A DNA stretch of 46,341 bases from a virus (taxonomy: Duplodnaviria; Caudoviricetes), in IMG/VR virus record IMGVR_UViG_3300020045_005441, positions 1 through 46,341 of that record; one strand, 5' to 3'. Shown here in pieces: positions 1-46,341 of this stretch. Both the position numbers and the translations under genes were made by a program. The notes beneath the pieces are model-generated. The model did no database searches and had not been told where the DNA came from. It was given only the letters and a program-made list of their open reading frames with translations. Every line of letters begins with the position of its first letter. Within the stretch, counting starts at the first letter, position 1.

Positions 1-121
1 CAGGGGCGAATTGTATGGCATCAAAAATAATTGTCGAAACATACGTTGGTGCTGGTGGTACGCATACCATAAACACGCACGTCACAAAAATGTAAGGGGA
101 CAAGAAATGATTTATTCAATA
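1..121. repeat. Terminal direct repeat (exact copy at 46221-46341); circular assembly overlap
   Basis: Bases 1-121 are identical to 46221-46341, and the ORF starting at 45722 reads into the repeat. Confidence 0.97.
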
Positions 122-538
122 GCACAACGTTCGACAGTAACCACCATAGCAGCACCGTCATGGGAAGTAAGGGCGGCGGCAACAAACAAGCCAAAAGTTT
201 ATGAAATTGGCATTGCAAATGCAGCAGCCACTGCGTCGGTTTACGGAATAGGAAGGCCAGCAGCCATAGGTGTAACGCCTACATCTCCGCTAACCCTGCT
301 GGACGAGTCAGACGGTGCAGCACCAACAGGGTTGACAACATGTGCAGTTGCGTGGGCAACCGCCCCGACAGTGCCTGCAAACTTTTTCAGGCGCACAGCA
401 GTTGCGGCGACAATTGGCTCTATAGTTATCTTCACTTTCCCGCGTGGCCTTGGCATCCCGGCATCCGGCTCTATTGTGATGTGGAACATTACCGCAAACA
501 GCGCGGCTGTTGATTTTTGGGCTGTTGTCGATGAATAA
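107..538 (+). CDS. Hypothetical virion-associated beta-rich protein (A/T/G-rich)
   Basis: ATG at 107 after an AAGGGGA RBS, just downstream of the stop of the wrap-around gene; composition typical of structural proteins. Confidence 0.7.
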   Translation: MIYSIAQRSTVTTIAAPSWEVRAAATNKPKVYEIGIANAAATASVYGIGRPAAIGVTPTSPLTLLDESDGAAPTGLTTCAVAWATAPTVPANFFRRTAVAATIGSIVIFTFPRGLGIPASGSIVMWNITANSAAVDFWAVVDE

Positions 539-722
539 CGACCCAGTAATGGCAGAGGTTGTGATCCAAATACACCAAAGCGGTGCCATGTCAATACAAG
601 CACCAATGGGCGACAAGAAATGGTGCGTTGCTGCATTGCAACATGCAATGGATGCAATACGCAACAGTTCGCAACCAGAATCCAAGCTTATCATCCCAGA
701 AAAGGACGTACAGCTACTATGA
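531..722 (+). CDS. Small hypothetical protein
   Basis: ATG at 531 overlaps the previous gene; stop overlaps the next ATG (ATGA). Confidence 0.6.
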   Translation: MNNDPVMAEVVIQIHQSGAMSIQAPMGDKKWCVAALQHAMDAIRNSSQPESKLIIPEKDVQLL

Positions 723-1153
723 GCGTCGTTTTTGGTGTAGGGGGTGGGCAGCAAAGGAAAGCTGAGATAACGCTCGAAAGGAGCGACTTTTATCGCCTAG
801 AAAATATCCAAAACAAATATGAAAACGGACTGTTATGGCCTAACAGCCGTGGGGACGGCCTTGTAAGTTCTGCAATAACATGGGGTCGCATAAATTCAGG
901 CTTTGGCGGCGGACAGCAGCAGAAAAAGATAATAGGCATTACGAGAGACCAGGGCGGTGCGGTTCTTGGAAATTGCACCGTCCACGGTTTTGTCACCGAA
1001 AAAGACGTGTTTGTTGGCCAGATGGTTTCGGACAGCGGCGGTTATTTTGAGTTTTGCAGCCAATATCCTGCCACCAATCATTATCTTGTGGCATATAAGG
1101 CAGGAAGCCCCGACATTGCAGGGACTACCGTAAACACGTTACAGGCCATCTAA
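719..1153 (+). CDS. Hypothetical protein with a prealbumin/carboxypeptidase-regulatory-like beta domain
   Basis: ATGA coupling at 719; pattern GITRDQGGAVLGNCTVHGF...SDSGGYFEF. Confidence 0.6.
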   Translation: MSVVFGVGGGQQRKAEITLERSDFYRLENIQNKYENGLLWPNSRGDGLVSSAITWGRINSGFGGGQQQKKIIGITRDQGGAVLGNCTVHGFVTEKDVFVGQMVSDSGGYFEFCSQYPATNHYLVAYKAGSPDIAGTTVNTLQAI

Positions 1154-2743
1154 TTGGCATACGTCAACATATTTGTGCAAGGGGATAGTTTTGATACTAT
1201 CGACCTGACCGCAAAGCTTGCGGATGATTGGGCGCATTGGGGGATAGCAAGTGGTGCGCCTACTGTGCGAAAGCTTGGCGGAAACCTGATTGGAAACCTT
1301 TCATTGGTGGGCGGAGGGTCTGCGAGCTTTGGCATATCGCCAAGGCTTGTATCATGGTCTGATGGCACGCCTACATTGTCCGGGATAGACGGAAAGACAA
1401 CATTTAACCAAGGCAATACGGTTGGTGCTGGGATGAAGCTTAATTTTCCGTGCAGCACATCTCCACGCATTGCCGTGCTGTATTGCACCTATTTTAACCT
1501 TGCCGATGTAAAGATAACGGGTACGATAAACGAGACGATACCAGTCGTATCGACAAACACCGGAAACCTACCACCCGTATACAGCCAAAACAAAAACGCG
1601 CTTGTCTATATCTATTACCAGGGAGACACGGACGGAAATTCGCTGACAGTCCAAATGGAGAACTACAGGCAAGGCAATGCCGGTTCTTTTAATTTTACGC
1701 TTGAGGCTGCAACGGTAAATTTGCTTGACACCGTTGGTGATGTTTTTTTGTGGAGTACGGACATACCATCAGGCAATGACGTATGGCTTAGGCCGTTTTC
1801 CCCGGGTTCAGCGGTAATAAACAGCCTTGCAGAGCAAGCTTTCTATTTTGGCCAGCAGGTGGGGTATTTTGCAAGCATGGTTGCCATTGCCGCGCAATTG
1901 TCAGAAATATCAAGTGCAAGCTCACAAACAAAGGAATCCGTTGGCGATGCATTGCAGTCTGTTGACATAACGCAACAAGGAACTTATACAAAAAACAATT
2001 CCGTCATAATAATAAGCAGCGCCGCACAATTGTTGGGGTTAAAGCAGTCTTTGTCAGCAATAAAATCACTGTTTTCAGCAATAACAAATAGGTCAGCAAC
2101 AAAAGCGCAGTCTACTTCTATCAAGGCAAACATAGTTTCCGTGGTGCAATTGGGCAACACAAGGCAGTTTGACACGCCATCAAGGCTGTCCAATAACGAC
2201 GTATCCCAAGCTCAGGCATTACGCAGATTAGGCGCATCATCAAGGCTGTCCATAACGGCATTGGCTCAATTGACCGGAATAAAAGGTACGCTGTCTGGTT
2301 ATGGCAGCAAGTCAAGCACGGTATTGACAAGCATAAAAATATCTGAGGAAGGCTCTTATTCCAAGTCTGTCGGGGTTGTTATCATATCAAGCGCATCCCA
2401 GGCTTTGGAAATAAGGCAGTCATTGTCAGGCTCAAAATCAGCACAAGGGATATTGGTACAACAATCTAGGCTTTCTGGTCTTGACACTTATACGCGCAAG
2501 GCAATAGTTAACTCTTTACAAAAGCTTGGAATTAATGTAGGGATAACGTATAATACAACGCCAGGGGCTATAGTTGTCGTTACCGACCCGTGTTCGGGGC
2601 AATCGACAGACCTTACCATCATTCCGTTTGGGAGCAGGTTTGAAAACGAGACCATTGATTTTAGCTTGTGCGGCGGTGAAGACCGATTTGATATGATGCG
2701 TAATGACCTACTCACATCGCTAAAGGCAAAGGGCTTGCTATGA
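1154..2743 (+). CDS. Putative fibre/decoration protein: N-terminal beta domain and S/Q/A-rich repetitive stalk
   Basis: 529-aa ORF filling the gap up to the head gene; internal repeat IIISSAAQLLGLKQSLS / VIISSASQALEIRQSLS; TTG start is uncertain. Confidence 0.6.
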   Translation: MAYVNIFVQGDSFDTIDLTAKLADDWAHWGIASGAPTVRKLGGNLIGNLSLVGGGSASFGISPRLVSWSDGTPTLSGIDGKTTFNQGNTVGAGMKLNFPCSTSPRIAVLYCTYFNLADVKITGTINETIPVVSTNTGNLPPVYSQNKNALVYIYYQGDTDGNSLTVQMENYRQGNAGSFNFTLEAATVNLLDTVGDVFLWSTDIPSGNDVWLRPFSPGSAVINSLAEQAFYFGQQVGYFASMVAIAAQLSEISSASSQTKESVGDALQSVDITQQGTYTKNNSVIIISSAAQLLGLKQSLSAIKSLFSAITNRSATKAQSTSIKANIVSVVQLGNTRQFDTPSRLSNNDVSQAQALRRLGASSRLSITALAQLTGIKGTLSGYGSKSSTVLTSIKISEEGSYSKSVGVVIISSASQALEIRQSLSGSKSAQGILVQQSRLSGLDTYTRKAIVNSLQKLGINVGITYNTTPGAIVVVTDPCSGQSTDLTIIPFGSRFENETIDFSLCGGEDRFDMMRNDLLTSLKAKGLL

Positions 2744-4575
2744 TACGCCTACAATTCGCCATAAAAAATTCCCCACTCCAAGACCGTTTTACTAAGCGTA
2801 AGGAACGCACGCTCAAACCAATCAGACCGTCACGCATGGCAGAGTCAAGTTACCGCGCCGATCTTTTGGCGTTAGTCAAAAAATTGACGCGACAAGTAAA
2901 TGAAATTATTGTCCCGCTTATCGACAAGCAAGCGTTTATAGGCGGAACAGATGGCCTATCATTTGCTAATGACGAATTGTCAAGCAGCGAAATAATAAGG
3001 GAAGTCAAGGAATTGGCAGCAAAAAACAACGTCCCGTATAAGACCGCCTACCGTATGTCACGTTTTGCCGCAGACAACGCAAAGGCAAACGTGGACGGAC
3101 GGTTAAGGGCGGAACTCAAAAAATCCGTAGGCATAGACATTGAGCCTATATTAAGGGCTGACAATAAATTGACACCATTGCTTGAAAAGGCGGTGCAAGA
3201 AAATGTCGAACTTATCACCACCATCCCGCAACAATATTTTGAAAAGCTTGAAAAACACATCACAAGCGCAGTTGCCCAAGGCGCGAGGCATGAAAAACTA
3301 AAGGAAGTGGTAAAATATATTGGGAATGTAACGGAAAATAGGGCTAAATTGATTGCACGCGACCAAATCAGCAAGATGAATGGGAGTTTTAACCGTATCA
3401 GGCAAACAAGCATAGGCATAGACTCCTATCGTTGGTCTACCAGTGGGGATGAGCGCGTTAGGGAAACGCACGCAGAAAATGACGGAAAGGTGTTCAAATG
3501 GGATTCACCACCATCAGAAACCGGAAACCCTGGAGAGGACATTAATTGCTTTTCAGGCGACAACCAATTGCACGGAACGCCTTTCATAGAGAAATTTTAT
3601 AGGCGTTTCTACTCTGGCGAACTGACCGAGTTGATTTTGGATAACGGTGCTATTCTTAGATGTACACCTAACCATCCTATATTCTGGCGTGATGGAAGTA
3701 AGCCCGCTAAACTCTTTGATGTCGGAGATAATATTATTGGAGAAATGAATCAATTCATCCCTGTTGGTGAAACATATTCCAAAAACTCTAATCCCATGTT
3801 TGAACAACTGTTCAGCTCTGTAAATATGTTTCCCTGTTTTTTTCCAACGAATGTTACAGGCGGAGAGTTCCACGGCGACATTACCGACAAGGAAGTCAAT
3901 ATTATAACCTGCAATAGCGGCTTGGTATTGGAAACTTATGTTTCCACATGCAAGAAGATGAAATATATCGGTTTCACATCGTCCGATATGTCCTTCGTAT
4001 GGGCTATGCTGTCTAGTGATTGCGCCTTTTTGTCGTACCTCCAAAGTCTTCCTGACTCCACTGACGGATTGGTTAGCAGATTTTGTTTGTTGTTGTCTCT
4101 GCTCGAAAGTCATTTTACTGTTTTTGACCTTTTCTGCTTCGCTTCTGGTGCGTGTTTTGATTCCAGCCCCTTTAATTTCACGGTTGACGACACCCCTGTC
4201 AACCCCGAACCTTTTAGCGATTTGATTGGGGCTTATGCCTTGCTCGTAGAGGGCTTTGACCTCGTCAAGAGGAAGCGTGATTTTATTGTTGGGGTATTTT
4301 CCAATACGGGTGTCCGTATTTATTCCCCTAGCCCTGAGTTTCTTACCAATGACATCAGGGCTAACGTTTATGACAGAGGAAATAGCGCGAAGGGAGAAGC
4401 CTTGAGATATAAGGTTCTGAGCGTGGTCGATAAGGCTACTTGCTATTATGAAGGGCATGTTTATAATCTACAGACTAAAAACGGGTATTATAACACATCT
4501 GGCGCATTTGTTCAAAATTGCCGTTGCGTGGCAATCCCGTATTTTGACCTTGACGCAATGGAGGCAAGCCTATGA
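2740..4575 (+). CDS. Phage head morphogenesis protein (SPP1 gp7 / Mu gpF family), intein-containing
   Basis: RAKLIARDQ, YRWSTSGDERVRETH and PGEDIN|CRC motifs; position upstream of the protease/capsid genes. Confidence 0.92.
   Translation: MIRLQFAIKNSPLQDRFTKRKERTLKPIRPSRMAESSYRADLLALVKKLTRQVNEIIVPLIDKQAFIGGTDGLSFANDELSSSEIIREVKELAAKNNVPYKTAYRMSRFAADNAKANVDGRLRAELKKSVGIDIEPILRADNKLTPLLEKAVQENVELITTIPQQYFEKLEKHITSAVAQGARHEKLKEVVKYIGNVTENRAKLIARDQISKMNGSFNRIRQTSIGIDSYRWSTSGDERVRETHAENDGKVFKWDSPPSETGNPGEDINCFSGDNQLHGTPFIEKFYRRFYSGELTELILDNGAILRCTPNHPIFWRDGSKPAKLFDVGDNIIGEMNQFIPVGETYSKNSNPMFEQLFSSVNMFPCFFPTNVTGGEFHGDITDKEVNIITCNSGLVLETYVSTCKKMKYIGFTSSDMSFVWAMLSSDCAFLSYLQSLPDSTDGLVSRFCLLLSLLESHFTVFDLFCFASGACFDSSPFNFTVDDTPVNPEPFSDLIGAYALLVEGFDLVKRKRDFIVGVFSNTGVRIYSPSPEFLTNDIRANVYDRGNSAKGEALRYKVLSVVDKATCYYEGHVYNLQTKNGYYNTSGAFVQNCRCVAIPYFDLDAMEASL
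3553..4458 (-). CDS. Antisense, intein-nested putative homing endonuclease (2x HTH + basic linker + DUF559/Vsr-like domain)
   Basis: 301-aa ORF; HTH-like GFSLRAISSVINVS and LYEQGISPNQIAKRFGVD; nuclease-like FQYQAAIAGYNIDFLVGNVAVEL...LFKHGIRV; own promoter upstream. Confidence 0.75.
   Translation of the reverse strand: MPFIIASSLIDHAQNLISQGFSLRAISSVINVSPDVIGKKLRARGINTDTRIGKYPNNKITLPLDEVKALYEQGISPNQIAKRFGVDRGVVNREIKGAGIKTRTRSEAEKVKNSKMTFEQRQQQTKSANQSVSGVRKTLEVRQKGAITRQHSPYEGHIGRCETDIFHLLACGNISFQYQAAIAGYNIDFLVGNVAVELSACNIRWKKTGKHIYRAEQLFKHGIRVFGICFTNRDELIHFSNNIISDIKEFSGLTSITPEYRMVRCTSKNSTVIQNQLGQFARVETPIKFLYERRSVQLVVA
4487..4515 (-). promoter_or_regulatory. Sigma70-type promoter for the antisense ORF: TTGAAC-17 bp-TATAAT with extended -10 TGTG
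   Basis: Reverse complement of 4510-4515 is TTGAAC and of 4487-4492 is TATAAT; spacer 17 bp; ATG at 4458. Confidence 0.7.
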
Positions 4576-5738
4576 TAGCCAACGCAAATGATACGATACC
4601 ATTGCAAAAAAGCAAGATAACCGAACAAGGCTACCTTGTAGCTGACGGCATCATAGCCAGGACTGGGATACAGGAATATTACGGGTATGAATTCGGGCTG
4701 GACGGGCTCAAGCCAAACGACATAATCAGGCTTTACCGCCCGCCGTCCGAAGTGTTTGCCCCAGATTCATTGGCAAGCTTTGAGAATGCGCCTATCACGA
4801 TAGGCCATCCTGATGTTAATGTGACCGTTGACAATTGGAAGGAGATAGCAAAGGGTGAGCTTACCAACGTCCGTAAGCAAAACGATTCTCACGTATGTGG
4901 AAAACTTACCGTAAAAGACGGAACGGCAATATCAGCGATACAGAATGGGAAAAAACAATTGTCAAACGGGTACTCATTTACCCTTGACATGACACCGGGG
5001 GTTATAAATGGACAGGCTTATGATGGTATACAGCGTAACATACGAGGCAACCATTTGGCTTTAGTTGATAGGGCAAGGTGTGGTTCGGCTTGCTCTATCA
5101 TTGATAACAACCCCGAACCGATAACGAAAGGAGAGCCGAACATGGCTGATATTACATTGAGAAAAATGGTCGTGGACGGAATTCCGGTCGAAGTATCGGA
5201 CGCAGCCGCCGCTGTCATTGAAAAGTTACAAAAGGCATTGGACGGAAAAGATGCTGATTTGGTCGAATTGACCAAATCGGTTGAAACGCTAACCAATGAC
5301 CATAGCGCAAAAATTGCCGCAAAGGATGCGGAAATTGCAGAACTTAAGAAGTCTGTAATGACGCCACATGCACGTGATGCGATGGTTGCTGAATGGGCGA
5401 GCCTGATCGGGACTGCAAAGAAACTTAAGCCTGAAATTGAAGTGGTTGGTAAAGACTGCGAAACGGTTAGGCGTGAGGTGGTTGATTTTGTGATGGCACA
5501 AGACAATAGCATGGCAAGCGTGGCAAAGTCTATCGTAAAAGATGGCACGCCATCTGGCGACCTGCTAAAAATTGTTTTTGATGCAATCGCGCCATTGATA
5601 GAAGAAACAGAAATAAAGGCAAACGACGGCGAACATTTTGCCGCACAACAACCAAAGCCTTCTATTGTAGGCAGAGACAAATTTTTAAAGACTAGCCAAG
5701 ATGCTTGGCAACAACCTGGAGTAAAACAACATGGCTAA
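4572..5738 (+). CDS. DUF2213-like prohead protease/scaffold protein
   Basis: IARTGIQEY, YRPPSEVF, PITIGHP, LSNGY, NHLALVDRARCG motifs; coiled-coil C-terminal half. Confidence 0.85.
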   Translation: MIANANDTIPLQKSKITEQGYLVADGIIARTGIQEYYGYEFGLDGLKPNDIIRLYRPPSEVFAPDSLASFENAPITIGHPDVNVTVDNWKEIAKGELTNVRKQNDSHVCGKLTVKDGTAISAIQNGKKQLSNGYSFTLDMTPGVINGQAYDGIQRNIRGNHLALVDRARCGSACSIIDNNPEPITKGEPNMADITLRKMVVDGIPVEVSDAAAAVIEKLQKALDGKDADLVELTKSVETLTNDHSAKIAAKDAEIAELKKSVMTPHARDAMVAEWASLIGTAKKLKPEIEVVGKDCETVRREVVDFVMAQDNSMASVAKSIVKDGTPSGDLLKIVFDAIAPLIEETEIKANDGEHFAAQQPKPSIVGRDKFLKTSQDAWQQPGVKQHG

Positions 5739-6213
5739 ACCAGACTTAAACACATACGGCGGAAAGCTCCGCGACCTTGGTTATGCTGGCGAAATCGTCA
5801 ACATGCACCCAAACACAATCGAAAGCAAAACCAACGAATCCGCAACGGCACTTGATTTTGGTGTTGCCGTCGCTCGTGGTGCTGCTGACGATACTTGCAA
5901 GCCACAAGGGGCAGATGGCGACAAACTGATAGGTATTTCAGCACGCCACGCAATACGCCCTGCTGATGCTTCAAATAACGTGGTATACAACAGGTATGAT
6001 TCAGTGCCTATTGTGCGCGAAGGCTATGTTTATGTCGTGGCATTTGAAAATGTAACACGCGACGACCAAGTGCTTGCAATTACCGCACAAACCGGAAAGC
6101 TTGGCGGCGTTACAGGTGGTGCGGCTGGTGCTGGACGTATCGTACTTCCTAATGCAAAATGGGAAACCACAACCACAGCCGGCTCTGTTGGCATTGTCAG
6201 AATTTCTGGTTAA
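5731..6213 (+). CDS. Capsid decoration/cement protein
   Basis: Lies between protease and major capsid genes; FGVAVARG...REGYVYV pattern. Confidence 0.75.
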   Translation: MAKPDLNTYGGKLRDLGYAGEIVNMHPNTIESKTNESATALDFGVAVARGAADDTCKPQGADGDKLIGISARHAIRPADASNNVVYNRYDSVPIVREGYVYVVAFENVTRDDQVLAITAQTGKLGGVTGGAAGAGRIVLPNAKWETTTTAGSVGIVRISG

Positions 6214-6226
6214 GGAGCAATGAAAA

Positions 6227-7279
6227 ATGAGTAAGATAATCCAAGTAAGGGACGCAAACGGGTCAATGGTTGACATTGACGCTTCGCGTTATGCCGCTTT
6301 TAATGCAATCTCAGACCAGCTAAAGCGCGGCCTTAGCGTTGGTGATGGTGTAAATGTGCGCGATTCACAAGAAGCCTTGTCATTCCTTGTTAGCCAATTG
6401 GCCTACACGGAACAACAAACGTTTGAAAAGCTGTATCAACCCATGCAATATGAGCAGTTGTTGCCGATCAGTTATGAAGCCGGTGAATGGGCAGACACTA
6501 TCCGTTATGAAATCTACGACTATGCAGGGCGCGGAAAACGCACCTCCGGCAAAGGCAAGGATATTAACCTGGTAGATGTCGCCTATGCAGACAAGTCATT
6601 TCCTGTCATGTACGGCAATATCGGTTATGACTATACCGCAGAAGAATTGCGCCGTTCCGCTTTCTTACGCAAAAACTTAAGCACCACACGCTTAGGGGCT
6701 GCAATCGAAGGCTTTAAACGCCACATGAATGACGTGGCATTGAATGGCGAAACAAGCTCAAACATTACCGGCTTGTTCAATAACGCCTCTGTCCCTACAG
6801 GCAATGCTCCAGTAGGCGCATGGCAAACAGGACCAAAGACCCCAACGCAGATTTTAAGCGACATTAACACCATGATAATGAATATCTGGACTAATACCGC
6901 TTTTAATGATTTCCCGACAGATATCGTCATGGCTCCTACCTCTTACGCATATATTGCGATAACCCCGGTAGACCCTAACTACGCTGGCGGTAAAACAATC
7001 CTGAACTGGGTGAAAGAAAACAATATCGCCAACACAGAGCGCGGTATCCAGCTTAATATCATGCCGGGTTATGGCCTTGATACAGCCGGTGCTGGTTCTA
7101 CAAAGCGCATGGTTGGTTATGTCAAAAACCCTAACAGGGTAATTTTCCATATCCCATTGCCTCTGCGCTTTTTAGCTCCTCAAGCGGTAGGATTGAGCGT
7201 TGAAGTCCCTGGCGAGTACAAATATTCTGGCGTGGAATTCAGATACCCAAAATCCGCGTATTATATGGATGGATTGTAA
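6227..7279 (+). CDS. Major capsid protein (DUF2184 type)
   Basis: 350 aa, strong RBS (AAGGAG), TGLFN and GVEFRYP motifs, gene order. Confidence 0.88.
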   Translation: MSKIIQVRDANGSMVDIDASRYAAFNAISDQLKRGLSVGDGVNVRDSQEALSFLVSQLAYTEQQTFEKLYQPMQYEQLLPISYEAGEWADTIRYEIYDYAGRGKRTSGKGKDINLVDVAYADKSFPVMYGNIGYDYTAEELRRSAFLRKNLSTTRLGAAIEGFKRHMNDVALNGETSSNITGLFNNASVPTGNAPVGAWQTGPKTPTQILSDINTMIMNIWTNTAFNDFPTDIVMAPTSYAYIAITPVDPNYAGGKTILNWVKENNIANTERGIQLNIMPGYGLDTAGAGSTKRMVGYVKNPNRVIFHIPLPLRFLAPQAVGLSVEVPGEYKYSGVEFRYPKSAYYMDGL

Positions 7280-7301
7280 GTTATAATTTGTTTAGCCTAA
7301 C

Positions 7302-7323
7302 GCGGGGGGAGAAATTCCCCCGC
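7302..7323 (+). terminator. GC hairpin after the major capsid gene
   Basis: GCGGGGG-N8-CCCCCGC; weak U tract. Confidence 0.45.
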
Positions 7324-7341
7324 CAATCTTTGGAGCAAGAA

Positions 7342-7596
7342 ATGATTATTAAAAATAATTCGATGCAGGAAATAACCATCAATAGCTCGTTTGGGTCTTT
7401 TGCGATACCGATGGCGGTTGAAGGCAAGGATTCTGAGGGTAAATTTACCATTATACAAGGGTCATTGGATGTCCCGGAAAATGCGCTTGAAGAAGTCTCC
7501 GAAAGCCCTGTCGTGGTGTTTTGGTTTGACTCAAAAACGCTTGAAGCCGTTGCTAATGAGCCTGAAATTGTTGTAGAAGACAAAAAAGCAAAATAA
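7342..7596 (+). CDS. Hypothetical acidic protein after the capsid gene
   Basis: GGAG RBS before MIIKNN; abuts the next gene. Confidence 0.6.
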   Translation: MIIKNNSMQEITINSSFGSFAIPMAVEGKDSEGKFTIIQGSLDVPENALEEVSESPVVVFWFDSKTLEAVANEPEIVVEDKKAK

Positions 7597-7995
7597 ATGA
7601 CACCGGCAGAATTTAAAATACGTTTCCCGGAGTTTGCAAGCGAAATTGACGCGCGTATCCAATTCTTTATTGACGATGCGGATTGTGCCTTTGATTTGTG
7701 CCGTTGGGGATGTTGCTATGTTGTAGGGATAGCTAATTATGTTGCCCACAACATGGCTATGGCAAATTACATTGCTTCTGGCGACGCAGCAGGCGCATTT
7801 CCTGGTAGCTCATCAATATCGAATGCACAGCAATGGACAAGCAAGACCGTTGGTGACGTTTCGGTGACACGAGGCAATAGCACGGGTATTGGCAATGGAA
7901 AATCGCAACAAGACAGCCCGTTCTTTAAGACTCTATACGGGCAAGAATACTTACGGCTGCTTAGGCTTGTAAGCATAGGGGCAACTGCTGCATAA
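7597..7995 (+). CDS. Head-tail adaptor (DUF4054-like)
   Basis: FKIRFPEF, SKTVGDVSV and TLYGQEY motifs. Confidence 0.82.
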   Translation: MTPAEFKIRFPEFASEIDARIQFFIDDADCAFDLCRWGCCYVVGIANYVAHNMAMANYIASGDAAGAFPGSSSISNAQQWTSKTVGDVSVTRGNSTGIGNGKSQQDSPFFKTLYGQEYLRLLRLVSIGATAA

Positions 7996-8022
7996 CTGGG
8001 CAACATAAAAATGGTGGGATAG

Positions 8023-8226
8023 ATGTTAAGTTTTTTAAAGAAAAAACCCAAAAAAACAGCAGAAAATATGTTTGAGTGGGTAAAGGAAGAATTTGAAACA
8101 AAGCAAACTGAAATAGAGTTGCTTACGATGGCTGTTCGTGACTTGCAAGAAAAAGTACACATGCAAGGCCGCCACCATCACCATAAAAAAACAAATTACT
8201 GCGGTCATATTGTAGACTTGGATTAA
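8023..8226 (+). CDS. Small hypothetical coiled-coil protein
   Basis: Fills the gap between two neck genes. Confidence 0.5.
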   Translation: MLSFLKKKPKKTAENMFEWVKEEFETKQTEIELLTMAVRDLQEKVHMQGRHHHHKKTNYCGHIVDLD

Positions 8227-8228
8227 GC

Positions 8229-8717
8229 ATGGGAATTTCACTTAGCATATTTTCTGACACTAATGGAAAAGGAATATCCGCTTTACGCAAGCGGCTTGAA
8301 AAATCCAAGCGTGTCGTACAAGTCGGATTTCCAAGCAGTAAGACGCACAGCCCTGATGGCACGTCGATGGCATTTATAGCAAGCGTACATGAGTATGGCG
8401 CACCTAGTGCCGGGATACCTGAACGACCTTTCTTAAAGGCAGGGATAGAGGGCGGGAAGGAAGGGCAAGCAAGGCTTAACAAGGTTAATTTGGTCAGGAT
8501 ATTGAACGGCGAAACTGATTTTGACACAGCATTGATGCAGCTTGGCGAAATGGCAAAAGGGAACGTGCAAGATTACATTAACCAAGGTGATTTTGCTCCT
8601 ATACTTCCGGCCACCATAGCGGCACGTAAACGCAGGTCTGTCGGAAGCAGCAAGCCATTGGTTGATACCGGGCAAATGCGGCAATCGGTAAGCTATGAGT
8701 TGGGTGACAAGAAATGA
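8229..8717 (+). CDS. Neck/tail-completion protein (HK97 gp10-like)
   Basis: HEYG...IPERPFL and KPLVDTGQMRQSV motifs. Confidence 0.8.
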   Translation: MGISLSIFSDTNGKGISALRKRLEKSKRVVQVGFPSSKTHSPDGTSMAFIASVHEYGAPSAGIPERPFLKAGIEGGKEGQARLNKVNLVRILNGETDFDTALMQLGEMAKGNVQDYINQGDFAPILPATIAARKRRSVGSSKPLVDTGQMRQSVSYELGDKK

Positions 8718-8824
8718 CAAGCAAGGCATATTTTTTCCACGCCCTATTTATTGTTGCCAGCGTTGTCGCATTTATAGGCGGGATAATTTCAAGCTTGTTT
8801 TATTATGGCGTGTTTAAGCTATGA
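8714..8824 (+). CDS. 36-aa single-TM micropeptide
   Basis: ATGA overlaps at both ends; hydrophobic FFHALFIVASVVAFIGGIISSLFYYG. Confidence 0.5.
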   Translation: MTSKAYFFHALFIVASVVAFIGGIISSLFYYGVFKL

Positions 8825-9261
8825 GCGGACTGGTAAACGTATCGGAGGTAGTCTTAGACCCGTTGTTCGCTATTGCGTTCCAGATAGTGCGCTTTTCTGG
8901 CGGGTTTGTGGCAGAAGGGGAATACCATAGGGGTAACGGGATATTCCTTAACCGGGTAGGGTGCATACAACCCGCGTCGCAAAACGACATTATAGAATTT
9001 TTGCCAGAAGGCGAGCGGGACGGAAAATTTATTAAAGTTTATTGCTCACAAGAAATAATGATAAGTGACGGTCAAGGACAAGAATCAGATGAAATTATTC
9101 ACCATAATTTTAGGTATCGGGTAACGTTTACAAAGAGATTCCAGGATTACGGATATTGGTTTGCAATATGTGAAGACACGGGATTGGAGTTTGATTACCT
9201 TGTTGATGATTTTGGTAATATCCTTACCGATGAATTGGGTAACTTTTTAATAGGGCAATAA
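8821..9261 (+). CDS. Head-closure/neck protein with an acidic C-terminal extension
   Basis: IQPAS...LPEGER pattern; gene order; tail YLVDDFGNILTDELGNFLIG. Confidence 0.7.
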   Translation: MSGLVNVSEVVLDPLFAIAFQIVRFSGGFVAEGEYHRGNGIFLNRVGCIQPASQNDIIEFLPEGERDGKFIKVYCSQEIMISDGQGQESDEIIHHNFRYRVTFTKRFQDYGYWFAICEDTGLEFDYLVDDFGNILTDELGNFLIGQ

Positions 9262-9265
9262 ATAC

Positions 9266-9697
9266 ATGGCACTAAAAGCATTCTCACAATACCTCGCAGA
9301 ACTCCCTGAATTAAGCGCAATGGACGGTAGCGATTATTTGCTTGCGCTTGATAATCCAAACGCGTCTGCGAGTAAGACAAAGCCTACAAGCAGCTCAATA
9401 CCAGTCCTTACCATCCCGGCATCCGGTGCAAGCCAATCGCTTATAATCCCTAGCAATGGCGACGTGTGCTATGACATTACATTGACCACCACATGCACGC
9501 TTTCGATATCAGGAGGAACGTCAGGACGTTATCAGACCGTGACGCTTATATTGCGTGGCGCATTGCCTTATGTGTTCGCTAACACAATTAAATGGCAAGC
9601 TGGGGTAGCTCCAGCGCCTAACCTTATTGCTGGCAAAATGGACAAAATAACCATAACCACGCCAGACGCAGGTGCTACCTTGTTCGGTAGCTACTGA
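9266..9697 (+). CDS. Putative fibre adaptor protein
   Basis: N-terminal LAELPELSAMDGSDYLL; C-terminal TVTLIL...IKWQAGVAP...DKITITT beta domain seen in fibre proteins. Confidence 0.6.
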   Translation: MALKAFSQYLAELPELSAMDGSDYLLALDNPNASASKTKPTSSSIPVLTIPASGASQSLIIPSNGDVCYDITLTTTCTLSISGGTSGRYQTVTLILRGALPYVFANTIKWQAGVAPAPNLIAGKMDKITITTPDAGATLFGSY

Positions 9698-11781
9698 TGG
9701 CCTGGAATTTATTCACCAATACTGTATTCCCTGCGATAGCGACACCGTCTGTAGCACAGGGGGAAACGCTTTATGATGGCTGGATAGAAACGGGCGGCAA
9801 CACAAACGAGATATTGGCCAGTGGCCTGATAGGACAGACATCAATCATTGCCAACCCTTGGCTAAATGCCCGCATGATGAGGCCGTTGTCGGAATCAAAA
9901 CGCAACTCAAGGTTTGTATTAACCTTTGTTGCAGCCCCATTGTCAAGCCCAACATTGCTTTGTTACCTACGCGGAAACCATGCAAAATCGACGTTTACTG
10001 GGTATATCCCATTTATTGCTCAAGACGGGTCAAGCTTTCGGCTTTACCCTTGTGTTAACGGAGTATTAAAAACGCTTGTCAATGCCGCCACAGGAACTAC
10101 TACGGTTTCAGGCACACAATATAAATTGGATGTCGAGGTCGTACAGACAGATGCGGCAACCAGCACATTGACCTATACGCTACGCAACATGGACGGTTCG
10201 CAACGCGGCAACGTCATGACGATAGTCGATGCCACCCCTGAGCTACAGAACATCGCTGGCGTCCCAGGATTTGGAATCAACGCAAATGGCGTAAACCCTG
10301 TAGGAATTGGCAGGATAGCGGCTGTTGACACCTACCAGCAACCTCCGGTAGAAGCCACAACTTATACGGTTACGGCACAAATATCTGGTGCGGTCAACAT
10401 TGCGTCCAGTGCGTTCCTAATTTACCCGAACAATGACGGGGTGTTTGCGGACACCACCATAACGCCATCAGACAATGGCGGTGGCGGCACGTTTACGCCA
10501 TCGTCAATCGTGTTGGCAGCATTGCAAACATTGCCTGGGTCGTTCACCTATACCCCTGGTTCTGCTGGCGTAAAAACAATCAGCTACACAAACAGCGGCA
10601 CTCTTTCAAACCCAGCAAACACAAGCTTTACTGCAAGCGTATACAACATTGTACCGATCACAAAAGGTAGGTTTTCGCCCGGTAATTGGAAAGACAATGC
10701 TGGTAGGGGTGGTGCGCTATGGCGAAAAACCTGGAACATCGGTGCATGGTTCACTTACAAATGGACGGCAAGCGCAAGCCCAACGTGCAGCATATTGGTT
10801 GAGCCAAATACAAGCTCCACTAACGTATTTGCCATTTATTTAAACGGCGTGCTTACCGACGCAGTCCCTGCCATTGGAAATATGTCAGTAAATGGCGTTA
10901 TTCCAAATTCTGTAAATACGTTAAAAGTATATGTATCAAACAGCATAAACAATTACAGGTGGAACGACGGGGTAAACACCGTACGAATAAACGGGTTGTT
11001 GCTTGACCTTGGTTCTATTGAAATAGATGTATCCACACCTATGCCATGGGGATTAATCAGCGGAGACAGCATTACTCAGGGGGTGCTTGCAAATTCCGGG
11101 GTAGGGTCTTTTATCCATACCTATACTTTTGGTCTTTCCAACATGCTGGAGCAGTTGGGGTATGATTTATGTGTAAATGCATGTTCAAGCGTTGGCTGGA
11201 CGGTTGTAGGTAATGCCCTTGGAGACGTTCCTGCTTATTGCAAATCTGACGGCACTGGCTATAGGGACGACTTAAGCCGTTGGAACAAGATAGACCAAGG
11301 TGTTAGCCTTCTTGACGCAAACGGAAAGATAAGCGCGTATGGTCAGCTTGGACAAGAGCCATCTTTTATCATAATAAACCTTTTAACCAATGATTGTGGG
11401 TTTGCCGCAAATGTGACTCATACGCAAGCAAGCATATTACAAGGATTGACATTGCTCAGGAATGCCGCAAAAAATGCGGCTATAGTCCTGATAATACCGC
11501 CAGGGCTTTATGACACAAGCATAGCAAACAACACAAATTCTGCGGTGTATATTGCTGCAATCAAGGCCGCATATAATGCTTATGTTGCAGCAAACCCTTA
11601 TGACGGGCTTATTGATTTAGTTGATTTTGGGGTTGATTTTGCCAAGACATTGAGCCGTGGAATTTACACCAATGATGGCGTACATCCGTCAACCACAGGT
11701 CATTCTATAATGTCGGCTAAACTTGTGCAAAGGATAGTTGCGTCACTCAATAAGTTGTTTGCACGTTGGACATATTCATGA
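9697..11781 (+). CDS. Multi-domain beta-rich protein with C-terminal SGNH/GDSL hydrolase (putative virion esterase)
   Basis: GDSITQG, LLTND and DGVHP catalytic blocks. Confidence 0.8.
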   Translation: MAWNLFTNTVFPAIATPSVAQGETLYDGWIETGGNTNEILASGLIGQTSIIANPWLNARMMRPLSESKRNSRFVLTFVAAPLSSPTLLCYLRGNHAKSTFTGYIPFIAQDGSSFRLYPCVNGVLKTLVNAATGTTTVSGTQYKLDVEVVQTDAATSTLTYTLRNMDGSQRGNVMTIVDATPELQNIAGVPGFGINANGVNPVGIGRIAAVDTYQQPPVEATTYTVTAQISGAVNIASSAFLIYPNNDGVFADTTITPSDNGGGGTFTPSSIVLAALQTLPGSFTYTPGSAGVKTISYTNSGTLSNPANTSFTASVYNIVPITKGRFSPGNWKDNAGRGGALWRKTWNIGAWFTYKWTASASPTCSILVEPNTSSTNVFAIYLNGVLTDAVPAIGNMSVNGVIPNSVNTLKVYVSNSINNYRWNDGVNTVRINGLLLDLGSIEIDVSTPMPWGLISGDSITQGVLANSGVGSFIHTYTFGLSNMLEQLGYDLCVNACSSVGWTVVGNALGDVPAYCKSDGTGYRDDLSRWNKIDQGVSLLDANGKISAYGQLGQEPSFIIINLLTNDCGFAANVTHTQASILQGLTLLRNAAKNAAIVLIIPPGLYDTSIANNTNSAVYIAAIKAAYNAYVAANPYDGLIDLVDFGVDFAKTLSRGIYTNDGVHPSTTGHSIMSAKLVQRIVASLNKLFARWTYS

Positions 11782-12302
11782 CGCTAAACGAAATAAACGC
11801 CACCATACGTAATATAATACGTACTGAAATGGGGATGCCAGAGCATCAAGTGATGCCTGCAAACACCAACCAACCGACCGGAAACCTGCCTTTTGCGACT
11901 GTGCTTGTTGACAAGATATCAGGCAATGGATGGGATGATTCAAAGTGGCAAGACACCTTGCCGCTTAACGTTACACAAACAGCACAAGGCGAGCGCAAGG
12001 CAAGCGTATCAATACAATTTTTTAGGGACGGTGCAGTTACCTTTGCCGAGCGTTTGCGCGCAAGGATTCAACTACAATCAGCAGCAGATAAGTTTGCGCT
12101 TAACGGGATTGGACTGATAAGCGTTGGAGATGCCAGGAACATAAGCATGGTAATCAATACGTTTTGGGAAGAACGCGCACAAATACCAATGATTATCAGT
12201 ATAATAGCGAAAGAAACCAGCGTAATAGGGACTTATGGCACATTCCCAATAAGCATTTCGACAGAAAGCGAAACAATGGTAAAGACCATTTTAGAACCAT
12301 AA
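11778..12302 (+). CDS. Tail terminator/neck protein
   Basis: ATGA coupling; directly upstream of the sheath gene; SVSIQFF and EERAQ motifs. Confidence 0.7.
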   Translation: MTLNEINATIRNIIRTEMGMPEHQVMPANTNQPTGNLPFATVLVDKISGNGWDDSKWQDTLPLNVTQTAQGERKASVSIQFFRDGAVTFAERLRARIQLQSAADKFALNGIGLISVGDARNISMVINTFWEERAQIPMIISIIAKETSVIGTYGTFPISISTESETMVKTILEP

Positions 12303-12320
12303 CCAAAGGAGACATTAATT

Positions 12321-13793
12321 ATGTCAATTGCAGTATCAAAAGTAGTCAACGTAAAAATACAGTCTTCCGCTACGTTTCCACAGCGTAAAGGTTTTGGCAT
12401 CCTTAACATTATCGGGAATAGCGCACGTTTGCCAGTAGGCAACAGGATAAGGTCATATTCCGACATGGAAGGCGTTTCTGCTGATTTCCAAAGCACAGAC
12501 GAAGAATACAAGGCGGCACAGGTGTTCTTTAGCCAGTCCCCACGCCCAGTAACGCTCATGATAAGCCGCAGGTTTGATGTCGCGGTAGCTGGGGAGCTAT
12601 TGGCAGGGGTAGGATACAACAAGGATATTGCGGCATTTAACGCAATAACAAACGGTGGTTTTGACATTACCATTGATGGCTTGTTGAAGCAAGTAACCAC
12701 AATCAACTTGTCCGGCGCAGCTTCGTTCAACGCAGCAGCGGCATTGATACAAACACGGCTGCAAATTGTCGCAGCTTCTGCAACATGTACATTTGATGGC
12801 ACTCGCTTTATCATACGGTCTGGTACGACCGGGGCCACATCCACCGTATCGTTTACCACGACCCCAACAGGGGCAGGTTCTCCGGTTGACATAAGCACAT
12901 TGCTTGCCTCAAATGCCGCTGGCCTTGGTGTTGTAACAACAGGGTCTGCTGCTGAGTCGGTCACAACATCACTTGACAAGATACAGGATATAAGCCAGTC
13001 ATGGTATGGAATGACTTTCACCAAAGAACTTACCGAAGCAAACCTTAAGGATGCGGCGGCATGGGCTGAGGCAAGGGTTAAGGTATTTGGTTTTACTACC
13101 AAGGCGAGCAATGTACTAGACCCTGCTGTAACGGCTGATATTGGTTCGTTCTTAAAAACAAGCTTATATAGCCGTACATTCTCCGTCTGGGATGATAACG
13201 ACGACTATATGATAGTCGGGGCATTTGCGCGTGGTTTCACCGTAAACTTCAACGAAGAAAACAGCACTATTACGTTGAAATTCAAGCAAATGCCTGGAAA
13301 CACACCAACAACATTGACCGAAACACAACGTACCACTTTGGTGGCAAAGAACGTAAACTACTATACTACGTTTGGTGATTCCGTTATGTTTGCCGAAGGT
13401 ATCATGGCTAGCGGCCAATTTTTTGACGAACGCCACGGGCTTGATTGGCTGCAAAACGCAGTTGAAACAAATGTTTTTGGTTATTTGCTTACAAGGGTAA
13501 CAAAAGTTCCGCAAACCGATAGGGGCGTTGCCGCTATCGTATCTCAAGTGGAATCCGCATTGCGCGAAGGGGTAAGGAATGGCTTGCTTGCCGAAGGGCA
13601 ATGGAACGGCTTTGACCTTGGAGAAGTAAAATCAGGGGATTATTTGCCAAAGGGGTTTTACGTGTTTGCACAACCTGTGCGCGACCAAAACCAATCTGAC
13701 AGGGAAGCAAGGAAATCGCCTCCAATACAGGCAATATGCAAAGGTGCGGGCGCGATACATTTTGCAGACATCACAATTACTTTTGAACGCTAA
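12321..13793 (+). CDS. Contractile tail sheath protein (DUF3383 type)
   Basis: 490 aa; TLKFKQ, DERHGLDWLQN, KVPQTD and GAIH motifs. Confidence 0.88.
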   Translation: MSIAVSKVVNVKIQSSATFPQRKGFGILNIIGNSARLPVGNRIRSYSDMEGVSADFQSTDEEYKAAQVFFSQSPRPVTLMISRRFDVAVAGELLAGVGYNKDIAAFNAITNGGFDITIDGLLKQVTTINLSGAASFNAAAALIQTRLQIVAASATCTFDGTRFIIRSGTTGATSTVSFTTTPTGAGSPVDISTLLASNAAGLGVVTTGSAAESVTTSLDKIQDISQSWYGMTFTKELTEANLKDAAAWAEARVKVFGFTTKASNVLDPAVTADIGSFLKTSLYSRTFSVWDDNDDYMIVGAFARGFTVNFNEENSTITLKFKQMPGNTPTTLTETQRTTLVAKNVNYYTTFGDSVMFAEGIMASGQFFDERHGLDWLQNAVETNVFGYLLTRVTKVPQTDRGVAAIVSQVESALREGVRNGLLAEGQWNGFDLGEVKSGDYLPKGFYVFAQPVRDQNQSDREARKSPPIQAICKGAGAIHFADITITFER

Positions 13794-13806
13794 GGAGCAA
13801 TGATTA

Positions 13807-14256
13807 ATGAGAACTTACAGCTTTTTAAACACCGTCTTATTGATTAACGGCGTTGAGATAACGGGGTTTGCCGATGGCGACGACGTAATAGACATGAAAC
13901 GCCGCACCGATTCTGCATCGGACAAGATAGGCGCAGACGGAAACATGATGGTTAGCCTTTCTGCTGATTTTTCAGGTGAGGTGGTCATAAAATTACAGCA
14001 AACATCATCAAGCAACAAGTACCTTACAAAGCTCCTTAACCTGCAAGAAGGGCGCGGCGTAAGGTTCAAGCCTATACAAATCCTGTTCCAGGACACTTAT
14101 CGTAATGACGTTGGGTCTGGGTCGCAGGGATATATCAAAAAACCAGCCGATTTGATGAGGGGGCAAAACGGACAGACAATAGAATGGTCTTTTGTCGTCG
14201 AACGCCTTGATCTGCTTTCTGGCGACCCTAGCTTGTTGGGGTCATTTATTGGTTAA
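13807..14256 (+). CDS. Tail tube protein (DUF3277-like)
   Basis: ITGFADGD, IGADG and LQQTSSSN motifs; follows the sheath gene. Confidence 0.85.
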   Translation: MRTYSFLNTVLLINGVEITGFADGDDVIDMKRRTDSASDKIGADGNMMVSLSADFSGEVVIKLQQTSSSNKYLTKLLNLQEGRGVRFKPIQILFQDTYRNDVGSGSQGYIKKPADLMRGQNGQTIEWSFVVERLDLLSGDPSLLGSFIG

Positions 14257-14294
14257 TGTGGTATGATTTGGCTTTATAAAAATGCGAGGGAATC

Positions 14295-14690
14295 ATGAAT
14301 AAAGATTTAGCCATAAAAGATAGGACATACAGTTTTGGTACGCTACCGGCAATAGAGGCAATCACCGTCGAAGTTGCCATTGCAAAAGTGATCGGTGAGC
14401 CTTTGTTCAAGAGCCTTACCGAAGTTGACGGAGGTTCTGATGCAAAGGCAATCGGTGCGGCTGCAATAGGGCTTATAACTACCCGCATGGATGCAAAAGA
14501 ACTTATTGAAACAATGGAAACCGTCTTTAAATATGTTTCATGTAACGGGGAGCGTGTTGAAATAAACAGCACGTTCACCGGGCGCAATAAGGAATTATGG
14601 ACGGTGTTCACTGCTGCGTTGAGGTATAATTTTTCCGATTTTTTGGACGCAATCCCCTCCGGTTTAATCCCCGCAGGGAAACAAGGGTAA
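14295..14690 (+). CDS. Tail assembly chaperone
   Basis: Lies between tube and tape measure genes; ends NFSDF near a slippery site. Confidence 0.8.
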   Translation: MNKDLAIKDRTYSFGTLPAIEAITVEVAIAKVIGEPLFKSLTEVDGGSDAKAIGAAAIGLITTRMDAKELIETMETVFKYVSCNGERVEINSTFTGRNKELWTVFTAALRYNFSDFLDAIPSGLIPAGKQG

Positions 14691-14872
14691 AAATAATCGA
14701 ATCGGCAAATATTAGCTGGTACGTTATGCGGCCTATAATGCGGGATCCGCCATTATGTACGCTTGCACAGCTTAAGGACGGCACTTACACCATTAACGAC
14801 TTGGCGGATTTTCATGAGGCAATGGATGAGTCAGAAGAATATCAACGCAGGTTTGAGGATCTGAAAAATTGA
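14639..14872 (+). CDS. -1 frameshift extension of the tail assembly chaperone (G-GT type)
   Basis: T_TTT_TTG at 14639-14645 in frame; -1 frame open to TGA at 14870-14872 (…LCTLAQLKDGTYTINDLADFHEAMD…), overlapping the tape measure start. Confidence 0.7.
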   Translation, partial: FFGRNPLRFNPRRETRVKIIESANISWYVMRPIMRDPPLCTLAQLKDGTYTINDLADFHEAMDESEEYQRRFEDLKN

Positions 14873-16404
14873 ACGGTTCGCCAATAGAGAGTTTTTTTGT
14901 AGCCCTTGGCTTTAAAGTTGACGACGAGGGGCTGCAAAGCTTTGAATCCCACTTAAAGACCGCCAGGAACGCTGCATTGGCTTTCGGTGCTGTCGCTGTC
15001 ACCGCGGCGGCTGGGCTGGCTGCGTTTACCGTCCATGTTGCAGAATCAATCGACAACCTTGGCGACTGGGCAGACCAAGAAAATGTTGCCATAGAAGCCG
15101 TCCAAGAGTTAGGCCATGCGGCACAGCTTAGCGGGTCTTCAATTGATGCCATAAAGTCATCAGTCGGTGGGCTTAACCGCGTTACTGGTGAAGCGGTCAT
15201 AGGTATTGGGCGTGGGGCAAAGATATTCGAAAAGCTTGGGCTTGAGGCAAAAGGTGCGGATGGCAAAGTAAAGTCTTTCGATACATTGCTGGGAGAGATA
15301 GCCGAAAAGATGCAAGGGCTTTCTCGGCAAGAACAGATTGCAATGTCAGAAAAGCTAGGGATAGACAGGTCGTTGATACCGTTGCTGCAAAAAGGCAAGG
15401 AAGGGATTGCCGCATTGCGCGAGGAAGCCAGGGCGTTTGGCATAGTCAGCGAAAAAGATGCCAAAGAAGCCGGCATGTTCCAAGACTCTATGGATAGGAT
15501 GCTTTTTTTGTTCAAGGCAATAAAAGAGCAAATCGCCATTAAGCTTATGCCATCATTGCGTGGGCTTATCGACAATTTCCGCACATGGATAATGGTAAAC
15601 AAGGATTTTATCGGCCTTGCCATAGACCGGGTGTTGTCAGTTATTACAGGCACGGTATCCTTCCTTGGTGACTGGATAATGCGGCTTATAAACGTAGGCA
15701 TGTCATTGTTCAATGTCACGAAATTTTTAATATCAGGGTTTATGGACATGAACATTGCATTGCAAGCCGCAGGTGTTGCAATGCTGTTGTTCTGGGCAAG
15801 GGCTTTGCTTGTCCCTGTTGCACTTGCCGCAATATCCGCAGCAATCTTGTTGATTGTTGACGACATGGTCAACTGGGCTGATGGCAACGATTCTGTAATA
15901 GGCCAAATACTCTCAAAATACCCAGAAATTGCCATGCAGGTTTATGCAGTTGCCGCTGCTGCAATGGCGGTTAAGGATGCTTTTGTACAGGTTGGGGTAT
16001 GGATAGGGGAGAGCATAGCCAAAGTGGTTATGTTCGTAGAAAAAGCGCAATCATTGTTTAGCCTTGGTTTTGGCGGCGGTGCAAGCATGAGGTTGCCAAC
16101 CTTGCCAAGCTTTGGCGGAAATCCAAGTTATTCCCAAGCCTCAAGCGGAAACAACAGCCTAAACAGTAAAGGCGGCGTTGTGGGCAATGTTGGTAGCAAT
16201 GGCATAAACAGCAAGGGCGGGGTTATTGGTGGCGCAGGAAGCAACAGCACGTCATCAACTGTAAACCATAGCACAACGCACCAAAACAACACCATACATA
16301 TCAAATCTAGCGACCCTGTAAAGGCAGGCCAAGAGGTTCAAAAGGCGATGGGCAATATAAACCGAAATGCGGCAAGAAACCATAAATCACAGGTGGCGCA
16401 ATAG
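14869..16404 (+). CDS. Tape measure protein
   Basis: FFVALGFKVD start, Ala-rich helical body, TM segments, G/S/N-rich tail. Confidence 0.82.
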   Translation: MNGSPIESFFVALGFKVDDEGLQSFESHLKTARNAALAFGAVAVTAAAGLAAFTVHVAESIDNLGDWADQENVAIEAVQELGHAAQLSGSSIDAIKSSVGGLNRVTGEAVIGIGRGAKIFEKLGLEAKGADGKVKSFDTLLGEIAEKMQGLSRQEQIAMSEKLGIDRSLIPLLQKGKEGIAALREEARAFGIVSEKDAKEAGMFQDSMDRMLFLFKAIKEQIAIKLMPSLRGLIDNFRTWIMVNKDFIGLAIDRVLSVITGTVSFLGDWIMRLINVGMSLFNVTKFLISGFMDMNIALQAAGVAMLLFWARALLVPVALAAISAAILLIVDDMVNWADGNDSVIGQILSKYPEIAMQVYAVAAAAMAVKDAFVQVGVWIGESIAKVVMFVEKAQSLFSLGFGGGASMRLPTLPSFGGNPSYSQASSGNNSLNSKGGVVGNVGSNGINSKGGVIGGAGSNSTSSTVNHSTTHQNNTIHIKSSDPVKAGQEVQKAMGNINRNAARNHKSQVAQ

Positions 16405-16406
16405 CT

Positions 16407-17045
16407 ATGCCGGTATCGACATCAATTATACGCTCGATTGGTGGACTTGCTTTTGATGCGACCTTTGAGGAATCGCACGACTACGAATTGCAGGTTACGG
16501 ACAATCCAGTGGAATCAGGTGTTGTAGTAAGTGACCATGCTTTTATGTTGCCAATAAAGTTGACAATAAGTGCTGGCGTAAGCGACAGCCCATTAGGTAC
16601 TAGGATTGCAAATAGCTTTTCTGGCGACGGCAATAATAGGCCGATAAATGCCTTGCGTATGCTTACAGAATTGCAAAGGTCAGCAGAACCATTTGCCGTA
16701 CAAACCGGGCTTAAACTATACCGCAACATGGTTTGCACTAACATAAAGGCATCACAGGATAAAGACACGGCTGGGGTCTTGTTGTTTACCGCAGACCTCC
16801 GGGAAGTTATCATTGTAAATACGCAAACAGTTAAATACAAGTCATCAAAAGTCAAGGCAAATTCTGAGTCGTCAAAATCAGGGAAAGGGTCAAAGGTTGT
16901 TTCAGACAAACAGGCCACTCCAAGGCCAGGTGCGGCGGCAAGGCAAGCATCGGCAATAGTTGATAAAGGGGAGGTGAAGGGTAACGATGTAACCAAAAAA
17001 CCGTCTTCATTATTGTACAAAACAGGTCTAGGGAATTTATTGTGA
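16407..17045 (+). CDS. Baseplate Dit-like/tube initiator protein
   Basis: EESH...VTDNPVESG...SDHA motif. Confidence 0.75.
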   Translation: MPVSTSIIRSIGGLAFDATFEESHDYELQVTDNPVESGVVVSDHAFMLPIKLTISAGVSDSPLGTRIANSFSGDGNNRPINALRMLTELQRSAEPFAVQTGLKLYRNMVCTNIKASQDKDTAGVLLFTADLREVIIVNTQTVKYKSSKVKANSESSKSGKGSKVVSDKQATPRPGAAARQASAIVDKGEVKGNDVTKKPSSLLYKTGLGNLL

Positions 17046-17359
17046 TAATAGAAATACCCATACTTGAATCGGTTGCACAAGAACAGGTGATACAGTTCGG
17101 GAACGTAAAATACAGGCTTAAATTCCAGTACAACGAGCGTTCGCAATTATGGACGTTGGGCATATCGGAGGAAGTATCCAAGGCCGTACTTATCCAAGGA
17201 ATCCCACTAGTGCTTGGTCAGGAGCTGTTAAGCCCTTATAATTTTGGGATAGGAAAGATGATGGTGTACGACAAACGCAAGTCTGGCATTGACGCTAACT
17301 TTAGCGGCTTTACCGACAACGCCGCCCTGGTATGGTTTAGCGAGGACGAGGCCGTATAA
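17042..17359 (+). CDS. Baseplate plug-like protein
   Basis: YNER...W...GIPLVLG.ELL pattern; gene order. Confidence 0.7.
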   Translation: MIIEIPILESVAQEQVIQFGNVKYRLKFQYNERSQLWTLGISEEVSKAVLIQGIPLVLGQELLSPYNFGIGKMMVYDKRKSGIDANFSGFTDNAALVWFSEDEAV

Positions 17360-18270
17360 TGTCAAGGCAGTGGAAACGCGTATGCAGTGTGCTTGTTGGG
17401 GCGCAAGACGAGGGCATAGTGATTGACAGGCTACGCATATCATTTGATATTACAAAGACTGTTGACGACATACCGAACAGCGCAATAATTAAAATATACA
17501 ACCTTAACCCAGCCAATGAAGCGAAAATAAAGGAAGAATTCAAGGACATAATTGTACGTGCAGGGTATGAAGACCAAGAGCGGTTAATATTCTCAGGGTC
17601 AATAAAATATGTCTATCGTTACCGACAAGGGAATGATTACATAACCGAGATCGAGGGCGGCGACGGTGACGAAGATTACAAGACTGCGACCATAAACGAA
17701 ACGCTGGCAGCCGGGACTACGGACGAGCAATTGATAGATAAGGCCGTTGGTAGCTTTAAGAAGACAACGAAAGGGCATGTTAAGCTAAAGACAAAAGGCC
17801 GTAGACGCGGGAAGGTTGTCAGCGGAAACACAAGGGACGTAATAAAGCAAGTGGCGATACGTAACGGTGCTAATTGGTCGATACAAGATGGTCAGCTAAC
17901 CATTGTGCACGTAGACGATGTATTGCCTGATGAGGCGATAGTAATCAACTCAGAGACTGGGATGCTGTCAGCACCAGAGACGAATGACCGTGGAATAGCG
18001 GTAAAGACACTGCTAAACCCGCAATACAAGATAAACGGTGCAATACACCTTAACAATAACGACATAAAGGCAAAGCGCAACAAGCCGCAAAGCCTTGCCG
18101 TACCTAGGGAAAAGAAGGAATCAGTGCAACAAGAACCTGTAAGGCAAGACCCTGATGGAATTTATAAGCTTATAAAAATCAACCATAAAGGCGACAATCG
18201 GGCAAATGATTGGTATTCTGAGTTAGAATGTGTGGGAATAAACGAAACAGTACCAAAAAGCAGGGCTTAA
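17359..18270 (+). CDS. Baseplate hub protein
   Basis: IKIYNL, AGY, WSIQDG, TGML..P, LLNP and HKGDNR motifs. Confidence 0.78.
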   Translation: MSRQWKRVCSVLVGAQDEGIVIDRLRISFDITKTVDDIPNSAIIKIYNLNPANEAKIKEEFKDIIVRAGYEDQERLIFSGSIKYVYRYRQGNDYITEIEGGDGDEDYKTATINETLAAGTTDEQLIDKAVGSFKKTTKGHVKLKTKGRRRGKVVSGNTRDVIKQVAIRNGANWSIQDGQLTIVHVDDVLPDEAIVINSETGMLSAPETNDRGIAVKTLLNPQYKINGAIHLNNNDIKAKRNKPQSLAVPREKKESVQQEPVRQDPDGIYKLIKINHKGDNRANDWYSELECVGINETVPKSRA

Positions 18271-18274
18271 AAAA

Positions 18275-18898
18275 ATGTCTGACGAATCAATAAAGCTTGA
18301 ACGCAATAAAGCAACCATAGCGAACTTTGAGGATGTATCGCATTCTGCAATAGATTCTGCATTGAAAGACACCCATACATGCTTGCCAGGGATAATACAT
18401 AGCTTTAATCCAGCAACACAAACCGCCGAAGTGCAACCGGCAATAAAGAGGATTTTTAATGAAACAGGCGCGGTTAACCTCCCAATGTGCGTTGATGTAC
18501 CCGTTATATTTCCTGGTGGTGGTGGCTTTATGCTTACTTTTCCCGTTGTTGCTGGCGACGAGTGCGTGCTGGTATTTTCTGAGCGTTGCATTGACGGCTG
18601 GGCAATGGATGGTGAAATAAGCGAGCCAGAGGATTATAGGCAGCATGATCTAAGCGACGCATTTGCATTTGTTGGAGTAAATTCACAGCCAAAAAAATTA
18701 GCCAGCTTTGCGACCAATGGCGCGGAAATACGGAATAGGGCAGGCACTGTAAAGCTTAACCTTAGCAGCTCTGGCATAACGATAACCGGAAACCTTACCA
18801 TTAACGGGCAAGTTTCCGCAAACGGGCATAGGATAGACGAGACGCACAAGCATAGCGGTGTCACCACAGGCGGCGGACAGACAGGAGTGGTGGTATAA
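18275..18898 (+). CDS. Membrane-puncturing spike (Gp138/gpV-like)
   Basis: GDECVLVFSERCID, RQHDLSDA, C-terminal HKHSGV metal-binding tip. Confidence 0.88.
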   Translation: MSDESIKLERNKATIANFEDVSHSAIDSALKDTHTCLPGIIHSFNPATQTAEVQPAIKRIFNETGAVNLPMCVDVPVIFPGGGGFMLTFPVVAGDECVLVFSERCIDGWAMDGEISEPEDYRQHDLSDAFAFVGVNSQPKKLASFATNGAEIRNRAGTVKLNLSSSGITITGNLTINGQVSANGHRIDETHKHSGVTTGGGQTGVVV

Positions 18899-19254
18899 TG
18901 ATTGTAAGGCGGCTTAATAATGACTTTGACATAAGCTTCGGGCATGGCCTTTCGGATTATGCCAGAGACCAAGAGGCGGTGGCACAAAATGTCCGTACTC
19001 GTTTACAATTGCTGCGTGAAGAATGGTTTTTGGATGTTGACGCAGGCGTGCCGTACTTGCAAGAAATCATGGTCAAGCCAGCTAACTTGCCACTGGCAGA
19101 GTCATACATAAAGCAAACAATTATAGACACTGATGGGGTTGATGAATTGAGGAATTTTAGTATGGATTTTGATCGAGAAACGCGCAAGCTGGTAGTGTCA
19201 TCTACAGTGTCAACAATTTACGGAACAACCGACAATATCAAGGTGACGGTATGA
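18898..19254 (+). CDS. Baseplate wedge/sheath initiator (gp25/GPW-like)
   Basis: AVAQNVRTRL...EWFLD...GVPY. Confidence 0.78.
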   Translation: MIVRRLNNDFDISFGHGLSDYARDQEAVAQNVRTRLQLLREEWFLDVDAGVPYLQEIMVKPANLPLAESYIKQTIIDTDGVDELRNFSMDFDRETRKLVVSSTVSTIYGTTDNIKVTV

Positions 19255-20405
19255 CGCAACTAACAAGCACTGGGTTTGACCGCACAAGGCTGGATGAAAT
19301 CCTTGCTGATTTACAAGATGAAATGATCGCTATATTTGGCTCGGATATAGATCTTGAGCCAGACACCACAGACGGGCAAATGCTGGGTATTTTTGCTGGG
19401 TCACAAGACGACCTCACCATGCTTGCCGAGGACGTTTACCATTCGTTTAACCCACAGTCAGCAACTGGGGTCGCCCTTAGTAGGCTTGTACAATTCAATG
19501 GCATAAAAATTCTTGAAGGACGTTATACAAGCGTAATCCTAACGCTTGGCGGAACTAACGGCACTATTGTCCCAGCAGGAAGCCTTGTTGTGAATCCCGC
19601 CACAAACGAAACTTATACCACTCTTGTTAATGGCAATATAGACGGCACTGGTTTTGCAACCGTATCAGCGCAAGCGACTGTTTTTGGCGCACAAACAGCA
19701 GGCATAGGCACAATTACAAAAATTGGAAGCCCGATATTTGGATGGCAAACAGTGACCAACCTAACGGCGGCTGTCCCTGGAAGGCTGGAAGAAACTGACG
19801 AACAATTACGCATACGCAGAGAAAAAAGCACTTCAACCCCGGCACAATCGCTTGTTGAGTCGCTTTATGGCGACCTGTCAAACGACCCAAACGTGGTTCA
19901 AGCGGTCGTGCTTGAAAACAATACCGACATTACCGACGTAAACGGCACGTTGCCGCATGGCATCCATGTAATTGTGCAAGGCGGTATTGATGCAGATATT
20001 GCCCAGTCAATATGGCTTCGCAAATCGTTGGGATGTGGGCTGCAAGGTGCGGTATCGGTATCGGTAAACGACAGCCTTGGTTTTCCGCATACAATTAAAT
20101 TTGACAGACCGACATTAAAGCCAGTGTTTTTGATAATTAACGTCGTGCAAAAATTCGGATGGCCTACAACAGGGGCGGACGACATAAAGGCGGCAATAGT
20201 CGCATGGTCGTTATTGCATCAAAGCATAGGCGTTGAGGTGATACAGTCAAGATTATATGAGCCAGTAAATAGCGTTCCAGGACATTCAGTTACGACACTA
20301 TTACTTGGTTTTTCTGCATCACCTACGCTTGAAAATAACCTTGCAATAGCTTATAACGAACTTGCTACGTTTGACATAACCAACATTATAGTAAATGTGA
20401 CATGA
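19251..20405 (+). CDS. Baseplate J/gp47 family protein
   Basis: ATGVALSRL, GTIVPAGS, GRLEETDEQLRIR. Confidence 0.88.
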   Translation: MTQLTSTGFDRTRLDEILADLQDEMIAIFGSDIDLEPDTTDGQMLGIFAGSQDDLTMLAEDVYHSFNPQSATGVALSRLVQFNGIKILEGRYTSVILTLGGTNGTIVPAGSLVVNPATNETYTTLVNGNIDGTGFATVSAQATVFGAQTAGIGTITKIGSPIFGWQTVTNLTAAVPGRLEETDEQLRIRREKSTSTPAQSLVESLYGDLSNDPNVVQAVVLENNTDITDVNGTLPHGIHVIVQGGIDADIAQSIWLRKSLGCGLQGAVSVSVNDSLGFPHTIKFDRPTLKPVFLIINVVQKFGWPTTGADDIKAAIVAWSLLHQSIGVEVIQSRLYEPVNSVPGHSVTTLLLGFSASPTLENNLAIAYNELATFDITNIIVNVT

Positions 20406-21112
20406 GCCACGAGCTTATAAACCATACTGATATTGGGCTAAGCAGAAGGGCAACCCAATATTATGAAAGCACAAAGTTTATTGCATTCTTACGTGCAATA
20501 TTGGCTTATAACGACACACTTGAAAAAACGCTTGACGATGTCAGCAAAATAACCGACATAGACACGGCAACAGGGGTTAACCTTGATGTCATCGGCTATA
20601 TAGTAGGGATAAGCAGGATAATACCAAGCTCGCTTGCATTAAGCTTTTTCGGGTTTTCAGACAGCGTGCCTGTAGGCATTGTTTTTGGTGAGGATGGCGA
20701 CCTTTCAAAAGGGGCGAGGTTTAGGGAAGAAGGCGAGTCAAGTACTGCAAGCACAGTTCTTAATGACATAGAATATAGGCAGCTAATCCGGGCAAAGATA
20801 ATAAAAAACCATTCTAAAGGCACTGGCGAAGACTTGATTGCTGGCTTAAGGTATTTGTTTGGCACGGATACCATTATAATTGACGACAACCTTGATATGA
20901 CTTTTGACATAGCGATAGGCCGCAACCTAACGTTCGCAGAAAAAGCCTTGCTTAACCTTGACATATTGCCAAGGCCAATGGGCGTGAGAATCAACCAAAA
21001 AGAAACATTTGTGATAAATAACCATTTCGGCTTTTCTGACCAAGCTGGCGCACTTTCGTTTATCGAAGAAGGCGCAGGTTCTGGCGGCGGGGTCTTTTCG
21101 GAGGAGTTTTAA
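20402..21112 (+). CDS. Baseplate wedge protein (DUF2612-like)
   Basis: DIDTATGVNLDVIGYIVGISR, YRQLIRAKIIKN, LPRPMGV. Confidence 0.82.
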   Translation: MSHELINHTDIGLSRRATQYYESTKFIAFLRAILAYNDTLEKTLDDVSKITDIDTATGVNLDVIGYIVGISRIIPSSLALSFFGFSDSVPVGIVFGEDGDLSKGARFREEGESSTASTVLNDIEYRQLIRAKIIKNHSKGTGEDLIAGLRYLFGTDTIIIDDNLDMTFDIAIGRNLTFAEKALLNLDILPRPMGVRINQKETFVINNHFGFSDQAGALSFIEEGAGSGGGVFSEEF

Positions 21113-21115
21113 TAC

Positions 21116-21871
21116 ATGGCAATAATCAAACCACCTGTCCTGCCTGCATGGGCAGACAGCGGCGACAAGACGCAACCAACTAACGGCGAAATAGATGTCG
21201 GTTGGCCTTTAAGCGCAACCCCACCAAGCAGACAGCGGTTTAACTGGATACTTAATTTTTGCGCCAACGCAGTACGTTATTTTAGTCGGCGCGGGATAAG
21301 CGATTATGACGCGGCGGAAACATATATTGTTGGTGACAGGATAATAGGAGACGACGGGAAAACATACCGAAGCCTACAGGCAGCAAACATAAACCATACG
21401 CCAAGTACCTCGCCAACATGGTGGGAAAGGTGGGGGTTTACCGAATCAGATCGAAAGAGATATGCTTTTAGCGTAAACAAAAACAACGTTAACCAAGCAA
21501 TAACAGGGGATGTTGTAACAAAAATAACTTTTTCAACAGAAGAATTTGACCCTGATAACGTATTTGCTTCTTCGACATTCACCTGCCAGGTGGCTGGGGT
21601 TTATTGTTTTACAGTTGGCGTACAACCAGCTACATCTTTTTTAGCAATAATTGTACCAATAATTTACAAAAATGGCGTTGAATTCAGAAGAAGCGGGGTT
21701 CTTAACGATTCAAGTGCAATTGGTACTCCAGTTGCGAATTTTACGGCATTAATTAACCTTGCCGTTGGTGATACAATAGAATTTTATGCCTTGTTCAACA
21801 CAGGAACAGGTGGTGCGCTTAACATTAGCGGCAATACAAAAACTACACATGCAAGCGGATTCAAAATATAA
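21116..21871 (+). CDS. Short tail fibre with CBM-like module and C-terminal C1q-like domain
   Basis: GWP...PPSRQRFNWI anchor; YDAAETYIVGD...TSPTWW; AFSV...FTCQVAGVYCF...LAVGDTIE. Confidence 0.72.
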   Translation: MAIIKPPVLPAWADSGDKTQPTNGEIDVGWPLSATPPSRQRFNWILNFCANAVRYFSRRGISDYDAAETYIVGDRIIGDDGKTYRSLQAANINHTPSTSPTWWERWGFTESDRKRYAFSVNKNNVNQAITGDVVTKITFSTEEFDPDNVFASSTFTCQVAGVYCFTVGVQPATSFLAIIVPIIYKNGVEFRRSGVLNDSSAIGTPVANFTALINLAVGDTIEFYALFNTGTGGALNISGNTKTTHASGFKI

Positions 21872-22007
21872 CTGCAAGCATGAGTTCCGGCATAACCACT
21901 GGTATATTTTTAACAAAATATTCCGGTGGGACTGCCAAAAATGCGGTAAGGAATTTATTTTGAAAAACTACAAAATTGAAATATTGCTTTATGGGAGGGT
22001 GGTATGA
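21849..22007 (+). CDS. Small Zn-ribbon-like protein, copy 1
   Basis: CKHEF...WDCQKCGK; paralog at 25497-25646; start uncertain. Confidence 0.5.
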   Translation: MQADSKYNCKHEFRHNHWYIFNKIFRWDCQKCGKEFILKNYKIEILLYGRVV

Positions 22008-22309
22008 TGCAGTACATCAACGCAGTAATCTATATAGTGGTAGGGCTTATAGGGGCTTTTTTTCATTACTATAAAAAACGGCATAAAGACAATACTACAA
22101 ATTGCACATTTTTGGAATATATCCGTGGCGATTACAAATCAACGCTTTTGGCGTTGGGGGCAATATTTGCATCACAAATAACATTGTCTTTTACCGGAGG
22201 CGAAGATTTCCCGTCATTCCATGAGCTATGGTTGGCAGGGTTATCTGGATATGGTTTTGATTCATTGCTTAATAAAGCACCGGACGCTAAACAAGTGGAG
22301 GTTAGATAA
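22004..22309 (+). CDS. Putative holin
   Basis: 2-3 hydrophobic segments, dual Met start (MM), position in the lysis cassette. Confidence 0.6.
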   Translation: MMQYINAVIYIVVGLIGAFFHYYKKRHKDNTTNCTFLEYIRGDYKSTLLALGAIFASQITLSFTGGEDFPSFHELWLAGLSGYGFDSLLNKAPDAKQVEVR

Positions 22310-22578
22310 TGGAAATGTTTTTGGCAGTAGTAGGGGCAATGGGGGTTGCAATCGTATCGCTTTATTTGGCATACAAGGCCAAGGAAGCAGAACTTAATGA
22401 TGAAAAAAAACGTCAGGCAAAAATATTGCAGGATGAGGCCAACATGGTGATAGAACACCAACGGCTTGCTGACATTGCAGACAAGACGACAAAGATTAAC
22501 CTTGAGGCGAAGCATAAGGAAAACCAAGGCCGCATTGATATGGGTGCGCGTGATTACTTCGACAACGATACGTTATGA
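22309..22578 (+). CDS. Putative inner-membrane spanin (Rz-like)
   Basis: N-terminal TM plus coiled coil, followed by a lipoprotein gene. Confidence 0.6.
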   Translation: MEMFLAVVGAMGVAIVSLYLAYKAKEAELNDEKKRQAKILQDEANMVIEHQRLADIADKTTKINLEAKHKENQGRIDMGARDYFDNDTL

Positions 22579-22814
22579 GGTTTCTTATCATTGCGCTATT
22601 GTTGGCAGGATGCACAACGACAGAAACGAAATACATCAAAGTAAGGCTAACGCATGACCCACGCCCGACATTGCCTAAGATCAGCTCAGATGAGCTTAAA
22701 TGCCTATCACAACAAACCTACCAAAAGCTATACGACCGCGAACGGTTGATACATGGCTGGGCTGTAGGCATGGAAACGACAATTGACAGCACCGGGGGTA
22801 ATGATGGTAATTGA
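22575..22814 (+). CDS. Putative outer-membrane spanin lipoprotein (Rz1-like)
   Basis: Lipobox LLAGC; Pro-containing mature part. Confidence 0.65.
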   Translation: MRFLIIALLLAGCTTTETKYIKVRLTHDPRPTLPKISSDELKCLSQQTYQKLYDRERLIHGWAVGMETTIDSTGGNDGN

Positions 22815-23103
22815 GCAAGATACCGTGAACGCGCTGATAGGCGGGCTATTCACTGGCATGGGCTGGGTGCTTAAGACCCTGTACAGTTCTTTGAAAGACT
22901 TACAGCAAGCCGATTCAAAACTTGCCGACAAGGTACAGAACATTGAATTACTGGTTGCTGGGAAGTATGTTACCAGGGAGGACTTCATCAATTTCAACAA
23001 CGCGATATTTAAAAAATTGGATGACATTGAAGAACGCAAGGATGAGCTTAGTAGGCAGTTAGGCGCATTGTTCCTAAAACTTGATAAATTGGCTGATAGA
23101 TGA
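22801..23103 (+). CDS. Membrane-anchored coiled-coil lysis-region protein
   Basis: TM ALIGGLFTGMGWVL, KYVTREDF motif; precedes the endolysin. Confidence 0.6.
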   Translation: MMVIEQDTVNALIGGLFTGMGWVLKTLYSSLKDLQQADSKLADKVQNIELLVAGKYVTREDFINFNNAIFKKLDDIEERKDELSRQLGALFLKLDKLADR

Positions 23104-23549
23104 ACCAGGAAGCATTAAAAATACTTGCGTTATTGATACAAGAATTCGAAGGGCTGGAGCTTAACGCCTACCTATGCCCGGCAAAAGTATGGACTATCGG
23201 TTATGGGCATACCGAAGACGTGAAGCAAGGCGACTTTATCACCTTGCAAATGGCTAACGACATTTTAAAAAAGGACATGGAAAAGTATTGGGACGGCGCG
23301 TTAAGGCTGTCATACAAACTTGACAAGGCCACCCCTTCACAGCAAGCGGCAATTGTTGATTTTTGTTATAATTGCGGGTTAGGGAACTACGAAAAATCAT
23401 CGTTAAGGCGGTTGGTCGGGATGCAGGACTGGGAAGGCGCGAGCAAAAGCATCTTGAAATGGAACAAGGCCAAGGTAAATGGTGTTCTTACGGTGTTACG
23501 TGGGCTTACACGGCGAAGGATTGCAGAGTCAAAATTACTATTAAAATAG
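23100..23549 (+). CDS. Endolysin, GH24 lysozyme
   Basis: FEGLELNAYLCPAKVWTIGYGHT, FCYNCG, GLTRRRIAE. Confidence 0.92.
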   Translation: MNQEALKILALLIQEFEGLELNAYLCPAKVWTIGYGHTEDVKQGDFITLQMANDILKKDMEKYWDGALRLSYKLDKATPSQQAAIVDFCYNCGLGNYEKSSLRRLVGMQDWEGASKSILKWNKAKVNGVLTVLRGLTRRRIAESKLLLK

Positions 23550-23559
23550 AGGATAAAAA

Positions 23560-24057
23560 ATGAAAAGATTATTATTTACATTGCTTTTTATAGCATCATT
23601 CCAGGCTAGTGCGTGGCAATGGAGAGCTGATAACTTCACTGGATTCATAACCGTTAATGGCAGTGTAGGTGTGTCTGGAAGCGGAGTAAGTGCGATTGAC
23701 ATATATCAACTTGATTGCTCATCAAATACAAATGATACCGACAGGGCAACTGTCGCAGTCAGCGATAACGCACCAATAAAAATTCCAATCATTACTACAT
23801 ACATAAAAAAGGGCACTTATTTTTCACCTTTGGTTTCTGATATTGTAGATGGCTTGGAAAATTGCGGTGCAATTAATTGCAACAAATCATCAATCGAGAC
23901 ATCTTTAATTAAGGGAAAGGGCATTTATTACGTCTACGTAATGAAAAACGCCTACACGGGAACGGTTGCCGCACATAAGGGCGTTGAAAATTATACGATC
24001 TATATGAACTGTAATTACTATTATGGAACGTATGCAACTTTAATTCAAAATCAATAG
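23560..24057 (+). CDS. Secreted Cys-containing hypothetical protein
   Basis: Signal peptide MKRLLFTLLFIASFQASA; GAGGA RBS. Confidence 0.7.
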   Translation: MKRLLFTLLFIASFQASAWQWRADNFTGFITVNGSVGVSGSGVSAIDIYQLDCSSNTNDTDRATVAVSDNAPIKIPIITTYIKKGTYFSPLVSDIVDGLENCGAINCNKSSIETSLIKGKGIYYVYVMKNAYTGTVAAHKGVENYTIYMNCNYYYGTYATLIQNQ

Positions 24058-24065
24058 GTGAAGCC

Positions 24066-24236
24066 ATGAGATTTAAAGTAAATATCCTGATCGAAACAAA
24101 ATTCGGGACAATGAATGATAGGAATTACGAAGAACTTAAGACGGTTTATATTGATACAGCGAATGAAGCCGAAGCACTGGCAACCATCTTGGATGAATTC
24201 CAATCTGTAAAAATCGTTTCCATAGATAAGGCTTAA
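24066..24236 (+). CDS. 56-aa hypothetical protein
   Basis: AGGTG RBS; MRFKVNILIETKFG…VSIDKA translated by hand. Confidence 0.55.
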   Translation: MRFKVNILIETKFGTMNDRNYEELKTVYIDTANEAEALATILDEFQSVKIVSIDKA

Positions 24237-24259
24237 ATTTAACCAATAAAAGGAAAACC

Positions 24260-25441
24260 ATGTTTAAAAAAATACTGTTACCATTGTTACTGGCGTTGTC
24301 TTTCAATGCTTATTCTCTCACCTTTCCGACCATCATCACTGTAACCGGGATTAGTTCTACCAATTCCCTGCCAGCGGCACAATCCAATAGGGTAGCCATA
24401 CAAAGTGCCGTAGATTCATGTACTGACCCGTTAGGCTGTACTGTACGCATTATTGACAAGGATGCTTTTATAGATGCTTGCGTAAGTGCGCGCGGCGTAG
24501 CCGTACCCAACAATGTACGGGTTAGTGTCGAAAGGTCATACTTAAAGGTATATCCAAACAATTGCTCAAAGTACGAGATGTTTCGGTTTTGGGGTAAGCA
24601 TGATTCCGAACTACGATTAGGCGGCACTAGCGCATTAATCGGTGATAAATTGACGCACGTCAATGCTGATATACCGTCTGATTGCGCTGCAACAGACACG
24701 GACGAATGTGGGCATTTAATTAGCATCACTGATTCACAAAATATAGTTGTCTCAGATGGCACTGCTACATTGGCTAATGGCGACGGGATTTACATTGGAG
24801 GTGACAATAGCCTTGGCAATAATATTACGGTTAATTATATGAAGCTAAATAATAACCGTAGACAGGGAATTAGCGTAATTAGCGGGTCTAACATTACGAT
24901 TGAGAAAAACTGGCTGGTAAACACAGGGCAATCAGGGTTTTACGCCCCTCCAGGTTTGGGTCTTGATGCAGAGGTAAATGGCTGTCCTCAACGTGTAATT
25001 AACCTTAAGGTTGTCAATAACTATTTTGGCAATAACATCGGCGGCGGATTTAAAGCTTATTCACCTGTATGCCCTAATGACCGTACCATAACTACCGACG
25101 ATGTTTACCAAAATATGATAGTTTCTGACAATATATTCAATGAAAATGTAGCACCGCTTTCATTTTCTAACGCAATGAATATTATTGCCGAACATAATAC
25201 TATTAAATCTGCAAATAACGATTTCTTTTACTTTGCAGGTGCGGCGGATATTATAGTACGAAGGAATACTGTAAGGAAAACAGGGGCGTTAGGTGGTTAC
25301 TTAGTTGGCGTAGATCAATCAAGGGTAAGCGTAGGAAACTTGGTACAAGACAACGTCTATTTTAATATAGCAAACCCTGTCTGGCCTTCAAATACGCCGG
25401 CTAGTGTGGTGACATTTGATGGCAACTTGTACAGCGATTAA
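24260..25441 (+). CDS. Secreted right-handed beta-helix (pectin lyase-like) protein
   Basis: Signal peptide; GDGIYIG, NNRRQGISVISGSNITI and GLDAE beta-helix motifs. Confidence 0.8.
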   Translation: MFKKILLPLLLALSFNAYSLTFPTIITVTGISSTNSLPAAQSNRVAIQSAVDSCTDPLGCTVRIIDKDAFIDACVSARGVAVPNNVRVSVERSYLKVYPNNCSKYEMFRFWGKHDSELRLGGTSALIGDKLTHVNADIPSDCAATDTDECGHLISITDSQNIVVSDGTATLANGDGIYIGGDNSLGNNITVNYMKLNNNRRQGISVISGSNITIEKNWLVNTGQSGFYAPPGLGLDAEVNGCPQRVINLKVVNNYFGNNIGGGFKAYSPVCPNDRTITTDDVYQNMIVSDNIFNENVAPLSFSNAMNIIAEHNTIKSANNDFFYFAGAADIIVRRNTVRKTGALGGYLVGVDQSRVSVGNLVQDNVYFNIANPVWPSNTPASVVTFDGNLYSD

Positions 25442-25464
25442 TAATTGATTTAATTATGACAAAG

Positions 25465-25492
25465 AAAAGCCTGGGTAATTCCGGGCTTTTTT
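25465..25492. terminator. Bidirectional rho-independent terminator
   Basis: AAAAGCCTGG-N6-CCGGGCTTTTTT near the convergence of the late and early arms. Confidence 0.8.
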
Positions 25493-25496
25493 ATGC

Positions 25497-25646
25497 GTGA
25501 ACAGCTTGCGGTGCAAGCATGAGTTTAAACGTGATGGTTGGGTTAAGGTCGATGGTAATACCCAGTGGCCATGCGCCATGTGCGGAAAAGTTTTTAAGGT
25601 CAAGGATTTTTTGCTTGAGATCATGTTGCATGGGAGGGTAAAGTGA
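25497..25646 (+). CDS. Small Zn-ribbon-like protein, copy 2
   Basis: GTG start; CKHEFKRDGW...WPCAMCGKVFKVKDFLLEIMLHGRVK. Confidence 0.45.
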   Translation: MNSLRCKHEFKRDGWVKVDGNTQWPCAMCGKVFKVKDFLLEIMLHGRVK

Positions 25647-25704
25647 ACAAATATGAATTCTGGCTAAAAATTACCGTTGCCGTGGGTGTTTTGTGCTTGC
25701 TGTC

Positions 25705-26097
25705 TTATGTTGTCGTGGCCGGAAAGGATGCGTCCGTGGCGGGGCTTCTCGTGCACTCGTCCAGCTTGGCTTGCATAGATTTTTCAGCATCGCGCCATAT
25801 TTGCCACGCGTACTGAGTTTCATCATGCATATATCCTTCGCCATTTCGGCAAATGTCCATATTATTTTCTACAGCCCAATTTTCAAAATCTTCGCTGTTG
25901 GTTATAGCATCCGGCTTGGCTTTCACTAACTTATCCAAGGCAACAACTAGGCTATCCTTCATTCCTTCCGCAAACTCAAGGCTTTCATAATAATCGCCAA
26001 TATTAAAGCTTTGGTTATCTATCTTTAACACAACCCTATGTGCATCTGGCTCGTCAGATACGGCAACTGGATAAAGGTTTATTTCGTATTCGCTCAT
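25705..26097 (-). CDS. Hypothetical protein
   Basis: 130-aa ORF; EDFENW...QAKLDE segment shared with other ORFs in this genome. Confidence 0.65.
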   Translation of the reverse strand: MSEYEINLYPVAVSDEPDAHRVVLKIDNQSFNIGDYYESLEFAEGMKDSLVVALDKLVKAKPDAITNSEDFENWAVENNMDICRNGEGYMHDETQYAWQIWRDAEKSMQAKLDECTRSPATDASFPATTT

Positions 26098-26268
26098 TAT
26101 TTCACCACCATCAGCTTATTCGTTGCCCCGCTAAATTCCAGGGATATTGATTCCGACATAACGACTCGCTGGATCAGCACCGGAAGGCCGCGCAGCAGCT
26201 CTGTGGGCATGTCGCCGATTTGTGGTCGGATTTAGGTTTTATGCACCTATTTATGTGTATAAATTTAG

Positions 26269-26832
26269 TTAGGTGTTTGCATCAACAGCATTAAATTCAT
26301 CTTCGTCCAAATAAAACCTTAGCACTTTTGAAAAGATGCTCGTTGCCTCAGTATCTTTTCTTGCTTTGGCCGCTTTGAATTTTGAAATCAATTCAGCAAC
26401 CGTTATTTCTAATACTTGATCGCGGGAAATTCTGATTTCAACCGATCCAATAACATCTAGTTCTTTTTCAATAATTAAATTTGTGTTTTCGATAGGACGT
26501 GTCTGCTCGACGTGATATTCCAACGCGCCAAGGGCTTCGCGCATAATTTCGGCATCCTCTAGCCTCCTATCTTTCATACCAGCACTGTATCCGCGCATAA
26601 ATACTGGCGAATCTTTTTCATGCTTTTCTTTGATAACATTGTCACGACGTTCGTTCCAGAAATGACCAAATCCGATTTCGTTACTTTCAAGAGTGCAGCC
26701 ACAGTCGGTGCATTCAACGATTGCCGATCTTCTTGAGCTTCCGAACTGGACAACATCCGCCTCTCCGCCACAAAATGGGCAAGGTTTTAATTCTTCCTTC
26801 TTGTCTGTCTTCAATTCTTCAATGCTCATCAT
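26269..26832 (-). CDS. Lar-family restriction alleviation Zn-finger protein with C-terminal extension
   Basis: LKPCPFCGG...VECTDCG...WNER. Confidence 0.7.
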   Translation of the reverse strand: MMSIEELKTDKKEELKPCPFCGGEADVVQFGSSRRSAIVECTDCGCTLESNEIGFGHFWNERRDNVIKEKHEKDSPVFMRGYSAGMKDRRLEDAEIMREALGALEYHVEQTRPIENTNLIIEKELDVIGSVEIRISRDQVLEITVAELISKFKAAKARKDTEATSIFSKVLRFYLDEDEFNAVDANT

Positions 26833-27245
26833 TCCCCCGTAAGTAGCTTTGTTGGGTTGCCGTTTTTGTCATAAAGATTAAATTTTATAGCGGCCTTGTC
26901 ATATATTCCAATTCTATGTAGCACATATTCTGCAAACCCGCGCAAAGCTTCAATCTCTTTTGCTTGTGCGTCAAGCTTAGCTTGCATAGCTTCTGTGGTC
27001 GAAATAAAATCCTCAATATCCTTCCGAGCGTGAGCCATGAACTCAAGATTTTCCCAATCCACGCGCATCCATTCAGAACAACCCAGTATTTCGTTATTGT
27101 CACCATCCAAAATACAGTCATCCTCTGCTATGTAATCTTGGCTTACCCATTTAAAACGCCTTATAACTTGTGACGCAGCTCTAGTCGCGTGCCAAGGGCC
27201 TTTTGATGCCGCCGCCAAACGCGCCTTTATTTCTTCAATGTCCAT
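26829..27245 (-). CDS. Ead/Ea22-like hypothetical protein
   Basis: IKARLAAASKGPW...NLEFMAHARKDI. Confidence 0.6.
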   Translation of the reverse strand: MDIEEIKARLAAASKGPWHATRAASQVIRRFKWVSQDYIAEDDCILDGDNNEILGCSEWMRVDWENLEFMAHARKDIEDFISTTEAMQAKLDAQAKEIEALRGFAEYVLHRIGIYDKAAIKFNLYDKNGNPTKLLTGE

Positions 27246-27304
27246 TATTTAACCACCATGAAATTATTAGTTGTTGACGCTAATCGTCGGATGTTTCGTT
27301 TAAA

Positions 27305-27493
27305 TTACTTTATAAACCGTCCACACCAATTTAACCAAGCATTAAGGTAATTCGTCCCAGGTGCAGGCCTTGTGTCGCCTTTGCGGTGTGCGAAATACAG
27401 GCCGTAATTTCCAATCTTTTCAACCTTGCAGATTGGGACTGTTTTAGGTTTGACTGCTTCCCTAGGTGTTTTCCTACGTTCGACTATCATCAC
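27305..27493 (-). CDS. Hypothetical protein
   Basis: GGAGG RBS; coupled to the upstream gene. Confidence 0.5.
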   Translation of the reverse strand: MMIVERRKTPREAVKPKTVPICKVEKIGNYGLYFAHRKGDTRPAPGTNYLNAWLNWCGRFIK

Positions 27494-27726
27494 GACCTCC
27501 TAATATATTTAGCCAACTCTTTCTTGACTTGGTGCAAATCACACCCACCATGATAGACACCAACCAAAGTTTTGTCTTTTGCCCTGATTGCGCCTTTTGT
27601 GCGTGCCGTTTTTGCAAAGACTGTATTAAAATAATCCCCATCTTCTGTGATAAATACTGCAATTGGGCTTGATTCTGGTGCGTCTTTAATGCGTGTTATT
27701 GTATTGCGGAAACCTGACCTGCTCAT
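27490..27726 (-). CDS. Hypothetical protein
   Basis: GGGGAG RBS, 78 aa. Confidence 0.6.
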   Translation of the reverse strand: MSRSGFRNTITRIKDAPESSPIAVFITEDGDYFNTVFAKTARTKGAIRAKDKTLVGVYHGGCDLHQVKKELAKYIRRS

Positions 27727-27750
27727 TTTATACTCCCCGGAAAAGTGTAA

Positions 27751-27772
27751 GCCTAGGTAATATTACCTAGGC
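27751..27772. repeat. Perfect 22-bp palindrome GCCTAGGTAATATTACCTAGGC
   Basis: Read directly; intergenic. Confidence 0.9.
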
Positions 27773-27790
27773 CATGTATGGACTATTGTT

Positions 27791-28177
27791 TTAATGCCAA
27801 GCACAAACGCTTTTGTTCAAGTCTTTCCATTTGTTATTCCCCCATGAAAACCATGCAGAATGGACACGATCAAAATATGAAATGTTTTCAAGGTTGTTTT
27901 GAGAATAAACGGTAAACCATTCGCGAGACCATTTTAAATCCGTGCAATTTACATGGTATGTGGCAAGTACGCTTTTGTATTGATGGCCTTCAAAAACCTC
28001 GGGTTCTGGATTGATAACTTCTGCTTTCGCTTGGTATAACAATGTACCGTCTTGATTCCGGTGTATCCCGGCATAATTTACCGACATTATGATTTTGTCG
28101 GTATGTACGACCTCAATCCATTCCGCATTAGCAGAAAAAGACAAGGTTAAAAGTAAAGCCAATAATAATTTTTTCAT
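27791..28177 (-). CDS. Secreted protein, surface-adhesin-E-like fold possible
   Basis: Signal peptide MKKLLLALLLTLSFSANA-EW; YHVNC and C-terminal VC. Confidence 0.65.
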   Translation of the reverse strand: MKKLLLALLLTLSFSANAEWIEVVHTDKIIMSVNYAGIHRNQDGTLLYQAKAEVINPEPEVFEGHQYKSVLATYHVNCTDLKWSREWFTVYSQNNLENISYFDRVHSAWFSWGNNKWKDLNKSVCAWH

Positions 28178-28315
28178 TTTTTGTTCCTCGGTTAAATTTA
28201 AATGTTGTTTAGGTTTGATGTGCTATCAAACTTGTAATAATGATAGCACACCTATTAAATTAATACAATAATTTATTTATTTAATATATGGTAATAATGC
28301 CAAGTATTTTGTGTA

Positions 28316-29062
28316 TTATTTAACTTTTTTTACAAGGTTTCTTATGTTATTGAGCCTTTGTTTGTTGTGGCGTTTAGCCATGACTTGGTTAATCATGATG
28401 TCGCGCTGCATGTCCATCTTTGCCCATTGGTCATCGTTTGGTACGTTTGAAGCGCGTACGGGTTGCGATACCACAGCCGCAACAGGTTGCGCGGTAAGCT
28501 TTGAACAATCAAGCCCTGCCCGTTTCATTGCGTCGCTGTTTGCCTCGTCGTCTGTCATGCGTTCACACGCAATACGGTTTTGCCCGGTGGCAAGCCATAA
28601 CGCTACATCCTTACGGCGGTTACATGCGTCAGACTCTACCGGAGCACCGCCACCAATCGCACCAAAACCAGCACTGACCCCAAGACTTGCGCTATTGGCA
28701 CAGTTATCTTGTGAAAACGACGCAGCAAGCCCAGGGCTATAAGCGAATGGCGTTTGCCTTACTTGGTTGTACGATGTACTAAGCGTATTACCGCCGCTAT
28801 TTGCACCGCTACGTGCGCTAGAATCGCCACCGTTCGCACTAGCCGCCCCACCTTGAGCATTAGCACCGGAAAAGCTACCAGAGACCGCGCCAGCGTTTGC
28901 GATTGATTTGGCGTTGGCTTGCGACCTTGAATATGCGTCATTATCAATCCTTATATTGGTGGTTGGTGTTGGTGTGCTGCATGGTTGGTCGTGGTTAGGG
29001 CCGCATGTTGCATAAGCTGCCATTGGTGACAACATCACAAATAAAGCTAATTTTTTAATCAT
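28316..29062 (-). CDS. Secreted A/G/S-rich protein with Cys pairs
   Basis: Signal peptide, low-complexity linker, DNC...DACNRRKD. Confidence 0.65.
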   Translation of the reverse strand: MIKKLALFVMLSPMAAYATCGPNHDQPCSTPTPTTNIRIDNDAYSRSQANAKSIANAGAVSGSFSGANAQGGAASANGGDSSARSGANSGGNTLSTSYNQVRQTPFAYSPGLAASFSQDNCANSASLGVSAGFGAIGGGAPVESDACNRRKDVALWLATGQNRIACERMTDDEANSDAMKRAGLDCSKLTAQPVAAVVSQPVRASNVPNDDQWAKMDMQRDIMINQVMAKRHNKQRLNNIRNLVKKVK

Positions 29063-29094
29063 TTTTAATTTCCTCAGTATTTTAAGTTTAAGTT

Positions 29095-29116
29095 AAAACC
29101 CGCCATTTCAGGCGGG
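29095..29116 (-). terminator. Terminator-like hairpin
   Basis: CCCGCC-N6-GGCGGG followed by TTTT on the minus strand. Confidence 0.55.
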
Positions 29117-29256
29117 GCATTGCTGATATGCGCGTCCGTCATATTTGGTGCAGCGTAAGCAACACGAGGTTCGACAGTACCGCTACCCCCGGCGATTTTT
29201 TATATGTAGCAGATCGACCCGGCTTCCACTATCCACGACCTCCCCGCGTGGCACGG

Positions 29257-29553
29257 TTAACAACTATTTTCTGAATTTAACTCATCGCGCCCACGGTAAA
29301 AATCAACGCACAGCTGGCGTTCAATCGCTTCGATAATTTCTTTTTGCTGTTCGTCATAAAGCAACCATGAGTATTTGGAATCCATTAGGTCAACATCGGT
29401 GAACTTGTTGGGTTCAAATGCTATTGACAATAAACGTACGTTAGGGCAAGGGTTTACAGTGTAATTGCCATCGTCAACGAATGAGACGGTTGATGAATAT
29501 TCTTTATCATTAACCCATATTTTTAACTCAAATGTTTGTGTTAGTTCTGCCAT
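29257..29553 (-). CDS. Hypothetical protein
   Basis: Likely start MAELTQ after GGGGAA. Confidence 0.6.
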   Translation of the reverse strand: MAELTQTFELKIWVNDKEYSSTVSFVDDGNYTVNPCPNVRLLSIAFEPNKFTDVDLMDSKYSWLLYDEQQKEIIEAIERQLCVDFYRGRDELNSENSC

Positions 29554-29568
29554 TTTATGTTCCCCGGT

Positions 29569-29597
29569 TAAAAAAATCCCTGCCAATAAAGGCAGGG
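29569..29597 (-). terminator. Rho-independent terminator
   Basis: CCCTGCC-N6-GGCAGGG with a U tract on the minus strand. Confidence 0.7.
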
Positions 29598-29621
29598 TTA
29601 GTGGCTAATGTGGAGCGCACA

Positions 29622-29891
29622 TTATTCTTGTGTCAATGCCAACAACTCTTGTTTGCGTTGTTGAAGTTCATTCATTTTCTCGATAGCTTCCTGCTTTGCC
29701 TTTTCGATAAGGCCATCGACTATTTTTACTTGTTGTGCAATGATTACATCCTTGGTAAGTTCAGGGAAGTACACATCAACGAATTCAGTCAGTTGGGTAT
29801 GGTCTGAATAAACCTCTTGCTTTGACCTATCTTCATTAATAGCCGTATCGTAACCAAAAGGCGACTTAAATATTGCTAATTTTAATTTCAT
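29622..29891 (-). CDS. Hypothetical coiled-coil protein
   Basis: CCGAGGA RBS, 89 aa. Confidence 0.65.
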   Translation of the reverse strand: MKLKLAIFKSPFGYDTAINEDRSKQEVYSDHTQLTEFVDVYFPELTKDVIIAQQVKIVDGLIEKAKQEAIEKMNELQQRKQELLALTQE

Positions 29892-29975
29892 TTTCTATCC
29901 TCGGTTTGGTGGTAAATTTTTAACTTGTTGCCATTATTTCAGGTATTTTAATTAATGTAAAGTTTTATTTTTTAA

Positions 29976-30347
29976 TTATCGTGGAAATTCCGTGGATTCA
30001 ATAAATGTATTTAATACATGCTTGCCATCCTCAAACCCATAAGCCAACAAATACGTTTGACCGATAGACTCCACATAAGCCTTGAACGCCTTTTGATGGT
30101 CGCTCAATACACTGCCTTTCACCCGCTTGAACTCAATCCAGCACAACCAAGCAGGGATAAACAAGTCAGCAGCACCAGGATAAAGCCCCTCCAGCATTTG
30201 GTCGCGGCTTTCCTTTGGTGATCGTGAGCCGCCATTGCGTATGGACATTATCACCACGCCTGGATAAGCATCCCTGAACCATGCCACAAAGTCGCATTGT
30301 TCCTTAAATTCAGTCGGGTAGATAATTTTAGGCTTTTTTTCTTTCAT
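29976..30347 (-). CDS. VRR-NUC family nuclease
   Basis: EFKEQ...IRNGG...GLYPGAADL...WIEFKRVKGSVLSDHQK. Confidence 0.85.
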   Translation of the reverse strand: MKEKKPKIIYPTEFKEQCDFVAWFRDAYPGVVIMSIRNGGSRSPKESRDQMLEGLYPGAADLFIPAWLCWIEFKRVKGSVLSDHQKAFKAYVESIGQTYLLAYGFEDGKHVLNTFIESTEFPR

Positions 30348-30561
30348 TTTTACCCTCAAAATAGTTTAAGTACCAAGGCCGTGACTCCACGGGTTCTGCC
30401 ATACACTCTATAACCGTCTTGACATCGACACCAAGGCGGTACAGTGTGGAGTTAAAAACAGCGTCACTGATCGACCATAGGCCGTCCGGCATTATCTTCC
30501 CTGGCCTTTCCTCAACGGATGGCTTTTCTTTTTGTTTTGATAGTGCTTGCAGTATGTCCAT
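30328..30561 (-). CDS. Hypothetical protein
   Basis: Fills the operon gap. Confidence 0.55.
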   Translation of the reverse strand: MDILQALSKQKEKPSVEERPGKIMPDGLWSISDAVFNSTLYRLGVDVKTVIECMAEPVESRPWYLNYFEGKNERKKA

Positions 30562-32250
30562 TTAAAAATCCCATGATAAAAGTTTATTAAACCTACCATC
30601 CTTTACTAACGTGATCGTCTTGATACGCTTAAAGTATTGGTCGTAGTAGTCGTTCAACAAAAACAACAAGTTTTTGACATTATGCCCACCCTCAAACTTC
30701 CCGATCTGATACCAATCTGCATGGGGGTTTTTCATGATGCTTTTTATTTTGGCGATAGCCAAGCCACGGGCTGAACCCGTATGCTCAATGCAAAGGTATT
30801 CCGTATGGATTATCTTACCTGACGCAACCATAAACAGCATCTTTATCATGGCGTGGTCGGTCTTGAAATAGCTCTCGAACGCTAAGGATGATATTTCATA
30901 AACCGTACGCTCAACCGCTTCTTTCTCCGCTATGGCCTGGGCAACTGTACGCATGGAGTAGTTTCCGTCCTCGTTCAAGCTGATGAATTCGGCCTTGCAT
31001 TTAGAGCATTTTTTTGCGGCTATGATATTGACGTGTCCGCATACAATATGCCCGTTAATTGCGGTACATACTTTTTTTGGTGCTTCCCCGCGTTTTTCCT
31101 TCACTTTTGGTACGATTATATTGTCAATCCCACCATCGGTAAGGCGTTCTATGTTTGTCCCGTAATCCAGCAAGTACCCGCATGACTTATCCTCATGTGG
31201 CCTAAAAATGCGGCCTACCATTTGCACAAGCAAACCAGGGCTTATGGTTGCCCTAAGCAATACGACGCATTGCAGGGCTTTGTAATCGTATCCCTCTGTA
31301 AGTATGTCAACGTTAATGATGTAACGCTTGCCAGTACCGTTTTTCATCCATTCTATAGCGACCTTGCGCTGGCCTTCGGTACAGATAGACGAATCTCCGC
31401 ACACTAACCTCATGTTGTCTTTTCCCCATGAATTAATCACATGCTGGGCGTTGGCTATGCTTGATGTGAATATCAGCGCGGTATTGATGTTGTTCTCGTC
31501 GAAATGGTTTCGCATATCTTCCACTGCATCGTCAATAATTGCGTCGAACTTTACTTGTGACTGGTACTTGTCGTAGTCATTGCCGACCACGCGAACACCA
31601 TCCATATTGACTTTAATATTAGCGTTAAGCGTTTCGATGTGGCTCAAATACCCTTCATTAATTAGCTTTTTTATGCCAGGGTCTTGCGTATTGTCGTAAA
31701 CCTTATGCGTAAAAAATGGCTTGGTCTTGTGGCTGGTTTCGTGCAGTTCCCCCTGGTCTAACCGATATGGAGTCCCGGTGACACCTGCAATTTTCATTGC
31801 AGGGTTGACGGTCAACAGGTTATGGATAATCTTGTGGTACGCGCCTTTATCCCCTTCCTGCCTTAATTGCACCCGGTGGCATTCATCAATCAATAACCTA
31901 TCAAACTTGCCGGACAATGCGCTGATATTGACAAAACTGGTAGCCATAGCAATTACTGCTTGCTTGGTGTTTTGCTTCTTGCTTAACTGACCGCAAACGA
32001 TACCGAGCGCGTCCTTTTTATCCATGTAGTTGAACGCTTCAATATAGTTCTGCTCCACCAATTCCTTGCGCGGTACGAGCTGAATTACCCGCTCATCGTT
32101 ATTGATGTAACGGTTTGTCAACGCAGCCAGTACAAGCGATTTTCCAGTCCCTGTAATCAACGATGCGTACGGTATTGGCATTCCTTTCTTGTACGCGCCG
32201 TCCAGTGCTTTACATGCATCTTGTTGATATCCTCGTAGTTCCTTTTTCAT
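30562..32250 (-). CDS. SF2 DEAD/DEAH-box helicase (RadD/YejH-like) with Zn ribbon
   Basis: LRGYQ, TGTGKS, IDECH, TGTPYRLD, LTEGYD, QMVGR. Confidence 0.92.
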   Translation of the reverse strand: MKKELRGYQQDACKALDGAYKKGMPIPYASLITGTGKSLVLAALTNRYINNDERVIQLVPRKELVEQNYIEAFNYMDKKDALGIVCGQLSKKQNTKQAVIAMATSFVNISALSGKFDRLLIDECHRVQLRQEGDKGAYHKIIHNLLTVNPAMKIAGVTGTPYRLDQGELHETSHKTKPFFTHKVYDNTQDPGIKKLINEGYLSHIETLNANIKVNMDGVRVVGNDYDKYQSQVKFDAIIDDAVEDMRNHFDENNINTALIFTSSIANAQHVINSWGKDNMRLVCGDSSICTEGQRKVAIEWMKNGTGKRYIINVDILTEGYDYKALQCVVLLRATISPGLLVQMVGRIFRPHEDKSCGYLLDYGTNIERLTDGGIDNIIVPKVKEKRGEAPKKVCTAINGHIVCGHVNIIAAKKCSKCKAEFISLNEDGNYSMRTVAQAIAEKEAVERTVYEISSLAFESYFKTDHAMIKMLFMVASGKIIHTEYLCIEHTGSARGLAIAKIKSIMKNPHADWYQIGKFEGGHNVKNLLFLLNDYYDQYFKRIKTITLVKDGRFNKLLSWDF

Positions 32251-32576
32251 TGTTCATAATTTCCGTCATCTTCCGGAAAAAACATGTCTATATTTTTCCC
32301 CTTATATTTTTCCTTAACGCACCACCCATAATCATGGGTTATTGAAATGCCAATATTGGAAAGTATTTTAAAAAGATGCTGTTTATCTATTTTTTTTACT
32401 TGCCTAATGCGATAAAACAAAATGTCGCAATCCTTCCTTGTTGTCCCTTCACTCTTATATAGACATCCTCCAGATGGGGCGGTATTTTCAATATAAATAT
32501 CGCAACATAGCTTTATGGCTTCGCTTTGCGTCCATCTTTGGTCTATTGAATCCAATAAAAGGTTTATATCTTCCAT
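32247..32576 (-). CDS. Hypothetical protein, possible minimal nucleotidyltransferase fold
   Basis: SGGCLY...RKDCDI...IDMFF. Confidence 0.45.
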   Translation of the reverse strand: MEDINLLLDSIDQRWTQSEAIKLCCDIYIENTAPSGGCLYKSEGTTRKDCDILFYRIRQVKKIDKQHLFKILSNIGISITHDYGWCVKEKYKGKNIDMFFPEDDGNYEQ

Positions 32577-32577
32577 A

Positions 32578-33144
32578 TTAACGCACCGTCAACGATTCTT
32601 TCCGTTCCAAAATCACCCCAGGCAACAAGTCGGACGTGACTACTGCAATGGACGGGTCTAGCTTTTTAAGGTCTGCCCTGTATATTTCATCCCTAAGCAT
32701 TTGCACAATTTCCTTATTGTTCAATTCCTTGTGTTCTGGCACTACAGTCACAAGCCCAGGCGGTAGCTTTTCGATGTCAAAGTTTTCGCTAAATGCCAGA
32801 GACCCTGGAGTGAGCTGATGGGTTAGGTTAAGCAGCGAACCCTTAAATTTAGAGATGTTGAAATCGACAAGAATTGACAGGATGAATTCACGCAGCTTGT
32901 TTACCGTCCGCTCGTCGCGTTCCTTGTTTTTCTTTAGCCGTTCGGTTGCAGAACGCAATGCTTCTTTTGAAATGTCTGACTTGGTGATTGCTTCGGCAAG
33001 GATGGTGGTAAGGAATTCCAGTTTTTTGTCAACGTCACCATGTATGCGAAGCAATACATCATGGATTTGTTCGTCATCTTCGGCAAATTCCAGCTCTGAC
33101 AAAGCCGCTTCGTGTTCTTTTTTTAGGTCGTATATTGTAGCCAT
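32578..33144 (-). CDS. Siphovirus Gp157-like coiled-coil protein
   Basis: TIYDL...coiled coil...PGVILERKESLTVR C-terminus. Confidence 0.7.
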   Translation of the reverse strand: MATIYDLKKEHEAALSELEFAEDDEQIHDVLLRIHGDVDKKLEFLTTILAEAITKSDISKEALRSATERLKKNKERDERTVNKLREFILSILVDFNISKFKGSLLNLTHQLTPGSLAFSENFDIEKLPPGLVTVVPEHKELNNKEIVQMLRDEIYRADLKKLDPSIAVVTSDLLPGVILERKESLTVR

Positions 33145-33174
33145 TTTTTAATCCTCGGTTAAAATTAATTTGTA

Positions 33175-33348
33175 TCAGATCCAGCTCCTGCTCAAGCTCC
33201 AGCCCCCGCTCCTGCTACAGCTCCTGCTATAACCCCCGCTCCTGCTACAGCTTCTGCTATAGCCACCGCCTCCGCTCCAGCTTCCGCTCCAGCTCCTGCT
33301 CCCGCTCATGCTACCAATCCTGTCTCTTTTCTTTTTCGTGACAATCAT
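33175..33348 (-). CDS. 57-aa Ser-X dipeptide-repeat microprotein
   Basis: MIVTKKKRDRIGSMSGSRSWSGSWSGGGGYSRSCSRSGGYSRSCSRSGGWSLSRSWI; ATGA overlap with the upstream gene. Confidence 0.65.
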   Translation of the reverse strand: MIVTKKKRDRIGSMSGSRSWSGSWSGGGGYSRSCSRSGGYSRSCSRSGGWSLSRSWI

Positions 33349-33617
33349 TTAACTATCCCAAATGACTCAACCATTGCAGTCATGACGTATATTTCATACG
33401 GTAAGGCTTGCGCGTCTTTCCATGTTTTTGTATCGAATCCGCCAGTTTCGTAAACTATTTTAGGGTTTTCAAGCTTTACATACTTGTCATTTACGACGAC
33501 AAGCTTTCCAGTATAGATATAAATTGCACAAAAAAGAGTAATTGTTTCTCCCAAAAGTGAAACAAGACCTTCGTTTTCAACTTCTGTCACTTCAATTTTT
33601 GGGGCTAATGTTTTCAT
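33345..33617 (-). CDS. Small Sm/SH3-like beta-barrel protein
   Basis: LLGETITLFC..YIYTGKLVVVNDKYVKLENP resembles the Sm1 motif. Confidence 0.65.
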   Translation of the reverse strand: MKTLAPKIEVTEVENEGLVSLLGETITLFCAIYIYTGKLVVVNDKYVKLENPKIVYETGGFDTKTWKDAQALPYEIYVMTAMVESFGIVK

Positions 33618-33680
33618 TTTGTTTATCCTGTATTTAATTTAAATTAGTGGTTGCCGTCCGTGGCTAATAATCCTTATTCT

Positions 33681-34358
33681 TTAGAACGGGATATCGTCAT
33701 CAAAATCATCAAATTCATCCGCTTTTGAGTCCATTTTTACCGGGTCTTGCACCGGAGCGTTAGGCTGGTTTTGCGCTTGCTTTATGGTATGCGCGTCTAA
33801 CGTCGAAGGTAAGTATTTTACTGCATCCAATGTATTGATATATTTTTGGATTGATACAGGCTCTGCTTCCATGACAAATTCAGAAGTAGAAGCCATGGTT
33901 TCGGCATCACAGAAGCATAGGAATTCTGCCCTTACCTGTTTTTCGCTAACAGTTCCGAATTTGATGCTTTCGCGCATTTGCCACACAGAACCGATAGTTT
34001 TACCTATCAATTCTTTGTACACCATCTTTTTTTGCTCAACGTCTTGTTTTATATTCCAATCACGCAGCATCAAACGGCCTGGAACTGCCTTGAGTTCGTC
34101 AAGGTCAAGCAGCACCATCATGTCGTTGATTTGCTCGATACCCATGTCGTTTGGGTTGCCGTCCTTTTTGATATGAGTTAGCCGTACCGTTGCGTACTGC
34201 CCTGCTTCTGTCGAGCAGTCAAGGACTATATACTCGGACAATGCTTCCTTGCTTTTGTCGTCGTATGCCTTGTTTATGGTAAGAGCATAAAACCCCGTTT
34301 CCTTGATCGGACCACCTGAAAATGAGCGCACTTTGCTTGTGTCTTTTTTAAATGACAT
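33681..34358 (-). CDS. Single-stranded DNA-binding protein (DUF669-like)
   Basis: Acidic tail ending DDDIPF; next to the Sak4-like ATPase. Confidence 0.75.
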   Translation of the reverse strand: MSFKKDTSKVRSFSGGPIKETGFYALTINKAYDDKSKEALSEYIVLDCSTEAGQYATVRLTHIKKDGNPNDMGIEQINDMMVLLDLDELKAVPGRLMLRDWNIKQDVEQKKMVYKELIGKTIGSVWQMRESIKFGTVSEKQVRAEFLCFCDAETMASTSEFVMEAEPVSIQKYINTLDAVKYLPSTLDAHTIKQAQNQPNAPVQDPVKMDSKADEFDDFDDDIPF

Positions 34359-34375
34359 TTTATATCCTCTTTGGT

Positions 34376-35278
34376 TTATTTAGTTAAATCTTCAAACAAC
34401 TTTCTTGAAGTCGATTCGTCTCGTATGTCTAAAATATATTGGTCATCGACATATTCGACTTTTTCAGTCCGTACCTTTGCATCAAAAGCACCGTTACCGC
34501 GTGTGTAAGCTATTACCGTGCTTTGGCTGTCCTTGTCAGCAATGTTTATGATTTTCTTGCCGTCAAACCCCCCGCGCTTTTTGTCAGTAGTCACGCTGGC
34601 TGACATGTAAATCACCCAGTCAGCTTTAGCCATAAGCACTGCGGGGATGCTTATTTTACCGAACGCTGCCATATCCATGGTGTTTTTCTTGTACTCGTCG
34701 CCCATATCGTCCCTTGCCGATATTTCACGGCTATGGGCTATCAGGATAACGTTAATCCCTTTTTTGTGCATTGAATTTATAGCCGAAAAAAACCTAGTTT
34801 CATACTTAGTCTTTAACTTTTCGTAACCAGTACCAAAGTTGTAATCAGCTATGCTTTTTACTTCTGCATAAATTGCGTTCCTGTTTTCGTCCGTGCCTTT
34901 TTTAACATATGGGTCTTTTACAATTATTTGGTCAATAAACAATCGGTCTAGGAATATGCCGCTATCAATAATGGCGGTTTTGTACCCTTCTGGATGTTTG
35001 GCCACCCATTTCATCATCTCGAAAAACTCATCCTCTGTGGACGGCATGATTATTTCATGCTTTCCTGTCTTTGGATTTGCTTTTGTTGGCTTCCCTACCC
35101 CGGTCACTTTTTCAACCCCTTTTTCAAGGGGTATATAAAAAGGTTTTTCTGCATATTTCCCTAACGTAGTTTTACCAACACCAGGCAACCCATAAATAAT
35201 ACCGAAGTAAGGCCCGTTGATTACCTCGTCGGTAATACCTACCCCGTCCAGAAATGACGGTTTTTTTTCCTCATTCAT
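34376..35278 (-). CDS. Sak4-like AAA ATPase recombinase
   Basis: IYGLPGVGKTT, TAIIDS, VILIAH, ADWV and AKVR motifs. Confidence 0.85.
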   Translation of the reverse strand: MNEEKKPSFLDGVGITDEVINGPYFGIIYGLPGVGKTTLGKYAEKPFYIPLEKGVEKVTGVGKPTKANPKTGKHEIIMPSTEDEFFEMMKWVAKHPEGYKTAIIDSGIFLDRLFIDQIIVKDPYVKKGTDENRNAIYAEVKSIADYNFGTGYEKLKTKYETRFFSAINSMHKKGINVILIAHSREISARDDMGDEYKKNTMDMAAFGKISIPAVLMAKADWVIYMSASVTTDKKRGGFDGKKIINIADKDSQSTVIAYTRGNGAFDAKVRTEKVEYVDDQYILDIRDESTSRKLFEDLTK

Positions 35279-35429
35279 GGCTGTTTGCCTTGGTGAACTC
35301 ATTAACCATAATCCGAGTCAGCTCAAATATCTTAAGCCCACGGTTCAGTGCAATTTGCCTGAGTTCCGTGTGCTGTTTTTCATCTATCACCAACATTTTC
35401 ATGTGGGGTTTTTGTTCGTCGTTTTTCAT
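35271..35429 (-). CDS. 52-aa ribbon-helix-helix-like protein
   Basis: GGAG RBS; KMLVIDEKQHTELRQIALNRGLKIFELTRIMV. Confidence 0.5.
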   Translation of the reverse strand: MKNDEQKPHMKMLVIDEKQHTELRQIALNRGLKIFELTRIMVNEFTKANSHE

Positions 35430-35444
35430 AATTACTCCAGTAAT

Positions 35445-35585
35445 TTAATTATTGCTGCCGTCGCCGTCGCCGTCGCCGTAGCCTCCGCCGAATCCGAATC
35501 CGTCTCCGAAGCCGCCGCCGTCTCCGCTGCCGTCGCCGCTGCCAACTGAGTCAACGGGTTCTTCAATGAATTTATTTATATTCAT
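35445..35585 (-). CDS. 46-aa Gly-X dipeptide-repeat microprotein
   Basis: MNINKFIEEPVDSVGSGDGSGDGGGFGDGFGFGGGYGDGDGDGSNN; overlaps the upstream gene end; AAGGAAG RBS. Confidence 0.65.
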   Translation of the reverse strand: MNINKFIEEPVDSVGSGDGSGDGGGFGDGFGFGGGYGDGDGDGSNN

Positions 35586-35943
35586 CAATCGACTTCCTTG
35601 CAACATCGGAACACCCGATTATTTCGATTGCATTTGTCAAATGAATTACCGGGTTTTTTGTATCAACTTTTTTTCCAGATGATAGCCCCAATTGTGCAAC
35701 ACCAGAAAGGGCGACACCACCGTCAGAACCCCACGACCATAAACGGCGGCTGTCTTTCAATATGACCTGTTCGCCACATTGCTTGTCAAGCCACCCGGCA
35801 TGTACCCCTGCCGAATATGTACGTACCAGAACATATTTATTGAGCAATGGGCTTTTAAATTCCTGTTCATTGCTTTTTGTAGATACAGCTAAAAGCGATG
35901 TTATTTCTTTGATTTGGCCTAGGGTTAGTTCGTTTATATCCAT
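35572..35943 (-). CDS. DUF6948-like small beta-barrel protein
   Basis: KYVLVRTYSAGVHAG...LKDSRRLWSW...LSGVA...EII. Confidence 0.7.
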   Translation of the reverse strand: MDINELTLGQIKEITSLLAVSTKSNEQEFKSPLLNKYVLVRTYSAGVHAGWLDKQCGEQVILKDSRRLWSWGSDGGVALSGVAQLGLSSGKKVDTKNPVIHLTNAIEIIGCSDVARKSIDEYK

Positions 35944-35986
35944 TTTTAAATCCTCGTTATTGAATGCTAAAATTAATGTACGGTTT

Positions 35987-36016
35987 ATTATATTCTTAAA
36001 AAACTTTAATTGTCAA
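35987..36016 (-). promoter_or_regulatory. Consensus sigma70 promoter TTGACA-18-TATAAT
   Basis: Read directly, upstream of 35943. Confidence 0.8.
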
Positions 36017-36017
36017 G

Positions 36018-36377
36018 TTATTTAGAGTTAACCATGTCAATCAACAATTCCATTTTTGCCGAAAGCATTGTCATGTCATTGATTATTTCGTCCATCAAAT
36101 CTTGTGATGCTGTTGTTACAGGTAACAGCTCTTTTGTCCCATCAACCATAACCAAGGAATCATCAATACCATTGTCGATGTTGTCCCAAACATTTTGGCT
36201 TGCCTTGTCCCATTCGTCTTGTGTCCCAGCCATTTCGTTGTCCCCATGATTTTCATTAAAATAAACCCCATCTATTTCTTTTTTTTGACTTGTTGCGTCC
36301 ATTAATATAAATTCCATTACAGCATCCAATGCGTCCCGCTTTTCAAAATTAAATTCTTCGTCGTTTTTGTATGTCAT
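36018..36377 (-). CDS. Highly acidic hypothetical protein
   Basis: 119 aa, D/E-rich; ATGA coupling. Confidence 0.65.
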   Translation of the reverse strand: MTYKNDEEFNFEKRDALDAVMEFILMDATSQKKEIDGVYFNENHGDNEMAGTQDEWDKASQNVWDNIDNGIDDSLVMVDGTKELLPVTTASQDLMDEIINDMTMLSAKMELLIDMVNSK

Positions 36378-36580
36378 TTTTTTTGCATCCGTTTTGAATC
36401 ATAAGTTTCCTGCATATCATTTTCTAATTCCTTTTCTGACAAGTAAGAAACAATTTCAATAAGCGCATCCTCTATATCCCCATTGTAAACAAGTTGCAAT
36501 ATATGTTCAGCACGCGTAATTTTTTTTCTATTACCATTTTCATCAGGTTTAACTGAGTATATTTCACTAAGCTTGTCCAT
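36374..36580 (-). CDS. Hypothetical protein
   Basis: Likely start MDKLSE after GGGGGA. Confidence 0.55.
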   Translation of the reverse strand: MDKLSEIYSVKPDENGNRKKITRAEHILQLVYNGDIEDALIEIVSYLSEKELENDMQETYDSKRMQKK

Positions 36581-36676
36581 CACATTTCCCCCGAAAAAAG
36601 CGTATAAAGCGACATAGCCATATAGGCTATGCAAATTGTCCATCCTATTAAGTTGCCCATTTTTTTTGTTTCCTAG

Positions 36677-36724
36677 TTGATTTAAGCTGTAACTTAGTAT
36701 ACATTATGTTTTACATTTTGTAAA
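36677..36724. promoter_or_regulatory. Overlapping divergent promoters at the strand switch
   Basis: Minus strand TTTACA-17-TATACT (36724-36696); plus strand TTGATT-17-TACATT. Confidence 0.55.
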
Positions 36725-36746
36725 TTAAATTAATTGAGGTGTAGTG

Positions 36747-37022
36747 ATGAACGAAGACTTTGAAAAGTGACATCTTGATGAGTTTGGTGAAGAACCAAGG
36801 TATAGTGATTATAGGTGTCCAGTATATTCATACGATGGCCAGCACATAGAATTAGCTTATGAAGCAGGTAAAGAGACAAGTCAAGCCAAGCTGGATGAAA
36901 AGGATAAGATCATCCATAAGCAAGCCGAAGAGATTGATATCTTAAAAAAAGGTATGCGTACGATGTCATTATGGGGCAGGGATATTTATGACTATTATAG
37001 TTTTTATGTGGAGGAAAAATGA
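36747..37022 (+). pseudogene. Hypothetical gene with an in-frame TGA at codon 8 (MNEDFEK*HLDEF…)
   Basis: GAGGT RBS; frame otherwise open to an ATGA overlap with the cro-like gene; paralog has W at this position. Confidence 0.6.
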
Positions 37023-37213
37023 CAAAAAAAGAAGTGATAGAACATTTTGGGAGCAAAGCCGCTACAGCCAGGGCGTTGCGGATACATGAGAACAGCGTGC
37101 GAAGGTGGCCTTTGGTGCTTACGGACGCGATAGCTTACCGGGTTGAGTTGGCGACCAAGGGCGCGTTAAAATCTAATGAGACGCTTAGGGGTGAAAATGA
37201 CCAAGCAAGTTGA
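37019..37213 (+). CDS. cro: Cro-like HTH regulator
   Basis: MTKKEVIEHFGSKAATARALRIHENSVRRW...ELATKGALK. Confidence 0.82.
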   Translation: MTKKEVIEHFGSKAATARALRIHENSVRRWPLVLTDAIAYRVELATKGALKSNETLRGENDQAS

Positions 37214-37379
37214 AATTGATGAAATGAAAATCTACATATCGACCTTAAAAGACTGGGTTAGGACGCATGGCGAGCAAAACGACATTTGCACTTATCACAT
37301 TTTAAAAAATGAAATATGCAGCGGATGTAACTGCAAAAAAAAGCTAGGTGATAAAAATGTCAACTGGGGAAAGAAATGA
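37197..37379 (+). CDS. Small Cys-rich hypothetical protein
   Basis: ICTY...ICSGCNC; coupled ORF. Confidence 0.5.
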   Translation: MTKQVEIDEMKIYISTLKDWVRTHGEQNDICTYHILKNEICSGCNCKKKLGDKNVNWGKK

Positions 37380-37636
37380 AATGCCAATCATGCAATGATA
37401 AAGACAAAGAAATTTATACGCTTAATAACAGGATAAAAGCCATAATTGCAACCCAAAAAACACTTTTAATACAAAAGTTTCAAGACGGGTTGCATATTGG
37501 TTTAGAACAATCAAAACAAACTATTAAGGAGTTCGCGCAAGTTAAGGAAGACTATCTTAACGAAAATGAAAGGCTTACGAATTTGATTTTAAGCCTTGAG
37601 GGAAAAATAGAGGGCTTTAAAAATGAAGACAAATAA
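37376..37636 (+). CDS. Hypothetical coiled-coil protein with CxxC
   Basis: MKCQSC; ATGA overlap. Confidence 0.55.
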   Translation: MKCQSCNDKDKEIYTLNNRIKAIIATQKTLLIQKFQDGLHIGLEQSKQTIKEFAQVKEDYLNENERLTNLILSLEGKIEGFKNEDK

Positions 37637-37645
37637 AATAAGCTT

Positions 37646-38956
37646 ATGTTGAGCCTTGAGGATTTATCTTTTGAATTCACCGACGAGGAGCTAAACCCAT
37701 TTATTGAGGTTGTCCAGGACGACAAGCCACAAGCCCAGGAGTGGGTTTCCAACATCACCGAGGAAATAGATTACATGATACCGTTCCCGGGGTTGGCAAG
37801 GGACATCCAGCAATGGATAATTTCCACGAGCATAAAGGTACAACCTGCCCTTGCTTTTGCCGCGACATTGTCTGTGCTTTCCACAGCTTACGGTCGCAAC
37901 TACAACATGCAGGGGATAAAGGGTAACTTTATGAGCCTATGCTTGGCTGAATCCGGGGAGGGAAAGGACTGGCCTTTAAAGTCTTGCCAGCGGATATTGG
38001 AGGCAGTCGGTATGGGTCACCATGTTTATGGTGACATGGCATCCGGTGCGGCTTTGGTCGATGCGATCAACGAAACCCCGTCGGCATTGTTACAGATAGA
38101 CGAGGCGGGGCATTATTTCGCAAGCATAAACAGCAAGACATCCAACCAGTTTTCACGCGAGATCATGCCTATCATAACGAAATGTGCAACGTCCGGGAGC
38201 GATTATTACCTGGACAAGAAACGCAAGGGGCAGGATGCGAGGAAGATAACAGAGCCTAACTTGTCGGTATTTGGAATGAGTACCGAGCGGCAAATTATTG
38301 ACTCCCTAAAGTCAAGCGAAGTGTCGGATGGTTCTTTGGCTCGCTTTATGGTGATATTTGGTTTAAATGACGTTCCTATAACGCAAAACCGAGCAAGCAA
38401 TGCCACCGTGCCTGAAAGCATCAAACGCCGCTTAGAATTGATTAAGGGCGGTCAGTTTATGTTAAAGAGCAAGGAAGTGATACCGAGCAAGGAATATATC
38501 GAACGCAAGGAAGAATTGGAGCATTACTTTAACGGCCTTGCCATAGCGATTGGGCGGCAAACAGGCGACAAGGCATTGTTCAAGCCTTTTTACCATCGGC
38601 TTGCCGTGCGCTCCGTGTCAATGTCGTTATTGATAGACCAATGCCAGGATATGATGGTGCTGGAATGGTGCGCGCGTATCGTACAAAAGTCTTGTGAAGT
38701 TTTTATCAAGAAGTTTTGCCACCTTGCAGCTGACAATGAAAATGAGAAGTATGTCAAGGTCATTGAGCGTGCGATAAAGGAAGCCGGGAAACAAGGGATA
38801 ACGAAAGAGAAGTTTTACGACAAGACCCGATGCGTCGAATCAGGGCTTAAGAAGCGCGTGCTTGCAGACCTGTTTGACAGCAATAAGATATTCACCGAGG
38901 AAACCACGTCGGAACGTGCAAAGAAACCGACGACCACTTATTTTTGGAGGAAGTGA
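37646..38956 (+). CDS. Replication helicase-like P-loop protein (DUF3987-like) with C-terminal winged helix
   Basis: AESGEGKD Walker A, QIDEAG Walker B, PNLSVFGMST, DGSLARF. Confidence 0.75.
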   Translation: MLSLEDLSFEFTDEELNPFIEVVQDDKPQAQEWVSNITEEIDYMIPFPGLARDIQQWIISTSIKVQPALAFAATLSVLSTAYGRNYNMQGIKGNFMSLCLAESGEGKDWPLKSCQRILEAVGMGHHVYGDMASGAALVDAINETPSALLQIDEAGHYFASINSKTSNQFSREIMPIITKCATSGSDYYLDKKRKGQDARKITEPNLSVFGMSTERQIIDSLKSSEVSDGSLARFMVIFGLNDVPITQNRASNATVPESIKRRLELIKGGQFMLKSKEVIPSKEYIERKEELEHYFNGLAIAIGRQTGDKALFKPFYHRLAVRSVSMSLLIDQCQDMMVLEWCARIVQKSCEVFIKKFCHLAADNENEKYVKVIERAIKEAGKQGITKEKFYDKTRCVESGLKKRVLADLFDSNKIFTEETTSERAKKPTTTYFWRK

Positions 38957-39621
38957 TGAAAATTGTAACCATAGGCCATTGCACCCTAATCCACACTGAC
39001 TGCATGGATGTTATGCGCGAGATGCAGGATAAGGCGTTTGATTTGGCTATAACTGACCCTCCGTATGGGATAGGAATAAGCTCTAATCCTGTTAGGCAGA
39101 TGCATAGTAAAAAATCATGGGATTTTGAAATTCCACAAAATACTTATTTTGATTCATTAAAAAGAGTGTCTATTAACCAAATAATATGGGGAGGGAATTA
39201 TTTTTTGGATTATTTGGGTGCAACCCAATGTTTTATTATATGGGACAAAATTCAACCTCATGATTTTAGTTTGGCTATGTGTGAACTTGCATGGACGAGC
39301 ATACAAAGTCCGGCAAAGATGTGGAGGCGTTCTGTGTTAGCGGAAAAAGACAAGATTCACCCAACGCAGAAACCTTGTGATCTGTATTCTTGGCTACTAA
39401 CCAACTACGCCAAACCAGGGCAAACCATACTAGACACGCATCTAGGCTCTGGCAGTTCAGCGATTGCAGCCAATAAATTAGGATTTAGCTTTACCGGAAT
39501 TGAGCTGGACGAGGACTATTTTAACGCTGCATGTGAGCGCATAGAAAATGCTTACAAGCAAGTGAGCCTCTTCGACGTTGAGCCGGACAAGGCGGAAATA
39601 AAGCAAGAATCATTATTGTAA
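38956..39621 (+). CDS. DNA N6-adenine/N4-cytosine methyltransferase (beta class)
   Basis: DLAITDPPYG, HPTQKP, LDTHLGSGSS. Confidence 0.92.
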   Translation: MKIVTIGHCTLIHTDCMDVMREMQDKAFDLAITDPPYGIGISSNPVRQMHSKKSWDFEIPQNTYFDSLKRVSINQIIWGGNYFLDYLGATQCFIIWDKIQPHDFSLAMCELAWTSIQSPAKMWRRSVLAEKDKIHPTQKPCDLYSWLLTNYAKPGQTILDTHLGSGSSAIAANKLGFSFTGIELDEDYFNAACERIENAYKQVSLFDVEPDKAEIKQESLL

Positions 39622-39634
39622 CTGGAGGAAGTGA

Positions 39635-39826
39635 ATGAAACCAAAAACCGACAGAAAGGAATACATGCGCCTATACGAGATCGCCAGGAAGGAGAAGCAA
39701 AAGGAATATTACCGTGGATACGTAAGGCCAAGCTTGAGGGATGACGTGCAAATAATGGCATGCAACCCTAACGCTAGGTTGGCGCGTAGGTTTTATTCGA
39801 TATTAGACTCAGTACTTAAGCAATAA
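39635..39826 (+). CDS. Hypothetical basic protein
   Basis: GGAGG RBS, 63 aa. Confidence 0.55.
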   Translation: MKPKTDRKEYMRLYEIARKEKQKEYYRGYVRPSLRDDVQIMACNPNARLARRFYSILDSVLKQ

Positions 39827-39839
39827 TTAAGTACTGGAA

Positions 39840-39868
39840 TTGTAAAAATATAAATAAGTTGCTATAAT
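39840..39868 (+). promoter_or_regulatory. Sigma70 promoter TTGTAA-17-(TG)TATAAT upstream of rha
   Basis: Read directly; preceded by an inverted repeat at 39810-39836. Confidence 0.7.
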
Positions 39869-39994
39869 CCACGCAATCTTTATAAATTGCGTGTCGCAAA
39901 CGTTACATTTATAAGGTTAAAACCTTAGCCCGTGTTATTTGAGTGTTGCGACCACTCAGGTTTCACGGGTTTTTTTATGCCTGGAGAAAACAAA

Positions 39995-40575
39995 ATGTTA
40001 CAAATTTATTCTACACAGCCAAACCTTACCGTTATCAACGGCGAAATTAAGACCACTAGCCTTATCGTTGCAGACATTTTGGGAAACGTCATGACAATGT
40101 TTTAAGGGACATTGAAAAACTGGAATGTTCGGATAAATTTCGACTCCTCAATTTTGGGGAGTCCTCTTACCTTGCAGGAAACGGAAAGTCCGAAAGGTGT
40201 TACGAGATAACCAAGAACTGGTTCATGTTTTTGGCTCTTGGATTTACCGGAAAGAAGGCGGCTGAAATAAGGGAGGCATATATTGAGGAGTTTGAAAGGA
40301 TGTCGATTGAGATAGGTTCAATGGTGGCAATTAAGCCACATATAAACAAGCTTACGGCTAATAATGTAAGGTGGTCTGAGTGCTTAAGTTCAATAAAATC
40401 AGCAGGTTATAATGGTTTAACAAAAGACGAGCTATTTGAAAAGACAAGAGGCTTAAGCTCTGCACAAAGGGATTATGAAATACAGTATTTATTGGACAAG
40501 GGCAGGATATATAAAAAACAAAACAAGTTTTTTCTGGTGGAATTAGCTTTTAAAGAAAGTCCATATATGGACTAA
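39995..40575 (+). pseudogene. rha: Rha-family regulator split by a -1 frameshift at 40081-40087 (pseudogene or recoded)
   Basis: TTSLIVADI / GKRHDNVLRDIEKLECS...FMFLALGFTGKKAA across two frames. Confidence 0.8.
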
Positions 40576-40602
40576 GCCAGATTTGATGCTGGCTTTTTTT
40601 TT
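40574..40602 (+). terminator. Rho-independent terminator
   Basis: AAGCCAG-loop-CTGGCTTTTTTTTT. Confidence 0.75.
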
Positions 40603-40604
40603 GC

Positions 40605-41000
40605 CTATTAAACCGATTAAACCGTATTAACCAGAAGGTCAAATATTCGGGTTAATAATGCTGTAAATGAGAATCATTCGCACAGTAAGTTGTTGTATAT
40701 TATATATAATAAAAAAAAATATTATACATATATATATTAAACCGTTAAATAGTAAGCTACTAAGCATTAAATTACCAAATATACAACAAATGCTTATTTA
40801 TCAATAATATACATTTTTACTAATTTATTGCCTATCCCTATTTATACCTATAGAGAGCAAAAAAACCTTCGGGTTAACGGGTATTCATTTTTTTATTGTT
40901 TAAAATCAATATGTTGATTGTCCAAATATAGCCATTAACCCGTATTTCTGGTTAATAACGGGTTACTGTTTATCGGATATTCGCGGATTGTATTCTGTTT
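40605..41000. other. Putative replication origin: AT-rich with TTAA(A/C)CCG-type repeats
   Basis: Non-coding, very AT-rich, about nine copies of the motif in both orientations. Confidence 0.55.
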
Positions 41001-41044
41001 TATTTCGTGTTAATATTTAGCTTTAAACTAACTTGTAAAAATTA

Positions 41045-41365
41045 ATGAACAATACAAAAAAGCAGTTAAAACAATTGTTTATAAAAAACTTTTCATCAGA
41101 TTATGGGTATGTTGAAAGCGAGTTGCTTTACCAGATAAACACCATATTGTTTGAAATAAAGAAGGCAAAAAAGCTTTCAAAAGTGGAGTTTTATGACAAA
41201 ACAAGGTGGCTAAAGAAAGAAAGTAGGAAAGCATTTGTTAATTACCTTGTAGAACAGGAAGGGCTAAAGGTTAAGAAGGAGCGTGGGCCTAGGCGAGACC
41301 CAATAACAAAGGAACTTAAAATTCCTGCGTATTCAAGAAGGCCAACAACGTTTTACTATTTATAA
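41045..41365 (+). CDS. Stand-alone winged-helix-like protein paralogous to the helicase C-terminus
   Basis: KVEFYDKTRW...RRPTTFYY vs KEKFYDKTRC...KKPTTTYF. Confidence 0.7.
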   Translation: MNNTKKQLKQLFIKNFSSDYGYVESELLYQINTILFEIKKAKKLSKVEFYDKTRWLKKESRKAFVNYLVEQEGLKVKKERGPRRDPITKELKIPAYSRRPTTFYYL

Positions 41366-41407
41366 ATTTGTGGTAATATTTGCATCAAACCATTCCTCGG
41401 TGGTTTT

Positions 41408-41453
41408 AAAAGCCCTTCGGTAACGTCCAATGATGTACCAAGGGCTTTTTTTT
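41408..41453 (+). terminator. Long hairpin terminator
   Basis: AAAAGCCCTT...AAGGGCTTTTTTTT. Confidence 0.65.
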
Positions 41454-41546
41454 GCCTATTGATTGGAGGATTACAAGATGCTACATTGGCCTGGGTTGCA
41501 ATTGCAGCCAATTAACTTATGGTCGTTACCTAACGTGGGAAAAATA

Positions 41547-41726
41547 ATGGAAAACTGGGAACAGGACGCAGAAGCGTTCTATATGATGTCTGAAAAGGCC
41601 AACAAGAGGGGCACAGAAGCGCAGGAAGAAGCGTTTTGCGAAAAGGTGTCGATTTATATGGCTGACATGGGATTGCAGCTTAAACAGGCTAGGATTAGGG
41701 CATTTGTGGAAGTGATGAAAATGTGA
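41547..41726 (+). CDS. Hypothetical protein (start uncertain)
   Basis: MENWEQDAEAF...EAFCEKVSI...ARIRAF. Confidence 0.5.
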   Translation: MENWEQDAEAFYMMSEKANKRGTEAQEEAFCEKVSIYMADMGLQLKQARIRAFVEVMKM

Positions 41727-41755
41727 TTGCTGTATAAAATAATTAAATAAATTAA

Positions 41756-41783
41756 TTGACAAATTAATTAATGCGTGTATACT
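41756..41783 (+). promoter_or_regulatory. Sigma70 promoter TTGACA-16-TATACT
   Basis: Read directly, with an AT-rich upstream segment. Confidence 0.7.
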
Positions 41784-41826
41784 TGTATCCAACGTAACAA
41801 GTTAACAACTAACCGAGGATAACAAA

Positions 41827-41988
41827 ATGAAAAAATTACAAAAAAAACCAGCAGTAAACGAAATCATGAGCATAAACCAAATTGCACTAGGATTTATAAG
41901 CCCAAAAAGAGGAAGAAAAGAGGCTTTTAAAAAAGCAAAAGAGGCAAAAAAATTCAGCTATCCTGGTTTTGATAAATTGTTTAATTAA
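41827..41988 (+). CDS. 53-aa Lys-rich hypothetical protein
   Basis: ACCGAGGA RBS just downstream of the promoter. Confidence 0.55.
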   Translation: MKKLQKKPAVNEIMSINQIALGFISPKRGRKEAFKKAKEAKKFSYPGFDKLFN

Positions 41989-42148
41989 TATAGGACAACT
42001 TCAAAATGAAACTGATAAACAAACTGATCGACGCACTGGCTAGGCTGTTCACGTTGATAAACAGCGACGTTACACCAAGCTATGCAAACCCTGACAGGTA
42101 CAACACAGAAATAGATAATTGATTTTTAACATTAATCGAGGAAATTAT

Positions 42149-42364
42149 ATGATAGATAATGAAAAGGTTTTAGTGCATGTAATACTTGTTAACTCAAAAA
42201 AAGATGATGTGATATATAAATATATGACGCATTTCCCTCCGTCAAAAGGTCAAGTAATAAGAATAGATGACCAATCTTTCTACAAAATAACTAATATTGT
42301 ATGGTGCTTAGATGAGCCTGATATGCCTTACGCACGTATTAATATTGGTGTTGTAAAGTGTTAA
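42149..42364 (+). CDS. Hypothetical protein
   Basis: GAGGA RBS before MIDNEK. Confidence 0.55.
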   Translation: MIDNEKVLVHVILVNSKKDDVIYKYMTHFPPSKGQVIRIDDQSFYKITNIVWCLDEPDMPYARINIGVVKC

Positions 42365-42597
42365 TAAAACAATTTTTTAATATTCACCGAGGAATGAAAA
42401 TGGACATGATACAAATAATTAACGACCCAAAAATAATCACTGGCCTTGCAGCATACATGTTGACGATGACATGGTGTGCGGTGCAGTTTTTTAGGGGTTG
42501 ACAGATTGACCGTTATGTGAATTTGATATATAGTTGTCTTTAAGACAACATATATCAAATATGGCTAATGTCACAAACTGAGATATTTTGAGACAAC

Positions 42598-42906
42598 ATG
42601 GCAGACAAATACGGAAATAAGACAGGCGGCGGAAATAGAGCAGGCGTACCAAACAAGGTAACGGCTGAGCTAAAGGATATGATACGCGGTGCGCTTGATG
42701 ACGCAGGAGGAAGGGCTTATCTTGCACAACAGGCACAAGAAAACTCCACCGCGTTCATGAACCTGATCGGCAAGATAATACCAAAGGATGTAAACGCAAC
42801 CATATCAGGTGGCATAACGCACAAGCACGAAGCGATAGTGTCAATTGAAGAATTGAAAGAAATGCTTAAGGAACGCAACCTTCCAACAAAGATATTTGAT
42901 GAGTAA
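42598..42906 (+). CDS. terS: Terminase small subunit (putative)
   Basis: KTGGG.RAGVPNKVTAELKDMI; immediately upstream of TerL. Confidence 0.75.
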   Translation: MADKYGNKTGGGNRAGVPNKVTAELKDMIRGALDDAGGRAYLAQQAQENSTAFMNLIGKIIPKDVNATISGGITHKHEAIVSIEELKEMLKERNLPTKIFDE

Positions 42907-44365
42907 GTATCAAGTACAGGACGTTGAACTGCTAAACCAGCTGGCAATATTGGAAGCCAGGGAATCATTTTGGGCTTACCGGCAATTCATAAACCCAAGG
43001 ATGAAAAAAGGGTGGTGGCAACGTGAAATAGCTTACCACCTACAATCGTTCTATAACGACTTGGTTGAAGGGAAAAAGCCAAAACTGGTTATAGAAGCAC
43101 CGCCACAGCACGGGAAATCAGAACAAATAATAGATTTCATCTCGTGGCTTTCCGGCAAAAACCCATCAATAAAGACAATCTATACCTCATTCTCCGAACG
43201 CCTAGGCATTAGGGCAAACTTAAGGCTGCAACGCATTTATGACGGGAAGACCTACAAATCCATATTCCCGGAAACGCTAATAAACAATGCTGAAATTGCA
43301 AAAACATCCGGTTCTTTCTTACGTAATAGAGAGCTGCTTGAGTATGTAGGGCAGGAAGGTTTTTTTAGGAATACCACAGTAGGCGGGTCTATCACTGGAG
43401 AAGGGCTAGACCTTGGCATAGTTGACGACCCAATAAAGGGCAGGGAAGAAGCAGGCAGTATTACGGTGCGGAACAAAAAGTGGGACTGGTTCACGGATGA
43501 TTTTTTTACCCGTTTTAGTGAAGATGCAGGGCTGCTTTGCATACTTACAAGATGGCATATAGACGACCCAATTGGCAGGCTTAAGGCGATAATGCCAGAA
43601 GTAAAGACGGTTAGCTATCCTGCCATAGCGGTACGCAAGGAAAAAAACAGGGTTGAAGGAGAGGCATTGTTCCCGGAACATAAGAGCCTGGAGTTTATAC
43701 TTGAACGTAAGTCCGCTATGGCAACAGCAAACTTTGAATCACTGTACCAGCAAAACCCGATACTTATCGGTGGCAATATCATCAAGGGCGAATACTTTAG
43801 GATGTATTCAATCCTTCCAAAGCTCTTATACCGAAACATATACGCAGATACCGCACAAAAAACAAAAGAATCGAACGACTATACCGTGTTTGAATGCTGG
43901 GGAAAGGGCGAGGACGGCAATATTTACCTTGTTGACCTATGGCGCGGCAAGTGGGACAGCGTAGATCTTGAGCGCAATGCCATTTTGTTTTGGAACAAGC
44001 ATAACGTTTTTGATGCAAAAAACCCTGACTTTAATCACCAAACGTTAGGCAAATTACGCGCATTTAAGGTTGAGGACAAGGTATCCGGCACTGGATTGAT
44101 ACAGGCATTGAGCAAGAAATCACAAATACCAGTTGTTGCAATACAGCGTAATGTGGATAAATATACTAGGATATGTGATAATCTAGGTTACATTGAAAGC
44201 GGTTACGTGCATTTACCACAAAATGCAGGATTTACCCAGGCATTTATAGCAGAATGTGAGGAATTTAGCGCGGATGACAGCCATTCTTTTGACGACCAGG
44301 TGGACCCATTGATGGATGCGATAGAAGACATGTTGACAATTACCAAAAAATCATTTTATGACTAG
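42896..44365 (+). CDS. terL: Terminase large subunit
   Basis: PPQHGKS, IVDDPIK, TRWHIDD, ADTA, VEDKVSG and DDQVD motifs. Confidence 0.95.
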   Translation: MMSKYQVQDVELLNQLAILEARESFWAYRQFINPRMKKGWWQREIAYHLQSFYNDLVEGKKPKLVIEAPPQHGKSEQIIDFISWLSGKNPSIKTIYTSFSERLGIRANLRLQRIYDGKTYKSIFPETLINNAEIAKTSGSFLRNRELLEYVGQEGFFRNTTVGGSITGEGLDLGIVDDPIKGREEAGSITVRNKKWDWFTDDFFTRFSEDAGLLCILTRWHIDDPIGRLKAIMPEVKTVSYPAIAVRKEKNRVEGEALFPEHKSLEFILERKSAMATANFESLYQQNPILIGGNIIKGEYFRMYSILPKLLYRNIYADTAQKTKESNDYTVFECWGKGEDGNIYLVDLWRGKWDSVDLERNAILFWNKHNVFDAKNPDFNHQTLGKLRAFKVEDKVSGTGLIQALSKKSQIPVVAIQRNVDKYTRICDNLGYIESGYVHLPQNAGFTQAFIAECEEFSADDSHSFDDQVDPLMDAIEDMLTITKKSFYD

Positions 44366-45725
44366 CCTATACGCCGTTGACGGCCTTGAAAACGTAGTCG
44401 CTGGGCTTGGGACAGAACGCGACAAGCGGAGCTATTCAGGATACGGGCAAATAACCCCGCTGTCATGGATGGAGCTTGACAATATGTATCGTGGCTCGTG
44501 GCTGGCAAAACGTATCGTCAATTCCGTTGCTGATGACATGACGCGGGAATGGATAGATGTCAGCATCGAGGGAGAGGATGATTTTGATTTTGACGACATA
44601 GAAAAGCCTTGGGGATTGCGCGACAAAGTAAACAAGGCGATCAAATGGGCGCGGCTTTATGGCGGAGCTGCAATAATTGTCGGTACAAAGTCAAGCGAAC
44701 TGCACAAGCCATTAGAAATAAGCAAGCTTAAGAAAGGCGACCTTAGTTACCTGCATGTAATGGATAGGCACATGCTTACATGGTCTGGAGACGTTGACAC
44801 GGACATAGAGTCTCCAAACTTTAACTACCCAACAACATACATCCACGCAACTAGCCAAAAAACGATACATTGGACTCGTGTCATACGGTTTGAAGGCCAA
44901 ATGCTACCGGAACAAGCTTGGGTAACGAACCAACGTTGGGGCGATAGCGAATTACAGCACGTCATTGACAGCATAACATCGTACGACAGCACAAGGGACA
45001 TTATCCATTCAATGCTGTACGAGGCCAACGTAGACGTTCTCAAGGCCGTTGGTATGGGTGAGCTTATGGCTACTAAGGACGGCGAAAAAAAGATAATAAA
45101 ACGATTCCAGACCGCCGCGCTGATGAAATCAATCAACCGGGTATTCCTTCTTGATGATTCAGAAACTTACGAAAAGAAATCAAACAACTTCACTAACCTT
45201 TCGGAAATCTGGGGACGGTTTATCGACGATGTTTGTGGTTCGGCGGAAATACCAAAGGCAAGGCTTTTTGGTGACAGTCCAGGAGGCTTGAACTCAACCG
45301 GGAAAGGTGAGCTTATCAATTATTACGACATGGTGAGCAACAAGCAAGAATCCACTATCTATAGGCAAGTAGAGACGTTGGCAACACTTTTGATAACCAA
45401 CGATTCAGGCAACTTCCCAGAAGAAGTTGGCATTGATTTCCGTCCTTTATGGCAAATATCAGAAACCGAAAAGACCGCAAATTCAAAAGTAAGGGCGGAA
45501 ACTGACAATATCTATTTGCAGGCTGGCGTGGTTACACCTGCTGAAATAGCGCAATCGCTACTTAACGAAAATACCTACCCTGCAATGACCCCTGAATCAA
45601 TACAGCTGCTTGAAGAGCTGGAGCAGCCACCAAACCAAGACCCGCAAGACCCGATGCAAACAACCCAACAACCAGCCGAAGGCGTGCAGCCTGAAAGCGG
45701 AAACCGTGAGGATACACAACAATGA
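44358..45725 (+). CDS. Portal protein (DUF1073/HI1409 type)
   Basis: Follows TerL; YRGSWLAKRIV, ARLYGGA, IPKARLFGDSPGGLNSTG, FRPLWQ. Confidence 0.88.
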   Translation: MTSLYAVDGLENVVAGLGTERDKRSYSGYGQITPLSWMELDNMYRGSWLAKRIVNSVADDMTREWIDVSIEGEDDFDFDDIEKPWGLRDKVNKAIKWARLYGGAAIIVGTKSSELHKPLEISKLKKGDLSYLHVMDRHMLTWSGDVDTDIESPNFNYPTTYIHATSQKTIHWTRVIRFEGQMLPEQAWVTNQRWGDSELQHVIDSITSYDSTRDIIHSMLYEANVDVLKAVGMGELMATKDGEKKIIKRFQTAALMKSINRVFLLDDSETYEKKSNNFTNLSEIWGRFIDDVCGSAEIPKARLFGDSPGGLNSTGKGELINYYDMVSNKQESTIYRQVETLATLLITNDSGNFPEEVGIDFRPLWQISETEKTANSKVRAETDNIYLQAGVVTPAEIAQSLLNENTYPAMTPESIQLLEELEQPPNQDPQDPMQTTQQPAEGVQPESGNREDTQQ

Positions 45726-46315
45726 GTTTTACCGACGCATACACAAACACCGTCCTAGACCTTGCGCTAGTGACTGGCGACAAGCTTTCGCTACATACCG
45801 CCTATTCGACCACAGGCGCTAACGAAATAACCGGAGGCACTTATGCCCGTGGAACAGCGATATTTTCCGCCGCTGCATCCAGGCAGAAGGCAATATCCTC
45901 CCCTGTTGCCATAACTGGCCTTCCAGCCGCTGCGGTGGTTGCTTGGGTTGGGGTTTGGAATTCCGCAGGTTCTGTGTTCAAGGGCATGGCGGCAAATGGC
46001 GGTAGTGAGTTTCCGTTCCAGGTTGGATTGACACCAAACACATTGCTTGCCGAAGCGCATGTGCTTGTAAACGGAGACAATGTTACATTTACCGGAACGC
46101 CACCAACAGGGCTTACCGAAGGGGCCGTCTATTTTGTGGTTGGAAACACGGCTGGAGACCCTGACACGTTCCAAGTGTCGGCAACCAGCGGCGGTGCTGC
46201 AATAGACATAACAGGGCAACCAGGGGCGAATTGTATGGCATCAAAAATAATTGTCGAAACATACGTTGGTGCTGGTGGTACGCATACCATAAACACGCAC
46301 GTCACAAAAATGTAA
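45722..46315 (+). CDS. Putative virion fibre/appendage protein
   Basis: LSLHTA...GANEITGGTYAR motif plus a small beta module (LVNGDNVTF...GLTEGAVYFV...DTFQVSAT). Confidence 0.65.
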   Translation: MSFTDAYTNTVLDLALVTGDKLSLHTAYSTTGANEITGGTYARGTAIFSAAASRQKAISSPVAITGLPAAAVVAWVGVWNSAGSVFKGMAANGGSEFPFQVGLTPNTLLAEAHVLVNGDNVTFTGTPPTGLTEGAVYFVVGNTAGDPDTFQVSATSGGAAIDITGQPGANCMASKIIVETYVGAGGTHTINTHVTKM

Positions 46316-46341
46316 GGGGACAAGAAATGATTTATTCAATA
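46221..46341. repeat. Terminal direct repeat, second copy
   Basis: Identical to 1-121. Confidence 0.97.

Follow-up and report, generated by a model that had tools for sequence, protein, structure and literature searches.

Does the in-frame insert in the minor head gene of this phage carry a homing endonuclease gene on its opposite strand, and is that gene under selection? The window, meaning the whole stretch of DNA analyzed here, spans an entire virus record (46,341 bases) that carries direct terminal repeats. Its genes match families for terminase, portal, major capsid, tail sheath, baseplate, helicase, primase, Sak4, and Gam. Given this gene content, tail sheath and baseplate included, the phage is evidently of the myovirus type. 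The open reading frame (ORF) at 2740–4575 (+) encodes a 611-residue MuF/SPP1-gp7 head protein interrupted by the insert (Table 1). PF04233 covers residues 169–270 (E 9.6e-21; TIGR01641, E 4.7e-17), and the end of the MuF domain is the start of the insert. Relatives of this gp7 are found mostly in proteobacterial phages. In SPP1, gp7 is reported as a low-copy virion protein, present at 1–2 per capsid (PMC5576092), and the title of a cited reference describes it as needed for efficient infection.

Table 1. Features of the interrupted gp7 gene and its two coding strands, in window positions
Feature	Position	Strand	Support or remark
N-extein, MuF/SPP1-gp7 minor head protein, 269 aa	2740..3546	+	PF04233, TIGR01641
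Class-1-type intein, 324 aa, Cys1 ... Gln323-Asn324	3547..4518	+	Insert missing from 48 homologues; Hint-domain model
N-terminal splicing region, blocks A and B	3547..3744 (TPNHP 3664-3678)	+	Double-coded with the nuclease C-terminal hairpin
Sense interior, shadowing the antisense gene; helical model of low confidence	3745..4407	+	Without endonuclease match
C-terminal splicing region, blocks F and G	4408..4518	+	
C-extein, 18 aa, first residue is the +1 Cys; predicted spliced product 287 aa	4519..4575	+	
Antisense gene, 301 aa, putative Vsr-like homing endonuclease	3553..4458	-	Start ATG is the block-F His304 codon; stop TGA is the Ser3 codon
Two helix-turn-helix units, aa 7-43 and 64-97	4168..4440	-	PF13936 E 3.4e-10; model helices; HTH matches Z 6.5, 6.2
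Vsr/I-Bth0305I-like nuclease core, aa 155-253, with E162, Q179, D188, E197, R214	3700..3996	-	Structure, profile, conservation
C-terminal beta-hairpin, aa 259-297, opposite intein codons 8-46	3568..3684	-	Model
Putative ribosome-binding-site position, block-F codons Asn-Leu-Gln	4464..4474	-	Degenerate in the window copy
Predicted sigma-70-like promoter TTGAAC, 17 nt, TG-n-TATAAT, in block G	4487..4515	-	28 nt upstream of the ATG

Several other genes of the window are recorded here as side observations. The stretch from the portal gene to gp7, which crosses the record ends, contains four ORFs: 45722–46315, which has a partial PHROG head-protein match, and 11–538, 620–1153, and 1154–2743, which have no match in PHROG or Pfam. 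Additional genes upstream of gp7 are also present in a related locus (L001). The structural module includes a 694-residue gene (9697–11781) whose C-terminal domain is a GDSL lipase/acylhydrolase (E 5e-11), and a 393-residue right-handed beta-helix protein, possibly a depolymerase, is encoded past the lysis genes (24260–25441). A Lar-like restriction alleviation protein (26269–26832), a Mu Gam-like protein (32578–33144), and a DNA methyltransferase (38944–39621) complete this list.

On the plus strand, the 972-bp insert (324 codons) begins with Cys1, carries TPNHP at residues 40–44 and HVYNL at 304–308, and ends in Asn directly before a Cys. Among 78 proteins (77 homologues and the window's own), the flanks are joined directly in 48, 23 have an insert at the site, the window included, and 7 were left uncalled. 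Cys1, Thr40, Asn42, His43, and Asn324 do not vary over 64 intein rows. These rows comprise the window and 63 distinct inteins from a search with the sense intein in which 80 of 421 matches were kept and ends were called in 71. One of the two sense search patterns (FHGD) is itself the shadow of a nuclease motif, so the set is enriched for nuclease-bearing inteins. Calling of intein ends by regular expression failed for 9 of 80 loci and 27 of 73 distinct loci; those rows are omitted from the counts, and most show intein motifs by eye. The sense model built from the 64-row alignment has a mean pLDDT of 68.6, reaching 80–96 at residues 1–60 and 86–96 at 291–324. Its best structural match is the Mtu RecA intein (Z 13.3, rmsd 2.7, 112 aligned), and the first 27 matches are all inteins or Hint domains (Z 13.3–7.4). 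PF14890 scores 21.6 bits on the window's single intein, below the curated cutoff of 35.8, and the intein call therefore rests on the family and the model. Two residues depart from the usual pattern. The penultimate residue is Gln323 rather than His, and block F has Asn at the place of Asp, the usual residue there. In class 1 inteins the penultimate His is usual, not universal, and it is missing from 28 of 58 inteins of this family.

The residues between blocks B and F look different. Block pLDDT values in the sense interior are mostly 36–72, with a few blocks near 80, and a structural search of the model gave no nuclease match to this region, only generic helical matches (Z ≤7). A domain search of the 64 intein members retrieved only PF14890 (60 members) and PF07591 (4 members), with no in-frame LAGLIDADG or HNH between blocks B and F. 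By this search, and by the selection on the opposite strand detailed below, the locus does not belong with the canonical inteins that carry a fused endonuclease.

Related inteins also vary in length and setting. One (P0010) is a 182-residue intein at the same gp7 site, too short for the complete antisense gene; it may be a mini-intein or the product of a deletion. Long MuF proteins with an ADP-ribosyltransferase domain at the C-terminus (P0004, P0055, and L005; the domain was seen in P0004) are a further setting of the intein, and there splicing would be required to join the MuF region and that domain normally.

On the minus strand, the ORF from 4458 to 3553 runs in exact codon register with the intein, and antisense stops within the insert are confined to sense codons 3 and 308. 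Elsewhere in the same genome, over 19 stretches, 3.9% of 7,432 codons read as stops on the opposite strand. This codon use gives a probability of 7e-6 for an open antisense run of 301 codons; chance runs in those stretches extend to at most 155. Of the 64 distinct inteins (from 80 of 421 matches), 63 have an open antisense frame; the sole internal stop, at intein codon 106 of L148, likely reflects decay. The stop that ends the antisense frame lies at intein codon 2–9 in 63 of 64. At E ≤ 1e-10 the antisense protein has 494 representatives, part of which may be HTH-only. When viral contigs were searched with the antisense alignment, the best 80 of 104 matches gave 79 loci, of which 77 sit inside a long ORF in exact register on the opposite strand; the two exceptions match via the HTH part only, and one of them (L057) encodes an HTH-HNH protein. 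Members of the family occur in Aaphi23, S1249, MSW-3, and Klebsiella, Vibrio, Salmonella, and Gordonia phages, as well as in 10 genome contigs from several phyla.

Frame-specific silent changes identify the strand under selection. We counted single-base codon changes that were silent in just one of the two frames across 16 disjoint pairs of 62–97% identity, chosen by intein identity. In the intein interior, 587 were silent only in the antisense frame vs 221 only in the sense frame. The exteins gave 63 antisense-only vs 653 sense-only changes, the region after block F gave 15 vs 77, and blocks A–B gave 74 vs 136. Given these counts, the interior is governed by the antisense protein, and blocks A–B are constrained in both frames. 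Amino acid identity in the interior over the same pairs is 0.65–0.66 for the antisense protein vs 0.53–0.56 for the sense protein. Individual positions across the 64 inteins tell the same story: antisense E162 is fixed while the opposing sense residue varies (34 Leu, 30 Phe), as are D188 (37 Val, 27 Ile) and Y185 (37 Ile, 27 Val), and R214 is kept in 63 of 64 opposite Ala, Ser, or Thr. Sense Phe108 is TTC in 64 of 64, which yields antisense E197 and never Lys. The original prediction had described a gp7-like gene split by an in-frame insert with intein hallmarks, a sense interior that reads like the shadow of a gene on the other strand, and a 301-residue minus-strand ORF in exact register. All three descriptions hold, and the antisense frame proves to be conserved across homologous inteins, with both frames under selection. 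The family is a clear natural example in which 900 bp are double-coded, codon against codon, and selection is measurable on both strands.

What does the antisense gene encode? Its model, built from a 110-row alignment, has a pLDDT of 95.2 and comprises a pair of HTH units, basic helices, a core of the Vsr type, and a long hairpin at the C-terminus, in agreement with the initial reading as two HTH units, a basic linker, and a Vsr/DUF559-like region. The best structural matches are Vsr (1cw0; Z 10.4, rmsd 6.9, 126 aligned), I-Bth0305I (3r3p; Z 9.2, rmsd 3.6, 95 aligned), and 3hrl (Z 8.4), and a profile search links the protein to 3r3p at E 1.6e-4. A Foldseek comparison of the nuclease model with the PDB gave no match at E ≤ 0.001, with 3r3p ranked second at 5e-3. 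Searches of the window's antisense protein against Pfam, NCBIfam, and PHROGs returned HTH-region matches only and no nuclease family; among its 110 homologues, REase_MTES_1575 is matched by 27 and DUF559 by 11. The modeled product is likely an HTH plus Vsr-like nuclease and likely the homing endonuclease of the intein. L057 (2965–3720) and L059 carry the same two-HTH front end joined to an HNH domain, without a host ORF on the opposite strand, and the HTH DNA-binding module is evidently swapped among nucleases. The antisense gene escapes standard annotation: the records of Aaphi23 (L162), Sampson (L160), and the Escherichia phage Snoke (L161) hold no CDS for it, and the intein is annotated only in Snoke.

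The putative active site resembles those of characterized enzymes in part. E162, D188, and E197 align with E170, D196, and E206 of I-Bth0305I (numbering of PMC3239194), and Q179 lies nine residues before the Asp, like Gln42 of Vsr (PMC2677866), a match by spacing only. Across homologues of 24–39% identity, E162, D188, and E197 are present in 110 of 110, Q179 in 108 of 110, and Arg or Lys at position 214 in 110 of 110. EDxHD residues His213 and Asp222 are not kept, R204 and H211 standing at the aligned places. The window nuclease is, by this alignment, not a strict EDxHD member, having equivalents of E170, D196, and E206 without those of H213 and D222. Because the EDxHD His and last Asp are missing, its chemistry cannot be the unchanged chemistry of I-Bth0305I. 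The original prediction had cautioned that the stretch ELSACNIRW might denote a divergent or inactive nuclease. Divergence from the EDxHD His and Asp is upheld; decay of the window copy is not, given that a His in this stretch occurs in only 11 of 110 homologues while E162, D188, and E197 are invariant. A GGxWH-type motif is found in 6 of the 110 and E-x-K in 25. The His loss is, on this evidence, clade-wide, and we infer that the site is probably active with altered chemistry.

Beyond the protein itself, we examined signals for its expression within blocks F and G. The block-F His codon, read on the opposite strand, supplies the antisense start ATG; this His codon is CAT in 58 of 59 cases, compared with 22/64 at His43, 12/31 at His323, and 81/191 in exteins; these start-signal counts, like the promoter counts that follow, are inflated by relatedness of the inteins. 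Of the codons after this His, Asn is AAC in 49 of 62 and Leu is CTC in 41 of 62 vs 138/693 in exteins. An SD-like word, defined permissively and without a shuffle control, is present in 55 of 58 inteins, and the window is among the 3 that lack it. The start codon and the ribosome-binding position are conserved inside block F. Upstream, the window's predicted promoter has a perfect extended −10 consensus and a −35 hexamer with 4/6 matches in register; taken alone, it is not significant (p 0.12 vs synonymous recoding; 4 sites vs 2.9 ± 1.6). A promoter is predicted at the same position in 14 of 58 inteins, including the window's, and 11 of 61 score p ≤ 0.05 when compared with synonymous recodings. 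In one clade of 12, the position just before the penultimate Ser varies among Val, Met, and Leu, while the bases spelling TTGACA on the opposite strand are kept in 11. The promoter occupies this position in 14/28 inteins lacking the penultimate His vs 0/30 bearing it, mostly in one clade plus L150. That the promoter drove the loss of the penultimate His is not supported, with independent pairs too few and a median p of 1. A terminator-like hairpin with a T run lies at 4638–4613 (−), and the antisense promoter follows it by ~100 bases. Past the end of the nuclease gene, a search down to position 3300 revealed no terminator on the minus strand, so the nuclease transcript may run on antisense to gp7.

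The distribution of the intein bears on whether it moves. On a 71-row extein tree, presence of the intein requires 12 changes (bootstrap 10–13), at least 4 of them forced by starred branches, vs a shuffled mean of 19.5, a pattern in which precise loss can mimic gain. Two alleles (P0004 and P0055) have exteins that are 99% identical, the first with and the second without the intein. The window and its nearest relative, L080, have 84% of intein bases in common vs 65% of extein bases, and they differ at 29 of 38 extein fourfold sites vs 11/86 to 14/91 intein sites, although double coding itself forces part of this similarity between the inteins and the pairs were chosen by intein identity. Given double coding, the choice of pairs, and loss that mimics gain, the mobility data fit homing without proving it. 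A search for close gp7 relatives returned only two intein-bearing contigs, with no close intein-free allele among them.

With a probability of roughly 0.8, we propose that the locus is a self-splicing intein in MuF/gp7 with an antisense HTH–Vsr-like gene that likely serves as its homing endonuclease. The late head transcript would yield the 611-residue precursor, and class 1 splicing through Cys1, Asn324, and the +1 Cys would produce the 287-residue gp7, while the shadow residues of the intein interior would loop out as inert cargo. The sigma-70-like promoter in block G would drive the nuclease gene separately, probably during DNA replication. Because gp7 is a low-copy virion protein (PMC5576092), a fused nuclease would be late and scarce; its own promoter would free the nuclease from this late, low-copy expression. 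The tandem HTH units and basic helices would bind a gp7 allele without the intein, in a co-infecting phage or a prophage, the Vsr-like core would nick or cut near the insertion site, and recombinational repair would copy the whole 972 bp. As to origin, a free-standing nuclease gene may have entered a mini-intein backwards, following the model of Gosselin et al. (bioRxiv 10.1101/2025.01.02.630785). A broader proposal is more tentative, and we place it at slightly under even odds: the large clade may be an active homing family with a Vsr fold that cuts without a His general base, via Glu-Gln-Asp-Glu-Arg, and whose start codon, ribosome-binding site, and, in a subclade, promoter lie within blocks F and G. 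If true, a splicing motif would double as an expression cassette, and a late head gene would carry an early nuclease.

Other explanations fit parts of the data. The antisense protein could be real but no longer a nuclease in this clade, acting as a DNA-binding protein or antisense regulator while the intein passes mainly by descent and module exchange. A His missing from 99 of 110 homologues, a GGxWH-type motif in so few of them, and strongest family matches to HTH domains are all consistent with this account. It sits poorly with five positions, E162, Q179, D188, E197, and R/K214, that stay nearly or fully invariant in proteins so divergent and that fall on named catalytic positions of I-Bth0305I and Vsr. 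The two alleles whose exteins are 99% identical but which differ in the intein also count against it: the intein-bearing one, P0004, shows the same shadow motifs in its sense frame. We consider loss of nuclease function unlikely, at about one chance in eight.

Silencing of the window copy alone, in a family otherwise active in homing, appears less probable still. Here the frame would be intact and poorly translated, as suggested by the loss of the SD-like word relative to L080 and most other inteins and by the imperfect −35 hexamer; the internal stop in L148 establishes that decay does happen in the family. Yet frame and start are intact, every invariant residue is kept, and the extended −10 is perfect. 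Interior changes between the window and L080 (18 silent in the antisense frame only, 12 in the sense frame only, and 15 in neither) are too few to decide. The remaining account, in which the antisense ORF is a codon-bias by-product opposite an ordinary intein with a functional sense interior, can draw on exact-register chance runs of up to 155 codons in this genome. We deem it refuted by the 7e-6 chance of the full run, the selection on the antisense frame, a sense interior that models poorly and matches no nuclease, and an antisense protein that models well and has hundreds of representatives.

A self-splicing intein with an antisense nuclease gene, the reading we prefer, was at first taken to be an undescribed arrangement. 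This was mistaken: Gosselin, Arsenault, and Gogarten report antisense VSR-like endonucleases in full inteins of actinobacteriophages and cite older antisense LAGLIDADG cases (Gorbalenya 1998, Gogarten 2002) (bioRxiv 10.1101/2025.01.02.630785). The IPR006528 minor capsid protein is one of four hosts of non-canonical inteins in that preprint. All minor-capsid inteins there had non-canonical endonucleases, which fits the proposed reason for the layout, namely a low-copy gp7 and a nuclease with its own promoter. As in the preprint, a separate ORF lies opposite an unbroken intein in the same host protein family, the antisense product matches 1CW0 (Z 10.6 there) and 3R3P, and the sense interior matches no nuclease. 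Unlike that set, the window phage is a myovirus whose gp7 has mostly proteobacterial-phage relatives, and ~60 codons of the nuclease gene overlap the splicing domain, whereas the second ORFs reported there typically lie outside it. Gordonia phage Sampson, which appears in the preprint's minor-capsid tree, has an intein with a homologous 265-codon antisense ORF (26% identity, E 1e-16) and the preprint's authors presumably class this intein as VSR-like. The window protein has two HTH units, and the Sampson match begins at the second; Sampson keeps the His seven residues past the conserved Glu, which the window protein lacks.

The locus is thus a further example of a layout already described in 2025, adding reach and detail and no new class. 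The main text of the preprint makes no mention of promoter, start codon, or ribosome binding, although its supplement may cover expression signals, and our literature search returned no further report of the layout or of such signals. The details beyond that main text are modest additions: expression signals in blocks F and G, and a clade that keeps Glu/Gln/Asp/Glu/Arg without the EDxHD His. Cultured relatives (Aaphi23, S1249, MSW-3, and the Klebsiella RCIP phages) would allow antisense expression and His-free cutting by a Vsr fold to be tested. Compared with I-Bth0305I and the EDxHD family (Taylor 2011, PMC3239194; Dassa 2009, PMC2677866), the window protein likewise joins N-terminal DNA-binding modules to a C-terminal Vsr fold. 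Its modules are HTH units instead of NUMOD repeats, and its gene is antisense within an unbroken intein rather than in an intron or between split-intein halves. The antisense LAGLIDADG inteins cited in the preprint (Synechocystis dnaX, Chloroflexus SpoVR-like, and Gordonia minor capsid) also place an endonuclease gene opposite the intein and differ in nuclease family. The ShiLan element (Arsenault 2025, PMC11855218) similarly hides a nuclease ORF in an in-frame insert of a phage gene, but its HNH nuclease is encoded on the same strand in a shifted frame, without a splicing domain.
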